From: a virus
Lineage: Duplodnaviria; Caudoviricetes
Length of the DNA stretch: 64,000 nt
Direction: 5' to 3' (one strand)
Virus record (IMG/VR): IMGVR_UViG_2974668611_000001
Span: 16,618-80,617 of that record
This document shows positions 1 to 64,000 of this stretch, one piece after another. A program made the translations under genes and the position numbers. Position 1 is the stretch's first letter. Each line of letters begins with the position of its first letter. The notes under the pieces are model-generated. The model did no database searches. It had not been told where the DNA came from and was given only the letters and a program-made list of their open reading frames with translations.

Positions 1-4
1 CAGT

Positions 5-244
5 TTGTTTATTAAGAACCAATATGAAGCAAACGAAGCAACCACCGAATATATTGCTGACCTTTTACGTTTATCAGAATCACAAATTGATAAACTAGAA
101 GACTTAGAATCAAGCAAGACCGATGAATTGTTTGCTCAAATCGTTCAAAAGATTATGCACATTGACCAGATTGTGGACGGTGACGAAGACGACGGTACGC
201 CCAGCGGAACCACAGACGTTTCAGGAGACGCTGGACGAGATTAA
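5..244 (+). CDS. Tail assembly chaperone (5' truncated by the window edge)
   Basis: Acidic ORF two positions upstream of the tape measure gene; positional inference. Confidence 0.6.
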   Translation: MFIKNQYEANEATTEYIADLLRLSESQIDKLEDLESSKTDELFAQIVQKIMHIDQIVDGDEDDGTPSGTTDVSGDAGRD

Positions 245-422
245 TCGTCTCGAAAAAACACTGATTTCTCAAAACCAAGACACATTTAATAATTTAGAGG
301 AAACTAACTATTTTGATTTATTAGAAACTCTATCTGTCGATGACGACGGTGGTGGTTCTGGTTCTGACGATAAAGTAGAGCCTTTAGGTTACTGGTTGGA
401 AAATAACATTGCTGATAAGTGA
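201..422 (+). CDS. Probable frameshift extension of the tail assembly chaperone (GT-like)
   Basis: Overlapping open +1 frame (ORF 123..422) with no RBS of its own; CCC-AGC at 200-205 is a candidate shift site. Confidence 0.5.
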   Translation, partial: PAEPQTFQETLDEINRLEKTLISQNQDTFNNLEETNYFDLLETLSVDDDGGGSGSDDKVEPLGYWLENNIADK

Positions 423-453
423 TGTTATTGTTTTTTTTCTTGTTTTGTTGGTT

Positions 454-481
454 AAGTTCGCTTTGGCGGGCTTGTTTTTTT
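454..481 (+). terminator. Intrinsic terminator-like hairpin
   Basis: AAGTTCGC-TTTG-GCGGGCTT followed by a T run. Confidence 0.55.
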
Positions 482-497
482 GCAAGGAGGGTTTTAA

Positions 498-3400
498 ATG
501 AAACAGGCCGCATATGGTAGTTTAACATATAATGTTAATATTAACGATACAAAAGCTCAATCGAGTTTGCGTACGTTAAAAGGAGCTATTCGCTCCACAG
601 GCCAAGAATGGCGTTCTAACGCTTCTGCAATGCAAGCCGCCGGTGATAGTGCAAGTGCTTTAGACGCTAAGATAACAGGTCTTAACAAAGAAATTGAGTT
701 ACAAACCGATTATAACAAGCGCTTAGCAGAAGCATTGAAGAATGCCAATGCTACGACTGACAAGGAAAAGCTTGCAGTTATGCGCTGGACGAATGAATTA
801 ACCAGAAGTAATGCGGCACTTAAACGTCGTCAAAGCGAACTGGATAGTGCACGAGCGGCCGAAATCAGATACTCAACTGGTATTGACAGAGCACAAAAGT
901 CTCACAGGGCTTATACCAATGCGATTGAAGCTAGTGAGAAAGCTCTATCAGCAGAAGGTAAAGAAGAACAAGCAAGCGCTAAACACAAGGAACTCTTAGC
1001 GGCTAAGACGTCTTCATTGAAAGATGAGCTTGGTCGGGAAGAGAAAGCGTTCAAAGCGTTAAAGGCTAGCGCTAGCTCTTCTAACGTTGACATCAACAAG
1101 CAATCTGCTGTCGTGTCAAAAGCTCGTGAGGCTTATGCTAAAGCTCGTGAAGAACAGCGTAAGTATTCTACTGGTCTCCATCAAATGGAACAGTATTCTA
1201 AGTCGACTGCTGAAATATCGCAATCACTTGCTTCAAGATTACGAGCAGAAGGCAAGAACTATACTGCAATGTCGGTAGAGTTAAAGACATTAATTGGTTC
1301 TCGTAAAGGGTTGTTGACTCAATACAAGACTGAAATGTCCGAATTAGAATTAATTAAGAAGCGCTCTGGTGATACAAGCGCGGCCTATTCAGCACAGGCT
1401 AAAAAGGTCAATGATTTAGGCGCAAGGATTGGAGAAACGGACTCAAAAATCCGTTCTTTAAATAAAAATGTTGGTTTATCTGGTTCAGCAATAAACTCAT
1501 TTAGTGATAAAATTGGTGGTATGCAAAAGAAATACGCTGGCGTTGCTAATGCAATGTCTGCCGTTTCTCGTGGTACTGGCTATGCAACATTAGGTCTTGC
1601 CGCCGTAACCAAGCAAGGTGTCTCAATGTCAACCTCGCTACAATCTTCTTTTACTAAGACTAAAAACTTAATTGTTAAGTCTAATACAGAAGGAACTGGT
1701 GAGATTAACCGTAACCTTGCAAAGATGAAAGAGAATGCTCAATCATATTCTAAAGAATATGGTTTAACACAGCAAAAGATTTCTGACGGTTATCAAGACT
1801 TAATCAAACGTGGTTACAGTTCGGCACAAGCATTAGGTTCAATGAAGACATTAGTTAAAGGTGCTATTGCCACTGGCGATGACTTCAACGATGTTACAGC
1901 CGTTTCTACACAGACTTTGGAATCATTCGGTCTGAGGGCTAACTCTACTGCTCAAATGGCCAAGAATACGTCTAAGGTTGTTAACGAGATGGCCTATGCC
2001 GCCGATATGACGGCTACCGATTTCCAAAGCTTGGGTAAAGGTATGGAATATGTCGGTAACACGGCCCATCAAGCAGGGTTTAGTATCTCTGAAACCGCTA
2101 GTGCCATGGGTATTTTATCGAACAACGGTTTGGAATCTGACAAAGCTGGTACTGGACTACGTAAGACGATTAACTCATTGGTATCTCCTACTGATAACGC
2201 TACTGGCGCTTTGAAGAAATTAGGGTTATCAACAAGTAGTTTTACAGATAAGAACGGTAAGATGAAGTCGATGTCGGATATTTTCGGCATTTTGAACTCT
2301 CATATGAAGAACTTATCTGGTCATGACCGTACTGACGTGTTCCATGCAATCTTTGGTACGACTGGTCAACAGGCTGGTGGTATTTTAACTGATAATTACA
2401 AGTCACTGAAGAATTTGAACGGTGAAGTCGAGCGTTCAGCAAAGACAGACTATATTGGTGGTTTGTCTGCAAAGAACATGGAAACTGCACAGAACCAGTT
2501 TAACAAGTTTAAGGTTACTTTTCAAGCTTTAGAGATTGAGTTCGCGAACGTATTACTTCCATATTTAACCAAAGGTGCTAAAGCACTAACGGGATTAATG
2601 GATAAGTTCGATAAGTTGAGTCCTTCTGCTAAAAAAGCCGCCGGAGCAACGCTTCTATTGGTTCCAGCAATTAGTGCTGTTACTGGTGTAATTGCCGCTT
2701 TCATTCGTAATTCCGGAACAATTGCAACTGTTGTTTCAAAATTATTCAGTAAATCTAAGATTGATACTGCTGGTGCAAGCAAGTCTGCTGTTGCCGCAAT
2801 TGACGAGCAAACCGCCGCTGTAAAGGCTCTCGCATTAGCATGGGCCGACGCTGGGGAAGCCGCTGGAGCAGAAGCGGCAGAAGCCGGCGCTGGTAGTGCT
2901 GGTGGTCTCAAAGGAAAAGCTGGTAAGACAGCTTCCGAAGTAGAATCTGTTGGTACTCGTGAAGAGTATCAAGCGGCTAAAAAGTCTCGTTCTAAGTCAT
3001 CTGTATTAAAACGTATGGCTAAAGGCCAGACAACTACTGAGGACGCCGAAGCTATTTCGTCAAGGATTGGTAAGGTCGGTACTACTGGTTCCAAGCTAGG
3101 TAAAATAGCTAGGGGTACTGGTGGACTTCTGAAACGTATTCCGTGGTTACAAACTGGTTTGGCCGCCATGAACCTTATTGGTATCAACAAGAAGAACGCG
3201 GGCCAAAAGGTCGGTTCTACTGCTGGTCAATTAGGTGGTACAATTGGCGGTGGTGCTATCGGTACTGGTATTGGTGGTCTAGTCGGTGGTGGACTTGGTA
3301 CTTTCTTTGGCCCGGCAGGAACAGTAGCCGGCGCTAAGATTGGTTCTACCGTTGGTGGACTTGCTGGTAGTTTCTTTGGTGGCTCTAAGGGCCAAGATTG

Positions 3401-6161
3401 GGGTGGACAGCTAGGTAAGAAGATTCAGAAGTCTATGAAGAACTTCAAAATGCCTAAGATGTCAACCATCACTAAGTCAATCGGTGATTGGTTTGGTGGT
3501 ATCGGTAAGTGGTTTAGTAAGTTAAAAATGCCAAAAATTAATTTCGGTAAGATGTTCAAAGGATTTAAAATGCCTAACATTGGTAAAATGTTTAAGAATT
3601 TTAAAATGCCTAAGATTAGCGGAATTGGTAAATGGTTTAGTGGACTATTCAAGGGACTTAAAGTTCCTAGTCTTGGCAGTCTTGGTAAGACAATCGGCTC
3701 AGCGTTTGGGAAGATGTTCTCTGGGCTTGGTAAAACAGGTATCGGAAAGTCCATCTCAAAGATGTTGGCCGGTATTGGTAAAACCATGTCTGGCTGGGCT
3801 AAAGGGATTGGCAAGTTCTTCGCGCCTGCTGTTAAAGCAATTCAAACCCCATTTGAAAAGATTGGTAAATGGTTTAAGACCAGCCCAGTTGGTAAGTCAA
3901 TTGTAACTATTGGTAAAGATATTGCCGGTGTAGTTAAAGGTATTGGTAAGTTCATCGCCGCATTAGGGGCGATTGCCGGAAAGCTGGCCGCGATTGGTTT
4001 AGTTAAATTATTCCAAGGTGTTGGCAAGGCTGTTAAAGGCATGGGCAAGTTCTTTACTGATGTTGGTAAGACAATCGGTAGATGGGCTAAAAATGTTCGT
4101 AAGACCATTGACAACATGGTTAAGCCAATCCAGAAAACGATGAACAAAATCGGTAGCGGTATCTCTAAGGCATGGAGCGACACCTTAAAGAATGTTACGA
4201 AGTTCGTTAAGAATATTTATAACACTGCTACTAGATGGATTGGCAAACTATTGTCTCCATTGGCTAAGGCTTGGCAATCTATTTCTAAGACTGCCGCTAG
4301 ATGGTGGAAGAGTATATCTAACACCGTTGGCAGTTGGGCACACAACCTTTACAAAGGGGTAACTAAGTGGGTCGGAAACTTACTAAGTCCCGTAGCTAAG
4401 GCTTGGCAGTCCATTTCAAAAACCGCAGGTCGTTGGTGGAAATCAATTTCCAATACAATTGGTAGTTGGGCTAAGAATATCTATAATAACGTTACTAAAT
4501 GGTTTAGGAACCTGTTATCTCCAGTTGCTAAGGCATGGAAGAACGTTTCTAATACTATCGGTGGCTGGATTAAAGGTATTTGGAAGAACATTTCTAAATT
4601 CGGTGACAACATGGCAAGCTTCTTCAAGAAGCTTCCAGGACGTATCTCTAGTGCTCTGAGAGGTGCATGGCACGGTATTTGGAACTCAATGGCCGGTATT
4701 GTTAACAATGGTGTCATTCACCCTGTTGTTAAAGGTTGGAATGCTGTTGCAGACGCTATTAATGGCGTTGAGAAGAAGATTGGTGTCGGTAAGAGTTTTA
4801 GACTTGGTGAAGCAAGTTATAGCTCAGCTAAATTAAGCACCTATGCTAAGGGTACTCCTGGCGGCCCAGCGTTGGTAAATGACGCTAAGTCTAAATACTG
4901 GCGCGAAGCTTATAAGCTTCCAGATGGCCGTATGGGTATGTTCCCCAACAAGCGTAACATTATCGTCAACCTTCCAAAAGGTACCGAAATCGCCAAAGGT
5001 GAAGACGCCAGAATGGTTCAACCTTACCTTGAACATACTGGTGGTAATATTCCAGCTTTCGCTTCGGCTACTGGTTGGTTAGATGGTATTGGTAGTGCTA
5101 TCGGTGGTGCTGTTCACGGTGTTGGTAGTTGGTTCTCTGGGGTTGAAACTAAAGCTTCTAAGCTTATTGATAATTTAGGAAAGATGATTAAATCACCTGC
5201 TAAATATTTATCTGCTATGATTGCTTCACCATTAAATGCCTTAGCAAAAGGCGGTGGCCTAGCCGCTAAAGCTGTTGGTATGACTGGTGATATTGTTGTC
5301 AACTCTCTTACCAGTTGGTTCAAAAAGATGTTAAAAGCAGGTCAGGATGAACAACTTGTCGGTAACGTCAAGCTTGGTGGTAGCGTTGCTTCACGTGCCC
5401 GTGCGTTAGCTAAAGCATTCAAGCAAGGTTATCCTGCTTCTAACAATGGTGGTATTGCTGGTATCTTAGGTAACTGGATTCAAGAATCTAATTTGAATCC
5501 TTCCGCTGTCAACTCTAGTGACCATGGTACTGGTTTAGGACAATGGACTTTCACCCGTGAAACTGGATTAAGAAATTGGTTAAGTAAGCACGGTTATGCA
5601 TGGAATTCTGCCGCTGGTCAAATTGGCTATGCCTTAAATGAACCCGGCGTGAACGGAATGTTAAAGGCTGTATTAAGAATGACAAACCCTACTGCCGCGG
5701 CTCAAAAGTTCTTCGCAACTTGGGAGTCTGGTGGTAACATGGACGCTTCTGGTGGTGCTCGTTTGAGCAATGCTTCTGCTGTATATCGCTACATTAAGGG
5801 TATGGAGAGTGGTGGCCTTGTTGATAAGGCTCAAATGATTAACATTGCGGAACATAACAAGCCAGAAATGGTTGTGTCTTTGACCAACAAAGATGCCGCA
5901 ATTCGTCAATTGAAGCAATCAATCAGCTACCTAGAAAGCGGTAATACTGCCACTAACGTGAATACTCAAAATACGTCGTCTGCTGATAGCCAAGCAATTG
6001 AACAAATTGCAACTGCTATCCAGCAAACTAACGCATTATTGCAAGCTATTCTGTCATCAAGCAATACTCCAAACGTTGCTTACGTTGCTTCACAAAGTGT
6101 TGTAGACGCTGTTGAGGCACAAAAGTTAGCTAAAGCAAGGTACAATAACTTGATTAACTAA
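498..6161 (+). CDS. Tape measure protein with C-terminal phage tail lysozyme domain
   Basis: 1887 aa; coiled-coil N-terminus; TP901-type core (KAGTGLRK); Trp-periodic repeats; C-terminal GIAGILGNWIQES...GLGQWT lysozyme-like motif; RBS AGGAGG. Confidence 0.95.
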   Translation: MKQAAYGSLTYNVNINDTKAQSSLRTLKGAIRSTGQEWRSNASAMQAAGDSASALDAKITGLNKEIELQTDYNKRLAEALKNANATTDKEKLAVMRWTNELTRSNAALKRRQSELDSARAAEIRYSTGIDRAQKSHRAYTNAIEASEKALSAEGKEEQASAKHKELLAAKTSSLKDELGREEKAFKALKASASSSNVDINKQSAVVSKAREAYAKAREEQRKYSTGLHQMEQYSKSTAEISQSLASRLRAEGKNYTAMSVELKTLIGSRKGLLTQYKTEMSELELIKKRSGDTSAAYSAQAKKVNDLGARIGETDSKIRSLNKNVGLSGSAINSFSDKIGGMQKKYAGVANAMSAVSRGTGYATLGLAAVTKQGVSMSTSLQSSFTKTKNLIVKSNTEGTGEINRNLAKMKENAQSYSKEYGLTQQKISDGYQDLIKRGYSSAQALGSMKTLVKGAIATGDDFNDVTAVSTQTLESFGLRANSTAQMAKNTSKVVNEMAYAADMTATDFQSLGKGMEYVGNTAHQAGFSISETASAMGILSNNGLESDKAGTGLRKTINSLVSPTDNATGALKKLGLSTSSFTDKNGKMKSMSDIFGILNSHMKNLSGHDRTDVFHAIFGTTGQQAGGILTDNYKSLKNLNGEVERSAKTDYIGGLSAKNMETAQNQFNKFKVTFQALEIEFANVLLPYLTKGAKALTGLMDKFDKLSPSAKKAAGATLLLVPAISAVTGVIAAFIRNSGTIATVVSKLFSKSKIDTAGASKSAVAAIDEQTAAVKALALAWADAGEAAGAEAAEAGAGSAGGLKGKAGKTASEVESVGTREEYQAAKKSRSKSSVLKRMAKGQTTTEDAEAISSRIGKVGTTGSKLGKIARGTGGLLKRIPWLQTGLAAMNLIGINKKNAGQKVGSTAGQLGGTIGGGAIGTGIGGLVGGGLGTFFGPAGTVAGAKIGSTVGGLAGSFFGGSKGQDWGGQLGKKIQKSMKNFKMPKMSTITKSIGDWFGGIGKWFSKLKMPKINFGKMFKGFKMPNIGKMFKNFKMPKISGIGKWFSGLFKGLKVPSLGSLGKTIGSAFGKMFSGLGKTGIGKSISKMLAGIGKTMSGWAKGIGKFFAPAVKAIQTPFEKIGKWFKTSPVGKSIVTIGKDIAGVVKGIGKFIAALGAIAGKLAAIGLVKLFQGVGKAVKGMGKFFTDVGKTIGRWAKNVRKTIDNMVKPIQKTMNKIGSGISKAWSDTLKNVTKFVKNIYNTATRWIGKLLSPLAKAWQSISKTAARWWKSISNTVGSWAHNLYKGVTKWVGNLLSPVAKAWQSISKTAGRWWKSISNTIGSWAKNIYNNVTKWFRNLLSPVAKAWKNVSNTIGGWIKGIWKNISKFGDNMASFFKKLPGRISSALRGAWHGIWNSMAGIVNNGVIHPVVKGWNAVADAINGVEKKIGVGKSFRLGEASYSSAKLSTYAKGTPGGPALVNDAKSKYWREAYKLPDGRMGMFPNKRNIIVNLPKGTEIAKGEDARMVQPYLEHTGGNIPAFASATGWLDGIGSAIGGAVHGVGSWFSGVETKASKLIDNLGKMIKSPAKYLSAMIASPLNALAKGGGLAAKAVGMTGDIVVNSLTSWFKKMLKAGQDEQLVGNVKLGGSVASRARALAKAFKQGYPASNNGGIAGILGNWIQESNLNPSAVNSSDHGTGLGQWTFTRETGLRNWLSKHGYAWNSAAGQIGYALNEPGVNGMLKAVLRMTNPTAAAQKFFATWESGGNMDASGGARLSNASAVYRYIKGMESGGLVDKAQMINIAEHNKPEMVVSLTNKDAAIRQLKQSISYLESGNTATNVNTQNTSSADSQAIEQIATAIQQTNALLQAILSSSNTPNVAYVASQSVVDAVEAQKLAKARYNNLIN

Positions 6162-6165
6162 CTAA

Positions 6166-6194
6166 TACGAGGGGTAATCCCCTCGTGTACATAA
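6166..6194 (+). promoter_or_regulatory. Hairpin + TACATAA element, copy 1
   Basis: ACGAGGGG-TAAT-CCCCTCGT, G, TACATAA, upstream of the Dit RBS. Confidence 0.6.
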
Positions 6195-6217
6195 TGATTG
6201 AATGGGAGGTAAAACCA

Positions 6218-7996
6218 TTGGCACTAAAAGAAGATGAATTTAGTCTAGGCGGTCTTAATAGCCGCACAGACTTACACGTTATTATGGGAATGGTGCTCCC
6301 ACCAATTGCACCAGCAATGTCAGAATTGTCAACCGATATTCCTGCTAAATATGGTGTTCACTTTGGCGGTATTGATTATACCACTAAGACAATCAATATT
6401 CCAATTACAATCATGGCACCGCATAATTCACAGTCATATATTGATTACGCACAAACTTTGGCTGGTTTGCTATTAACAGACGAACCAGATAATGACCAAG
6501 AAATTCCATTAGTATTTGGATTCCAACCTGATTTAACTTATTGGGGTCACATCACTTCAATCTCTGACCCACAAGTAACGCAAGAAGGGGCTTGGGATTC
6601 GACATCTACGATTACATTCGTTATGTCTGACCCTAGAGCAACTTTACCACAAGTTGAGGTTGGTTTAAAGCCTGGATTAAACGTTATCACCGTTGACGGA
6701 ACAGCACAAACAGAACCAGTCATTCAGATTATCCCTTCTAAAGCATTGAAATACGTCGGGTATACACTTAATGGCGGTAATTACGGTATTGGCCCAGAAG
6801 ACCCATTGGAGCAAGCACAGGCTGTTCAGGAGTGGGAGAAGGTATTAGACGACCCTGTTGAAACAATGGCAATGTGGACTAATGACGCAGGTGCTATTGG
6901 CGGTCTTATTCCGCCTAACGGTGGTGACTATACTGTATTCCAAGGTGAAGCGATGATTAACGATGCCACTTCTGCTATGACAGTTAAACGTGACCCCGGT
7001 GGTGCTAACCAGCAGTTCGGTACTCATCAAACTGGTTGGTATGGCCCGGCTTTAAGATATACTGGTTTGACACAGTCACTCACAGATTGGCGTTTAAGAG
7101 CCGGTATTCATCATGGACGATATGGTGGCACTCATAATGAGCGTGCGATGGGTGCAGTTCAATTCCAATGGACTGACACTGGCGGTAAGGCAATCGGTAA
7201 TTTCTGTATCGTAGACCCCGGGCAAAACGGTCGTCCGCGTTGTCGTTTACAAATTTGTCAGCCAGGTTCAGTTCTAGCTCCCGGTGATGGTAAACACCGT
7301 GACCTATTGACCACAACAGGGCCTAGTGGAGCTTTCACAAACAAGAAAGACACAGCAGTTAAAATCAAAACTGGAACCAAAACAGTTAAAAAGACAGTTA
7401 AGACTAAAGCCAAGAACGGCAAGGTAACTAAGAAGACTATCAATCAAAAGGTAGATACTTACGTCACCGTTTGGAACCGTCAAGAAACTGGGGCCCTAAC
7501 AGATGGTTGGATTAAGATGGATATGCAACATGTCGGCCAGACGTGGAGTTGGTCTGTTATTCAGTATAACACTGACAACGGACAGCCATATACTAACCCT
7601 AACAAGTATTTAATCACTCACTCGCAACAGCCAATTAACACTGGTGATAAGTACCAAACAGCACTGGGTGGTTTTGGTATCATGTTCTTAAAGCATTCTA
7701 TCACAGAAGACGATAAAAAGATTGATTATAAGGCGCCTTATATGTCATTAACTGGTATTGAACTGTGGAAGCATAATGATGTTCCAGATTCTTCAACACC
7801 AACATATATCGCCAGCTCTGGTTCTGAAATTGTCATGGACTCAGAAGCACAGCGGACAACTATCGGTGGTCGGATTTCATACCCAGTATGGTCTACCAGC
7901 TATCCAAAGTTAAAGCCGGGCTTAAACTCGCTTAACATGGTTGGCGACCTAGAAGGTGCAAAAATGGTATTAAAATATTTACCAAGAAAACTTTAA
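6218..7996 (+). CDS. Distal tail protein (evolved Dit with large insertion)
   Basis: Follows TMP; Dit-like N-terminus (FSLGGLNS, ITFVMSDP) and C-terminus (YPKLKPGLNSL); TTG start after GGGAGG. Confidence 0.85.
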   Translation: MALKEDEFSLGGLNSRTDLHVIMGMVLPPIAPAMSELSTDIPAKYGVHFGGIDYTTKTINIPITIMAPHNSQSYIDYAQTLAGLLLTDEPDNDQEIPLVFGFQPDLTYWGHITSISDPQVTQEGAWDSTSTITFVMSDPRATLPQVEVGLKPGLNVITVDGTAQTEPVIQIIPSKALKYVGYTLNGGNYGIGPEDPLEQAQAVQEWEKVLDDPVETMAMWTNDAGAIGGLIPPNGGDYTVFQGEAMINDATSAMTVKRDPGGANQQFGTHQTGWYGPALRYTGLTQSLTDWRLRAGIHHGRYGGTHNERAMGAVQFQWTDTGGKAIGNFCIVDPGQNGRPRCRLQICQPGSVLAPGDGKHRDLLTTTGPSGAFTNKKDTAVKIKTGTKTVKKTVKTKAKNGKVTKKTINQKVDTYVTVWNRQETGALTDGWIKMDMQHVGQTWSWSVIQYNTDNGQPYTNPNKYLITHSQQPINTGDKYQTALGGFGIMFLKHSITEDDKKIDYKAPYMSLTGIELWKHNDVPDSSTPTYIASSGSEIVMDSEAQRTTIGGRISYPVWSTSYPKLKPGLNSLNMVGDLEGAKMVLKYLPRKL

Positions 7997-8002
7997 TAAC
8001 AA

Positions 8003-8030
8003 CAAGGGATAAAATCCCTTGATACATAAA
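8003..8030 (+). promoter_or_regulatory. Hairpin + TACATAA element, copy 2
   Basis: CAAGGGAT-AAA-ATCCCTTG, A, TACATAAA, upstream of the Tal RBS. Confidence 0.6.
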
Positions 8031-8051
8031 TAATGATTAGGAGGTAATGGA

Positions 8052-10436
8052 ATGTCATTAGGTAATCAATACCTCATTTTGGATTCACATTTTAACAATG
8101 TTGGCCTATTGACTGTTGATGGAGCTACAAGATTTACTAACGACTCCATTACTATGCAGTTGGCAGACTCAGACCAGCAAAATACACAATACGACGATGA
8201 CGTTAGTGTCGGTAGCGAAGATAGCTACGAAGGTAAAACTAACCTTAACGCACAATCAAAAAAATACGACCATAGCGGTACTGTAACGGTGCCACAAGGA
8301 CAACCAGATAGCGATAAGGTAGTGTCTGGTAACTATTTAGCATATCACGATGACTACCTTAACCGTTGGTATATCATGTACATTTACTCAACTTCCGAAG
8401 AATCTACTTCAACAACTTCTGTAAATACCGTTGCATATGTATGTAATTTAGTTCTAAGGGACTTAGCATTTACGATTCCATTGCAATCAACAGTAAAACA
8501 GCAGAATGTCGAACAAGTTTTTAGCAAGGTTTTCCAAAACTCTGGCTGGCAAGTAGAATACAACACAGGAAGCGCAACCTTAGCAGATACGGATTCTTTT
8601 GATGGTAAAACAAAAGGAACTGTATTATTGCAGAACGCATTACAACTATTTGATGTTGAAATTGACGCTTATGTTAAAATCAATACACAAGGTAAGGTTG
8701 TAGACAAGATAGTAGAAGTGACAGATGAGTTATCTTCTGATATCGTTTACCAAGAAGCTATTTTTGGTGAGAATATCACGAACATTAAACGTGTCACAGT
8801 TGCGGCGCCTATTACAAAGTTGTACGCGTATGGTGCAAACGGCTCAACGATGGCTCCTCATAACAATGGTATGACTTATATTGTTGATGATGATGCCAAT
8901 CAGCTTTATAACTATGAAGGTTCATTACACGGTAAATACCTAGAAGGTGTTATCACCGCAAACCAGATTAGTGATAACACTGGTTTACAATCTTGGGCAA
9001 AACAGATGTTGAAGCTATTCAATCACCCTAGAACTTACTATGATGTTAACGTTGCTCCCGGATTCTTACCACCACTAGGTGCTACGATTCGTTTTAAAGA
9101 TGAACACATTACGCCAGCATTAGACGCCACTGGACGTGTTATTCAAAGAACAATTAGTTTCTCATCACCATATTCAAGCTCTATTGCCTTTGGTGAGTTC
9201 GTAACCGTTCCTGTAGCAACACCACAATGGTTAACAGATTATCAATCAGCATTAGCTGACGCCGTAGCCAAAGCCATTAATGACGCTACTGCTATTACTC
9301 CAGTACTATCACACCCAGATGGTCTTGACTTTGCACAAGGTGAATCGTCAAAACGTCTATTGTTAAGCGCATGGGTTGGTAAGCAAAATATCAGCACATA
9401 TATTGATAGCAAGGGGTTTGCATGGCGGCACGTTAATACTGACGGCTCAATTGACCCTAATTGGGAACAAACTGGTGACATCATTAACGTAACCCCATCT
9501 TTAATGGGCAACATTAGAGCTTATATTGATGGTGATTATATATCAGAAGACCCTGAGTTGTCAATCAATCAGAACAATTACGTTAAAATTGGTGAATTTG
9601 ACCCATACGATAGCGATGTTCATCGTATTGTACAACACATTGAACAATTAGACGACGGAACTTGGTACGTATCAGCCGCCACTTCTGGTGATGATTGTAA
9701 TTACATGCACCGCGATAAAGATTTTAAACTGATTGATAAAATGGTTCTAAAAGGTGGAGGGCACGGCACTTCATTCGGTGTTCTATATCAAGAAGGGCAA
9801 CCATGGATTATTTGTAATCAAAGAAATAGTGCTGGTAACTGGGATATTGTCAGGTTCAAATATCAAGGTGGCAAAACACTAGATATTAACGATACTGACC
9901 ACTTAATTACTCCCGGTGGTTATCCTCGTGTTAGTTTTGACAGGAAAAACAATATGATGGGGTACAGTAGCGGTGGTTACAAATTCTTTATATTAAATGT
10001 ATCAGACCTATTGGCTGGAGTCAAGACGGTTATGTATACGATTGATATGCTTGATTATGACTTTGTTGGTGATGATGATATTTTCCAAGGGCAGGCATTA
10101 GACTTCCCATACGTTTACTGGAGTGTTGGTAATCAATTTTTAGGTAAAACGTGTTCTTTCTATTGTGTAAACATTTTACACCGCGGTGAAGTTATGCACC
10201 CGTATTACGACGCCTTAATCGGTTTGGGGTTGACTGGAAAAATAATTGAACCAGAAAGTCTATCATTCGCAACAATTAACGGCAAACGAACCTTGGTTCA
10301 CTCATTCAACGTTACTCCGCCAGACGGGAACCCGCCTAAGAAACAAATGCAATATGCTACTGATATTATTTATCGGCCAGCAATGCCAGTTGTCAGCGGT
10401 GGTAGTGATGGTAGTGACGATACAGGTAACGAGTAG
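8052..10436 (+). CDS. Tail-associated protein (Tal/baseplate hub) with probable C-terminal beta-propeller receptor-binding domain
   Basis: Position after Dit; ITKLYAYGANG prophage-tail motif; GGGHGTSFG, FQGQALD and EPESL motifs typical of phi11 gp45/TagC-like propellers. Confidence 0.75.
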   Translation: MSLGNQYLILDSHFNNVGLLTVDGATRFTNDSITMQLADSDQQNTQYDDDVSVGSEDSYEGKTNLNAQSKKYDHSGTVTVPQGQPDSDKVVSGNYLAYHDDYLNRWYIMYIYSTSEESTSTTSVNTVAYVCNLVLRDLAFTIPLQSTVKQQNVEQVFSKVFQNSGWQVEYNTGSATLADTDSFDGKTKGTVLLQNALQLFDVEIDAYVKINTQGKVVDKIVEVTDELSSDIVYQEAIFGENITNIKRVTVAAPITKLYAYGANGSTMAPHNNGMTYIVDDDANQLYNYEGSLHGKYLEGVITANQISDNTGLQSWAKQMLKLFNHPRTYYDVNVAPGFLPPLGATIRFKDEHITPALDATGRVIQRTISFSSPYSSSIAFGEFVTVPVATPQWLTDYQSALADAVAKAINDATAITPVLSHPDGLDFAQGESSKRLLLSAWVGKQNISTYIDSKGFAWRHVNTDGSIDPNWEQTGDIINVTPSLMGNIRAYIDGDYISEDPELSINQNNYVKIGEFDPYDSDVHRIVQHIEQLDDGTWYVSAATSGDDCNYMHRDKDFKLIDKMVLKGGGHGTSFGVLYQEGQPWIICNQRNSAGNWDIVRFKYQGGKTLDINDTDHLITPGGYPRVSFDRKNNMMGYSSGGYKFFILNVSDLLAGVKTVMYTIDMLDYDFVGDDDIFQGQALDFPYVYWSVGNQFLGKTCSFYCVNILHRGEVMHPYYDALIGLGLTGKIIEPESLSFATINGKRTLVHSFNVTPPDGNPPKKQMQYATDIIYRPAMPVVSGGSDGSDDTGNE

Positions 10437-10447
10437 GAGGTTATCAA

Positions 10448-13400
10448 ATGGCAAGAAGTGCATTTGTTGAAGTTAACATTACTAACCCTACTAAACTAGC
10501 GCAAGATTCACAAGACACTGCCGACAAAGCGGTTCAAGGTGTCACAGATTTAAATGACCCTAATTTAATGTCCGTGATTGAAAAGCAAAACAACGTTGTG
10601 CAGTTCGCTGGTTTAACATCTCAATATAACGTTCTCGTTCAGAACGCTAAAGATGAGGGGATTAGCACAACCGCCGTAACTACGGCGTACGATAATTTAA
10701 ACAAGTTCATGGCTGACGTTCTAGCAGACCCTGACCACGCTAGTGACGTTGACCGTGTAACGTACAAGAAATATCAGGACGCTTATAATGAAGAATTAGC
10801 AAAACTTCAAAGTGCTCTGCAAAACAACGCAAACAATAAAATCACAAGTGCCGCTAGTGCTTCTAGTCAAGCGGCCTCAACAGCTAGTCAGGCGGCCAGC
10901 CAAGCACAGTCTGCTGTTGATTATACTAATAGTCAGATTGCTTCACAGGCAAGTGCTGTTTCAGAAGCTTCTAAGAGCGCTTCCGAAGCTTCATCGCAAG
11001 CTAATAGCGCTCTTGACACTGCCACTAGCGCTACTGCTGAAATCACAAAACTAAAAGGTGGCTCAACCTTAACCATTGCAGAATTAGAGAATGGTTTGGG
11101 TACGAAGGTTTCTAATGATACATTCACGACGTATCAGACGCAAACCACTAGTCAGTTTGCGGAGACAGTTAAAGAAGCCGACTTTCAAACTTACCAAACT
11201 CAAACAAGCAAATTGATTGAGGCAAAGGTTGATAACGGAACTTATCAAACGGATAAAACTCAAACAGCTAAAGATATTGCTTCAAAAGTTTCTTCTAGTG
11301 ATTTTGAATCTTATCAAACGCAAACAGATGGTATGATTGCCAGCAAGGTTTCTAAGAAAGACGCCAACAACGTTAACTTAATACCTTACTCTAGCAACTT
11401 TTCAGATTCTTTAGAAGGTTGGCAATTAATGGACTGGGGGGCAACTGATAGAAAACTATTAGTAACTACCCACACTTTCTACCAAAATGGTACTGGAAAG
11501 CTACTATATCTCAATACAGCGCAGAATGCAACTTCTGCCGCCGGTTCATTGCGATTTTCAGTGTTGCCAAACACCAAATATACATTCCAATTTAAGGCAT
11601 TTGCTTCATCTAATGTCGTTGGGGCCAATGTATATTTTCTGTCACGTGCTTATGGTTCAACTGAAGAATATGATACCGTCCATGGTTTGTTTAACAATCT
11701 AGTGACTTCTCCATCGCATATTGACCAGTATACAGTTACATTCACGACTGGTGCTAATGATAACGAAGGTTATATTCGAGTTGACAACATTGGGTCTAAT
11801 AATAGTGCTTCTTCTGGGTTATTCTTTACTGAACTAAAGATGGAGCCTGGTGATACTGCGACAAACTATATTTACGGCGGTCAAGATTCTATGATTTCTC
11901 AAATGTCTAACGATATTATTTTGAGGGTAACCAAAGATGACCTAATTGACCAAATTAATATTCAAGCTGGTAACACTTTGATTTCATCTAGTGGTCAATT
12001 GACATTATCTGGAAAAAGCGTCTTCCTTGATAGTGTCGACCCTGTTATCATGAAAAGTGCGAACATTGACACACTCCTTGTTGGTAAGAAATTGACGGCG
12101 GCTGACATTGCGGCTAATACTTTTACAACTAACAACGGGACTTTCACAGTAGACTCGAACGGTCTTGTCACAGCTACAAGTTTAATTATCCGTGGTTCAA
12201 CGAACCTAGTTTATAACTCAGCATTATCTGGTGGCAATGGCTCATATATTCCGGGGTGGACAATAGGTTCAATGGGGTATTTATCAAATGTTACTTTGCA
12301 TGACGGTGTCCCTTCTGTTGGGTTTAATAATTCAACTGGTTCTGGGAACTGGGTAAACTTTGGGCAGACCAAAAGAGTGCCACTAAATGGTTTAACTGGA
12401 CAGCCTTACAGTGCGTCAGTCTGGTTTATTGACGCCGGTAGTGACGCTACAATGACATACCAAATGGCACTAGCTTTCTATGACGCCAACGGTAACAGGT
12501 TGCCGGCTGGGAATTACACCAGTGTAAATTTACACGGGACTGGTAGTGCTCAGGCATGGCAGTATCTAACTATCGACGGTTTTAATGCTCCTAGCACTGC
12601 GTCATCTGTCGGCCTACAGTATTGGGCGTACAACGGCAAAGGCCATGCTTTATTTAGCTCACCAATGTTGACACAAACTGCTCATTCAACTGGTTATCAA
12701 CCAGACGCTGGTAACGTTGTTAGTGCCGGTACTGTTTTGGGTAGCATCATTAGTGGTTCAACCATTAATGCGACGACTTTCAACGGTGGTGACCTTATTA
12801 ATAATGCCAACAACACCAGTAATTTTTATCCATTTACCATTGAACCTACTGGTAAAGCTTCCACAACACTCTTCAACTCAATGGACGCTCTGAGAACAGA
12901 GATGAGTGGTGGCGGACTAAGAACCATGTATCGTGCGATAAATGCTTCTGGTAGCCAATATGAAGCTTATGACGGTAATTTTAGTGGTGACGCGATTTCT
13001 TTAAACTCTGGATTTACGAATGGTAGAGACACGTCGTTCTCACAATCTGTTTCTGGCAATCAATTAACTGGTCAAGTTGTGCTTAGCCCGTTGAACGGAA
13101 TTCATTTATGGGGGAGCACACAAGCTATTCATTTTAGTGGCCTTCAAATGAATGGGACGGGTATTACGTTTAACAGTTATGGCAATATCATTGCAGACCA
13201 AGCTTCTACTTGGTGGCGGGTTACCAATTTTTCTGGGTCTGATATTGCAAACTTTGGTACTGACACGGCTGGCTCTAACGTCATTCAGTTTAATCGTGAG
13301 CTAGACATTGGCAATATCCAGATTAATACTGGGCACACAGTAACTAGCGCTGATAAGGGGGCCATTCACTTTGCTAAAGGTGGGGGCGGAACTGTTGATA

Positions 13401-13789
13401 TTTATGCTGGCGCTGTTCACTACACAAGTCTTGTTAATTCGTCATTGCTTAGCGTTAAGCGAGACGTGAAGAAAGCAGACACCGCTTATTGGGCACAATT
13501 AGTCAATGCAATTGATTTAGCAACTTATCAATACAAAACAGATGATAACACTAGTCACATTAGATTGTCTGGTATTGTTGATGACGTTAATGAAACAAAA
13601 CAGTGGCAGTTACCGGACATTTTTATCAATCGCGATGAAAATGGAAAGTTAAGTGGTGTTGATAATAGTGTCTTGTTGAACGCCGCTTTGGCGACTATTC
13701 AAGAACAGCAAAAACAAATTTCTACCTTAAACGGGCATAATATGGAATTAGAATCAAGACTTAACAAGCTGGAGGATAAAATCAAATGA
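10448..13789 (+). CDS. Tail fibre/host-specificity protein with carbohydrate-binding modules and C-terminal intramolecular chaperone (peptidase S74-like)
   Basis: Ser/Ala coiled coil; FQTYQTQT repeats; two NL(I/V)xxS CBM-like modules; SSLLSVKRDV chaperone motif and terminal coiled coil. Confidence 0.8.
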   Translation: MARSAFVEVNITNPTKLAQDSQDTADKAVQGVTDLNDPNLMSVIEKQNNVVQFAGLTSQYNVLVQNAKDEGISTTAVTTAYDNLNKFMADVLADPDHASDVDRVTYKKYQDAYNEELAKLQSALQNNANNKITSAASASSQAASTASQAASQAQSAVDYTNSQIASQASAVSEASKSASEASSQANSALDTATSATAEITKLKGGSTLTIAELENGLGTKVSNDTFTTYQTQTTSQFAETVKEADFQTYQTQTSKLIEAKVDNGTYQTDKTQTAKDIASKVSSSDFESYQTQTDGMIASKVSKKDANNVNLIPYSSNFSDSLEGWQLMDWGATDRKLLVTTHTFYQNGTGKLLYLNTAQNATSAAGSLRFSVLPNTKYTFQFKAFASSNVVGANVYFLSRAYGSTEEYDTVHGLFNNLVTSPSHIDQYTVTFTTGANDNEGYIRVDNIGSNNSASSGLFFTELKMEPGDTATNYIYGGQDSMISQMSNDIILRVTKDDLIDQINIQAGNTLISSSGQLTLSGKSVFLDSVDPVIMKSANIDTLLVGKKLTAADIAANTFTTNNGTFTVDSNGLVTATSLIIRGSTNLVYNSALSGGNGSYIPGWTIGSMGYLSNVTLHDGVPSVGFNNSTGSGNWVNFGQTKRVPLNGLTGQPYSASVWFIDAGSDATMTYQMALAFYDANGNRLPAGNYTSVNLHGTGSAQAWQYLTIDGFNAPSTASSVGLQYWAYNGKGHALFSSPMLTQTAHSTGYQPDAGNVVSAGTVLGSIISGSTINATTFNGGDLINNANNTSNFYPFTIEPTGKASTTLFNSMDALRTEMSGGGLRTMYRAINASGSQYEAYDGNFSGDAISLNSGFTNGRDTSFSQSVSGNQLTGQVVLSPLNGIHLWGSTQAIHFSGLQMNGTGITFNSYGNIIADQASTWWRVTNFSGSDIANFGTDTAGSNVIQFNRELDIGNIQINTGHTVTSADKGAIHFAKGGGGTVDIYAGAVHYTSLVNSSLLSVKRDVKKADTAYWAQLVNAIDLATYQYKTDDNTSHIRLSGIVDDVNETKQWQLPDIFINRDENGKLSGVDNSVLLNAALATIQEQQKQISTLNGHNMELESRLNKLEDKIK

Positions 13790-14007
13790 ACAACATCTTA
13801 ATTACGAATTATAAACCAGATTATACGAATAACATTATGACCATTAGTATTCAGATTAACACATTAGCGATTAGTTCACAAGTAAGCATTACTATGGACG
13901 AGTTCAATACCGCTATTATAGGCGGTGTAGATAATGTTAAATTGAAAGTGCTGAATACATTGATTGATAGTTTAACTGCATTAAAACCATCTAGCGAAGA
14001 AAAATAG
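13786..14007 (+). CDS. Small tail-module protein
   Basis: ATGA overlap with the fibre gene; RBS GGAGG. Confidence 0.7.
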   Translation: MNNILITNYKPDYTNNIMTISIQINTLAISSQVSITMDEFNTAIIGGVDNVKLKVLNTLIDSLTALKPSSEEK

Positions 14008-14021
14008 GAGGAAATTAAACT

Positions 14022-14444
14022 ATGAAATTTGAATTACAAAATCAATTCGTCTCACCATCAATTGAATTCCTAAAAAGATTACCACTCGCTGGCTATCAAT
14101 CAATCGCTAGAACACGTTTGATTAAAATGTTGTCTGACAAGAATGATGAAATTGTTGGTCTTCAAAAAGACCTGATTAAAGAATATGCTGAAAAAGATGA
14201 TAAGGGTGAACCTATTGTTAAAGATGGTCAGTATAACTTTACGTCCGAAAATGATTTAGCTTTCAGAAAAGCTTATTTTGAATTGATGATGGAAAATGGT
14301 GAAATTGAAAAAGCCACTTATTCACATCATAAAGAAGATTGTCAAAGCTTCTTATTAAACGCAGACATTAACGTGTCTGGTGATGAAGCAACATGTTACG
14401 ACGCGTTATGTGAAGCGTTAGATGTTGACTTTGACAAGCGATAG
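14022..14444 (+). CDS. DUF1617-like phage protein
   Basis: SIARTRLIK and EYAEKDDKGEP motifs; typical position after the fibre gene. Confidence 0.6.
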   Translation: MKFELQNQFVSPSIEFLKRLPLAGYQSIARTRLIKMLSDKNDEIVGLQKDLIKEYAEKDDKGEPIVKDGQYNFTSENDLAFRKAYFELMMENGEIEKATYSHHKEDCQSFLLNADINVSGDEATCYDALCEALDVDFDKR

Positions 14445-14460
14445 AAAGGAATGATTTGGT

Positions 14461-15660
14461 TTGGCAAAAACATTAGAATATGCTGATACTTCCGCTCAAA
14501 CCGTAAAAATTGGCGACACAACCACCAGTTTTGTGATGGTGTTGGGTGAGGATAGCAATCCTGTTGACCTTACCAATGCTACAAGCATTATTGCCAAGCT
14601 AGGTAACAGTACCGGCTACCTAAAATCGCAAACAATCACTTCTGACAATATCCCAGACCCGTTGTCTGGTCAGGTGGTTATTAAATTTGACTCTGATTTT
14701 ATGAGTGGGCTTCCAGCAGGTTCTTACTTGTTAGAAGTTTGGGTAACTTATGATAGTGGGGTTGCTATCTACCCTAGTGGTGCTTTAACAGGGTTCACAA
14801 TCAATAATAACATTGAAAGTCAATCTGGCTCAGTTATTACAACAATTAGTTATGAAGATTTTGTCGAAGCAATGAATAAGGCCGCAAGTACGATTGCTAA
14901 GGGTGACAAAGGTGATAAAGGTGACATTGGGCCACAAGGTGTTATGACAAATGAACAAGTTAACACAGCTATTGACAGCAAGATAAAGTATACTTCTATC
15001 CCGAATGGTACTGACTTATTCACTCACATTAATAACACGGGGAATACAGAACATTTGTGTACAAATTCTAATGCGGCCGCTATGTCATTGTTGAACTGCC
15101 CCGTGACAACGGTATTCACACTTGATATTAAAACCGCTTCACCAGCAAACAGACCAACAGGTTCTGCTGGTGGCCCTACGTGGGTTTATAATCAGCTTGA
15201 ACTTCACCCATACCAATCTAGCGATATTTACACAACATCTATCGAAACAGATGGTAATGGTGCATTTGTTACTCACCCATGGAAAAAGCTTGCTACTCAA
15301 ACGTCTGGTACTTTAGATGTTGAGTCAGCATTCTATAAATCTGGTACGACTAGTAGCACAGGGGCTTTGAATTACGTGCTAACCGGCAATGTATTACACG
15401 TCAGCGGTGTGGTTTCCCCAAGTGCTGACCTAGCCATTGGGTCGGCTACTGTATTGTTCAACTTACCATCTTCAATTGGCACTATCGCAGAGAATGTTGC
15501 TGTTGTTCAGCAATCATCTGGGTGGAACTTATACTGTTTATCGTGGCTTCCAAACGGTGCTGTGTCGGTATTGAAACACAATACTGCTGGTACTGCAACA
15601 GCAATTACGACCACAACCCAGCTACAAGTATGCGCTGATATTATTATTAATCCTAAGTAA
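14461..15660 (+). CDS. Minor tail protein (BppU-like N-terminus, short collagen-like repeat, C-terminal receptor-binding-like domain)
   Basis: VKIGDT, LPAGSYLLEVWV and IYPS motifs; KGDKGDKGDIGPQG. Confidence 0.7.
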   Translation: MAKTLEYADTSAQTVKIGDTTTSFVMVLGEDSNPVDLTNATSIIAKLGNSTGYLKSQTITSDNIPDPLSGQVVIKFDSDFMSGLPAGSYLLEVWVTYDSGVAIYPSGALTGFTINNNIESQSGSVITTISYEDFVEAMNKAASTIAKGDKGDKGDIGPQGVMTNEQVNTAIDSKIKYTSIPNGTDLFTHINNTGNTEHLCTNSNAAAMSLLNCPVTTVFTLDIKTASPANRPTGSAGGPTWVYNQLELHPYQSSDIYTTSIETDGNGAFVTHPWKKLATQTSGTLDVESAFYKSGTTSSTGALNYVLTGNVLHVSGVVSPSADLAIGSATVLFNLPSSIGTIAENVAVVQQSSGWNLYCLSWLPNGAVSVLKHNTAGTATAITTTTQLQVCADIIINPK

Positions 15661-15733
15661 CAATAAAATTTGAATTTTACTCTGAAATAAACTATTGATA
15701 AGTGAACATTAATATATAAAAGGAGACAAAAAG

Positions 15734-17125
15734 ATGAACAAACGACTAAAACACGTACTATATGGTACTGCATTAGCATTATCGTTAGGATTATCTGCTT
15801 CTGCTATTAGCACGCAGAATGCCAGTGCCGCCAACACTAGTGATGGTGCCATTGTTAAGAAAGTGGTCGATATTTCGGAATGGCAAGGTAATGTGTCTTA
15901 TCAGAAAGCTTTAGCTTTGAAATCTGAAACTTCATTTGTAATTGTCCGTGTTCAATACGGTTCTAATTACCAGGACGTTCAATACAAGAACACGATTGCC
16001 AACCTCGAAAAGGCCGGGACACCATATGGTGTTTATTCTTATTCACGCTATGTGAATGCTTCTGACGCCAAACAAGAAGCTAAAGATTTATACAGTCGTG
16101 CTAAGAATGCTAAGTTCTTTGTTAACGACGCAGAAGAAGTTACTACGACTAGTGGCTCTTATTCCAGTGCTGTTAAGGCTTGGGGTGCTGAAATGCAAAG
16201 TCTCACCAGCAAACCAGTTATCTTATATTCTGGTAGTTATTTCTACAATAATTATATTGGAACCATGAGCAACTATGACGCTTTCTGGGAAGCTAACTAT
16301 AGCAACCATTATCTCAAAGACCCAGCATTATGGCAATACACAGATTCTGGTTATTCAACTAGTCTTGGCTTAGGTGTTGATACCAACAAGGTTATCACGT
16401 CTAAACACCCTGTGAAGTGGTGGATTGGTTCTAGTGCGGCTGACAAGCAGAACGTAGACAAGTATCACGTTGGCGGATTCAAGGTTGGCGACAAGGTTAA
16501 GATTAACTCTAACGTCGCTAAATGGGACGCTGGCGATACTAAGACTCCAATTGATAGTTCTGTACTAAAGAAGACCTATACTGTTGGTCAAATCAAGCAA
16601 GTAACGGAAGGTAAATCTAACCAGATGCTCTTGTTAAAGAGTGGCAACACTGTTGTTGGTTGGACGTTAGCTGAACACGTTACGAAGCAAGGTTCTAGCT
16701 CAAACTCTAGCTCATCTAACAGCAACAAGGCTTCCAGCCAGACCTATAACCAAAACGGTACGTTCTACCCAAACACTACTCTGAATGTTCGTACTGGCGC
16801 TGGTACCAACTATTCTAAGGTAGCCACTTATTACAGCGGCGAAAGTGTTAAGTATAACCAAGTAATCATCAAGTCTGACTATGTGTGGGCTAGATATTTA
16901 CGTTCTAACGGTTATTATGGATATATTGCTCTGGGCGTAAGCGGTGGCGAAAGCTACGGCAAGCGTGTTGTCGGCTCTTCTCATACCTATTATACAGTTA
17001 AATCTGGTGACAGTCTATGGAAGATTGCCAATGACCATGGGACTACGATTAGTAATTTAACTAGTCTTAACGGAATTTCGATGTATAGCACAATCTATCC
17101 AAACCAACGACTAATTATCAGCTGA
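15734..17125 (+). CDS. Endolysin: signal peptide, GH25 muramidase, SH3 domains, LysM
   Basis: Sec-type leader; VVDISEWQG, NDAEE, LWQYT; LNVRTGAG (SH3); YTVKSGDSLWKIA (LysM). Confidence 0.92.
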   Translation: MNKRLKHVLYGTALALSLGLSASAISTQNASAANTSDGAIVKKVVDISEWQGNVSYQKALALKSETSFVIVRVQYGSNYQDVQYKNTIANLEKAGTPYGVYSYSRYVNASDAKQEAKDLYSRAKNAKFFVNDAEEVTTTSGSYSSAVKAWGAEMQSLTSKPVILYSGSYFYNNYIGTMSNYDAFWEANYSNHYLKDPALWQYTDSGYSTSLGLGVDTNKVITSKHPVKWWIGSSAADKQNVDKYHVGGFKVGDKVKINSNVAKWDAGDTKTPIDSSVLKKTYTVGQIKQVTEGKSNQMLLLKSGNTVVGWTLAEHVTKQGSSSNSSSSNSNKASSQTYNQNGTFYPNTTLNVRTGAGTNYSKVATYYSGESVKYNQVIIKSDYVWARYLRSNGYYGYIALGVSGGESYGKRVVGSSHTYYTVKSGDSLWKIANDHGTTISNLTSLNGISMYSTIYPNQRLIIS

Positions 17126-17142
17126 TAAGGGAGGTTCACCAC

Positions 17143-17481
17143 ATGGTATTGAGTAACATTATTGCCGCCGTTCCGCCTCATTATTTTTTTGGGTATAATC
17201 TCAGTGAGTGGACGGAATTGATTGCCATTGTGAGTGCTTTTTTATCACTAGTTTCTTGGCTGTTTAAACGTGTTATTATTGACCCGTTAATGGAAAAGAT
17301 TAGTGACTTAGGTGACAGTATTAAGCAACTGTCTGCTACGCAGAATGAAGACTCTAATACGTTTATGCAAACGTTAGAGAAACACACCGAAGAACTTGGC
17401 GAAGTTAAGATTACAATGGCGAGGCACGATGAAGAATTAAGGTCTCTTTGGAAGGGGAGAAATAAACATGGACAAGATTAA
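17143..17481 (+). CDS. Lysis-module membrane protein (holin/antiholin-like)
   Basis: One TM helix plus coiled coil; directly after the lysin. Confidence 0.6.
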   Translation: MVLSNIIAAVPPHYFFGYNLSEWTELIAIVSAFLSLVSWLFKRVIIDPLMEKISDLGDSIKQLSATQNEDSNTFMQTLEKHTEELGEVKITMARHDEELRSLWKGRNKHGQD

Positions 17482-18076
17482 AACTGCATTTAACAACTTT
17501 ATTGCTCAATTCGTAAAAACATTTGAAGCTAACAAGACCAAGCCTAGCTACTGGTTACAAATTATTGGTTCCATTTTAATTATCGGTTTGGCTATTGGCT
17601 CAGCATTCTTTGGCTTGAAGATTGACCGCAGTGATGTTCTTATGACGTTTACGGTTATTGGTTCAGTGCTCGCATTCGTGGGTACTGTTACAGATAACTC
17701 TATCCTTGAAAACGTCGGCAACGGTATTAAAGACGATTCTGACAGCTTAACGAATAGCGAACAGGACGTTCTTAACAAGCTTGTTGAAGCTCAAAAGGCT
17801 ATTGAAAATGCAAAGAAGCCTGCTGAAAAGGCGCAGTTGGCATTGAGTGCCGCTAACGAAGCCCAATCCGTAGCGGATAGTTTAGCAAGTGAGTTATCTA
17901 AAGAAGCCGTTTCAGACGCAAGCGTTAATCCACAGGTTGTGACGCAGGCCGTAACTAGTGAATCAGCTAGTGTTGCTGAACCAGCTAGTGCTATTTCAGA
18001 AGCGCCGGTAAGTGAAGCCACGTCAGAAGTTTCTAGCGAAGCTCCTGTTAGTGAAGTTCCTTCTAGCGAAGCCTAG
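17468..18076 (+). CDS. Holin
   Basis: Two TM helices and a low-complexity S/E/A tail; lysis module position. Confidence 0.65.
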   Translation: MDKIKTAFNNFIAQFVKTFEANKTKPSYWLQIIGSILIIGLAIGSAFFGLKIDRSDVLMTFTVIGSVLAFVGTVTDNSILENVGNGIKDDSDSLTNSEQDVLNKLVEAQKAIENAKKPAEKAQLALSAANEAQSVADSLASELSKEAVSDASVNPQVVTQAVTSESASVAEPASAISEAPVSEATSEVSSEAPVSEVPSSEA

Positions 18077-18081
18077 TATTA

Positions 18082-18110
18082 ATCCTCACATTATGTGGGG
18101 GTACATAAAA
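18082..18110 (+). promoter_or_regulatory. Hairpin + TACATAA element, copy 3
   Basis: CCTCACA-TTA-TGTGGGG, G, TACATAAAA, upstream of the recombinase gene. Confidence 0.55.
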
Positions 18111-18133
18111 TATAAAGGGAATGGTGAGATACA

Positions 18134-19108
18134 ATGGAACTATTTAATCAAGAAGTCTGGGACACAAAAGTCAAAGACGAAGACAAAGAAGCCTTAGAAG
18201 ATTACTTATTGGAGCTAGAAGCCAACGGTCGTGCTGTTAAAACTCGTTACCAATATAAGGCAGATATTCGTGGATTTTTATGTTACTCAAATAAGAAGTA
18301 CCCTAAAAAAACTGTAACACAATTAAAGCGTAAAGACTTTCGTAACTTTTTTTTATTAATGCAACGTGATGGTACTAGCCATGCACGTATTAATCGTTTT
18401 CAGAGTAGTATAAGAAACTTTCTGGAATATCTTACTATTAGTGAAGATTATGAGTATGAAATTAATCAAATGCACGCCATTAAGGGTTTAATCAAAGAAC
18501 CCGTTAAGACACACACTTACTTGACAGATGGCGAAATAAATATGCTTCTTGATTATTTAATTCGTCACAAGAAATATGAAAAAGCGTTATTTGTTAGTCT
18601 TGCATACGAATCATGCGGTCGTCGGAATGAAATTCTTCAAGTTAAAAAGGACGGATTTGTTAAATCAAATCAAACAAATACCGTTATTGGTAAGCGTGCA
18701 AAGCGTTTTGAATTGATTTATTTTAAGCGCACACAACAGATTGCAGACCTTTATTTAAAGCAACGTGGCGACGATGACATTGACAGTCTATGGATTTCAG
18801 ACTACGGTGAAGAACGCCATGTCATTAACTACTCTGTTTTTTACGAGTGGTGCAATCAATTCGGACGAATTTTGACAAAGCTTACTGGTCGTGAAGTCGC
18901 TGTTCACCCTCACGACTTTAGACGGACAGGCCTTGAAAACTATTCTGTCGGCACTCACCATGTGTTAGTAGAGTCTGACAAGAAGGCATTACCACTAGAA
19001 GTATTGAAGCTGGTAGCTCATCATTCAAGTTCTGAAACGACAGAAGGCTACTTAAAGAACCATGATGATGATAAATTAAGTAATGCGTTCGGGATTGAAA
19101 TTGAATAA
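18134..19108 (+). CDS. Tyrosine recombinase (Xer/integrase family)
   Basis: SAM-like N-terminal domain; catalytic R (CGRRNE), HxxR (HDFRR), H (AHH) and Y (TEGY). Confidence 0.9.
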   Translation: MELFNQEVWDTKVKDEDKEALEDYLLELEANGRAVKTRYQYKADIRGFLCYSNKKYPKKTVTQLKRKDFRNFFLLMQRDGTSHARINRFQSSIRNFLEYLTISEDYEYEINQMHAIKGLIKEPVKTHTYLTDGEINMLLDYLIRHKKYEKALFVSLAYESCGRRNEILQVKKDGFVKSNQTNTVIGKRAKRFELIYFKRTQQIADLYLKQRGDDDIDSLWISDYGEERHVINYSVFYEWCNQFGRILTKLTGREVAVHPHDFRRTGLENYSVGTHHVLVESDKKALPLEVLKLVAHHSSSETTEGYLKNHDDDKLSNAFGIEIE

Positions 19109-19123
19109 GGAGTGTTTTAAATT

Positions 19124-19372
19124 ATGAATACAATTGAAGTAAGAGATGGAGAAGCAGGCTTAACACGAGCCGTTCTATTTGATTCTCGTGCAAAAGGCAT
19201 GGCGGCATTCTTCACAAAGCGTGATTTAGATGATTACCTTGAACTATTATACTACAAGAATAACAAAGATGACACCAAAATCAATAAAAGAAAATACAAC
19301 GCGATGGTTAAAAAGTTGAACATTGATGAGTATGATTATTGTGGGGTAAAATTAGGATATTTAGTAAAATAA
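19124..19372 (+). CDS. Hypothetical protein
   Basis: RBS AGGAG; lies before the terminator. Confidence 0.65.
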   Translation: MNTIEVRDGEAGLTRAVLFDSRAKGMAAFFTKRDLDDYLELLYYKNNKDDTKINKRKYNAMVKKLNIDEYDYCGVKLGYLVK

Positions 19373-19380
19373 AAACACGA

Positions 19381-19411
19381 AAAGGACACCCAAAATAGGG
19401 TGCCCTTTTTT
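19381..19411. terminator. Bidirectional terminator between convergent gene blocks
   Basis: GGACACCC-AAAATA-GGGTGCCC with A run before and T run after. Confidence 0.75.
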
Positions 19412-21881
19412 ATTTGTCAAAACTTAGCTTTACTCTCCTACCATATCCGTTGATTAACATTATTGTTGTGCTAAAATTAGCGTCACGTCTTAGTCTAAAC
19501 GAGTCTTGTTGACGATAGCCAGTCACTGCTAGTTTGTTTCCTCTTTCTAGCCAACTATCAGACACACAGTGACGATTTTTTCCTTTACCAGCCATTTCTT
19601 TTTTGCCAACTTTAGAGTAGAGAGAACGTCCTAATGAAACAATCGCCAATCCATCTGGAGTTAATAGACTAACTGTTGATTTCATATTATTTTTAGCCAC
19701 AATAGTTCCGGCAATAATGTGATTCTCGTAAATTGAAAACTTACGACCATTTCGACTAGTCACTTCTTTGATGACTTTAGGTTCTGGTTCTAGGTCGTTG
19801 AATGATTGATAGTTTAGTATTGTACTTAACGATGATACTTCTAATTCATGTTTTTCAGGATAGAAGTTCAGCGCTTCAAAGGCCCAGTGTTCTGGATTCC
19901 CTTCACATTCCTTTAGCCATAATTCAGCACAGCGAGTCTTCCTTTCAATTTCAACTGCTTCTGGAGTTTTTAACCATTCTTTCAGTGGTTCTGAGAATGA
20001 ATTAAACCACTTATTGTAACGCTTTGTATCAATGTTAATGTTGTCACTATCAATGCTCCATAAGCTTCCCTCTGGTTTCTTTTTTAGTCCTTCCTCATAT
20101 TTTGTAATTAGAGGTTCAATGGTGTTAATGAACCAGCGCCCAATAGGGCTGTCAAGCTTAACGGTATTATCTTTAACGTGCTTCTTCATTAGATAAGCAT
20201 TCTTTTGTAATTCATATTCTTCTGGAATTTTCTTATCAATCTTATTAATCTGAACCGTAGTTAACTTTTGTTTCGGTTCCGTGACTTTAGAAATATAATC
20301 AATCATGAGCTTTCTGCGGTCATCATCAAAGCAATTAAGCGCTCCAGATTTAATTAAAAGAATCATCTTCTTGGTTGAAAAGACGTCTTTGTTCTTGTTC
20401 ATAAAGTCATCTAATGATTCATAAGGTCGATTGTCCATAATGCTCTCAATCTCGCTGATTCCAATACCAGAAATAGCGTTTAGGCCCAACAAAATATTTT
20501 TTGATTGTTTTGTAATCTTAGGGACAAATCCAATCTCACTACGATTAATATCTGGGTATGTTACTAGTCCTTTTGGTAATTGACCAATCGCTGTAGCTAA
20601 CTTATTGTAGTCTGGGTTTGACGTTTCATCTCCATATGTCTTTGCATTAACTGATAATACAGCAGTTTGCCAATAAATAGGGTCGAATCGCTTGCAGATA
20701 TTCATTTCAACCATTAACAATAATGTGTATGGCAAAGAGTGACTAACGGAAAACGCGTAACCTGACTGAATAGCAATTTGTTTATCCCAAATATATTTTG
20801 CAAACTCATCTCGTAATCCATATGTTTTAGCTTTCTTCAAGAAAAATACATGCTGTTCTTCTTGTTTCTTTTTATCTTTTTTAGCAATCGACTTACGCAA
20901 TTTGTTGGCTTCTTCTAACGAATAGCCAGCAATCTTTAACACCATTTGCATTAGCCGTTCCTGCGAGTTATTAACACCTTTATAATCATCAAGTAGTTCG
21001 TGCATTAATTGCTTCTCGTCGTTATTAAGTCCTGCACTATCCATATCCTTATCCCAATCATTAGGATTATTCTGATAGCGGATATATCTATCAAGCGCTA
21101 ATTCGTCATCATCACCACCAGTTAATCTCATAAGACCGTTGGCAGATACTAAGGCTAAGTAATCACGCGCGTTTAGCTTACGCAATGTCTTATAGCCAAC
21201 CGACGAACTAAATTCAAAGGCATCAATAACGTCTCCGTTGAAGAGCATTTTATACATATCAACGTTCGTCATATCAAGTGCTTCTGGGCCAAAATACTTC
21301 ATATAAGTGTCACGCAACGTGTCTTCTTTATTGATTCTGTCGTCTTTAATCAGCATGTCAATTGCTGAATGGATTTTATCCAATGCTGATAGTGATAAGA
21401 AATCAAACTTAATCATACCAGCATATTCAGAATCATCTGCGTCAAATTGAGTAACAGCGATTTGATGAGGTGTAACCATCATTGCATTGTGTTCTTCATA
21501 ACCATTATTGGCGATAAGAACGCCAGACGCGTGTTCACTACGGCCAACCACCAACCCAAACAATCCAAGAATTGTCTCTTTCATCTTTGGGTATTTATCG
21601 ACTTCTTCTAACAATTTATTAGATGGTTTACGACCATTTTTCTCGTTGCCAAGTAATGCGTCTGTGATAGGCCATTCGTCATGACCATCTGCTGGTAGTA
21701 AGCTAACAATATAATTAACTTCGTTATTATCAATACCTAAACCTCTACCAGCATATTTGATAGCTCCACGCGTTTTGATTGTGCTAAAGGTGGCAAAGTT
21801 AAGAACCTTATCATTACCGTAAATTTCTTTAATTTTGTCGATAATCTTTCCACGTTTGGTGCCTTCGGAATCTGTATCAAT
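19410..21881 (-). CDS. dnaE: DNA polymerase III alpha subunit, exon 2
   Basis: Starts IDTD; HASGVLI, KFDFLSL, GYAFSVSHS and GLNAISGIG motifs of DnaE. Confidence 0.93.
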   Translation of the reverse strand: MDTDSEGTKRGKIIDKIKEIYGNDKVLNFATFSTIKTRGAIKYAGRGLGIDNNEVNYIVSLLPADGHDEWPITDALLGNEKNGRKPSNKLLEEVDKYPKMKETILGLFGLVVGRSEHASGVLIANNGYEEHNAMMVTPHQIAVTQFDADDSEYAGMIKFDFLSLSALDKIHSAIDMLIKDDRINKEDTLRDTYMKYFGPEALDMTNVDMYKMLFNGDVIDAFEFSSSVGYKTLRKLNARDYLALVSANGLMRLTGGDDDELALDRYIRYQNNPNDWDKDMDSAGLNNDEKQLMHELLDDYKGVNNSQERLMQMVLKIAGYSLEEANKLRKSIAKKDKKKQEEQHVFFLKKAKTYGLRDEFAKYIWDKQIAIQSGYAFSVSHSLPYTLLLMVEMNICKRFDPIYWQTAVLSVNAKTYGDETSNPDYNKLATAIGQLPKGLVTYPDINRSEIGFVPKITKQSKNILLGLNAISGIGISEIESIMDNRPYESLDDFMNKNKDVFSTKKMILLIKSGALNCFDDDRRKLMIDYISKVTEPKQKLTTVQINKIDKKIPEEYELQKNAYLMKKHVKDNTVKLDSPIGRWFINTIEPLITKYEEGLKKKPEGSLWSIDSDNINIDTKRYNKWFNSFSEPLKEWLKTPEAVEIERKTRCAELWLKECEGNPEHWAFEALNFYPEKHELEVSSLSTILNYQSFNDLEPEPKVIKEVTSRNGRKFSIYENHIIAGTIVAKNNMKSTVSLLTPDGLAIVSLGRSLYSKVGKKEMAGKGKNRHCVSDSWLERGNKLAVTGYRQQDSFRLRRDANFSTTIMLINGYGRRVKLSFDK

Positions 21882-22891
21882 CACTCTTGTGTTACCACAA
21901 GGGCAGACTATATCTTCATCTGACTAATAGTCAGAGCCTAGCGCTTCCACATATGGCCCGCAAGCCATAGTGTACTCTACTAACTTCCACATATTAATGC
22001 GCGCTTTCGATAGTCGTTTCACATTTATTAATGTCGTGCGTATTGTTTGTAACTCCAGTTATCCAATACTTTATATTCTTTTTTAATATGATGGTTTCTG
22101 TTAATTGATGTGATGTCTTTTAGTTCTGTGTGAATCAGGTTTTCAGATACCCATTTTGACATATCTTTTAACAAATCAAACTTCATTTCAAATCCTTCTG
22201 GGCCAAACAGAATACATGAAGAAGCGGTTGGGTTTTTAACTCCCTCAAACGACCCCTGTTTCTTGGCTTTCTCTCTCGCCGCTTCTTTCATTTTACTGTC
22301 CCATTTGTGCCCATAGTTTGGATTGTCTTTTCCTTCGTAACGACCCACCATTTTGTCTGACATATGCTTTCGTTGTTCTTTGCTCCAATGGTTATTATAA
22401 TTGGGATTATTTTTTCCGCTAATTATAAGCTCTCTTGTTTTTAAAAACCCGTTTTGATAATACTTGTTCTGATAAACATATTCTGCCGTAAACAAGTTTT
22501 CGCTACGGTCACAAGATACATATAACCAAACAACTTCTACATTTTCTATGCCAATCATCTTGACATATTTTTTATACCTGTCATTCCTCTGGGTCTTAAA
22601 GTCATATGCTCTATTGTTGTTTACTCGTTGTTGTCCAACATAGAACACTCTTCCATCAATTTTGTTTACATGTGCGTATATTCCTCTCATAGTTTTCCTC
22701 CTATAAAAATATATACGCACGACATTAAATTTAGCACAGCGATTGCCCCTCATAGGGGTTTCCCTGTTAGCAAGAATATTAATCGACCATTTCCTGTCAA
22801 AATCCATTTTTGGATATTCTCACACCGATTGTTAATCGTTCACTAGGAATTATTTCGAGGTGTCGCCACCAAGCCAGACGTTAATAAGTTC
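21882..22891 (-). mobile_element. Group I intron in dnaE (1010 nt)
   Basis: P1 CCAGAU/GUCUGG with U.G at the 5' splice site; terminal G at 21882; P7 strands GACUA (~22011-22015) and AAGAUAUAGUC (~21906-21916); splicing restores YPD-IDTD in frame. Confidence 0.92.
22028..22690 (-). CDS. Intron-encoded GIY-YIG homing endonuclease with NUMOD3-like repeats
   Basis: MRGIY...FYVGQ; repeats GKNNPNY, GKDNPNYGHKW, GVKNP; RBS AGGAGG before ATG 22690. Confidence 0.88.
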   Translation of the reverse strand: MRGIYAHVNKIDGRVFYVGQQRVNNNRAYDFKTQRNDRYKKYVKMIGIENVEVVWLYVSCDRSENLFTAEYVYQNKYYQNGFLKTRELIISGKNNPNYNNHWSKEQRKHMSDKMVGRYEGKDNPNYGHKWDSKMKEAAREKAKKQGSFEGVKNPTASSCILFGPEGFEMKFDLLKDMSKWVSENLIHTELKDITSINRNHHIKKEYKVLDNWSYKQYARH

Positions 22892-24280
22892 ATCTGGATA
22901 ATTTGACGCCTTATTGTCTGTCACACGTTCGGCAGATAAGAAGCGATAATGTGGTAAATTGTATTTTAGAGCGTCAACTTGTGTTAAGCCAATCAAATAA
23001 TTTAATAGCCAGCATGAAGAACTACCACGGCCGGGGCCGACTAAGCTTTGAGTCCACATAATGTCAACAAAATCATGTTGAGCAACAAAATAAGAACTCA
23101 TTGGCTGACCAATATTTTCAGTAATTTTTACAAGTTCACCAACTTCTAGGTCAAGTCGTTTTAAATAATCATTATTATCTTTAAGGCCGTGTTTTTTAAG
23201 TCCATCTAAAGCCAGTTTCATTAAATAACTATCAGTCTTGTTACTACTCTCAACCATCTTTTTGATATTAGGTAAATCTTCACCGTGGTAAAAGTCAGCA
23301 TAAGATGGGGTTGAGAACTCAGGAATACGTCCTTGTGGTACAATTGGTTCGTGTTCTAATGTGTAGTCCTGAACTCTGTCAAAAATCGTATGCAGTGTTG
23401 TAAATGCTTTTGTCAGTGTGTCGTCATCAAAGAACTCAAATAATTCTTCTACGCTAAATAAATGAGCTGTATCATAAGCCGTTAAATCTCTATCTTGATT
23501 ACGGGATAGTAATAAAGCATTGTGTACTGGACGCTGAGCTTCATTTAAATAGTGAGCGTCTGTCGTAATAATGTACGGAATACCAATTGATTCGCTAATC
23601 TTTTTAAGCCAATTGTTTACGATAATCTGTTCTTCATGGTGGCTAGGCATTAATTCTAAAAAGACATTCTCTTTCCCAAAAACATTGACCATCCACTTAA
23701 TCATGCCTTTTACTTTTTCAAAATGTGAATTATCGTTATCTTCGTTGTATGACAGAATTTCCTGTGCCACATAACCACCAAGACAAGCCGTACTAGCAAT
23801 GACATGCCCCTTATAATTGCCATCTTCCATTAGCTTTTGAATCTCTCCATAGAAGCTAGGAACTCGTTCCATGTGGCGATAGGTGTGATAATGAGACCAT
23901 GCTAATGATGATTGTTTCTGTAAAAACTCATGTCCCTTCTTATCAAGAGCATTAATAAGAAAATGATTGAACTTGAACCGTTCTCCTTTTTCTTCTGCTT
24001 CTTCCATATCGCTCTTTTTGACTAAGTAAATTTCATTACCCAAAACAAGCTTAATGTTCTTGAACCTATCTCGATTGCTATGGTAATATTTTTCTGCTTT
24101 AATGTGGTCTGAAAGTGCTTCATGACCAGTAAACGAAACTGCCTTCAATCCAATCTCATTGCTATAATCAAGCATTTCCTTAACGGTAATTGAGCTATCT
24201 AATAGACGCAGGTTGCTTGATAAATCCGTATGCCCGTGAAGATTGCCATACCCATATTTAATTAATTCACTTTTATTCAT
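22892..24280 (-). CDS. dnaE: DNA polymerase III alpha subunit, exon 1 (PHP domain)
   Basis: LHGHTD, GHE, GNEIY, TACLGG, TTDAHY and GPGRGS motifs. Confidence 0.93.
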
Positions 24281-24342
24281 TATTTTTCCTCCTCTATATT
24301 ACTATAATAACATAATCAAACGAATATCTCAATCTAAATAAT

Positions 24343-24368
24343 AAAAAACGACCGTTTGCAGACGGCCG
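24343..24368 (-). terminator. Intrinsic terminator
   Basis: Minus strand CGGCCGT-CTGCAA-ACGGTCG followed by a T run. Confidence 0.6.
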
Positions 24369-24407
24369 AAAGACTAGATATATAATTTAATTAATTAAGT
24401 AGCAACG

Positions 24408-24737
24408 CTACTTAACGTACATTAGACAAATAGGGTCAAGATATTTTAGATGAACGTCGCCATTTTTATCGACCTCTAAGTTTTTATAAATCGTTCCCAT
24501 ATAAACGAATCCATCATTCAAATTGCTAACAATTAAGGTATCAGAAGATGTTTGTGAGTCATCATCAATAACATTTTCTTTTAGTAATCTATCTCTGGTA
24601 TTCTTTGACATAACCAGTTGTTCGTCACTTGAATATAAAAATCCACCATTATTAAGGTCTACAAAATAAAAGTCAACCGGCGCTTCTTGAAGCGCCAGAG
24701 AAATTTTATTGTTTAAATACAGATTATCCTTTAACAT
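24408..24737 (-). CDS. Hypothetical protein
   Basis: RBS AGGAG; coupled to the upstream stop. Confidence 0.65.
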   Translation of the reverse strand: MLKDNLYLNNKISLALQEAPVDFYFVDLNNGGFLYSSDEQLVMSKNTRDRLLKENVIDDDSQTSSDTLIVSNLNDGFVYMGTIYKNLEVDKNGDVHLKYLDPICLMYVK

Positions 24738-25054
24738 TATAGTCCTCCTAGCTTCTTCATATGCTCGTCTACAATATGACTAATTTCATTATCATTAAAT
24801 CCCGTTGCTTGCAGAATTGCATATACTGCCAACAAGTCCTTCTCAGCAAATGAGCGTACAGGAGTTTCACTACCAGCTACGCTATAACCATATCCTAAAT
24901 CAACTGCGATTGCAGAGAACTTAGGCGATGAGTAAAACGTCGCAAAGCTTTCACCATCGATAGAGCCATGATTGCCATGTGCATGATTCCATCTGCTCCG
25001 TGGGTAATCTCCTCTAAAAACAGAAAAATAACGCTTATATTTACTGTTTTTCAT
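24737..25054 (-). CDS. Hypothetical protein (likely start MKNSKY)
   Basis: ORF 24737..25165; internal ATG overlaps the end of the upstream gene. Confidence 0.55.
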   Translation of the reverse strand: MKNSKYKRYFSVFRGDYPRSRWNHAHGNHGSIDGESFATFYSSPKFSAIAVDLGYGYSVAGSETPVRSFAEKDLLAVYAILQATGFNDNEISHIVDEHMKKLGGL

Positions 25055-25367
25055 TGCTGTTTTTCTTTGGTGTGACGTCTGTTTCAAAATATTGTTGTGC
25101 TTCTTCAACCTTATCAACCCCATCTTCAAAAATCTTATCGTACTCGTCGATATATTCTCTGACACTTTTTACTTTCTTGTCATTCTTAGCAACTACATTC
25201 TTTGCATAATATCTCAGTGCATGTGCCAATCCGCCATGATATGTTCTGTCGATATGAATCTTTGAACTGCTCTTTGACTTAGTACGATGTTCAAGAATGA
25301 CTCCAGAGGACGAGTGTTCATTGTTTACAATCCACCATGACGTACTCAGCTTAATTTCTAAACTCAT
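25041..25367 (-). CDS. Hypothetical protein
   Basis: RBS AAGGA; operon context. Confidence 0.6.
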   Translation of the reverse strand: MSLEIKLSTSWWIVNNEHSSSGVILEHRTKSKSSSKIHIDRTYHGGLAHALRYYAKNVVAKNDKKVKSVREYIDEYDKIFEDGVDKVEEAQQYFETDVTPKKNSNEKQ

Positions 25368-25381
25368 TATGTTTTCCTTTC

Positions 25382-25591
25382 TTATCCAGCAATATCTGAT
25401 AAAAATTCAGACAACGAATAACCCTTACTTAAATGATAGTCTGTTGCCTTTCCGATTATTGGAGCTGTTATCTTTAAAATGCAATAAGGAATTACAATAA
25501 GGATACAGAACGTTCCTTTTAGTAAATACCATAGTGCAATATCAATTAATAAAAGTGTTAATCCTAACATTTTAATTATAGCGTTAACCAT
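25382..25591 (-). CDS. Small membrane protein
   Basis: Hydrophobic ORF; RBS AGGAGG. Confidence 0.6.
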   Translation of the reverse strand: MVNAIIKMLGLTLLLIDIALWYLLKGTFCILIVIPYCILKITAPIIGKATDYHLSKGYSLSEFLSDIAG

Positions 25592-25619
25592 TCTAAGCCC
25601 TCCTTCTGTGTAAATAAAA

Positions 25620-25691
25620 TGTGTCTTGACAGAGTCGAACTGTCATTCCATGATTAGGAGTCATGTGTCTTATCCATTAGACTAAAGACAC
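25620..25691 (-). tRNA. tRNA-Arg(CCT)
   Basis: Acceptor GTGTCTT/AAGACAC; anticodon arm CATGA-CTCCTAA-TCATG; T loop TTCGACT; no encoded CCA. Confidence 0.88.
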
Positions 25692-25695
25692 GTTA

Positions 25696-25778
25696 TGCGG
25701 GACCCTGTAGTCGAACCAGCGCTTTCGGGCCAGTTTTACTGTGCGCACCCCGATAGACTACCGTTATCTTAATCCCGC
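25696..25778 (-). ncRNA. tRNA-like RNA with 19-nt expanded anticodon loop
   Basis: Acceptor GCGGGAT/GTCCCGC; D arm AGAT/GTCT; stem TCGGG/CCCGA enclosing GTGCGCACAGTAAAACTGG; imperfect T stem with TTCGACT loop. Confidence 0.65.
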
Positions 25779-25780
25779 TA

Positions 25781-25889
25781 TGTGCTTGGTAGGGATTTGC
25801 ACCCTACATGATTGCCCGGATTAATCGACAGCTCCGTCAAGCTTAATCAGGTATTGCCTTCTTGCGTTTACCTATTCCGCCACAAGCAC
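25781..25889 (-). ncRNA. tRNA-like RNA (Leu-type D arm; long hairpin in place of anticodon/variable arms)
   Basis: Acceptor GTGCTTG/CAAGCAC; GCGGAATAGGTAAACGC; T arm GTAGGG-TGCAAAT-CCCTAC. Confidence 0.65.
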
Positions 25890-25904
25890 ACCATTACATT
25901 ACCA

Positions 25905-25978
25905 TGCGTCCTGTCGGGTACGGTCCGACAACCTACGGATTAGAAATCCGTTGCTCTATCCAGTTGAGCTAAGGACGC
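25905..25978 (-). tRNA. tRNA-Arg(TCT) with non-canonical T loop
   Basis: Acceptor GCGTCCT/AGGACGC; ACGGA-TTTCTAA-TCCGT; T arm GTCGG-ACCGTAC-CCGAC. Confidence 0.8.
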
Positions 25979-26051
25979 TTAAAGTGAGAGTAACCGTCTC
26001 TCACAAGAAGTGCTAATTGAAAGTTTCTATCAAGTTTAACCTTACATATAA

Positions 26052-26081
26052 TATGTTATCATACTATTTTGTAAATGTCAA
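26052..26081 (-). promoter_or_regulatory. SigmaA promoter of the tRNA cluster
   Basis: TTGACA-17 nt (TG extension)-TAACAT on the minus strand. Confidence 0.55.
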
Positions 26082-26342
26082 CTATTCTCTCAAAATATCA
26101 TAAATTAAATTGTCACCAATAGTTTCATTGCCACTCATTTCTCTAACATCAACTGTACTTTTCTGAAGTTTACCAGAATCTGCCAGTCCGTCGTATTTCC
26201 TTTTGTCAGCACCAAACAAATCATTGTAAGATTCTTGTATAATTGCTTCTTTTGGGGTTTTGGCTTCCACTACGCTGTATTTTGTGTATACCACCACTTC
26301 ATCTGTGTCTTCATATTCATCTACCAATAAGTATTTCTTCAT
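26082..26342 (-). CDS. Hypothetical protein
   Basis: ORF with RBS GGAG. Confidence 0.6.
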   Translation of the reverse strand: MKKYLLVDEYEDTDEVVVYTKYSVVEAKTPKEAIIQESYNDLFGADKRKYDGLADSGKLQKSTVDVREMSGNETIGDNLIYDILRE

Positions 26343-26347
26343 TTTTT

Positions 26348-26647
26348 TTACTTCTCCTCTTCATAAGATGAATTAAAATCATAATCTGTAATCACTCGTC
26401 GTGGTAAAATAGGTAATTCTTTATCTTTCACAATCCAATCACCAATATTTATCTTTTGATTACCATTAACAGACGTTAAATAAAATTCATCATCTTCCCG
26501 AACATTAAGGTCTCTACCATATGGGTTCTTTGCATGTACAGAAAACCCTTTTGCCTTTTTGTAAATCCAATATTTATCACACATTTCTTTACTGCCGTCA
26601 AATTGTTCTGCAATTACGGTTCCTTTTTGCCGATACGTTTTCTTCAT
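26348..26647 (-). CDS. Phage protein, YRxxxxxxAEQFDGS...GDWIV family
   Basis: Shares its N-terminal motif with 55231..55737; RBS GGAGG. Confidence 0.65.
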   Translation of the reverse strand: MKKTYRQKGTVIAEQFDGSKEMCDKYWIYKKAKGFSVHAKNPYGRDLNVREDDEFYLTSVNGNQKINIGDWIVKDKELPILPRRVITDYDFNSSYEEEK

Positions 26648-26722
26648 AATATGTCCTCCAATAAATTAAACAATAATAATGTTGTTAACAACGTATTTAT
26701 ACCAAAAGAATTTTATAACTCT

Positions 26723-27304
26723 TTAATAAGCATAATAGTCTTTTTCGTAACGATTGTCAACTCTAAATTTATTAATAAATCCAATTTTTACTTTTTTATA
26801 GTTAATCTGTTTCTTAGAATTAAAAGTTATCTTGCCTTTAGTCCAACTAGAGACATAGCTAATCTCATAGTGTGCAGGTTCATGATTCGTTTGAATCTCC
26901 GTGCCTACTTTAAATAGTTTAATTTTTGAATTAAATTTACTGTCAAAAATGTCTGGAAACAAGTGTTGCATTAAATCTTTGTCTGCAATATTTTCATTTT
27001 TATAAGCAACACCGTTAACATCTCCATCTTCACAATTAGCCATTGTACCGTCAGATAAGCTTATCTCCGTTAATTTAATAATCCTTTTATACTTATATTC
27101 GTTAGATGTCCTCAATCCTGTAATATAAGCATAGCTATTCTTCGCCGGCACATACTTTTGAGATACAACAGTTGCTACAGAATTCTCATACGTTTCATTC
27201 TTATCATGAATGAAGTTAATCATAAGCCCTAACAATACCGTAAGTAATACAGAAACAATTACAATTAACACAGATTTCATGGTAATGTTCTTAATCTTTT
27301 TCAT
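26723..27304 (-). CDS. Membrane-anchored hypothetical protein
   Basis: N-terminal TM helix; RBS AGGAGG. Confidence 0.65.
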   Translation of the reverse strand: MKKIKNITMKSVLIVIVSVLLTVLLGLMINFIHDKNETYENSVATVVSQKYVPAKNSYAYITGLRTSNEYKYKRIIKLTEISLSDGTMANCEDGDVNGVAYKNENIADKDLMQHLFPDIFDSKFNSKIKLFKVGTEIQTNHEPAHYEISYVSSWTKGKITFNSKKQINYKKVKIGFINKFRVDNRYEKDYYAY

Positions 27305-27455
27305 CTTTTACGTTATCCTCCTTTTGTATATTTGTTTGATTATTGTCGCTTCCGATGATAATTAAACTGACATTCGGGTTTATCCCGGTTATATTCTCTG
27401 CGTACACAAAATCTCCTCGCTTATATATTCTTAACTTCTTATTATTTTCTCTCAT
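27291..27455 (-). CDS. Small hypothetical protein (54 aa, absent from the ORF track)
   Basis: MRENNKKLRIYKRGDFVYAEN...; GAGG upstream; overlaps the next start. Confidence 0.4.
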   Translation of the reverse strand: MRENNKKLRIYKRGDFVYAENITGINPNVSLIIIGSDNNQTNIQKEDNVKDEKD

Positions 27456-27576
27456 TCATACGCCTCGGTTAATCTACCGTAAAATACTCATTTTATTTCC
27501 GTTTTTTGACCACGCTAACGCCACAATACCATAATGGTACTCATACGTCAATCCTAAACAATTTTATCCCGTCCCA

Positions 27577-27635
27577 GGTATAATTAGTCTAAGATTATTT
27601 TAAAACGTCTCTAACAAGCTCTCACGGGATTATTT
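27577..27635 (-). repeat. Spaced motif AAATAATCCCGTGA-N11-AGACGTT-N17-TAAT-N4-CC, copy 1
   Basis: Same blocks and spacings as 58363..58421 on the + strand. Confidence 0.6.
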
Positions 27636-27659
27636 TTTCTTGGTAGCTGTTTTTTTCTT

Positions 27660-27965
27660 CTAAAATGGATACGAAAGGTCTTCATCACCGTCAAGGCTAA
27701 TTTCGCATACATTGTCATCTAGTGAGATGTCATATCCTAAATCACTAAAGTATTTTTCAATCGCAATAGTTCTTTCCTGATTAGTGTTAAACAAAAACGC
27801 TACATAAACGTATGTCTCACCTCTTGCAACAGCTTTCTCAATCTTTCCTTTAATAATATTGGCTTTTCTATCTTTATCAATATTCTTTAAGTAATACTCC
27901 ACACGCTCTTGTTTATTATTTTTGCTAATTGACAATGCTTTTTCAGCGCTCATAAACTTGGTCAT
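27660..27965 (-). CDS. Hypothetical protein
   Basis: Coupled ORF. Confidence 0.6.
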   Translation of the reverse strand: MTKFMSAEKALSISKNNKQERVEYYLKNIDKDRKANIIKGKIEKAVARGETYVYVAFLFNTNQERTIAIEKYFSDLGYDISLDDNVCEISLDGDEDLSYPF

Positions 27966-28324
27966 TATTCACTGCTCCAATCAATATTAACGTAAATATC
28001 TTTAAAATAGCCTTCTTTATCTCCTAACGGGTCTGCTGGTAGTGGGTTAATGTGTGTTTCAATTTCAAACCTCAAATTCTCGCGTTTAAAATTTGAGGCA
28101 TAAAGAAGTTGATTTTCAGAAATGTCTTTTAACATCTTTGCTTGATTGTCATATAAATCTGCCTTATTATTAAACAATCTCCCGTGAATATCTAAACAAT
28201 AATGCCCACTAATTGCAGAATCTTTCATAGCATTAACTAGCCTATCCCAGTATTCTGGTTTCTTCTTTCTTTCAATCGCCTTTTCAGTTGTCTCTTGAAG
28301 TTCTGTAAACAAATCCTTTTCCAA
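27965..28324 (-). CDS. Hypothetical protein
   Basis: TTG start; RBS AGGAG; upstream TTGACA promoter. Confidence 0.6.
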   Translation of the reverse strand: MEKDLFTELQETTEKAIERKKKPEYWDRLVNAMKDSAISGHYCLDIHGRLFNNKADLYDNQAKMLKDISENQLLYASNFKRENLRFEIETHINPLPADPLGDKEGYFKDIYVNIDWSSE

Positions 28325-28375
28325 TTAAATCATCTCCTTAAAACAATAGTATCATATTTTAAATTCTGTGTCAAC

Positions 28376-28405
28376 AAAAAAAGAGACATACTAATGTATG
28401 TCTCT
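28376..28405 (-). terminator. Intrinsic terminator
   Basis: AGAGACATAC-loop-GTATGTCTCT followed by a T run on the minus strand. Confidence 0.7.
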
Positions 28406-28410
28406 CAATT

Positions 28411-29109
28411 TTAATATGCAGTTTCAGACCAAGCACCCATTCCTTGTGCTTTATAAAGCTGAACGGCTTCATCTACTTGTGATGATACACTACCGTGGCT
28501 AGAACGCATTAATTGTAATAACCCATACGCACCACTTCCTTCTGAATTAGAAATGTTTACGTTACCTTTAGATTCGCGATTGATAATCGTGCTCCATGTT
28601 GATGAAGATTGACCAGTACGAGAAGCCATTTCTTCGGCAACCTGATTGATTTCTGATTGACTTAATTGACCAGAAGTCTTTGACATTAAAGAGCTTTGTG
28701 TGCTCTGCGAACTTGGTGAGCTCTGTGATTTTTGTTGCGTCTGAACACTCTGCGTTTGGATTTCAGCACTCGAATAGTTAACTGCCTTGTTGCCAGTTAC
28801 CGTTGGTTGCGTTTGCTCACTTTTTGGTTGTTCAGTCTTCACTGCTGGTACTTGAACAGACACTTTGGTTGTTTGATTAGCAGTGTTTACATTGCCATTA
28901 ACTTGTAACTTGTCACCGACAAAGATTAGGTTTGGATTACTTAAAGAGTTTTCGTTTATGATGTCGCTAACAGACGTTCCATGCTCATGGGCGATTTCGC
29001 TAACAGTATCTCCGGCTTGTACAGTCACTGTGTCTGCGCTAACCGTCTGCACTCCCAATGCCAAACCTGCTACTACTGCCGCACTTGCTACTAAAGTATT
29101 TTTATTCAT
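28411..29109 (-). CDS. Secreted LysM protein with C-terminal lytic transglycosylase-like domain
   Basis: Signal peptide; TVQAGDTVSEIA (LysM); S/Q linker; IINRESKG...GAYGLLQ...QGMGAW. Confidence 0.85.
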   Translation of the reverse strand: MNKNTLVASAAVVAGLALGVQTVSADTVTVQAGDTVSEIAHEHGTSVSDIINENSLSNPNLIFVGDKLQVNGNVNTANQTTKVSVQVPAVKTEQPKSEQTQPTVTGNKAVNYSSAEIQTQSVQTQQKSQSSPSSQSTQSSLMSKTSGQLSQSEINQVAEEMASRTGQSSSTWSTIINRESKGNVNISNSEGSGAYGLLQLMRSSHGSVSSQVDEAVQLYKAQGMGAWSETAY

Positions 29110-29186
29110 TTAAAATAAACCTCTTTCTTTAGTTGATAATATGATTATACCATCTTCTTATTTCATATTGATTACAACAATATTAA

Positions 29187-29720
29187 TTACTCTTTACATA
29201 ATATATTGTTTGAAATTTTAATCAACTCTTGCTTGTTTGCTAATTCAACAAATAGTTTCTTCTCAACCTCCTCAATCTTCTTCTCTTGGTCTAGGTAATA
29301 ATCTTGGCGTTTCGTACTATTATGAACCTCTTGAAGTTCATTTAGCGCCTTAATAATGTTGTTGATTTTTTTATTTTGTTTGCGAAGCATACCATCAAAT
29401 GAGCTAGTTAAGCTATCGACAACATCATTGATTATGCTCTTGTTTGCCATCTCGTTATTAGACCGTTTAGAAATCCATACAATATCATGTAAAGAGTATG
29501 TAGTAACCAGACTCTTATTATAGGTATCTAGTACAATTCTAATTTCTTCATTATCTAAAAATGCAATATTCTCTTGTTCTGTGTGGCAAAGACTACCATG
29601 GGCGGCAATGTTGGCAATCCATGACTTCATAGTAGTTTTTGAAATACCAAATCTTTGACGTGCTCGTTTTTTAAAGTGGTCACTTCTAATATAATCTACA
29701 ATTTCATTTCTATTAATCAT
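29187..29720 (-). CDS. Hypothetical protein, possible BECR/RelE-like RNase N-terminal domain plus coiled coil
   Basis: SDHFKKRARQRFGIS...LVTTY pattern. Confidence 0.45.
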   Translation of the reverse strand: MINRNEIVDYIRSDHFKKRARQRFGISKTTMKSWIANIAAHGSLCHTEQENIAFLDNEEIRIVLDTYNKSLVTTYSLHDIVWISKRSNNEMANKSIINDVVDSLTSSFDGMLRKQNKKINNIIKALNELQEVHNSTKRQDYYLDQEKKIEEVEKKLFVELANKQELIKISNNILCKE

Positions 29721-30057
29721 GATTTAATTTCTCCCTCATTGAAATCGCAACTTGAAGCTTCATAAATACATCTCTAGCTTCTTCACTGTCATACTTGCCG
29801 ATAAAAAATATGTGTTCAGTATCTTCTGAATTATCTATAATCTTAATAATCTTTTTATTGTTGGAAACGATAAAAAATGTTTCGTCGTTATTGTCTAAAA
29901 AACTATTTACATATTTCATAATATAGTCAAAGGCATCTTGCTCGTTGCTATCTTTTCTAAATTTTCTATAATAAAAGTTCTTCGTCTCACCATTAGCGCA
30001 AGCATAAGCTACTCTAGCACCGTTATAAATCTTATTATACGAAATATAAATTCTCAT
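29713..30057 (-). CDS. Hypothetical protein translationally coupled to mazF
   Basis: ATGA overlap with the mazF stop. Confidence 0.6.
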   Translation of the reverse strand: MRIYISYNKIYNGARVAYACANGETKNFYYRKFRKDSNEQDAFDYIMKYVNSFLDNNDETFFIVSNNKKIIKIIDNSEDTEHIFFIGKYDSEEARDVFMKLQVAISMREKLNHD

Positions 30058-30416
30058 AGACATAATGCAACCTCCAGGCACTTGTTGACTTCATTCAAAA
30101 TGTCTTCTTCTAATCGGTCGATTCTGTAATATAACTGGCTAACATTGATTGTTTGAACCTGCTCACACAGTGCAGTGTTATGAATCATTTCACCGTTATT
30201 AGGTAATCCAAAGCTAACATGTGTTGGTAGATTATGTTTATTCTTAGTTGTTAATGGCACGATTGTAATTGCCGGTGAATATTTATTAGCCATATTATTA
30301 GATACGACAACCACCGGCCGTTTTCCTCGCTGAATCGCGTCATGTGAGTCTTGTCGCGACTCCAAATTTGCAAAGAAGACATCCCCTCTTTTAATTTTTT
30401 CTCCATTTACCAACAT
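30054..30416 (-). CDS. mazF: MazF/PemK-family endoribonuclease (NdoA-like)
   Basis: KRGDVFFANL, GKRPVVVVSN, SPAITIVPLTT, LPTHV, EQVQTI. Confidence 0.9.
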   Translation of the reverse strand: MLVNGEKIKRGDVFFANLESRQDSHDAIQRGKRPVVVVSNNMANKYSPAITIVPLTTKNKHNLPTHVSFGLPNNGEMIHNTALCEQVQTINVSQLYYRIDRLEEDILNEVNKCLEVALCL

Positions 30417-30446
30417 ATTTATGACCTCTTTCTTTGATATGTATAT

Positions 30447-30475
30447 AGCATACTAGATAATGTATGCTATGTCAA
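30447..30475 (-). promoter_or_regulatory. Promoter with AGCATA-N10-TATGCT palindrome (mazF operon)
   Basis: TTGACA-T-AGCATA-N10-TATGCT. Confidence 0.65.
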
Positions 30476-30508
30476 CACTTAATTTTAATTGATTGCAAAA
30501 ATCATACT

Positions 30509-30841
30509 TTAGTCAGCAAGGCTGTCAATAACATTCTGTAATTTATCAACAATCTCTTCTTTGCTAAGCCCGATTAAAAGTGAAATAATCTTGGACTCTG
30601 TATAGCCATCACCATAACGGAGACCATGCGCTCCAAAACATACATTTCTATTATTCTTTGTCGGAAAATCTGCGTTAGATGTATAATTATTGATGGTACC
30701 ATGTGCTAATCTAAACAGTCTCCTGTTTTCTTGTGGTAAACAGTCATCATTATTTTTCGCAATCTGTCTTGCGTATTCAACTCTCCTATAAAAATCTTCG
30801 TGTAATCGTTGGTTGTATGTTTTCATATTTAATTCCTCCAT
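30509..30841 (-). CDS. Hypothetical protein
   Basis: ORF; GGAGG precedes an internal ATG. Confidence 0.6.
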   Translation of the reverse strand: MEELNMKTYNQRLHEDFYRRVEYARQIAKNNDDCLPQENRRLFRLAHGTINNYTSNADFPTKNNRNVCFGAHGLRYGDGYTESKIISLLIGLSKEEIVDKLQNVIDSLAD

Positions 30842-30842
30842 G

Positions 30843-31238
30843 TTATTTCAAAATCTCATCTAAGGATTCGGAAACCTTCTTATAGTCTTCAATGTTATAG
30901 TTTCCAAAAAACAGTTCATTAATGTTATGTTCAATCTTTTTCTTATATTGTGAACGTTCTTTAACTTGTTTTTCCCATTCTTCTCCAAAATTTTCGTCGT
31001 CAGAGATATAGTGTAACTCAATAAAACTAGGTCGCCACATTTTTGGCAACGTTCCCGTTGTCTTTAAACGCATATAGCTATTTGTTCGGTCATATTTGCT
31101 GTACGAGAAATAAAAATTTGTTTTATTCTTTTTGATAACATATACCTTAGACATCTTTACATGGCTGTTATCATCAATATAGAAATCATATAACTCTTGA
31201 CCAACTTCTAAATCTTTAGCTTTTGTTTTTGTCATCAT
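30843..31238 (-). CDS. Hypothetical protein
   Basis: RBS GAGG; upstream promoter. Confidence 0.65.
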   Translation of the reverse strand: MMTKTKAKDLEVGQELYDFYIDDNSHVKMSKVYVIKKNKTNFYFSYSKYDRTNSYMRLKTTGTLPKMWRPSFIELHYISDDENFGEEWEKQVKERSQYKKKIEHNINELFFGNYNIEDYKKVSESLDEILK

Positions 31239-31270
31239 TATTTACCTCTCTTTCATTTATCAACATAAAA

Positions 31271-31299
31271 AGCATACCAGAAATGATATGCTTTGTCAA
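31271..31299 (-). promoter_or_regulatory. Promoter with AGCATA-N10-TATGCT palindrome
   Basis: TTGACA-A-AGCATA-N10-TATGCT. Confidence 0.65.
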
Positions 31300-31359
31300 A
31301 TATTTTTTATTAATCTTAGTAAGTAGACTCAAAGTTCAACCACAATCGGGCAACTCATA

Positions 31360-31689
31360 TTACTCTTCATAATCCTTACTAAAATCCATTAGTGCATAAA
31401 TTGATGGTAACGTGCCATATTTGATAAAATCATTGTAGTCGTCTGTAACAGCGCTAACAGATGAGCTACCGTCCGTTAACCTTGCGATTGTCATGATAAT
31501 AGTTCCATCTTCATATTCTAACTCATCATTTGTAAGAGATTCTATGTCTTTTCTAAACTGGTTGGCGTCTTCCTTACTGTATACGACTGAAATCAATCTG
31601 TTGTACTTATGTTTGCTTAGAACAGCAACGAAATCACCATCACCAATAATGTCGTCAAAATTATCTAATAAATAATCTTTAAGTGTCAT
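31360..31689 (-). CDS. Acidic hypothetical protein
   Basis: Coupled to the upstream gene. Confidence 0.6.
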   Translation of the reverse strand: MTLKDYLLDNFDDIIGDGDFVAVLSKHKYNRLISVVYSKEDANQFRKDIESLTNDELEYEDGTIIMTIARLTDGSSSVSAVTDDYNDFIKYGTLPSIYALMDFSKDYEE

Positions 31690-32153
31690 TAGAATACCCT
31701 CCCTTCAAACGGCTTATTCTTAATATCTAAGAAATTAAAATCAGCTAACTCACTAATGTCAATAACTTGTGCGCATCCCTTAGCAATCATTAAATTAAGC
31801 GGAGCACCACTATCAATAACAACGATAACTGGCTTATGTTGCGCGAAAGCATATCCCATTTCCCACGCTGTTCCTTCGTCTACATTATTAGTATCAATTA
31901 CAGCTAATACTACATCAGAATAATCAATCCCACCGCAGTCTCCAAAGAATGTTCCAGACTGCCACTCAACATCATATAATAATGAATCGTCGTCTTCAAC
32001 GACCATTCCTTTATATTGGTTGTCTAGTGGAATATATGAATTTTTAATATCAACAGTGTTATTGTTAATAAGACTTTTCTTTGCTTTCTCTAACAGGGAT
32101 TTTTGCGATTCTGAAAACCAACCAGAAGCTAAATATAGTCGTTTACTACTCAT
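31689..32153 (-). CDS. Nucleoside 2-deoxyribosyltransferase
   Basis: LYLASGWF, DEGTAWEMGYAFA, LNLMI. Confidence 0.88.
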   Translation of the reverse strand: MSSKRLYLASGWFSESQKSLLEKAKKSLINNNTVDIKNSYIPLDNQYKGMVVEDDDSLLYDVEWQSGTFFGDCGGIDYSDVVLAVIDTNNVDEGTAWEMGYAFAQHKPVIVVIDSGAPLNLMIAKGCAQVIDISELADFNFLDIKNKPFEGRVF

Positions 32154-32470
32154 TATTTTACCTCCGTCTTATCATGCTTTGCTCCATAGATTACGGCAAG
32201 CTTTTTAATGGCTTCTGGGTTAAATCCGCTCCACATGCCAGTTTGTGACCAAGAATACCCATTACTAGATTCTAGGTAGCTAAATGATACGATAGGTGCA
32301 TGGCCGAATCCCTTTTCTTTAAGAACATCAATTTCGTCTGACGACATTGAACTAATGCTATTTTCAAAGTAAGCAATATCATAATGTTTGAATAATTTTT
32401 TAGTCATATTGCATTGACCACAATTATCTTTGGTGTAAATATCTACCCTAATTTGTTCCTTGTTTTTCAT
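32153..32470 (-). CDS. nrdH: NrdH-like glutaredoxin
   Basis: IYTKDNCGQC, APIV, WSGFNPE. Confidence 0.85.
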   Translation of the reverse strand: MKNKEQIRVDIYTKDNCGQCNMTKKLFKHYDIAYFENSISSMSSDEIDVLKEKGFGHAPIVSFSYLESSNGYSWSQTGMWSGFNPEAIKKLAVIYGAKHDKTEVK

Positions 32471-32615
32471 CTTTAGCACTCTCCATCTCACTAATTTTAT
32501 ATCTTAAATCATCATTTTCAAGTTTTAACTCATCTGATTGTTCTTCTAACTCCGCAACTCTGTCCTGATAATACCAAATCTGTTCTAATAGTTCTGTCAT
32601 GCTACCGTATTCCAT
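32448..32615 (-). CDS. Small acidic coiled-coil protein (absent from the ORF track)
   Basis: MEYGSMTELLEQ...; fills the gap between neighbouring genes. Confidence 0.5.
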   Translation of the reverse strand: MEYGSMTELLEQIWYYQDRVAELEEQSDELKLENDDLRYKISEMESAKDEKQGTN

Positions 32616-32616
32616 A

Positions 32617-32979
32617 TTATTCACCATAATCTAAGCCAAAAATTGGTTCTTTAATATAATACTTTATGGATAGCATATCAGCAATCTTTTTAAATTCCCC
32701 AGAAGTAATACCGTTACCAATCATAGAATGAATATCATTGATAATTTCAGGTACATTAGAGTTTTCAAGCCTTTCCCTTAATTTGACGTTCTCCTTATAC
32801 AAATCATCATAGTCTTGTTCAAGAGAATCATATTCTCGTGATAATTCTTGGTTATCAATCTCGCTATTATCAAGCTCAGTGCCAAGTGAATCATTTTCAG
32901 CTTCAAGGTCTTCAACCTGTTCTTCTAGTTCTCTAATATATTCCTCTTCATTACCCATTACAATCACTTTTCCTTTCAA
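32617..32979 (-). CDS. Acidic coiled-coil protein
   Basis: Heptad repeats; likely start at MGNEEE. Confidence 0.6.
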   Translation of the reverse strand: MKGKVIVMGNEEEYIRELEEQVEDLEAENDSLGTELDNSEIDNQELSREYDSLEQDYDDLYKENVKLRERLENSNVPEIINDIHSMIGNGITSGEFKKIADMLSIKYYIKEPIFGLDYGE

Positions 32980-33047
32980 AAATATAAAATCCTAGCTACC
33001 AACGTATTAAGTATACATGATAACTAGGAAAATGTCAATATATTAAT

Positions 33048-33815
33048 TTAAATTTCTTTTACTTTATCCCTTGCAAACCACTTACTATCAAAGAATGCAA
33101 CTAAATCATTAAGAATATAAAGCATATAGGTGAAGAACAGAACCCAAACAGCTTCTCCTTGCATAGCAGTTACTAACCACAGTGCGACAGAGCTAAGTCC
33201 TTGTGCGAACCAAAAGTAATAAGAAGCTCTGAAACGACGAACAGTTAAAATTGCTCCAGTCAATCCAATAGTTGCTGATAAAGCGTCAATAGCTGGACGA
33301 GGACTGGTTAAGATAACTGTATCTAAACCGTAAGTCACGATGAAGAATCCAATAAAAGTGAATAAAGTCTGCCAAGCAAACTTAATATTCATCTTGCGCG
33401 GTTCTAAATCCTTACCGTTGTTCCAAGTCTTATTAAGCAATACTGGTAAATCTAACAGGAAGATATAGAAAGTTTGCATAATAATGTCAGAGAAGTTCCC
33501 AGTCTTCAAAGCCACATAAATTAACATGATAGCAGAAACGAATCCTAATACACCGTTAATGGGCCGTCCGTTTGTAATACTTAACGTGCATGTGAAACCA
33601 ATTAAACCAGCAACTGTTGAAGTGACTCCTAAGCCAGTAATTCCATGACCAAGCCCAACGTACAGCAGAAATAACCAACCAACTACTAATAAGACGTAGC
33701 TGGATTTAGTCCAACCAGTCATTTGTTCTTTATACCATCGCCAGTTGAACACCCGACTAACTGACTCTGGATTATAACCTAAATCATTGACACCATTTGT
33801 ATTTTGCAAAACCAA
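33048..33815 (-). CDS. PnuC-family nucleoside transporter
   Basis: Multiple TM helices; GRPINGVLG, IDALSATIG, YYFWFAQG. Confidence 0.85.
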   Translation of the reverse strand: MVLQNTNGVNDLGYNPESVSRVFNWRWYKEQMTGWTKSSYVLLVVGWLFLLYVGLGHGITGLGVTSTVAGLIGFTCTLSITNGRPINGVLGFVSAIMLIYVALKTGNFSDIIMQTFYIFLLDLPVLLNKTWNNGKDLEPRKMNIKFAWQTLFTFIGFFIVTYGLDTVILTSPRPAIDALSATIGLTGAILTVRRFRASYYFWFAQGLSSVALWLVTAMQGEAVWVLFFTYMLYILNDLVAFFDSKWFARDKVKEI

Positions 33816-33874
33816 AACCTCTTCCTATTTTTATTAGGTCGTCAAAAGACGCCTTATCCCCGAATAAACGGTTT

Positions 33875-35107
33875 TTATAACATTACTGGTAACGGTGTAA
33901 TCGTACCGTCATTGCTTACGTCTAGCATAACCTGTGAGCGTGAAGCTCGGTAGTGTAGACGTTCTGAATAGCTTGTTGGGCCAATAAGAGACCCAGACTG
34001 AATGACAAGGCCAGATTCTTCGTGGACTGACAAACTATGGAAGTGACCGCCAACTAAAGCGTCATATCTAATATTGTCAAATTGGCTAGAAATTGCAATC
34101 GTTTCTGGCTTAGCAATGTTCTGCAAGTCACCATGGACAAACTTAATATTTGCGCCATTTACGCTGATATGGTCTTCTGTGACCTTATCAGGTTCTTTCA
34201 CCTTAATATCATAATCAGTCTGTTCAACAATCATCTTGATTGCTTCATTTAATACAGTTGAGAATCCATCATCTGGCAGGTTGTCTTTCTTGTTTCCGTT
34301 AGCCCTATCGTGGTTTCCAAGAATACCAGAATAAATTACTGGGATTCCAGTGCTGTATGCAATGTTGATAATGAATTCCGAGATTAACTTAATTGCTGTA
34401 TTAATCTGGTCAGATAGCTTTAATGAGATTTCGTAAGACTGATTGTATCTCATATAAGCTCCTTCAATGCTGTCCCCTAGATTTTCAATATAGATTGTCC
34501 CAGGATTAGAAAAAGCAACGTACTGAATAATCTTACTTGCATACTTAGATAGTTCATCTTTAGCAATTAATTCATCGTACTTATAACCATCAACATCTAC
34601 TTTGGCGCCAATATGAATATCAGACAAAGAGACAATCAAAACGCTCCCACTATCTTCTGGGGCCAACATGCCACAATCTAACTCACTAGGGACGACGGTG
34701 ATTCCATCTTTTAGTGAACGTTTTACATCGCGTTTAAATAATTCCATGTCTGCATAATCTCGCCGACTTTTATTGAATTCACGACGCATTACTTGCAATT
34801 CTCGCTTTTCAAGTAGCATTTCGTCAATTTCTTTGTTAAGCGCGTTACGTTTATGGTCTAGTTCATTTGAACGTTGCTGTTCAACAGAATTAATTGTACC
34901 AGTTTTATATTGGTACCTTTTAATTAACTGGCGAAATCCTTCACATTGCTTTGCGTCATATCCATCTTGTCGCAACAAACGGGCCACTTTGCCCCAATTG
35001 GCACGCCCGTTGTCTCGTTGCAATTCAGTTTTGTATTTGGCGGCCATTTTTAGGCCAACATCATCAATTTCATGTGTTTTACCTTTATTATCAGTATAAG
35101 TTGCCAT
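33875..35107 (-). CDS. Calcineurin-like metallophosphoesterase
   Basis: SDIHIG, LGDSIEG, GNHD, HGD, GHFH. Confidence 0.85.
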   Translation of the reverse strand: MATYTDNKGKTHEIDDVGLKMAAKYKTELQRDNGRANWGKVARLLRQDGYDAKQCEGFRQLIKRYQYKTGTINSVEQQRSNELDHKRNALNKEIDEMLLEKRELQVMRREFNKSRRDYADMELFKRDVKRSLKDGITVVPSELDCGMLAPEDSGSVLIVSLSDIHIGAKVDVDGYKYDELIAKDELSKYASKIIQYVAFSNPGTIYIENLGDSIEGAYMRYNQSYEISLKLSDQINTAIKLISEFIINIAYSTGIPVIYSGILGNHDRANGNKKDNLPDDGFSTVLNEAIKMIVEQTDYDIKVKEPDKVTEDHISVNGANIKFVHGDLQNIAKPETIAISSQFDNIRYDALVGGHFHSLSVHEESGLVIQSGSLIGPTSYSERLHYRASRSQVMLDVSNDGTITPLPVML

Positions 35108-35119
35108 TAAGTTCTCCCT

Positions 35120-36163
35120 CTAGTAGCCTTTCTTTTTTGCCGTTTCAGTTAATTCTGACAAGATGATTGCCAAATCTTCTGAACGATTATCAGAAAGTTC
35201 ATTGACCTTGTGTCCCTTACCTAGTGTCTTTTCAACGATTGTTGTCAATGTCTTAATATCATTGTTCTTTTGGAACAAAATTGCGACAGCTTTCGTCTTT
35301 TCTAGCAGTTCTGAGAAATCGTATTGAACGTCTTTAGCGTCAGCGTGCAATACTTTCTTTTCGGTAGTCTCATCATAGTTGCTACCAAGAACACGTGAAA
35401 CTTCCTTCTTATACGCTTCTGCACTAAACGGAATGATTGGCTTAACGCCCTTAAACGTTGTACCAGCTTCGTACTGGAGCGTCCCTCGCAGGTGCAATAC
35501 ACGTTGTTCTTCTCCATTTACTAAGTTATTTTCAGCATACAGAATATTGTCGACCATCTTCGTTACTGGGGATAGACCTTTTTCTTTCAAGTCTGGAGAA
35601 ATCTTAGTGAATTCAACCATTTGTTTTCCATCATTGGCCTTAGACAAAACAGCGTCTGGAATGGCATTCATTTCATTAGAATCAATATACGGAATCTTAA
35701 CAATCTTTTCAGTTGAATGTGATACAAAGATATTAGTATATGGCAATGATTCTAATTCTTTCAATCCCCGGAACCATACTTCACTAAGACGAGTGTGGTC
35801 TCGTCCATATCCAACATCACCGTCGCCGACACTAAATTCATCAAATTGAGAAGCCGTAAACTTACTTGCATAACGATACAAGTTTTCAACAGTATCAATG
35901 GAAACAGCGTCATACATTTCTTGTACTTCTTTGCGCTTCAATTGTGATAGAACCTGTTTAAATTCACCCCAAGTTGAAATATACTGAACCATTGCACCAT
36001 CTAGCGCACCATACCGACGTTCCGTCATGATATTAAGAACTCGTGGGAATAATTCATTTACGAATGTTGTCTTACCAATCTTAGACGGCCCATATAGCAA
36101 TAAACTATAACTTGAAGGTTCGGTTGATACTTTATTAGCAGTAATCTTAGTTAAATCAATCAT
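35120..36163 (-). CDS. AAA ATPase (Sak4/AAA_24-like)
   Basis: YGPSKIGKT, IDT, FVSH. Confidence 0.8.
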   Translation of the reverse strand: MIDLTKITANKVSTEPSSYSLLLYGPSKIGKTTFVNELFPRVLNIMTERRYGALDGAMVQYISTWGEFKQVLSQLKRKEVQEMYDAVSIDTVENLYRYASKFTASQFDEFSVGDGDVGYGRDHTRLSEVWFRGLKELESLPYTNIFVSHSTEKIVKIPYIDSNEMNAIPDAVLSKANDGKQMVEFTKISPDLKEKGLSPVTKMVDNILYAENNLVNGEEQRVLHLRGTLQYEAGTTFKGVKPIIPFSAEAYKKEVSRVLGSNYDETTEKKVLHADAKDVQYDFSELLEKTKAVAILFQKNNDIKTLTTIVEKTLGKGHKVNELSDNRSEDLAIILSELTETAKKKGY

Positions 36164-36190
36164 TTTTATACTCTCACTCCTATAATAAAT

Positions 36191-36532
36191 CTAGTTAAAC
36201 AAATTAATCTTCTTTAGGTCATCAAAACTTAATTCAATTGACATTGAATCTGATAACTGTTCAGACGTCAATAGCATAATTTGTTCATCACATGTCGTTG
36301 TATACACGACATATGGCTTTTCTTCTTCGTTTTCAAACGTCGATGGCAACTCAACTTCATCATGTGCGTTATCGTCAAATGAATCCAAGTCAATATTCCA
36401 TTTACTCCCATCAAAGCTTACTTTAATTCCAGCTTCGTTAAGTTTTGAAGTATCGACAACTGGAGTTTTTTCTCCAGACAAATAATCAACAACATTAACC
36501 TCTTTACCGTCATAGCTACGTTTAAATTTCAT
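36191..36532 (-). CDS. Acidic hypothetical protein
   Basis: RBS AGGAG. Confidence 0.6.
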   Translation of the reverse strand: MKFKRSYDGKEVNVVDYLSGEKTPVVDTSKLNEAGIKVSFDGSKWNIDLDSFDDNAHDEVELPSTFENEEEKPYVVYTTTCDEQIMLLTSEQLSDSMSIELSFDDLKKINLFN

Positions 36533-36547
36533 TTTTATAATCTCCTA

Positions 36548-37531
36548 TTAAAATGGCAAGTCGTCGTCAGAAATATCAATTTGACCGGCACTTTTAGCGA
36601 ATGGGTTAGACGTTTCACTCTTGCTGTTATCTCCAAATCCGCTACGAGCACCGCTTTGTGCTGGTACAGAAGCTTGACCGTTTGAACGTGAAATCGCTTC
36701 TGTACGTTGCTTACGCAATTCTTCATGGGCCTTTTGAACCTGTTCTTCACTCAAATCTAAGTCACTATTGTCCAATGGCTTACCACCAGTTACTAGCAAT
36801 TGTCGAACATATGAGTTGGTTTGAACAACTTCGTGAATCTGACCAAATGAACCACCACCGTCATTATCAACATTTTGCTTCTTAACGACTACATAGTTCA
36901 AAATATTGTAGTACAACATACCAGTGCTTCCTTCCGGGAAGAATCCTTGCATGTCACCAATCAAATCGTCCTTAACCTTTAAGTCCATGATACGACCAAC
37001 ACGGCCATTGTAGCCAACAGTTAACGCTTTAACCTTATATAATCCAGTAGGGTTATCTTCATTGTCTAATTCTTCTTCATAGCTTTCGATAGCCGCCGGA
37101 ATTTGACCAAACGCACCATCTTCAAGACCCTTCTTGTCGTTTACACGATGTAAGGTTGTAGCCCGAAAACGGTTTGATTCATTGACAATTTCACCATCTG
37201 GAGAATATACGTTATATGACAAATCACCGTTTACACTGACTCGGTCTGCCTTTTCTTCGTCACCGTTTGTATCTTGTAATGATACATATTCTTCCATAAC
37301 CGTCTTCATGCCAGCATATAGCTTGTTTTCATTACCCTTATTGGTAAACTTACGGTTATAAACATTAAACGTAATTACGTTTACCTTATCATTTTGCTTT
37401 ACTTGAACACGAATCGACCCTTTAATAATTTCTTCGTTATTCTTATCAGTTCCAAGTTCCAGAGATACTTCTGATAGCGTACCAACTACAGTTAACGCGT
37501 TACCCTTCAATTCTTTTAATTCAACAGCCAT
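36548..37531 (-). CDS. Single-stranded DNA-binding protein (probable tandem OB fold)
   Basis: C-terminal ISDDDLPF; beta-rich; next to the Sak4-like ATPase. Confidence 0.7.
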   Translation of the reverse strand: MAVELKELKGNALTVVGTLSEVSLELGTDKNNEEIIKGSIRVQVKQNDKVNVITFNVYNRKFTNKGNENKLYAGMKTVMEEYVSLQDTNGDEEKADRVSVNGDLSYNVYSPDGEIVNESNRFRATTLHRVNDKKGLEDGAFGQIPAAIESYEEELDNEDNPTGLYKVKALTVGYNGRVGRIMDLKVKDDLIGDMQGFFPEGSTGMLYYNILNYVVVKKQNVDNDGGGSFGQIHEVVQTNSYVRQLLVTGGKPLDNSDLDLSEEQVQKAHEELRKQRTEAISRSNGQASVPAQSGARSGFGDNSKSETSNPFAKSAGQIDISDDDLPF

Positions 37532-37602
37532 TACAAATTCCTCCTAGTTGTTTTTCATTACTATTACAGTATATCATTCATAAATACTTATGTCAACTAT
37601 TT

Positions 37603-37920
37603 TTATAAGTTTGTTGCAAATAATTTTTTATCGAAAGGATATTCTTCGTCTTCACCAGTAATAATATACGTCGACATCATTTCCATAAAATGTAAGACAT
37701 TATCATTCTCTGACATAACTTGTTCAGACGGCGTCTTAGCTAAGTATTGAGAACTGCAATAGTCTTCTAAGAAGTGATTATTGTTTTCTGAAATAAACTT
37801 TTTAACGTCCTCTACTCTTTCATCTGCTGAATGTCCTTGGTCATAATACTTTTCAAAAAATAATTGCTTTAATTCATCTATTGTGACGCCATCTAACGCC
37901 CCCTCAAATTTACGATACAT
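37603..37920 (-). CDS. Hypothetical protein
   Basis: GGAG precedes the ATG of MYRKF. Confidence 0.6.
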   Translation of the reverse strand: MYRKFEGALDGVTIDELKQLFFEKYYDQGHSADERVEDVKKFISENNNHFLEDYCSSQYLAKTPSEQVMSENDNVLHFMEMMSTYIITGEDEEYPFDKKLFATNL

Positions 37921-38356
37921 CGTTATCTCTCCAGTCATAATTCACATTATCGTGATATTGAATTTCATATTTTTTAGTCGTTCCCATAATCTTAGTTTTA
38001 AAATCGTGTGTTCTAACAACAACAACTTCTACTGGAACTCCATACGTCTCAGCAAACAGCTTAAATGAAATATTAGCACCTCTATCAATGGCGTAGTTCG
38101 TAAAGCCATTCTTGACATCATAGACATGCACAATGAGGTCATCTTTATCTAAGACGACAAAGTCTGGTTTATAAGTAATTCCTCTAATACTAATTTTGTC
38201 GTTTATAACAACTTTATCTAATAATCTGAATTTATCATGAACAATAATCTTGTAGCCAGAGTTTTCTAAAAACCTTTTGTAAAAATTATATTCTTTCTGG
38301 CTATCAAAAGTAATGCCACCCTCTTTAATCTTTTTTCCGTAATGCTGTAAGCCCAT
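37910..38356 (-). CDS. DUF1064-like PD-(D/E)xK nuclease
   Basis: GITFDSQKE, ITYKPDF, DVKNG; start uncertain (AGGAG before MLIMG). Confidence 0.7.
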   Translation of the reverse strand: MGLQHYGKKIKEGGITFDSQKEYNFYKRFLENSGYKIIVHDKFRLLDKVVINDKISIRGITYKPDFVVLDKDDLIVHVYDVKNGFTNYAIDRGANISFKLFAETYGVPVEVVVVRTHDFKTKIMGTTKKYEIQYHDNVNYDWRDNDVS

Positions 38357-38600
38357 AATTAGCATACTCCTTATCATTTGTAAACCACCTGTTAGTAGCG
38401 ATTGAAAAGTGTGTGCCCTTTTCTGGTTTTGCATTTGTATTTTTAATTTTATCTAAGCATTCCTCATATGTGCCAACAAAGTCGAATCTCTGCACAATAA
38501 GTTCTGGCATATCATCGGAAGCTGTGATTACTTGACATAAATCATACAAACAAATAGATTTATTTTTAATGTTAATAATATTGTCTTTAACTTCTTCCAT
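38325..38600 (-). CDS. Hypothetical protein
   Basis: RBS AGGAG; upstream TTGACA promoter. Confidence 0.6.
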   Translation of the reverse strand: MEEVKDNIINIKNKSICLYDLCQVITASDDMPELIVQRFDFVGTYEECLDKIKNTNAKPEKGTHFSIATNRWFTNDKEYANYGLTALRKKD

Positions 38601-38707
38601 ATATTTCTCTCCTGAAAATTATTGTTATATCTTTCCGATACGTTAATACTATTATACAATTAATGTTGAATTTTGTCAACCATATGTAGAATAAAGAAAG
38701 ACACTCT

Positions 38708-38899
38708 TTATTCATTATCAATCTTTTCAACGCTATGTTTTTTAAATACTTTTGACTCTTCTGAATTATTGATTGATACTATCAACATATCATCTGTTTC
38801 TTGGCACATATCAAATACATTGGTATATCCGACGACAACTCCATAAATATTTGTAGATTTAACTCTAACTAAATCACCAATATTAATCATATTAAGCAT
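38708..38899 (-). CDS. Small SH3/KOW-like protein
   Basis: IGDLVRVK...GVVVG. Confidence 0.55.
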   Translation of the reverse strand: MLNMINIGDLVRVKSTNIYGVVVGYTNVFDMCQETDDMLIVSINNSEESKVFKKHSVEKIDNE

Positions 38900-39089
38900 A
38901 CTTCCTTATATTTATTTGTTCGATACCATTTGCGGAAAGTGATATATAAGTTCCAATCTCATAATATACCTTTGCGTTTCCTTTCATAGTTACTTCAATG
39001 TGTGTAACTCCTTTGTCTCCGATACGATACATATTACCAACAAATTTTATTGAATCTACATACATACTATTGGGATATTCAATTAACAT
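38892..39089 (-). CDS. Hypothetical protein
   Basis: Coupled ORF. Confidence 0.55.
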   Translation of the reverse strand: MLIEYPNSMYVDSIKFVGNMYRIGDKGVTHIEVTMKGNAKVYYEIGTYISLSANGIEQINIRKYA

Positions 39090-39508
39090 TATTTTCCCTC
39101 ACTAATATTAATATGAAGCACAGTAACCGATATATTGACTTCTTTATTGATAAAGAATCTCCTAAATCTCATTGTAGACTTTTTATTAACTAAACTAACT
39201 CCATCAATATATCTATATTTCTTATCGTGAATTAACTTGTTGTAAAAATCGCTGTCTCCTGACCTAATAAAATCAATATCACCATGAAACATATCGTTTG
39301 CTTTTTCTAAACAAGACCACAATAGCTTACTATTAGATACAATCTGTTCATAAATAGACACATCAACTGGTTTATCGTTTACATAACACTTAACCAATAA
39401 GTTGGTGTGGCCACTCTTTATTAGTTTCTTAATAATTTCTTTGTAGTCAGATTCAAATAATAAATCTTCCTCTTCTTTTAATTGTCCCGCTAATTTATTC
39501 ACATTCAT
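39089..39508 (-). CDS. Hypothetical protein
   Basis: RBS AGGAGG; own promoter. Confidence 0.65.
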   Translation of the reverse strand: MNVNKLAGQLKEEEDLLFESDYKEIIKKLIKSGHTNLLVKCYVNDKPVDVSIYEQIVSNSKLLWSCLEKANDMFHGDIDFIRSGDSDFYNKLIHDKKYRYIDGVSLVNKKSTMRFRRFFINKEVNISVTVLHINISEGK

Positions 39509-39534
39509 ATTATTATATCCTCCTTATTATATCA

Positions 39535-39563
39535 ATTATACCATAGTATATGTAATAAGTAAA
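39535..39563 (-). promoter_or_regulatory. SigmaA promoter for the gene starting at 39508
   Basis: TTTACT-17 nt (TG)-TATAAT. Confidence 0.65.
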
Positions 39564-39584
39564 CAATAATATAGTATTGTTCGA

Positions 39585-40268
39585 AATATCTCGGCTTAGA
39601 AACCGCCTGGGTTGAGACTATATAATATTGATAGCATGTCTGTCGTTAGTATGTAGTTCTTAACGTCTTGTGTTCTACGTGACGGCTATTAAATAAATAA
39701 CACCCTAATTTAACTAATTGTTATCACAATTACAAAATCAAACACACGTTCAGCCACCACAGTTTGTAATGCGATTTGTTTGAGCGATACAGTCTTTGCC
39801 TGTCAACACAAAGTATTATACACTTGTTCATTAGACAGTAGCAAAGACGAATTAGTTCGCAACGCTGATAGCCGTCGCTTCTAACAGGGTGAATTATCTT
39901 TGATTGGTATTTCAACCAATCACTAGCTTTTAACTCCCATGCTTATCCAGTCCCGGAAGCAGAACTTTCGTTCTATACTAGTTTGCCTAAAGGATTGTGT
40001 TAAGTCCCAGCGCCTATTAATAGTAAATATATGAACTCATATCATACAGTGACTACTTAGTACGACTGGGCGAACATTAGCCCAACCATTCCATCTTTCG
40101 CATATCCATTTCATAAGGACTTAGTTTTCATCTTCACAGATTGGAGGCTTTGGAATTTTTACCCCCTGACTCAATCAACAACACTTCAATTCACCTAAAG
40201 CAATGCCGACACATACCATTTTGTTACGCGGTAGGTTATCCGCTTGAATCTGTTCTATTAAAATGTCA
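39585..40268 (-). ncRNA. Candidate large structured ncRNA (~680 nt; ends approximate)
   Basis: No credible ORF; dedicated promoter; many nested 7-9 bp helices; GAAA/UGAAA loops on the minus strand. Confidence 0.7.
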
Positions 40269-40275
40269 TAAAAAC

Positions 40276-40304
40276 ATTATATAGTCATATAATTTGAAAG
40301 TCAA
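40276..40304 (-). promoter_or_regulatory. SigmaA promoter driving the non-coding unit
   Basis: TTGACT-17 nt-TATAAT. Confidence 0.75.
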
Positions 40305-40326
40305 GCAATGTTTTATATTTTTTATG

Positions 40327-40355
40327 TTGACTTATTAAAAAATATATAGTATACT
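40327..40355 (+). promoter_or_regulatory. Divergent sigmaA promoter
   Basis: TTGACT-17 nt-TATACT. Confidence 0.7.
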
Positions 40356-40388
40356 TTACTAAGTTAAAGAATTGGAGGATGTGCAATA

Positions 40389-40822
40389 GTGGATTATGAT
40401 GATTTTAAGGAAAAATTAAAGAATTAGGATATGAAGTGGTAGCGCATGGGCATAAAATTTATATTCTTAATAAAAGTAGGACTTTAATTACTATTAGTGG
40501 TCAATATGAACTAGAAATTGACGATAAAGAATATTTCAAGATGTTACCATTATGTAACGAGTTATTTCTATTATCATCTGAATTTTCTTCGGAACTAACA
40601 ATGTTTAATAAATATTATATCTTAATTCCGGGGATTTCAGATGGGTGGAATTATATTAACCTCAATATAGGTTCAAATGAAATTTTTATTTGTGACAAAG
40701 GAGAGCCACATGTTAGCAACGGATTTAAAGCGGCTTTCACGTGGAAAGAGGTCGAAGATATTCGAGGTAGACTAAACGTAATTAATTGGGGTAATGTAAA
40801 ATATGAACGTGTCAAAGATTAG
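40389..40822 (+). pseudogene. Frameshifted member of a phage paralog family
   Basis: GGAGG+GTG frame stops at 40425-40427; one extra A in the run at 40411-40415 joins it to ORF 40436..40822. Confidence 0.5.
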
Positions 40823-41105
40823 AGGGTTTTTAAATCGTAATTATTTTGTCAAGTCAGAAGAAATCATATACACATGGTGGAGATACGATGTAAAAGAATA
40901 TCTACTAAAAATAAATTTCAAGCAAGTCAAGAACAAAGAAATTCATTTGTGTAGAAATAATTCCCTAGTATGCTATAAGATAGATGTGGGGCGTAGGGTG
41001 TTTGATGTATGCGAACTACCAATTGATAAAGACGGAATATTGACAGTTGATAATGGATTCTTTGAGAAAGGTGATATTGAAGAATGGAAAAACAAATTGT
41101 TATGA
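40803..41105 (+). CDS. Hypothetical protein
   Basis: Overlapping operon ORF. Confidence 0.55.
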   Translation: MNVSKIRGFLNRNYFVKSEEIIYTWWRYDVKEYLLKINFKQVKNKEIHLCRNNSLVCYKIDVGRRVFDVCELPIDKDGILTVDNGFFEKGDIEEWKNKLL

Positions 41106-41368
41106 GTCCAGAAGAATATGAGGAATTGGAAGCTGATTCTAACAGATTGACTTATATCATGTCATTTTTTAAGCTAGAAGGTAACACAATCTTCCTGAAT
41201 AAAAGTGAAATTTTATCCATGGTTTTGTCAAAGCAGTTAGTCGATGAGGGCTATGGACAAGTCACGCCTATCTATGGTAGTGGAAAAATGATTTTATTAG
41301 AGGGTTTAAACGAAAAAGGGCAATCAAAAGAAGTGGAGTTGAGCGAATATGACATCAAAACAGAATAA
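41084..41368 (+). CDS. Hypothetical protein
   Basis: Operon ORF. Confidence 0.6.
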   Translation: MEKQIVMSPEEYEELEADSNRLTYIMSFFKLEGNTIFLNKSEILSMVLSKQLVDEGYGQVTPIYGSGKMILLEGLNEKGQSKEVELSEYDIKTE

Positions 41369-41882
41369 CGAGAGTGCGACACCAACGCATTATCAAAAAG
41401 ATGGCCAAGACTTATTATCTCACCTTGAACATATTTTACCAGAAGAAGAAATGCGAGGGGCATATCGTTTTAACATTATAAAATACGCGACACGAGCTGG
41501 ACGCAAAGATGACATTACCTTAGAACTTGATAAGATAACTCAATATGCAAAACGCTGGAAGCAGTTTGAGCAATCATTAAAGAAAGCATCTCCATCAATC
41601 AAAGACAGTGCGTGGTCAAGAAAAGGTGGCCTTCTTCTTCAATTCACGGATAAATATTATAATGGTTGGGATATTTTATATCGTATTGATAGGACTATGC
41701 CGAATGATGGATTATGTCGGTTGTTTTTAGCAGGAGGTAGTCCAGCGTACATTGATGATAGTGGATTTGTTTCCATCGGTGATTCGGTAACGTACTACAC
41801 TAAAAAACAATTAATGACATTCTTCAATGAGTGTAAGGACGATAAGTTTACTTGTTTAGAAATATTGATTGAAGAAGCATAA
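41349..41882 (+). CDS. DUF3310-domain protein (SaV/T7 gp1.7-like)
   Basis: PTHYQ...FNIIKYATRAGRK...LDK. Confidence 0.75.
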   Translation: MTSKQNNESATPTHYQKDGQDLLSHLEHILPEEEMRGAYRFNIIKYATRAGRKDDITLELDKITQYAKRWKQFEQSLKKASPSIKDSAWSRKGGLLLQFTDKYYNGWDILYRIDRTMPNDGLCRLFLAGGSPAYIDDSGFVSIGDSVTYYTKKQLMTFFNECKDDKFTCLEILIEEA

Positions 41883-41899
41883 AATTAGGAGGAAAAATA

Positions 41900-42607
41900 T
41901 TGTTAATTAATATCATGGCCGCGTTTGGGGCCGGAAAAAGCACGTTAGTAGAGATTTTAAGCAAAGATTTAGAAGCAACAAAATATTTAGAAGACCCGTA
42001 TGCGATTCCGATTTTGAAAGATTATTATTCTGGTGGTAAAGAAACACGCAAAAAGTTTGGATTCCCACTGCAAATTGCATGGCTCGATGAACGTTTTGGA
42101 CAACTAAGGGAAGCTGTCGTACAAAATCGCGCTATTATGGACTCTAATTTGGTAGCGGATTCGATTGTCTACAAAGTTATTCATGACCGAGGTGAAACAA
42201 CAGACCAAGAATACTACTTATATTTAAAGCTGTTGCGTCATATGTTAGATTCTGTTAGCGCAGAACCAAAAGGGCATTATCCAGACCTATATGTATTCTT
42301 AGATATTTCACCAGAAAATGAAGTAAAAAATATCCTAGAACGTAACCGTGAAATGGAAACAGCAGACCCTGCACTGATTGAATACTATCATTCAATTAAT
42401 GAGGGATTTAAGAATTGGGCCGATTCTTATAGTGAAGCACCGATTGTTAGGATTGACAGGAATAAATTTGACTTTGTGAACAGTATTGACGACAGAATTG
42501 CTGTTTTAAACATTATTGAAGAAAAGCTGGTTGAATTAGGCTACTTAACAGATTCAGAATTTGAAGAAATTAAAAATACAAGAGAGAAGCGAGGAATTTT
42601 AGAATGA
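41900..42607 (+). CDS. Deoxynucleoside kinase
   Basis: AAFGAGKST, EDP, LQIAWL, PDLYVFLD, RNREME. Confidence 0.88.
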   Translation: MLINIMAAFGAGKSTLVEILSKDLEATKYLEDPYAIPILKDYYSGGKETRKKFGFPLQIAWLDERFGQLREAVVQNRAIMDSNLVADSIVYKVIHDRGETTDQEYYLYLKLLRHMLDSVSAEPKGHYPDLYVFLDISPENEVKNILERNREMETADPALIEYYHSINEGFKNWADSYSEAPIVRIDRNKFDFVNSIDDRIAVLNIIEEKLVELGYLTDSEFEEIKNTREKRGILE

Positions 42608-42804
42608 AGACTTTTGTTTCAGCAATTACATTTTTACTTGTAGCATTATTTATGATTATTTTCTACGGTTTGGTTGCGTCTGTACTTGGTGTACTATGGG
42701 GGTTTAATGTTACAGCACTTTTAGCGGTAAAGTGTGGGATTACCGCCTATATTTTGTCAATCGTATTACCAATGATTATGGTTCCGGCTTCTTCACAAGA
42801 ATAA
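42604..42804 (+). CDS. Small membrane protein
   Basis: Two hydrophobic helices; ATGA overlap. Confidence 0.6.
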   Translation: MKTFVSAITFLLVALFMIIFYGLVASVLGVLWGFNVTALLAVKCGITAYILSIVLPMIMVPASSQE

Positions 42805-42812
42805 TATCAACT

Positions 42813-42837
42813 GCACGCTTGTTAGCGTGCTTTTTTT
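42813..42837 (+). terminator. Intrinsic terminator
   Basis: GCACGCT-TGTT-AGCGTGC followed by T7. Confidence 0.7.
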
Positions 42838-42873
42838 GTGCTATAATATACTAGAAACAGGAGGTTAAAACCA

Positions 42874-43344
42874 ATGAGACTGCTAACTTGTTATGGGCCT
42901 AATTGCTATAAGCAAGGAGTAAAGCACCCTAAAAGTGAATTAACGAATTTTCACGGAAAGAATTATTGTGATAAATGTTTAAATGAAGTAATGAATAATT
43001 ACGAATTTAGACAGTCATTAACGTCATTGCTTTTAGAAGACTACAAAAGTGATTACTTGCCAGGTATTGTGATGGCACAAATCAAAAAATATCGTAAAAT
43101 TGGAATGACATACGAAGGAATGTATAATACAGCTTTATGGATAAAGAAGAACCAAAATGTTGTGTTTGAGAATAAATATGGAATCGCTTTGATTAAATAC
43201 CACTATGATAGTCATTCCTCTTATAAAGAGAATAGTGCCGGAGATAATCAAGCTAAGGTTGAGAATGCAACTGTAATCATATCGAAGCCAAAGCGCAAAC
43301 ATAAACAAATTAGAGAAATTAGTGGAGATGATTTACTTGATTAA
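42874..43344 (+). CDS. Zn-finger replication accessory protein (possible helicase loader)
   Basis: CYGPNC...CDKC; GIALIKYHY; directly before the helicase. Confidence 0.55.
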   Translation: MRLLTCYGPNCYKQGVKHPKSELTNFHGKNYCDKCLNEVMNNYEFRQSLTSLLLEDYKSDYLPGIVMAQIKKYRKIGMTYEGMYNTALWIKKNQNVVFENKYGIALIKYHYDSHSSYKENSAGDNQAKVENATVIISKPKRKHKQIREISGDDLLD

Positions 43345-44926
43345 TCATAACGAATTAAAAGCACTGACACCACAAAGTCAAATCTTTGGAGTATTGGGTG
43401 TCCTATTAAATAATCCAGAAAAATTGCTCTCAGATGATGTATTCTTAGATAAAGAAGACTTTCAAAATAATGTTCATAGAATCATCTTTTTTGCTATTAA
43501 CAACATTATCAAAGAATCAGAGCACTTAGAAGAAATATCTGCAATTGATGTTGATACTTATTTAACTCAATTTGAACAATATCATGCAATCTTTGCGTCG
43601 TCTAAAGGTATTGATTATGTTCAATCAGCAAAAGATAATGCAAATGTTGGTACATTTAGTTCAAACTATCATTATTTAAAAAAGATGACGGTTCTCAGAA
43701 AGTTTGCAGAGAACGGAATTGATATTAGTGATATTTATGACATTCACACAGAAGATATTAAACTGCTAGAAGAACAGCAGAAAAGACTCAGCCAATTATC
43801 AGAAGAAGATATTGTCAATCATTTTACGCAAGTAGTAAGCGGGATTAGAAATGAAGTTTCAGATTGGCAAAACAATTCATCATCGTTCTCTGCTGGTGAT
43901 GATATTGAATCGTTTATTGAACATATCAACGATGAACCTCAATTCGGATATGGTTTCAAAGATACATTCATGAACTCATTAACTGGTGGTATGCAACTTG
44001 GTAAGCTATATTTGCGTTCAATGAAAACTGGTGGTGGTAAGTCACGTCTTGGTATTGCAGATTTAATTAACGTATCTGCGACTGAACAATATAATTGGCA
44101 CAACAAGAAATGGGTCAAAAATAATGACGTAGAACCATCACTATTCATTTCAACAGAATTGGACAAAGATGAAATTCAAATGATTCTTCTATCTGCAATT
44201 ACTAATTTGGCGCCAGAGATTATCAGACGAGGTAATTTTGACCCAGAGACTAAGAAGATTATTAATCATGCCGCCGGTGTTTTACACAATTCACCACTAA
44301 TGTTTAAAGAGATTCAAGATTTTGATATTGATGACATTATGTCGATTATTGATGAGTACGTGTTTAACTATGACGTTAAATATATCGACTTTGATTATAT
44401 TCAGGCTGTGCCTAAATTACTGCGGTCTGGAGCTAAGCTGTTCGGTGGAAGAGATGTTCGTGATGATAGAATTCTGCTGACATTAACAGATAAGTTGCGC
44501 GCGAAGGCTAAAGAGCTTGATGTATATATTATGTCATCAACACAAATCTCGCCTTCTGGAGAAATGGATTACGAGTCATCACGTACAGAACGTGCTTTGC
44601 GTGATTCAAAATCAATCGCCGATAAGATTGATGTGGGTATGATTGTTGCAGAAGCTAACTCAAAAGACAAGAAAAACTTAGAGAAGTTAATTAATAACAC
44701 CGATATTAACCCGTATGGATTGGAACCTAACATGGGCAATTTCATTTATAAAAACCGTTTGGGTAAGAAGTCAATTATAATTTGGTCTTATGTCAACTTA
44801 GGGACGCTATACAGCTATCCGTTATTTGTGACTGACTATCAATACAATTTAGTTGATGTTCCGCGTACAAAAATTGAAGTCGGCAGTGATGGTAGTTTTG
44901 GGATTAAAGAAGACCTTGTATTTTAG
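43322..44926 (+). CDS. DnaB-like replicative helicase
   Basis: TGGGKSR, FISTE, FDYIQ, SSTQ, SKSIADKID, YKNR. Confidence 0.9.
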   Translation: MEMIYLINHNELKALTPQSQIFGVLGVLLNNPEKLLSDDVFLDKEDFQNNVHRIIFFAINNIIKESEHLEEISAIDVDTYLTQFEQYHAIFASSKGIDYVQSAKDNANVGTFSSNYHYLKKMTVLRKFAENGIDISDIYDIHTEDIKLLEEQQKRLSQLSEEDIVNHFTQVVSGIRNEVSDWQNNSSSFSAGDDIESFIEHINDEPQFGYGFKDTFMNSLTGGMQLGKLYLRSMKTGGGKSRLGIADLINVSATEQYNWHNKKWVKNNDVEPSLFISTELDKDEIQMILLSAITNLAPEIIRRGNFDPETKKIINHAAGVLHNSPLMFKEIQDFDIDDIMSIIDEYVFNYDVKYIDFDYIQAVPKLLRSGAKLFGGRDVRDDRILLTLTDKLRAKAKELDVYIMSSTQISPSGEMDYESSRTERALRDSKSIADKIDVGMIVAEANSKDKKNLEKLINNTDINPYGLEPNMGNFIYKNRLGKKSIIIWSYVNLGTLYSYPLFVTDYQYNLVDVPRTKIEVGSDGSFGIKEDLVF

Positions 44927-44938
44927 GAGGTATACGCG

Positions 44939-45973
44939 GTGGATTATTATAAAAGTGATTTAATCAAGGTCGTAAAATATTATGGCCTTGATTATAAAGA
45001 AGGTCATGATTACTACCAATTGAGAACGTATTGTCATCACAGAGACGGTGATGGTAATTTTAAATTATACGCATATTTTAATGACAACGACGTTGTGTCC
45101 TTATACTGCTACTCAAACTGTGGTTCAATGAACTTAGTAGGATTCATTATGCACTACCGAGAATGTGACTATCCGAGCGCACAATCTGAACTTGACATGA
45201 TTGTTGGCAAGCGTCAAATGGCTGGTTTTATAGCACAAGACTTATATAATCCAGCTAAGCAACTTGAAAAAAGAAGCAAAGACAAAAATATCGACGACAT
45301 TAAGAGATTAAGTGCTGGGATATTGAGCACTTATAGTAGGTACGCGTATGGTGGTTGGGTAAATGAGGGGATTAGTGTAAAAACACAGGAAAAATTTGGC
45401 ATTAGATATTCGATACCAGAGAATAAAGTTATTATTCCGCAGGTTAATAAAGACGGGGAACTGATAGGAATACGTGGTCGTAGTCTTGACCCATACGAGG
45501 TCGAGATGTTTGGCAAGTATCGACCAGTAAGATTTAGGGGCAAAATGTTATCATACCCAACAAGTTTAAATTGGTACGGACTTTATCAGAATAAAGAGTC
45601 GATTATTAATACAGGACAAGTGGTTATTTTTGAATCTGAAAAGTCTGTTATGCAGTTAGACACCATTATGAACGGGAATGGTAATGGACTAGCGCTGTCT
45701 GGTTCTAGTATATCCGATTGGCAGATTGATGAGTTGATGAAATTAAATATCAATGAAGTTGTGGTTGGCCTTGATAAAGATTATAAAGACGAAACTGGAT
45801 ATAATATTCATGCCAATATGATTGTTAAAATGTTCAAAAAACTATTGATTAGGTTCAATGTAACTGTTATATTTGATGATGTAGATGGACTACTTGGGTA
45901 CAAAGATAGCCCTACTGACTGTGGTAAAGAAGCATTCTTAAAATTAATGAGAACAAGGAAGGTAATGTCTTGA
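44939..45973 (+). CDS. DNA primase
   Basis: CHH...CYSNCG zinc site; IRGR; FESEKS; GLDKD (TOPRIM). Confidence 0.88.
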   Translation: MDYYKSDLIKVVKYYGLDYKEGHDYYQLRTYCHHRDGDGNFKLYAYFNDNDVVSLYCYSNCGSMNLVGFIMHYRECDYPSAQSELDMIVGKRQMAGFIAQDLYNPAKQLEKRSKDKNIDDIKRLSAGILSTYSRYAYGGWVNEGISVKTQEKFGIRYSIPENKVIIPQVNKDGELIGIRGRSLDPYEVEMFGKYRPVRFRGKMLSYPTSLNWYGLYQNKESIINTGQVVIFESEKSVMQLDTIMNGNGNGLALSGSSISDWQIDELMKLNINEVVVGLDKDYKDETGYNIHANMIVKMFKKLLIRFNVTVIFDDVDGLLGYKDSPTDCGKEAFLKLMRTRKVMS

Positions 45974-47715
45974 AGATAGTAAAAAGTGATACGGACGTTG
46001 TTAATGAACAAATTGATGGGTTTAACGTTAATATTGTTTCAGAATCCGTGAACGATACAGTAAAAGAAGCGATTGAGTATCGCAAGAAAAACGTGTGGGG
46101 AACAAACAATGGAGCTGTGGACTTTAACTATTTACCCCACAAGGGTGAATTGAATAAAATTGCAAAAGATTTATATGATAATAATCGAAAAGTGGCAATT
46201 TTAGTTGACGTCGATGTAGACGGTTATATGTCGGCGGCAATCATGTATAAAGCTATTAAGTCAATTAACAATGAACAAGACATTGATATGCTGTTTCCAG
46301 ATGTAAAACTACACGGTATCAAGGCCAATATCGGTTTAGTTGATGACGAATATGATTATATTTTTTGCCCTGACAGTTCAAGTAACGACTTACAAACAAT
46401 CTCTAAGCTAGAAAAAAATAAAAGAACCAAAGTAGTCGTAATTGACCATCATATCCTAGAGCATGAAGATTATATTATTGATAATCCTGATAAGTTCTTA
46501 ATTGTTAGTAATCAATATCAAGATTCAGAGTTAAATAAAGAATTGACAGGGGCAGGTATGTCATTATTAGTTTCAGAACTATGGGGAGAAAATTATAATA
46601 TTGAAATCAATTTTGACTTGGCCGCCGTTGGTCAAATTGCAGATATGAGTGACCTTAATGATGAAGGAATATTTGATATTGTTAAAAAAGGTTTATCAGA
46701 AACGACCAACGAGATGTTGTTAACATTTTTTAAGGATGATGAAGAAGTGCGTTCAATTAAGCATATTCAGTTTACTTTGATTCCCCGGATAAATGCCGTG
46801 TCAAGAATCGGTAATCATGAAGAGCGCCAACTAATCTTTAACTCGTTCATTGACAAAGGCGGAGTAGTTCCAGTGAGCGTTAGACATAAAGGTGGTGACG
46901 GTAAAATGCACACCGATAGTGTCGATATGAATGTATATGAGCGAGCGAATAATGTCTTGAAAAAGGTTAAGGGGCGTCAAGATAGACTGGTAAAAAGTGC
47001 ATTAAAAGACGTTGAGTGGCTTAGTGATAATAAATCAGAATATAACGCAATTGTGATTGGCGATAAGTTTAGTAAGGGGATTTCTGGTTTAGTAGCTAAC
47101 AAATTGTTGGGGCAAACTAAAAAACCATCACTGGTATTTAAGCGTGATGGCGATAGGCTAAATGGTAGTGGACGTTTTCCTGAAAATATTAATGGCCTTA
47201 AATTATTAAAAGACATTGATGGCGTGTTCGCCGCTGGTCACGAGCAAGCATTTGGTGTTGGCTTTCCAGAAGATGAATTTAAAATTGTATCAAAGGTTGT
47301 TAATACCGCGTCAAAGAAATCTCCAGACTATGTGTACAGGGTTGATTCCGCCTATGTTGATGAATTACCTACTATCGAAGAAATTAGAGATATTTATCAA
47401 GAATCAGTTATCTTTAGAGGGGCAAAAGATGAAATTAAACTAGCAATTATTGGGTTAAAAGTAGACAAAAAAGAAATTGTTTTAAAAAATAATTGGACGA
47501 AGATTAAAATTGGTAGTCTTGTTATCAATGATTTTAATACGACAGATGATATGAAGGAGTATATCAATAAGTTTGGAGATAAGTGCTTTAGTTTTGTATG
47601 TTCGGTTGGGTTTAATTTTTGGGGGAAAGAGCCGACGCCACAGCTCAATGTTGATAAAATTGTAAAAAGCGATGGAGTAAGAGTTGAGATAACTAAAGAT
47701 AATTTTATTTTTTAA
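45970..47715 (+). CDS. recJ: RecJ-like ssDNA exonuclease (DHH)
   Basis: DVDVDG, IDHH, IADM, PRINA, GSGR, GHEQAFG. Confidence 0.88.
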   Translation: MKIVKSDTDVVNEQIDGFNVNIVSESVNDTVKEAIEYRKKNVWGTNNGAVDFNYLPHKGELNKIAKDLYDNNRKVAILVDVDVDGYMSAAIMYKAIKSINNEQDIDMLFPDVKLHGIKANIGLVDDEYDYIFCPDSSSNDLQTISKLEKNKRTKVVVIDHHILEHEDYIIDNPDKFLIVSNQYQDSELNKELTGAGMSLLVSELWGENYNIEINFDLAAVGQIADMSDLNDEGIFDIVKKGLSETTNEMLLTFFKDDEEVRSIKHIQFTLIPRINAVSRIGNHEERQLIFNSFIDKGGVVPVSVRHKGGDGKMHTDSVDMNVYERANNVLKKVKGRQDRLVKSALKDVEWLSDNKSEYNAIVIGDKFSKGISGLVANKLLGQTKKPSLVFKRDGDRLNGSGRFPENINGLKLLKDIDGVFAAGHEQAFGVGFPEDEFKIVSKVVNTASKKSPDYVYRVDSAYVDELPTIEEIRDIYQESVIFRGAKDEIKLAIIGLKVDKKEIVLKNNWTKIKIGSLVINDFNTTDDMKEYINKFGDKCFSFVCSVGFNFWGKEPTPQLNVDKIVKSDGVRVEITKDNFIF

Positions 47716-47734
47716 GAGCGAAAGCTCTTTTTTT
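47714..47734 (+). terminator. Intrinsic terminator
   Basis: AAGAGC-GAAA-GCTCTT followed by a T run. Confidence 0.75.
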
Positions 47735-47785
47735 ATTGACACATACTTAAATTAATGATATTATGGTAATAAATAGGAGGTATGA

Positions 47786-48109
47786 TTGATGAATTACAAA
47801 GAAATAACAAGGAAAGAAGCTCATAATATGTCGGTTACAGGTTCTATGACTGGCGAAGGGTCTGGACTAGAATTTGAGAAGCAAAAGATTATGAATGATA
47901 TTAATATTCTTAGTAGATATGGTTTTGAGGCAACTGAGGCGGTATATAGAGATGGCAAATGTGATGGGTATTTTAGAAGTGAAGACCTTCTGATGGAAAA
48001 CTATAAGGATATTAAAAAATGGTTATTATCATTAGGGTACAAGGTATCACTATTCCCAGCGGCATGGTACCCATGCAAACAGCATTGGTTAACAATTGAA
48101 TGGGGGTAA
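47786..48109 (+). CDS. Hypothetical protein
   Basis: Promoter TTGACA-17-TATTAT; RBS AGGAGG. Confidence 0.65.
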   Translation: MMNYKEITRKEAHNMSVTGSMTGEGSGLEFEKQKIMNDINILSRYGFEATEAVYRDGKCDGYFRSEDLLMENYKDIKKWLLSLGYKVSLFPAAWYPCKQHWLTIEWG

Positions 48110-48114
48110 AATTA

Positions 48115-48279
48115 ATGCTAAAGCAACATAAGCACCATTGGTCACGAGTATCTAATAAGCCTTGGTTCTCATCTTTTGGAGCAGAGGTTGTATTAGAATG
48201 CTCTATCTGTCATAGATTTATTAATGTCAGTGAGGAAGAAGCAAGCAATTTTGAATCTAAAACTAGGTTGACACATTAG
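48115..48279 (+). CDS. Small Zn-binding protein (absent from the ORF track)
   Basis: HKHHW...CSIC; GGGGG RBS. Confidence 0.5.
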   Translation: MLKQHKHHWSRVSNKPWFSSFGAEVVLECSICHRFINVSEEEASNFESKTRLTH

Positions 48280-48291
48280 GAGGAAAAAGCG

Positions 48292-48675
48292 ATGGAAATG
48301 AAAAAATTCTTTAGTACATTATTTGATGACCCTGGCAATAAGGTGGTAATGGTTAATAATAAAAAAGAAAAAATTAAGGACTCACCAGCAGGATTTTCAT
48401 GGACGACACTAATCTTTGGATTCTGGCCTGCACTGTTACGAGGAGATTTCTTAGGAGCATTAGTTATTATGGTTATCAATGCCGGGACTAACTCTAGTCC
48501 TGTACTATATGTTTTATCTTCTACGTTAATTGCTATTTTTTATAATTATGTATACATTAACAGAAAGATTAATAAGGGCTATGATGTGCCAACGGATAAT
48601 GATAAAGAATTACTAAAGGAACATGGATATAATATTAATGCAGATGCGTCATATGAAAGAGGTGATAACAATTAA
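48292..48675 (+). CDS. DUF2628-like membrane protein
   Basis: GFSWTTLIFGFWPALLRGD...YNYVYI...KGY. Confidence 0.7.
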   Translation: MEMKKFFSTLFDDPGNKVVMVNNKKEKIKDSPAGFSWTTLIFGFWPALLRGDFLGALVIMVINAGTNSSPVLYVLSSTLIAIFYNYVYINRKINKGYDVPTDNDKELLKEHGYNINADASYERGDNN

Positions 48676-49006
48676 TAAGTTCATTAAAATGTTATTGCTA
48701 GTTTTATCCTATGTGGTCGTGCTGATTGCTGTATATAATTTTACAGACATTTTACAACAAAATGGTGGATTTTGGCAAATGCTATTTATGACTACATTAA
48801 CAACTGTATACACCTATGTTTTGTCGTCAATTGATAAAGAAACTTTTAGAATTAGATTTAGTTTGTATGGAGTAATATTATACATTGCTGGTATTATCGG
48901 AATGGCATTGTGTTATAACGCAAGCCCGGATAATGGGGTTGCCGCACTTTTTTCAATTGTCGCTACCTCGTTATTAATCGCAGGAGTCATTCAGTCAAAT
49001 GGATAA
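48623..49006 (+). CDS. Four-TM membrane protein (start uncertain)
   Basis: Hydrophobic helices. Confidence 0.55.
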   Translation: MDIILMQMRHMKEVITINKFIKMLLLVLSYVVVLIAVYNFTDILQQNGGFWQMLFMTTLTTVYTYVLSSIDKETFRIRFSLYGVILYIAGIIGMALCYNASPDNGVAALFSIVATSLLIAGVIQSNG

Positions 49007-49199
49007 TTGCAAAGAGTTTAAAACATTGGGGGCTTCTAACGCGTGGGCTAAGGAACAGCACCTCCTGTGGTATACGAACTTTATTAAAGATAGTGGGTAT
49101 GACCCAGTAGATGGGTTAAAAGAACGTGCTGGCAAAAATGTAAAATATGTTACGGTAAAAGTTGGCAGAACATACCAGCTTTTTTATAAAGAGGGGTGA
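48999..49199 (+). CDS. Hypothetical protein
   Basis: Coupled ORF; RBS AGGAG. Confidence 0.55.
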   Translation: MDNCKEFKTLGASNAWAKEQHLLWYTNFIKDSGYDPVDGLKERAGKNVKYVTVKVGRTYQLFYKEG

Positions 49200-49651
49200 T
49201 TAACATGTCAGGACTTGCAAGACGAAATAAAAAAGTATACTCATATTGTGAACCAAAAGAGTTTTTTGATTTTTATAATCGAACGAGTGTCGGTTCGATG
49301 TTGGTAAAATTAGATGGAGAATACTACTATTTAACCGACAATGGATTTAGAAAAATAAAAGATGATGACGTTATAGTTTTCAATAAAAATAAAGACTATT
49401 GGTCAAAAGAAGACAACTCTATTATCTCTAAAAGCAAGTTTGATAGTGAATATGAAACCGTAAAAATTATTAACATTAATGGATTCTTAATGGAATTCAA
49501 CCTATACATGAGCTTTGATAGCATGATGAAAGTTTTTAAAAAGATGTTAAAAGAACTTGATAACACATATTATCATGAAAATGCCGATTTAAAAAACCAA
49601 TTACAGTGGATTATTCATAATAAAGATGTATTCTTATATGTGTTATCATAA
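49196..49651 (+). CDS. Hypothetical protein
   Basis: Coupled ORF. Confidence 0.6.
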   Translation: MINMSGLARRNKKVYSYCEPKEFFDFYNRTSVGSMLVKLDGEYYYLTDNGFRKIKDDDVIVFNKNKDYWSKEDNSIISKSKFDSEYETVKIININGFLMEFNLYMSFDSMMKVFKKMLKELDNTYYHENADLKNQLQWIIHNKDVFLYVLS

Positions 49652-49665
49652 ATTGGAGGTATAAT

Positions 49666-50148
49666 ATGGTTAGAAAGTACCTTACTCGTAATGAAAAAAC
49701 AGAAGAAGAAACTTCAAGTTTTTTATCACCTGAATTAATAGACACAGTTTCAAAGATTATGTTTGGTTCAAGTAAAAAAGAAGGAACGAAATATCTTGTC
49801 CAATTTAGAAGCGCATATGGTGGAATATCACATAAAGATTCTATGAAGGGCGCAAAGCCAATCACAGACCTTTATAAAAGTCTATTAATGTTCAAAAGTA
49901 AGCACGCAACGGTTGTTGAAATTAACTTTAATGACGCAATGTTAGATTTTAGAACACGAAAATTATGCGTTAGTGTTTCAATCGGGATAGACGAGCTTAA
50001 TGAAGAGTCTAGTGTTTTGGCAGTACACCCCAGTGAAGTATTTTTTATTGACTATGACAGTGATGATGACGTTAAAAACATCAAGAATCAAGTAAAGAAA
50101 GCTAAAATGATTGGACTTTTTGACGGGGACATTAATGACTATAGATAA
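49666..50148 (+). CDS. Hypothetical protein
   Basis: RBS GGAGG; terminator 50155-50179 follows. Confidence 0.65.
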   Translation: MVRKYLTRNEKTEEETSSFLSPELIDTVSKIMFGSSKKEGTKYLVQFRSAYGGISHKDSMKGAKPITDLYKSLLMFKSKHATVVEINFNDAMLDFRTRKLCVSVSIGIDELNEESSVLAVHPSEVFFIDYDSDDDVKNIKNQVKKAKMIGLFDGDINDYR

Positions 50149-50257
50149 CCAACTAGACCCTAAAATAGGGTCTTTTTTTATTTTTAAGAATTAGCTTGCT
50201 TTATTGTTACTTTAGGTGTTATAATTAATACATCAAATAAGTAAGGAGCGAATAAAA

Positions 50258-50563
50258 ATGTCTGGAAAACTAGCGGTTAGTTATTATTATGATATGTTGA
50301 GAGGTTGCAGTGGGATTGTTGTACACAAGAGTGGCAAAGAAGCTGTCGAAGAAGTTGAACGAGCGGCGGACGCTAACTTCAACATGCCTGTTATCAAGAA
50401 GAACAAATTGAGGTTAACTAAAAATAATTCAGTTACAATTGGCTATGCAATGAGGTACTTTGTAGCAAGATTTTTAGATGATGAAGAAGTAAAGATTTAT
50501 AATAAGTATAAAGATGAGTCAATGTTTAGCCAAAAAGAATGTAGGATTGTAGAACCAGATTAA
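50258..50563 (+). CDS. Hypothetical protein
   Basis: Promoter TTGCTT...TATAAT; RBS AGGAG. Confidence 0.65.
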   Translation: MSGKLAVSYYYDMLRGCSGIVVHKSGKEAVEEVERAADANFNMPVIKKNKLRLTKNNSVTIGYAMRYFVARFLDDEEVKIYNKYKDESMFSQKECRIVEPD

Positions 50564-50580
50564 AAAGGAGAAGATAATCA

Positions 50581-50862
50581 ATGTCAGAACAGCCATCAAG
50601 AATGTGGGAAAAGTATAGCGTACGGATATTCTCTGTTTCAGATGAAGATTACGCTATTCAAAGATTTTACTTTGATAAGATAAAAGAAGCAGGATTTAAT
50701 ATCAATAATAGACTAGACGCCAACGGCGAAAAAGGAACCTACATTGATAATTTTGATTTTAAAGATATGCCAAAACTAGCGAAGGCATTAGATGAAGACC
50801 TGATATTCTCTTGTTATAATTCAGACTTTGAAATCACTATTTATGACCTACCAATTGAGTAA
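50581..50862 (+). CDS. Hypothetical protein
   Basis: RBS AGGAG. Confidence 0.6.
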   Translation: MSEQPSRMWEKYSVRIFSVSDEDYAIQRFYFDKIKEAGFNINNRLDANGEKGTYIDNFDFKDMPKLAKALDEDLIFSCYNSDFEITIYDLPIE

Positions 50863-50881
50863 CAATATGGAGATGATTTGA

Positions 50882-51256
50882 TTGAACTTTGATAAAATGA
50901 CGAAAGAACTAATGTTAGGTAAGTCAATGAAAAGAGAAGATTGGCGGTCAGGCCATCACATAAAAATTGAAGAAGATGGGGACACCGTAGACGAACTTGG
51001 TTATTTATTTACATTTAACAAAGAAGATTATAATTCAGAATGGAAAATATATGAACCCTTACTATCTAAAAAAAGTAAAAATGGGTTATTGCTGTATTAT
51101 CTTGACCTAGAAGGACGCAAGAAATACTGTCGGGTTATTAATGATGGGAACAGCTATGACATTATTGATACTGACGATTGGTCAATGCTTGTGTATAATA
51201 TTGACAGGGATAGTTTAAATTTGGCAATTGCCGAGTTTGGAATGGAGAGAGCATAG
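50882..51256 (+). CDS. DUF2829/Tad2-like domain protein
   Basis: MNF...LMLGKSMKREDW...EDYNSEW pattern. Confidence 0.5.
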   Translation: MNFDKMTKELMLGKSMKREDWRSGHHIKIEEDGDTVDELGYLFTFNKEDYNSEWKIYEPLLSKKSKNGLLLYYLDLEGRKKYCRVINDGNSYDIIDTDDWSMLVYNIDRDSLNLAIAEFGMERA

Positions 51257-51558
51257 TGGAAGAAATAAAATTAATTGAACAATGGGCAGAAGAACGTGGA
51301 TTAGAAAAGTCAAGTAGCGACAAACAAATGATTAAGCTTCAAGAAGAAGTCGGCGAATTAGCGGAAGCCCATAATAAGGGTTGGAAAAATAAACAGGTAG
51401 ATAGCTTAGGAGATATTTTTGTGGTATTGACTATTTATGCTATGCAGAATAATTTGCATTTAGAATACTGTATCAAAGAAGCCTATGATACTATTAAAAA
51501 ACGCAAAGGGGAAACTGTAAACGGTGTATTCATTAAAGAGGAGGATAAGAAGCTATGA
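51256..51558 (+). CDS. MazG-like NTP pyrophosphohydrolase
   Basis: WAEERGL, KLQEEVGELA, DSLGD, AYDTIKKRKG...GVFIKE. Confidence 0.85.
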   Translation: MEEIKLIEQWAEERGLEKSSSDKQMIKLQEEVGELAEAHNKGWKNKQVDSLGDIFVVLTIYAMQNNLHLEYCIKEAYDTIKKRKGETVNGVFIKEEDKKL

Positions 51559-51956
51559 AAATGTCTTTTGAAGAAGCATTTAAATGTATGAAAAATGGAG
51601 GGGCTGTTAAGCCAAGCACGTGGTATGACGATACGTATATGATGATTGACGGAACAGATTTTGTTGATAATATTGGTAACAGAACTTTTCTGAGCTATAA
51701 AGAAGTTATTGCTGAATGGGAGCAAGTAGCCACCATTAAAGTTGGAGACCAACTATTTTGTCGTGATAATGACACGAATAAGAAAGTGTTCTTCTATATA
51801 GCATATGCCGCCGGAAGATTTTTTGCAGTTAATGTTTATGATGAGAATGGAGATTATTATGTACAAAGTCACTTAGAATGGCTAGAAAATGAAATAAAAG
51901 ATAATTATACAATCGTCGGAAACTGGAATGCTAAGGATTTAATGGAGGACTGTTAA
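51555..51956 (+). CDS. DUF2829/Tad2-like domain protein
   Basis: MSFEEAFKCMKNGGAVKPSTW...IAEW pattern. Confidence 0.5.
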   Translation: MKMSFEEAFKCMKNGGAVKPSTWYDDTYMMIDGTDFVDNIGNRTFLSYKEVIAEWEQVATIKVGDQLFCRDNDTNKKVFFYIAYAAGRFFAVNVYDENGDYYVQSHLEWLENEIKDNYTIVGNWNAKDLMEDC

Positions 51957-52122
51957 TGAGTAATAATAAGGTACCTTACTATTAAAGTGCCTATTTCAAC
52001 GAACGTGACTAATTTCTAAAAACAAGAATACTGTCACCATAGGCTTTGTGGCGTGTTAAAATCAGAATAAAATTACCATTTTATGGAAACAGGAAAAACA
52101 TAGAAATCTAGGAGGATTGATT

Positions 52123-52260
52123 ATGAAGATTTATGTGGTTGAAAATACTGGAGACGGTCTTAAAGCATTTAAACTAAAAGAAAAAGCATTAATCTACAAA
52201 GCGGCGCTTAATTCAATAGACATACCCGCAACTATGTTTGAAACAGAGCTAGTAATTTAG
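52123..52260 (+). CDS. Small hypothetical protein (absent from the ORF track)
   Basis: AGGAGG; MKIYVVE... Confidence 0.55.
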   Translation: MKIYVVENTGDGLKAFKLKEKALIYKAALNSIDIPATMFETELVI

Positions 52261-52278
52261 GAGAAGAGGAGTTTAAAT

Positions 52279-52971
52279 ATGTATTATAGTGAATTTAAAG
52301 AAGAAGTAGAAGCATTATCAAGCAAATATAGTGTTGGTGGAAACGACGAGTTTACTGTGGTTTTCTTACACTATTCACCTGTTATTTCTATTGAAAAACA
52401 CGTTCAATACAGAGTAAAAATCACGGACTCCGTAAAGCATTTTGAAAAGCTACCTTTTAGCCATAAGCTATATATGATTGCCGCAGAACTAGCACAAACT
52501 CCTGTAAAAGAGCGAACAGAAAGAGATATGAAATTGGCCTTTTCAGAACGCACAATTAATAGACAATTATCCAATATGGAACATATTGCACGACAAGCAC
52601 GAGTCAATAAGCATAATGCAGAAAGCCCAGCTAAGGATACACGTCCAGTTAACAAGAGAACTACAAAACTCTTCATTGAGACATATACTAATGGGGCAAC
52701 CGTTGATAACAAGAAGGAATATACTGGTATTAAGGACGCTAAGGGTAATCCTATCAATGTTGGTGACACCGTAGTAGAAGTATTTAACTTTAAGAATATT
52801 CCCAACATGCCTGACTTTGAAGAAAAAGGTGAACCGTTTGTTGTTAAGAAAGATTGCTATCTATATAGCCATTGGATTGCAAGAGGTGTTTCGGAGGGTT
52901 CTAAATTTGGTGTTGATGGGTTATGTTTTGGTAATGAGCTATTAAAGAAAGGTGACAACGATGAGGACTAA
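52279..52971 (+). CDS. Hypothetical protein: paralog-family N-terminal domain plus YopX-like C-terminal motif
   Basis: LPFSHKLYMIAAELAQTP; YTGIKDAKGNPINVGD. Confidence 0.65.
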   Translation: MYYSEFKEEVEALSSKYSVGGNDEFTVVFLHYSPVISIEKHVQYRVKITDSVKHFEKLPFSHKLYMIAAELAQTPVKERTERDMKLAFSERTINRQLSNMEHIARQARVNKHNAESPAKDTRPVNKRTTKLFIETYTNGATVDNKKEYTGIKDAKGNPINVGDTVVEVFNFKNIPNMPDFEEKGEPFVVKKDCYLYSHWIARGVSEGSKFGVDGLCFGNELLKKGDNDED

Positions 52972-53404
52972 AGAATTTGCAACTAAGCTTAATTACTACA
53001 AATACCGTGTAGGACAAAACCCTAGTTTAGGAGAACTGTATGTAGTTGGCGAAGTGGATGGTGTACAAGATATAAATTTAGTGGAAATTTCAGATAATAA
53101 GATTGGTGTTGTTAAGTTTAATGAGCCTATTAGTAAAAACGTAGTAGATATTGTTATGAAATATGCTTATACACCTGTAGAAGAACGCGACGAAGAAAAT
53201 AAATACCTTGTACATCTTAAAGGCATTAATAATGGTTGTGGTTACCTTAATTACCGTGGCGGGGATAGGGGTAGGTATTTTGTAAGCGATTATGTTAGCG
53301 GAGCTGGTTATAAGACATATTTTACTAAAAAAGAGATTAATAAACTAGTAGAAAACCCAGATTTCTTTTTGCAGAAGGGGTCTTATACGCTAGAAGACTG
53401 TTAA
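52961..53404 (+). CDS. Hypothetical protein (paralog family)
   Basis: YAYTPVEER...KY...GYLN...KTYFT. Confidence 0.65.
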   Translation: MRTKEFATKLNYYKYRVGQNPSLGELYVVGEVDGVQDINLVEISDNKIGVVKFNEPISKNVVDIVMKYAYTPVEERDEENKYLVHLKGINNGCGYLNYRGGDRGRYFVSDYVSGAGYKTYFTKKEINKLVENPDFFLQKGSYTLEDC

Positions 53405-53423
53405 TAAATACCTAAATAATGTA

Positions 53424-53452
53424 TTGACAAAGCATACCAGAGATGGTATGCT
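53424..53452 (+). promoter_or_regulatory. Promoter with AGCATA-N10-TATGCT palindrome
   Basis: TTGACA-A-AGCATA-N10-TATGCT. Confidence 0.65.
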
Positions 53453-53482
53453 TTTATTATAAAAAGAAAGAAGGACAGTACC

Positions 53483-53896
53483 ATGAAGAAATATTTTATC
53501 ACATTTGACGAAGACCCAGGAATCATAGACACGCAATCATATGAATCACTAGAAGAAGCAAAAGCTGTTGCTAACAAGATTCTTAACGGTGGCGTACTTG
53601 ATGAAGAATCTATCGAAGACTTAGTAGCTGATTATGAAGGAGGCTACGAACTAGATAAGCTATTCATTCAAGAAGCAATACCTGCAACATTCCCTGACAT
53701 GGGTGAGATGGTGGCTGACCAGTTAGACGACTGGGCTATTAGTGAGGGAACAGAGGACTACCTAGAACCTATTCTAAATAAAGACGTAGATGAGCTTAAC
53801 ACTATGATTACTAGCTGGCTACTCAAAAAGGGTTACAAACCTAACTGGTACAACATCTTAGAATGCTATCCAGTGGTAAAGGAAGACGAGCTATGA
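53483..53896 (+). CDS. Acidic hypothetical protein
   Basis: RBS AAGGA; own promoter. Confidence 0.65.
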   Translation: MKKYFITFDEDPGIIDTQSYESLEEAKAVANKILNGGVLDEESIEDLVADYEGGYELDKLFIQEAIPATFPDMGEMVADQLDDWAISEGTEDYLEPILNKDVDELNTMITSWLLKKGYKPNWYNILECYPVVKEDEL

Positions 53897-54072
53897 TTAA
53901 GCTAGATGTGTGGTCATCATGCAGTGACGTTAATGCAGAGTGGCACGATATTATTGAAATCCCAGACAACGCGACTGAAAAAGAAATTGAATCGGCCGCC
54001 AGAGAAACAGCACACCAGCACTTTGAGTGGGGATATGATATTATTAAAAACGGAGGTGGCAACGATGATTAA
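53893..54072 (+). CDS. Small hypothetical protein
   Basis: ATGA overlap; MIKLDVW...FEWGY. Confidence 0.55.
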   Translation: MIKLDVWSSCSDVNAEWHDIIEIPDNATEKEIESAARETAHQHFEWGYDIIKNGGGNDD

Positions 54073-54496
54073 GTTTAGAGCGTGGGACAAAATTCAGAAT
54101 AAAATGCTGTTACCTAACAATATCGAATTCATTCATGGTCAAGCCTATTGGGCAGAGGCTAGCACTGATAGCAACGGTAGTTATTCTAACGATGGTAAAG
54201 CAGATGGAATTGGAGCACTGTTTGTGCTTGAAAAATTTACTGGCTTGAAAGATGCAAACTATATTGATATTTATGAAGGCGATATTTTAGCCACATCATC
54301 TATGATGTACGGGGATAAAGTTACCGATTATTTAAAAGTAGAATGGCGAGAAGATTACGCTGGATTTTACTGTGGCGAAAAGCCTTTATATGCCTGTCTA
54401 AGCGAATGGGATAATGATATCAAGTTCGCACAAACATTTCCAGAAATAATTGGCAACGTGCATGAGAACCCGGAATTATTGGAGGCGGACAAATGA
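54065..54496 (+). CDS. YopX-family protein
   Basis: IKFRAWDK, FTGLKD, IYEGDI, IIGNVHENPELL. Confidence 0.88.
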   Translation: MIKFRAWDKIQNKMLLPNNIEFIHGQAYWAEASTDSNGSYSNDGKADGIGALFVLEKFTGLKDANYIDIYEGDILATSSMMYGDKVTDYLKVEWREDYAGFYCGEKPLYACLSEWDNDIKFAQTFPEIIGNVHENPELLEADK

Positions 54497-54684
54497 AACT
54501 ATCAGAACTAAAGAAGCGTGATGACTTTAATGAACTAGCTGAGCGAGCACACCACGTAGTAGACACGTGGGAAGAGTTTGATATAGTGCGTTCTGAGTTT
54601 AAAGACTTACTATCTAGTGATGATAACCCACTAAAGGTAGCACGACAAATAGATAAATGGTATCAGAAAAATGTCATGGGGTGA
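54493..54684 (+). CDS. Hypothetical protein
   Basis: ATGA overlap; RBS GGAGG. Confidence 0.6.
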   Translation: MKLSELKKRDDFNELAERAHHVVDTWEEFDIVRSEFKDLLSSDDNPLKVARQIDKWYQKNVMG

Positions 54685-54689
54685 TTAAG

Positions 54690-54890
54690 ATGGTTAAATT
54701 TTTGAAAGCATACTATGACGCATTCATTATATCATTAGAAATTGTAAGTGTTATTTTATCTATTATATTAGGTATAACAGGCGTGTTAATTATTCCATTT
54801 GTAATGGTATTAAGTCGTTATTGGATAATTGCCGCTTGTTGGATATTGTTGGTGTCCCTGCCTTTAATAATTATGGTGATTAAGAAGTAA
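54690..54890 (+). CDS. Small membrane protein
   Basis: Two TM helices; GGGGTG RBS. Confidence 0.55.
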   Translation: MVKFLKAYYDAFIISLEIVSVILSIILGITGVLIIPFVMVLSRYWIIAACWILLVSLPLIIMVIKK

Positions 54891-54928
54891 ATTATAAGAG
54901 AATATATTAAAGAAAAGGAGATTTAATT

Positions 54929-55126
54929 ATGTTTTATTTCAAAGATGATGATGAAGAGAATATTATTGTTTTGAGCCATGTTACTTACGTTTATAAAAAG
55001 GACGGTGAACCTGCTTTCAGTGTTTACCAAGATGATAGCGAAAAAGCCAATAAACTCCCCATTAAGTTTTATGATAGTTTTATAGATAAACTGACAGGCT
55101 ATATAGATGGCAAGTCTGTGCTATAA
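54929..55126 (+). CDS. Hypothetical protein
   Basis: RBS AGGAG. Confidence 0.6.
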   Translation: MFYFKDDDEENIIVLSHVTYVYKKDGEPAFSVYQDDSEKANKLPIKFYDSFIDKLTGYIDGKSVL

Positions 55127-55230
55127 TTACTAGATATTATAAGTTTGACAGGCCAGATAATAAGTGGTAACATGATGTTATCAAATAATAGTTAATACAC
55201 ATTAACAGTTCTTTATACGGAGGAATAAAA

Positions 55231-55737
55231 ATGATTAAAATTTATCGTAAAACAGTCACTATCAAGGCGGAACAGTTCGATGGTAGTGACGATATGGTTA
55301 AAAAATATAATATTGTGGTCGAAGATGGCGACTATACCAAAGATTATAGCCTCACTAATGATGGAGTTGGACACGTTTTTTATCAAAGATATTTTATCTC
55401 AACATTAGAAGGACCGCTTGAACTACGTGTTGGTAGTTATATCGCGACTGGCATCAAGGACGAGCATTGGGCGATTGCAGATGATGTGTTCAAGAAGACG
55501 TACGCCGAACTTCCTGTGATACCTAAAAATGTTGCAAATTACCTTACGGATTGTAAGCGTGCCAATACTACCATAGGAACATCTTTATCTGGCAATATCG
55601 TGTTGTTTAGTCATGCCAGATCACATGATATGATCCACGACATATTAAGTTGGTTGTGTCCGTCTGATAATCAAGATCTGTTTGCTCGTGCGTGGCTAGA
55701 CGGATATGTGGTAGAGGAAGACCAGGGCAATGTTTAG
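55231..55737 (+). CDS. AEQFDGS/TLEG-family domain fused to DUF1642-like domain
   Basis: YRK...AEQFDGS, TLEG, FKKTY; PVIPKNVA...FARAWLDGY. Confidence 0.7.
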   Translation: MIKIYRKTVTIKAEQFDGSDDMVKKYNIVVEDGDYTKDYSLTNDGVGHVFYQRYFISTLEGPLELRVGSYIATGIKDEHWAIADDVFKKTYAELPVIPKNVANYLTDCKRANTTIGTSLSGNIVLFSHARSHDMIHDILSWLCPSDNQDLFARAWLDGYVVEEDQGNV

Positions 55738-55906
55738 AGATATGCTTAATAAAGATGACCCAGTAGCTAAGAAAGTGTTAGAATACACGGATAGTAAGGA
55801 GTTTAAGCAGGAACTAGACTCACTATCGGAGAGGGTTAGATTAGGGTTAACTCCAGAAGAATATAAGAAGTATAAGGAAGGCAGTGGTAATCATGAAATA
55901 CAGTGA
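55730..55906 (+). CDS. Small hypothetical protein (absent from the ORF track)
   Basis: Overlaps both neighbours; GAGG upstream. Confidence 0.45.
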   Translation: MFRDMLNKDDPVAKKVLEYTDSKEFKQELDSLSERVRLGLTPEEYKKYKEGSGNHEIQ

Positions 55907-56336
55907 AGCAAGGAAATATATTGAGGAGCTATCAAGTAAGTATACTATTAATATGGACGATGGTGATTTTAACGTTTTATATAAAGGAAAATCTGTTGGC
56001 TATGTTGATGGTGCCTACGGACAGTACGGATTATATATTCATAACGAAGATATTTTTAAAAAATTACCGTTTAACAACAAGCTATATATGATTTTGGCAG
56101 AGCTTGCAATGACTCCGCTAGACGAACGTAAAGAAGAGAAGAAGTATTTTATCCGTGTATTTAACATAGACTATGGGTATTTAAACATCCATTCAAACGG
56201 CAAAGTTACATGTGATGATAATTATGAGGGCCTTGGATTTAAGACCAGGTTCACAAGACACGAAATCAATCAACTTAAGCAACGTGATGATGTACCATTA
56301 GATTGGAATAAAGTGACCTTAGAGGAATGCTGTTAG
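55893..56336 (+). CDS. Hypothetical protein (paralog family)
   Basis: LPFNNKLYMILAELAMTPLDER...GYLN...FKTRFT. Confidence 0.65.
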   Translation: MKYSEARKYIEELSSKYTINMDDGDFNVLYKGKSVGYVDGAYGQYGLYIHNEDIFKKLPFNNKLYMILAELAMTPLDERKEEKKYFIRVFNIDYGYLNIHSNGKVTCDDNYEGLGFKTRFTRHEINQLKQRDDVPLDWNKVTLEECC

Positions 56337-56346
56337 GGGGAATAAT

Positions 56347-56589
56347 ATGACAATCTATATTCTAGTACACACTGCGTTTGGTAGCTGGGAGTCAGAATTT
56401 TGTGTAGATGGTGTGTTCTCCTCAATGGAGGAGGCTAATGCCACGAAGTTAATAATCAAGAACGAGTTGCCGCGATTTATTGACACATGTGACGGGCGAA
56501 TAGACCCGCACACCACTTTTGAGATTAGGAAGCATAAACTAAACGAGGAGTTTGATGATTTTAAGCTATCTTACTGGGATATGGAATAG
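56347..56589 (+). CDS. Hypothetical protein
   Basis: IYIL...GVFSSMEEA pattern. Confidence 0.6.
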   Translation: MTIYILVHTAFGSWESEFCVDGVFSSMEEANATKLIIKNELPRFIDTCDGRIDPHTTFEIRKHKLNEEFDDFKLSYWDME

Positions 56590-56597
56590 AGGTGTTA

Positions 56598-56777
56598 ATG
56601 ACGTTGAATAACAACATGTTCGAGGAGACAACTAAAATATTAAAAGATAAGTATTTAAACAATAAAGATGAGTTAGACAGTAAAAAGAAAAGATTAGCCA
56701 AAAGGAATGATAGAGCATACCCAGGCTTCATCAAGAAGCAGAAAGAACTAATTAGAAATAGAGACGAGACTAATTAA
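56598..56777 (+). CDS. Basic hypothetical protein
   Basis: RBS GAGG; terminator ~56786-56814 follows. Confidence 0.5.
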   Translation: MTLNNNMFEETTKILKDKYLNNKDELDSKKKRLAKRNDRAYPGFIKKQKELIRNRDETN

Positions 56778-56937
56778 AACAAACCAAAGGCGCTTTTAAT
56801 TAAGTGTCTTTTTTACTTGATTATAATTCTGGTAAATGTTATAATTATATTATAGAATTTTAGGGGGGTAATCGTAGAAAAAGTAGATATTATCCCTGTT
56901 TTAAAATGCTTTTGTTTATAAATAAAATAAAGGAAGG

Positions 56938-57354
56938 TTGACAATGTCAAAATTAAACCCATATAAAAATAGAAAAGAGAGCTTATTACCCATTATGGAT
57001 ATTTACTTAAATACTCCTAGCGAAATCTGGGTGTATAATGTTGATATGAGTTTCAATAAAAATCCAGACGAATGGATTCAAACACGAGTAACGTGTCCTA
57101 AATGTGGTTGGCATGGTATCGAAAGAATTATTGGCGCCGGTCAAAAACCCCATGTTGTGGAAATTGACAATCAAAAGATGATTAAGGAATTTTATTTTGC
57201 ACGTTGCCCCTATTGTCATAATGCTTGGACAATTGATGCGACACGCCCACATGACCCGAAGACGCTGGCACTCAGTGTTGATGATGATTTAAACGATGGT
57301 ATTCAAGAAGTCGATGACGAAATTAAAGATAGTAAGAAGGGAAAAAATGATTAA
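56938..57354 (+). CDS. Zn-ribbon protein
   Basis: CPKC...CPYC. Confidence 0.65.
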   Translation: MTMSKLNPYKNRKESLLPIMDIYLNTPSEIWVYNVDMSFNKNPDEWIQTRVTCPKCGWHGIERIIGAGQKPHVVEIDNQKMIKEFYFARCPYCHNAWTIDATRPHDPKTLALSVDDDLNDGIQEVDDEIKDSKKGKND

Positions 57355-58000
57355 AACATTGAAAAATCAAAAAGTAATGACAGAAATAGAACCCCAAATT
57401 CGTTTTTATTATGGTACAATGCGTTCTGGTAAAACTGAAAAACTGCTTAATGACTCACTAGATGACAAGTATCGTTCTGTGTTTGTATTACCAGAGGAGG
57501 ACACAAGCGGTATTATTGAATCCCGCGCCTTTCATATTTCTGATAACTGCAAATGCGGGTTTACTATTACACCAGATGTAATTTTTGGCGTTAAACACCA
57601 CTTATTAGAATCTATGGAATTATTTAGACTAATCTATGAAGATGATAGTGTTGATAAAATTGTGATTGATGAAGCACAATTTTTAAACCCCGAAGACATT
57701 AGCGATATTGTGACGGCGTGCCGTGTAAACAATAAAAAGTTAGACGTATACGGATTACTGACAGATTTTCATGGTAATGTGTTTGATGGAAGCCGAAAAT
57801 GGATTGATTACGCTGACGAATCCATTTGTATTGAAGGAGAATGCGAATTTCCGGGGTGTTCAAAAAACTCACACTATAATTGTATGATGAAGCAACAAAA
57901 GTTCCCTAATTCTAACATTGTTGTCGGTGATAGCCAATATATCGTTTTATGCCCCGAACACAGGGAATTATACAAGAAAGCGGGGTTAATTGAAGAATGA
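57347..58000 (+). CDS. tdk: Thymidine kinase (TK1-type)
   Basis: YGTMRSGKT, IESR, IDEAQF, YGLLTDF, C-terminal Zn cysteines; start uncertain. Confidence 0.88.
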   Translation: MIKTLKNQKVMTEIEPQIRFYYGTMRSGKTEKLLNDSLDDKYRSVFVLPEEDTSGIIESRAFHISDNCKCGFTITPDVIFGVKHHLLESMELFRLIYEDDSVDKIVIDEAQFLNPEDISDIVTACRVNNKKLDVYGLLTDFHGNVFDGSRKWIDYADESICIEGECEFPGCSKNSHYNCMMKQQKFPNSNIVVGDSQYIVLCPEHRELYKKAGLIEE

Positions 58001-58176
58001 ATTATATGGCAGAACAAGCGCTATCTGGTGCTAATATTATGTCTTACTGCTGTAATTGTGAGACGAATAGAATGTTTAAGCGAGTATCTTTAGCAGTAAT
58101 CGGAAGAAAGAATATTACAGCACGATACCAATGCGAAAAATGTGGCTATCAGAATATTTATAAGTTTCCAAAGTAG
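57997..58176 (+). CDS. Small Zn-ribbon protein (absent from the ORF track)
   Basis: CCNC...CEKCG; ATGA overlap. Confidence 0.5.
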   Translation: MNYMAEQALSGANIMSYCCNCETNRMFKRVSLAVIGRKNITARYQCEKCGYQNIYKFPK

Positions 58177-58362
58177 TAATCAGACCCCGGCCTATATTGG
58201 TCGAGGTTATTTTTATACGCATAAATAAGATAAAGTTCTTCAAATATGTCGACCCCCATACTAATTACTAGTTGATTTAAATTATGTGTACAAATCAGAA
58301 AAAGTTCTTCAATATATACACGATTATTGCGTAATTGGTACTTATTTTTATGAGCGCTAAAT

Positions 58363-58421
58363 AAATAATCCCGTGAAATCTCATATAAGACGTTGCAACA
58401 ATTTATATGTGTAATAGTGCC
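58363..58421 (+). repeat. Spaced motif, copy 2 (inverted relative to 27577..27635)
   Basis: AAATAATCCCGTGA-N11-AGACGTT-N17-TAAT-N4-CC. Confidence 0.6.
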
Positions 58422-58719
58422 ATAATGCCGTATTATCGCTTAAAACAATCTTTATAGCGCATTTTGCAATATAGAGCCATACTGCCCGTATATTTTTGAA
58501 ATTTATACAATTATCTGTCACTAAAGTTATTTAATGGTTATGTTGTGGCCGTTTGAGGATATATAAGTACGTGAGGACAATAAATTGTTCAATAATTGAA
58601 TGCTTTCATATTGCATTGTAAAAGCATTGCCTATGAAGCTGTGTAAACCAAAAGCCACCAAATAATATATACCCACACACAAGAGAATTTGTCAAGATAA
58701 TACCACATTTTGATAAAAA

Positions 58720-59145
58720 TATCTATGCGCACACCATGCGCCTTTACAAGATAACGCATAACACACATACGCCAAAGCATACATATTATAGCGCTCAGCG
58801 CTTAAATGAAGTCGCGCATATACGCACATAGAAAACACGCGCACACATACATGACTATCTACCTACGAAACACACGCATACACACATGTATAAAAAAACA
58901 CGTACACACATGTATATACACATACACCCCGAAAACACGCATACATACGCATATATATACATAAACACGCATAGGGGCAACAATCTTTGAAAACACGTAT
59001 ACATACACATACACACATAAATAAACACATACGTATATAGGCTTTAAACGCCTATATATCAACGTTTATAAGGTATGCGTATATATAAAAAACGATAAAA
59101 AGCTACTATAATATGTAAAATGATTAATATAAAAAACACGTAGTG
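58720..59145. repeat. CA/TA-rich tract with AAACACGY repeats
   Basis: Units near 58833, 58897, 58933, 58963, 58991 and 59134, plus variants. Confidence 0.7.
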
Positions 59146-59420
59146 ACAAAATAAACGCCCTAAAACGTTGATATTAAAGAGTTTACAGCTATTTTTAGTG
59201 CAAAAAAATAATACTTTTCTACTATAATATGCAAAATGATTTTTTTAAATAAACAAACTTTTTTAATTTTGGGGTTGATTTTAAATACCGGGAGTGGTAT
59301 ATTTAAATCAATCAAGCGGGGGGCGAAAATAAAAAATAAAAAAAATAAAATTCAGGGTTGACAAATAACAATAAAAAATATAAAGTGTAGTCATCAAGTA
59401 AAGGAAGGGTGTAAAGAGTC

Positions 59421-59666
59421 ATGAAATTAAATGCAAAAGCTGTTGAGATGTTGTTGCGGGGTAGTAATCATTTTGAGATTGTAAGCCAGTTGGATATGTA
59501 CGGTAATGGGTCAATTGTTGAGGTAAATACACACGGTAAGATTTACAATATCAAAAGCAATTATCAAGGGACTGATACTCACGATGTTATTATCGCGGAT
59601 AATGTTAATAAAGAGATTAAGCAGTTTATTTCAATTTTAAAAGACAAGGGTTATCAAGAATTATAG
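59421..59666 (+). CDS. Early-region hypothetical protein
   Basis: TTGACA promoter at ~59358; AGGAAGGG RBS. Confidence 0.6.
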   Translation: MKLNAKAVEMLLRGSNHFEIVSQLDMYGNGSIVEVNTHGKIYNIKSNYQGTDTHDVIIADNVNKEIKQFISILKDKGYQEL

Positions 59667-59677
59667 GGGGTATAACG

Positions 59678-59842
59678 ATGATTAAAAAAGTTACAAAAAC
59701 AGAACTCGAAAATATCGCATTCGATAATTATTATTTACCATACGAGTTCTTTATAAAAGTAAATATGTTAGAAACTATCGGGTTACTATTTAAAGGCAAA
59801 ACAGTTTATAAGGTTGGAAACGAATTTTACACTGAAATGTAA
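59678..59842 (+). CDS. Small early-region protein (absent from the ORF track)
   Basis: GGGGG RBS; MIKKVTKTELE... Confidence 0.55.
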   Translation: MIKKVTKTELENIAFDNYYLPYEFFIKVNMLETIGLLFKGKTVYKVGNEFYTEM

Positions 59843-59856
59843 CGGAGGGAAAAAAC

Positions 59857-59991
59857 ATGTTAGTAATTACATTAGAAAATATGTTCTATATTGTTATGTT
59901 AGTGTTCTCGGTTGGTGGTATGGTTTACGGGGCGCTAGAATTGTTTCCAGCGCTAAAGGATTGCAAGTTTGTAAAATCATTTTTCAAGTAA
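59857..59991 (+). CDS. Small membrane peptide (absent from the ORF track)
   Basis: GGAGG RBS; one TM helix. Confidence 0.5.
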   Translation: MLVITLENMFYIVMLVFSVGGMVYGALELFPALKDCKFVKSFFK

Positions 59992-60069
59992 ATATTTTTT
60001 TAAAAAGGGTTGACAAGTACGAAGTCACTTGTTATTATAAGACCATCAAAGGAAAAGGAGTTAACCATC

Positions 60070-60317
60070 ATGAAAAAATACGAAGTAAGCATTGCAAATG
60101 ATTCCCTGGACGGATTGGCCGAAAAGTTACGGCTGGTAGTATATGGTAACACGTCATTGTAGGGGCCGAAGACGTTGTCCCGGCGCTCTCTAACTTGGTT
60201 GAATCAGACCCGAACGAAAAGGGTGTAGCGTGAGAACTGGAATACAAGGAACAAGCGCAAAACCTTGCTTGCCGGCTTAATGAGTTGTTAGCACGATATG
60301 CACGATTGAAAAAATAA
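60070..60317 (+). pseudogene. Disrupted early gene
   Basis: Promoter TTGACA-17-TATTAT and AGGAG; frameshift near 60145 and in-frame TGA at 60231. Confidence 0.5.
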
Positions 60318-60645
60318 AAAAAGTTTTGAAAAGTTATTGACATTGAGTAAATAAGTGATTATACTTGGGTTACAAATTAAGAAAAGGGGTTTTCAAAATG
60401 ACAAAAGACGAATTGATGCAAACGGTAGACGAAATGAAAGAAATGCTAGGAACTGAAGAGTTCTTACAAGCCCTCATTAAATTAATGAGTAGCGATGAGT
60501 TGTGCGATAACTTGGATTATATCAACAGTTGCTATGATTTGGATATTGATACTTTCAAGGAGTAATCAATCAAAAAAAGTTTCAAAAAGTTGTTGACATT
60601 CAGTAAATAAGTAATTATACTTTAGTCATTAAATAAGAAAAGGAA
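60318..60645 (+). repeat. Duplicated promoter-RBS cassette (60318-60390 and ~60575-60645)
   Basis: AAAAGTTNTTGACATTSAGTAAATAAGTRATTATACTT...TAAGAAAAGG in both copies. Confidence 0.75.
60398..60565 (+). CDS. Small acidic early protein
   Basis: AGGGG RBS before MTKDEL. Confidence 0.65.
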   Translation: MTKDELMQTVDEMKEMLGTEEFLQALIKLMSSDELCDNLDYINSCYDLDIDTFKE

Positions 60646-60654
60646 GTTATCATT

Positions 60655-60903
60655 ATGAAATTAGAAACAGCAATTGAACTTTTACAAGATGATACGTTTG
60701 ATATGGAAGAAGCATTTTACTCGGATTTAGCTGGTGAGGTATATGCTAACTATACACTTAGAGTAACTGACGCAGAAGTGCTTTTAAGTGAGTTAGATAT
60801 TGACTTAGAAAGCATTGACGACTATAACGACTTATATAGTCAAGTTGAAGATGGGCTTAACAATAGTTTCGATCGTGGTGCTGATGGTGTAACTACAGTA
60901 TAA
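60655..60903 (+). CDS. Highly acidic early protein
   Basis: About 22 D/E versus 3 K/R in 82 aa; own promoter. Confidence 0.7.
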   Translation: MKLETAIELLQDDTFDMEEAFYSDLAGEVYANYTLRVTDAEVLLSELDIDLESIDDYNDLYSQVEDGLNNSFDRGADGVTTV

Positions 60904-60931
60904 TGGATTAGAATTAAAAGGGGGTGTTGAG

Positions 60932-61114
60932 ATGGGATTCACAGAAGCATTAACGGTTGTATTTATTGTCCTTAAGTTGATGGGAGTTATTGCATGGAAT
61001 TGGTGGTTAGTGTTATTACCGGAATTAATCGCATTAGTACCATATACAATTATCTTAATTGTATGGTTAGTTATGGTTATTAAGATGTTTAAAGAATTTA
61101 AACAAGGTAAATAA
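60932..61114 (+). CDS. Small phage membrane protein
   Basis: LTVVFIVLKLMGVIAWNWWLVLLP motif. Confidence 0.7.
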   Translation: MGFTEALTVVFIVLKLMGVIAWNWWLVLLPELIALVPYTIILIVWLVMVIKMFKEFKQGK

Positions 61115-61139
61115 TTTAAAAGAATAGAGGCTTATTAAA

Positions 61140-61523
61140 ATGAAATTGAGTAAAGTAGCAAAAGTGGTTATGGCAATTGTTGCGGGTGTAATGTTATCGG
61201 TTATGGTTATTAATACCAAAGCAGAAGCAAGTAAACCCAATTATGCGTATTCACTAGTTCGGACTAAACAGCATACCGTTAAGCTTACCAATACTGGTAA
61301 AACTGAAAACATGTATCGTATCACTGTTAAGCAAGGTAAGCATTCAACATGGTACTACATGGCTTTAATTGCTAAACAGTCATGGACGGTTAAGCAATCA
61401 GGTAAGTATAGCGTCACTGTTCGGCGTATTTCAAAAGCGGACGAAAAGCGTAATGCAGACCCACGTAATCATTTTGTCCCACAAGGCATTAGTAATACTC
61501 AACGCACTGTATGGAACCGATAG
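61140..61523 (+). CDS. Secreted basic beta-rich protein, paralog 1
   Basis: Signal peptide (AEA cleavage site); terminator 61530-61558. Confidence 0.7.
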   Translation: MKLSKVAKVVMAIVAGVMLSVMVINTKAEASKPNYAYSLVRTKQHTVKLTNTGKTENMYRITVKQGKHSTWYYMALIAKQSWTVKQSGKYSVTVRRISKADEKRNADPRNHFVPQGISNTQRTVWNR

Positions 61524-61834
61524 AACGTAGGAACTAGCGTTTAAGCTAGTTCTTTTTTGTTTACAGCGATTTAATCATACATGCAAGTTAATTACAGCGG
61601 GTAGCCTTAAAAGTGCTTAAACGGGCGTATACAGCCATTTAAACACATATAAAATTAATTTAAATTAATTTGAATAAGCCCTTGACGGTTATGTGTTAAT
61701 TTGCTATAATTTATTTTGTTATCAAGTAAGGACAAAATAAATTGTTTCATGCGAAACAATTAAAATTAATCCTTGACAAGGTATTCAATTAGGGTTTATA
61801 ATTAGGTTATTCAATTGAAAGGGGCTGACATATT

Positions 61835-62107
61835 ATGACAGCAAACAAAAAGTTTCAAGAATTATTAAATAACGGTGAGTTAACGGACGAGCAACAGGAA
61901 TTAGCTTATCAATATGGGGTTATTGACGTAAATAGTTTATACGAATATTTGACTGACACCCTATCCAGCGAAAGCTTTGAAGATAGTGGGCGTGTAATTG
62001 AACTATTAAATGAGTTACTAAAACACGATTCTAACGATTATGTATTATATGATGATGACAAAATCAGCGAATTAGATTATGACACGATTGAAGATATTTT
62101 AAATTAG
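61835..62107 (+). CDS. Highly acidic early protein
   Basis: About a quarter D/E; promoters at ~61682 and ~61773. Confidence 0.7.
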   Translation: MTANKKFQELLNNGELTDEQQELAYQYGVIDVNSLYEYLTDTLSSESFEDSGRVIELLNELLKHDSNDYVLYDDDKISELDYDTIEDILN

Positions 62108-62118
62108 GGGTGTATAAA

Positions 62119-62538
62119 ATGAAAACAATTAAATTGATTATGGTTATCGCGGTTAGTTTTGTAGGAACAATTGCGCTACTTACAACGAGTGCAAAAGCGT
62201 TTAGTATTACCGGGGTACAATTAACAAGGGTTAATCATGAGAATTATACCAATGTCGCGATTACTAACCCTACTCATAAGGATAGAGAATACCATGTTAT
62301 TGTAAAGCCAGCCGGCCAAAAGGCACTTAAACTTAACACGTACATCCAAGCTGGTGAGACTGTTGAGGTATATACGCCGGTACGACATAACGGCGGTATT
62401 CTATACAACAAGAAACTACCTAAAAAGTTTGCCATAACAGTATATCGCATGAGTAGCAAGCAAAGTAAATATGAAATGAAACACGGATATGTTAACGCGG
62501 GTATTAAATGGACTAAGCATACATTAACTAATAAGTAG
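62119..62538 (+). CDS. Secreted basic beta-rich protein, paralog 2
   Basis: Signal peptide (AKA cleavage site); similar to 61140..61523. Confidence 0.7.
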   Translation: MKTIKLIMVIAVSFVGTIALLTTSAKAFSITGVQLTRVNHENYTNVAITNPTHKDREYHVIVKPAGQKALKLNTYIQAGETVEVYTPVRHNGGILYNKKLPKKFAITVYRMSSKQSKYEMKHGYVNAGIKWTKHTLTNK

Positions 62539-62647
62539 TAATTAAAGTCGCTTAATGCGGCTTTTTTATTTTATCTAAAATAAGGGTTGCAATTAAGTGC
62601 CGGCCATGTTATATTACAAACATAGAAAAGAAAAGGGGATTATAACA

Positions 62648-63013
62648 ATGAATGACACAATTAAGGACGCATTAAGTAATGTAACGCGGTATGATGATAT
62701 TGAGGACTATGGTAAATATAACGCAGGCGCAACAATGGATGACTTACAAGAATATATTAATGCAGGCTTTGTTGCTGAACTAACGCCGGGAACTTATAAC
62801 GGTGCAATTAATAAGTTTAGTCGTGTTACCAAGTTAACCAACAACGATATTATTAACGCCATTAAATCGGAACTATCAGAAGATGGTTTCATAATTGAGA
62901 CACTAGAAAATTATTACCCGGAGGATAATACGACCGACATGCAAGTGCTGGACTATACAGACATTTATAACGTGTTTACAATCGGGGAACGATTATATGT
63001 TGACATGGATTAA
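62648..63013 (+). CDS. Acidic early protein
   Basis: AGGGG RBS before MNDTIK; terminator 63051-63082. Confidence 0.65.
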   Translation: MNDTIKDALSNVTRYDDIEDYGKYNAGATMDDLQEYINAGFVAELTPGTYNGAINKFSRVTKLTNNDIINAIKSELSEDGFIIETLENYYPEDNTTDMQVLDYTDIYNVFTIGERLYVDMD

Positions 63014-63084
63014 GATACACCGAGTTATAAAAAAGTTAAGCCACGCAATTACAGCACCTTTAAATAAGGGGTGCTGTTTTTTGT

Positions 63085-63690
63085 GCGGTTTTTTAATGTG
63101 TGGCTTGTGTGATGGTGTGTGTGTATGTGTTTCTATATAAGTGTGTGAGACAGGTTGCAACATGACAGGTATAACTATACTGTGGTGCATTGGTATTCGT
63201 TACACAGCTTGCTAGGTGCATTGTATTGGATTGGTACTAATAAGATATGTGGTTGAGCAATGACGTTAGATGTATAACTGATATAATTGTGTATGATGAT
63301 ATGTAGTTGTGTGTGATAAGTCTTATATAGTTGTGTATGGTTGTAGCTGTCGTGTATACAATGCGTTAGACGTGCTTACATTGCGTGCTGTGAGGTGTGT
63401 ATATTAATGTAGTAGTTGAGTAACAAGTTAGTGACATGCTGACAGGCGTCATATAAGACAAGGTACATATGTGATTGTATGTAGTTATGTGTAGTAAGTT
63501 GTTGTGTGTTGTGTATGTTTAGTTGTTGATTGATGTTAGTTAGTTGATTGTGTTGTGATTGATTGATGTTGTGATGTGTTAGTTGTGTTGTTGTGTGTTG
63601 ATACATTGATGTTATGTTGATTGATGATTGATTGATGTTGTTATGTTGATGTTGTATTGATGTGTTATGTGATTGGTTGTGTATGTGGTA
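63085..63690. repeat. TG-rich low-complexity tract
   Basis: Degenerate TTGATG/GTTGTG units; almost C-free on the + strand from ~63470 to 63690. Confidence 0.75.
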
Positions 63691-64000
63691 ACGAATGCAG
63701 TCACGAAACGCAATGCAAACGGATTGAATTCGCTTAATGATTTATCAATGTAATTGATTGGAATGCTTTAATAGTTGAGATAAAAATTGATATAGTTTAA
63801 TAAAGTTTATGCGTTTAATCATATATCTAAACTTACAACATAAGATTATTGTTGATTGAATTAAGTTGATTGTATTAATTGTTATTGATTGTAACGTTTT
63901 TAGTGGCTTGCGCACCGAGCCTAGCCGTGCACTCACGCACGTACGGCACCCCCTAAACTAACTCAGAAAAAAGAAAAAGCTTAAAACAATGAGCGCCCTA

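Follow-up and report, generated by a model that had tools for sequence, protein, structure and literature searches.

Virulent phages of Lactobacillus hosts carry a predicted large structured non-coding RNA that appears to form an undescribed class

A stretch of about 700 bp in the genome of a virulent Lactobacillus phage lies behind a near-consensus promoter and lacks a credible open reading frame, and we were interested whether it encodes a large RNA and to which class such an RNA might belong. The original prediction, made from this one sequence, read the stretch as a large structured non-coding RNA of ~680 nt with its own promoter and assigned it either to the known phage RNAs ROOL and GOLLD or to a new class. 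The DNA examined (the window, 64,000 nt) covers bases 16618-80617 of a complete virus record of 80,617 bp (G000), and the candidate gene of ~0.5-0.7 kb occupies positions 39573-40270 of the window on the minus strand. Both promoters that had been proposed, one for the RNA and a separate one for the following gene, were found in place (Table 1). Twelve homologues retain a 5' flank, and in 11 of them TTGAC[A/T]-17/18-TAnnnT is present at the equivalent upstream position, with a TG-extended -10 element in 10 of these 11; the twelfth, Gut-P1, carries TTGATA-17-TATAAT as judged by eye, and the window's own RNA promoter is without TG. The claim of a region devoid of coding capacity also held, as the longest start-to-stop ORF measures 61 aa, the longest stop-to-stop frame among 13 homologues 77 codons (46 in LP65), and no open frame is common to all lineages of these 13. 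ARAGORN detected neither tRNA nor tmRNA in 39300-40500. The G+C content is 36-40% across the RNA region vs 25-30% in its flanks, and in the annotated genomes the element always occupies an annotation gap at a divergent junction and shares the strand of the genes that follow.

A blastn search against 50,697 phage records led to 22 matching records, all of them from Lactobacillus or Lactiplantibacillus phages and nearly all unannotated beneath the match. Twelve homologues with 59-96% identity were obtained from virulent Lactiplantibacillus and Levilactobacillus phages and from metagenome contigs, including a full-length copy in Gut-P1 that was added by nhmmer. The carriers belong to two unrelated groups, the Tybeckvirinae and the herellevirus LP65 (Herelleviridae). 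The LP65 match spans only 39576-40249 with 80% identity, the Tybeckvirinae phages Lenus, P1/P2, Satyr/Maenad, Nyseid and SA-C12 match the 5' ~490 nt, and the Harbinvirus phages Bacchae, Semele and Iacchus match the last ~140 nt only. The unit shared between unrelated phage groups of the same hosts is the RNA gene without its flanks, at ~80% identity. Altogether, the family spans 13 sequences from about eight lineages, every one of them belonging to phages of a single host group. When metagenome contigs were scanned with a motif, six loci came up, five of which were true homologues by nhmmer; locus L030 was rejected as a motif-only match. A search of sequencing runs revealed carriers at the DNA level in 13 studies. 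Among the other pattern hits, locus L028 was rejected because it lies inside a 316-aa ORF. In a first viral (IMG/VR) motif scan 13 of 18 loci were chance matches, and the IMG/VR motif scans as a whole revealed nothing beyond the known phages and such chance matches. When 185,579 species-representative genomes were scanned with one motif, only two matches appeared, both by chance.

For the analysis of the fold, the 5' part of the 13 sequences was aligned and a consensus was derived with RNAalifold, which led to 96 pairs in 18 helices, 38 of these pairs with at least one compensatory double change. Standard pairs filled 96.8% of 1217 cells vs 86.6% in column shuffles, with none of 500 shuffles reaching as high a value. 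Sliding the 3' partners by 1-3 columns reduced the paired cells to 30-45% and the pairs with double changes to 1-8, and the covariation score of 0.378 compares with 0.04-0.07 in the slid controls. Two pseudoknots, PK1 and PK2, were detected by a scan for covarying stacks; all 144 of their 144 cells are paired, and jointly 9 of their 12 pairs are compensatory vs 0-3 in slid controls. PK1 consists of eight pairs, five of them with double changes, and is 100% paired in 12 sequences, and PK2 shows double changes in each of its four pairs (UUCC/GGAA, CUCC/GGAG, UCUC/GAGA and GUCU/AGAC). Compensatory changes among phage homologues, which the original prediction had proposed to look for, are therefore present in the 13 sequences, and this strong covariation, together with a promoter at the same position in the homologues, upholds its main claim, namely a large structured RNA that is non-coding and has a promoter of its own. 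G-U/U-G cells (159) greatly outnumber A-C/C-A cells (11), indicating that the fold is one of RNA, on the promoter-side strand, rather than of the DNA. Single-sequence folding energy does not discriminate between the strands, with a z-score of -2.66 for the RNA strand and -3.09 for the opposite one. Similarly, the 706-nt RNA contains seven perfect 8-mer arm pairs vs 5.5 +/- 2.9 in shuffles, of which 104 in 300 reach seven; as this complementarity is not above chance, a list of helices from one sequence proves nothing alone and comparative evidence is needed.

With this in mind, the individual helices that had been listed from the single sequence were compared with the consensus. The six long-range helices, like the two hairpins, are indeed perfectly complementary throughout, but only two of the six covary, so that the original helix map is right for about half of its entries. 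These are 39792-99/39841-48, which corresponds to helix 18, and 39888-95/40188-95, whose arms lie ~300 nt apart and which turned out to be PK1. Both hairpins, with GAAA and UGAAAU loops respectively, are helices 14 and 16 of the consensus and are supported by covariation. The pairing 40001-07/40117-23 is contradicted, since helix 7, a local hairpin, covaries in its place; 39729-36/39763-70 and 39712-19/39850-57 are not conserved, and 39681-89/39868-76 was found on inspection of the alignments to pair in some lineages only. The proposed unit of ~680 nt can be kept as an RNA but not as one unit: the end of the LP65 match, a natural deletion variant and RNAs of the Lenus type serve as boundary markers, and from these the anatomy is a core of ~510 nt, a linker and an optional 3' module (Table 1). 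In the natural variant, seen in sequencing runs X1 and X14, positions 39573-39725/6 are replaced by 17-19 other letters. The module is also absent from Lenus, the loci L032 and L034, and LpeD. No consensus fold was obtained for the 3' module, in which only a small hairpin (GGC...GCC) covaries. The RNA thus combines what is expected of a large ornate phage RNA, being longer than 400 nt, non-coding, phage-encoded and built from many covarying helices with pseudoknots.

Table 1. Positions in the window of the predicted RNA elements, their promoters and the adjacent gene.
Feature	Position	Strand	Basis or remark
RNA promoter, sigma-70-type, TTGACT-17-TATAAT	40276-40304	-	11 of 12 consensus positions; predicted start near 40269
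5' core domain, ~510 nt, 18 nested helices and 2 pseudoknots, ending in conserved UCGCAUUACAAAC	39762-40270	-	13-sequence alignment
Pseudoknot PK1, 5' arm, loop of helix 3, GGUGAAUU	40188-40195	-	covariation
Pseudoknot PK1, 3' arm, AAUUCACC, about 300 nt downstream of the 5' arm	39888-39895	-	covariation
Pseudoknot PK2, 5' arm, loop of helix 4, UUCC	40152-40155	-	covariation
Pseudoknot PK2, 3' arm, GGAA	40089-40092	-	covariation
Helix 9, 5' arm, GUUCGC; closes the central multi-branch domain with 39855-39860	40070-40075	-	consensus fold
Helix 9, 3' arm, GCGAAC	39855-39860	-	consensus fold
Helix 16 hairpin, UGAUUGGU-UGAAAU-ACCAAUCA	39901-39922	-	8 pairs, 6 with double changes
Helix 18, GUCUUUGCU/GGCAAAGAC, around a variable insert	39792-39848	-	9 pairs, 2 double changes, 100% paired
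Variable, poorly conserved linker	39727-39761	-	about 35 nt here; A-rich and up to ~180 nt in relatives
Optional 3' module, ~150 nt	39573-39726	-	present in 10 of 13 homologues
Separate promoter of the next gene, TTTACT-17-TATAAT with TG	39535-39563	-	promoter scan
First downstream protein gene, 139 aa, no PHROG family	39089-39508	-	ATG at 39508

For the class of the RNA, the original prediction had pointed to an Rfam scan including ROOL, GOLLD and introns. At gathering thresholds Rfam 15 (4227 families) recognised only two tRNAs in the window, and at E ≤ 10 with permissive filters nothing meaningful matched the RNA of the window, its copy in Gut-P1 or the region in Bacchae. Hits dismissed as junk in the permissive searches were snoRNA, caiA and STnc260 on the window, miRNA, telomerase RNA and sRNA families on Gut-P1, and snoRNA and miRNA on Bacchae. 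The ROOL model (RF03087, gathering threshold 99.1 bits) detected a true ROOL with 139 bits at G000:6358-6930, in the same genome and outside the window, and in this whole-genome search at E ≤ 10 the new locus was not even nominated. An nhmmer profile of the new RNA gave nothing against the ROOL loci L038 and L042 at E ≤ 10, and the GOLLD model (RF02032, gathering threshold 150 bits) led to 0 matches at E ≤ 10 over the 80.6-kb genome, with 13 candidates scored. The proposed membership in ROOL or GOLLD accordingly failed, as neither the complete Rfam search at E ≤ 10 nor the two single-family models match the locus. A highly diverged ROOL or GOLLD that escaped the Rfam models would share the habitat, the size, the multiple pseudoknots and the variable linker followed by a 3' part that are described in the available portion of PMC12286853, but the permissive searches at E ≤ 10 were empty, the ROOL model picked the true ROOL only, GOLLD was without a match and no profile similarity to ROOL loci was seen, and we regard this reading as the least probable of all those considered here. 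ROOL occurs in two of 11 tested carriers of the new RNA or of its 3' module (G000 and LP65) and is absent from Lenus, P1, Nyseid, Bacchae, Satyr, SA-C12, Gut-P1, LpeD and Lpa804, indicating that ROOL and the new RNA are independent. With a true ROOL elsewhere in the genome and no match to GOLLD or any other Rfam family, the new RNA appears to be a separate, apparently undescribed class, and the second branch of the original prediction, a new class, stands.

As the RNA lies in front of protein genes, its relation to these had to be considered. An intrinsic terminator 3' of the RNA was found neither in the window nor in LP65, and none is conserved among the homologues; a terminator-like hairpin in Nyseid is not conserved and was hence rejected as the terminator of the RNA. 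The 3' end is consequently not defined by sequence, and read-through into the downstream operon is likely, so that the RNA may have a leader role. Relatives of the core were detected in contigs of two RNA-seq libraries from different studies (X14 and X16) with a depth of ~4-5, and one of these contigs runs from the core into the start of the downstream gene; run X15 is probably DNA. Because such contigs can neither separate RNA from DNA carry-over nor show ends or strand, they give a weak hint of expression only, and a part of the region that lacks coverage in these runs carries no information. The missing terminator before the next gene in the window and LP65, the bridging contig and the orientation shared with the following genes in every genome would all agree with a structured 5' leader of the leftward early/replication operon, either a cis-regulator or processed, that controls read-through, stability or processing; in this case the RNA promoter would chiefly serve the genes downstream. 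Still, we consider a leader unlikely, as the downstream genes differ between the phages, the following genes have a separate promoter in 10 of 12 homologues (a promoter-like site within 130 nt past the RNA), unrelated phages have the RNA alone in common, and 510 nt with two pseudoknots far exceed known leaders. The genes 3' of the RNA comprise HNH genes, a fast-evolving family of ~135 aa (139 aa in the window), orf82 in LP65 and others, with small ORFs following in P1 and Satyr and pnuC/nadR further downstream. A conserved protein partner of the RNA encoded downstream was also rejected, since the 139-aa protein is only 13-29% identical to its counterparts in relatives.

In the window the RNA is located at the divergent junction between two replication/recombination operons, with a DnaB-like helicase, a primase and a RecJ-like exonuclease on the plus-strand side and a resolvase, a Sak4-like protein and an exonuclease on the minus-strand side. 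RNA-primed or RNA-opened origins are known from ColE1 (RNA II) and from the R-loop origins of T4, and an origin-associated transcript that primes or opens a replication origin at the divergent junction would be in line with these operons on both sides and with the minimum of the cumulative GC skew at about 40100-40300. Such a role is nevertheless quite improbable: no iterons or tandem repeats were found, the RNA region is richer in G+C than its flanks and offers no AT-rich unwinding element, and a primer needs neither dense invariant loops nor pseudoknots. Moreover, the LP65 copy is outside the replication module, between a tRNA array that ends ~1.6 kb upstream and NAD-salvage genes. The tRNAs of the window are at 25620-25978, 14 kb from the RNA.

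A further alternative arises from the HNH endonuclease genes near the RNA, which we take to be I-HmuI-like from the record annotations. One HNH family (50-84% identity) directly follows the RNA or its 3' module in P1, Nyseid, SA-C12, Gut-P1 and Lpa804, and Gut-P1 has a second HNH copy upstream of the RNA. The 3' module is also joined to unrelated upstream sequence in Harbinvirus phages, and the Lpa804 sequence resembles Bacchae as far as mid-module and Nyseid from there through the HNH promoter and gene, revealing a recombination junction. Free-standing homing endonucleases are established to co-convert flanking sequence, and by analogy the Lpa804 junction may be interpreted as the signature of homing with co-conversion of flanks, which would explain why this short piece is common to a siphovirus and a myovirus and suggests that the spread of the module was at least partly a DNA-level event. 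The position of the HNH genes and the junction within the module could alternatively mean that the RNA is a part or relic of an HNH mobile element, for example a degenerate group I-like intron. However, the window phage, LP65, Lenus and Satyr have the RNA without any HNH gene, group I and group II intron models gave no match at E ≤ 10, a promoter and not an exon is found directly upstream, and there is no split ORF. The pattern rather fits a free-standing endonuclease gene invading beside a conserved target, and a mobile-element origin of the RNA is thus very improbable. As the HNH gene is missing from several phages with the RNA, it can be seen as an invader of the locus and not as part of the RNA function.

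In the Harbinvirus phages, the sequence upstream of the 3' module is an ORF-free region of ~800 nt (type B, the core described above being type A), and its LpeD counterpart is 61% identical. The predicted fold has 254 pairs that are 94.6% paired, 45 of them with double changes vs 4-11 in slid controls; these values come from five sequences, four of them near-identical, and the structure was derived from the same sequences. From this modelled fold, the type B region of Harbinvirus and LpeD also looks like a large structured RNA, and no Rfam match was obtained for it. Homology between the type A core and type B was rejected, as nhmmer --max was empty at E ≤ 100 and the two share 12 8-mers vs 10 +/- 4 in shuffles, which are not collinear. 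Upstream of pnuC-nadR, type A is found in LP65 but type B in its relatives among the Herelleviridae (Harbinvirus, LpeD).

Therefore, from the conserved host-type promoter, the strand-specific fold, the lack of coding capacity, the varied downstream genes and the transfer of the RNA alone, we infer a stand-alone RNA that acts in trans, and judged from its sequence the locus probably encodes a large structured non-coding RNA whose class is missing from Rfam 15. Such an RNA would be transcribed by the host RNA polymerase immediately after infection, and its dense invariant loops and two long-range pseudoknots may build a compact tertiary particle. It would act in trans, with a macromolecule of the host or the phage as its target, a mode also presumed for ROOL and GOLLD, instead of being the cis-regulator of one gene, and possibly works as an RNA-only assembly. 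The 3' module of ~150 nt would be an optional add-on, at which the HNH cassette may recombine between phage lineages. More tentatively, and with considerable doubt on our side, the analogy can be extended to a third, independent family of large phage RNAs that forms an RNA-only higher-order particle at the start of infection. The cores A, B and ROOL would then be interchangeable among L. plantarum phages, and A and B, located at equivalent loci, would be able to take up the same optional 3' module, with recombination driven by homing endonucleases moving the cassette between unrelated phage families.

To our knowledge, few bacterial or phage non-coding RNAs above 500 nt with elaborate conserved folds have been found, namely OLE, GOLLD, ROOL and few others. 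Full-text literature searches gave no published report of the RNA described here, which is apparently an undescribed class of narrow range within the known kind of large ornate phage RNAs. In the available text of the Harbinvirus genome paper (PMC6669764), the words non-coding, noncoding and intergenic do not occur and the locus is not treated. In the available part of a large screen for viral csRNAs (PMC10690425) the motifs average 67 nt and Lactobacillus is not named, and its supplementary tables may list fragments of the locus. Annotation pipelines leave gaps of ~0.7-1.4 kb in phage genomes that hold RNA genes. Several virulent phages with the RNA have been isolated (LP65, Lenus, P1, Satyr, Nyseid, SA-C12 and Gut-P1) and their host is easy to grow, natural variants with and without the 3' module as well as a true ROOL in the same genome allow a side-by-side comparison, and a second candidate large RNA is located at the equivalent locus of sister phages. 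With these phages and variants, the purpose of large phage RNAs becomes directly testable.

Among known systems, free-standing HNH homing genes resemble the HNH genes found here in having their own promoter, in being inserted beside conserved sequence and in the co-conversion of flanks; the difference is that the conserved neighbour in our case is neither a protein gene nor an intron but an RNA gene. Group I introns in SPO1-like and Lactobacillus phages are likewise structured RNAs of several hundred nucleotides from the same phage groups, often with an HNH gene nearby, but the new RNA has no exons, does not match the intron models and has its own promoter. ROOL often lies beside tRNA islands in phages and prophages. 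The new RNA is similar to ROOL in being phage-borne in Lactobacillales, about 0.5-0.6 kb long, rich in helices and pseudoknots, interrupted by a poorly conserved internal linker and independent of a nearby protein gene, and the two co-occur in G000 and LP65; they differ in that no sequence or covariance-model similarity was detected and the window copy is not beside tRNAs. In the portion of PMC12286853 available to us, ROOL and GOLLD are reported from phages of Lactobacillales, with multiple pseudoknots and a variable internal linker before a 3' part, and to form RNA-only cages, a homo-octameric nanocage in the case of ROOL. The same portion (PMC12286853) attributes to GOLLD a shared 3' region after a more variable 5' region. 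As far as this description goes, GOLLD is thus also a large phage or prophage RNA built in two parts, and may in this resemble the new RNA, whose 3' module is common to two unrelated 5' cores. The new RNA is, however, smaller than GOLLD, its 3' module of ~150 nt is optional and has no detectable consensus fold, and its well-conserved part is the 5' core.

Contigs from two sequencing runs, X1 (DNA) and X14 (RNA library, low depth), contain a close relative with 17-19 unrelated letters in place of window positions 39573-39726, and this relative is a natural variant that lacks the 3' module. When phage Lpa804 (L037:~1300-2137) is compared with Bacchae (L007) and Nyseid (L005), its sequence is Bacchae-like as far as the middle of the 3' module, and from that switch point on it resembles Nyseid through an HNH endonuclease gene. 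A single HNH family (50-84% identity) follows the RNA in P1, Nyseid, SA-C12, Gut-P1 and Lpa804, with a second copy upstream of the RNA in Gut-P1. Both the switch in Lpa804 and the common HNH family fit homing with co-conversion across phage families.

The region upstream of pnuC-nadR in Bacchae and its counterparts (type B; see table) gave no Rfam match, and no homology to the core of the new RNA was found. For its predicted structure (254 pairs, 94.6% paired), double changes were detected in 45, compared to 4-11 after sliding the pairing partners by a few alignment columns, with the structure derived from the same five sequences, four of them near-identical. The region seems to be a further large structured RNA, as yet undescribed. 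In the Harbinvirus phages, type B contains a short (CCGA)n run (L007:~1694-1715); LpeD lacks it, so the predicted loop that holds this run is variable at that point. The phage pnuC leader is strongly conserved between Bacchae (L007:2240-2394) and LpeD (end of L035:1290-2262), including the stretch GTGCGTTTCTTTCCGCCCACGGCACAG. This leader, a possible regulatory RNA of the phage NAD-salvage genes, had no Rfam match at E<=10.

Coordinates of type B regions, ROOL copies and tRNA genes
Feature	Location	Strand	Remarks
Type B region (Bacchae)	L007:1165-1965		ORF-free, ~800 nt, own promoter, upstream of pnuC-nadR
Type B counterparts	L036, L037, L047, L035:~1380-2140 (LpeD)
ROOL RNA (L038)	G000:C1:6358-6930	+	139 bits, E 2.9e-32; outside window, same phage genome as new RNA
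ROOL RNA (L042)	LP65 52015-52589	-	128 bits
tRNA gene	window 25620-25691	-	66.9 bits
tRNA gene	window 25905-25978	-	61.1 bits

Both tRNA genes of the window lie 14 kb away from the new RNA. ROOL was absent from nine other phages in which the new RNA or the 3' module occurs. Bona fide ROOL is present in both the window phage (G000) and LP65, each of which thus holds two different large structured RNAs, ROOL and the new one.
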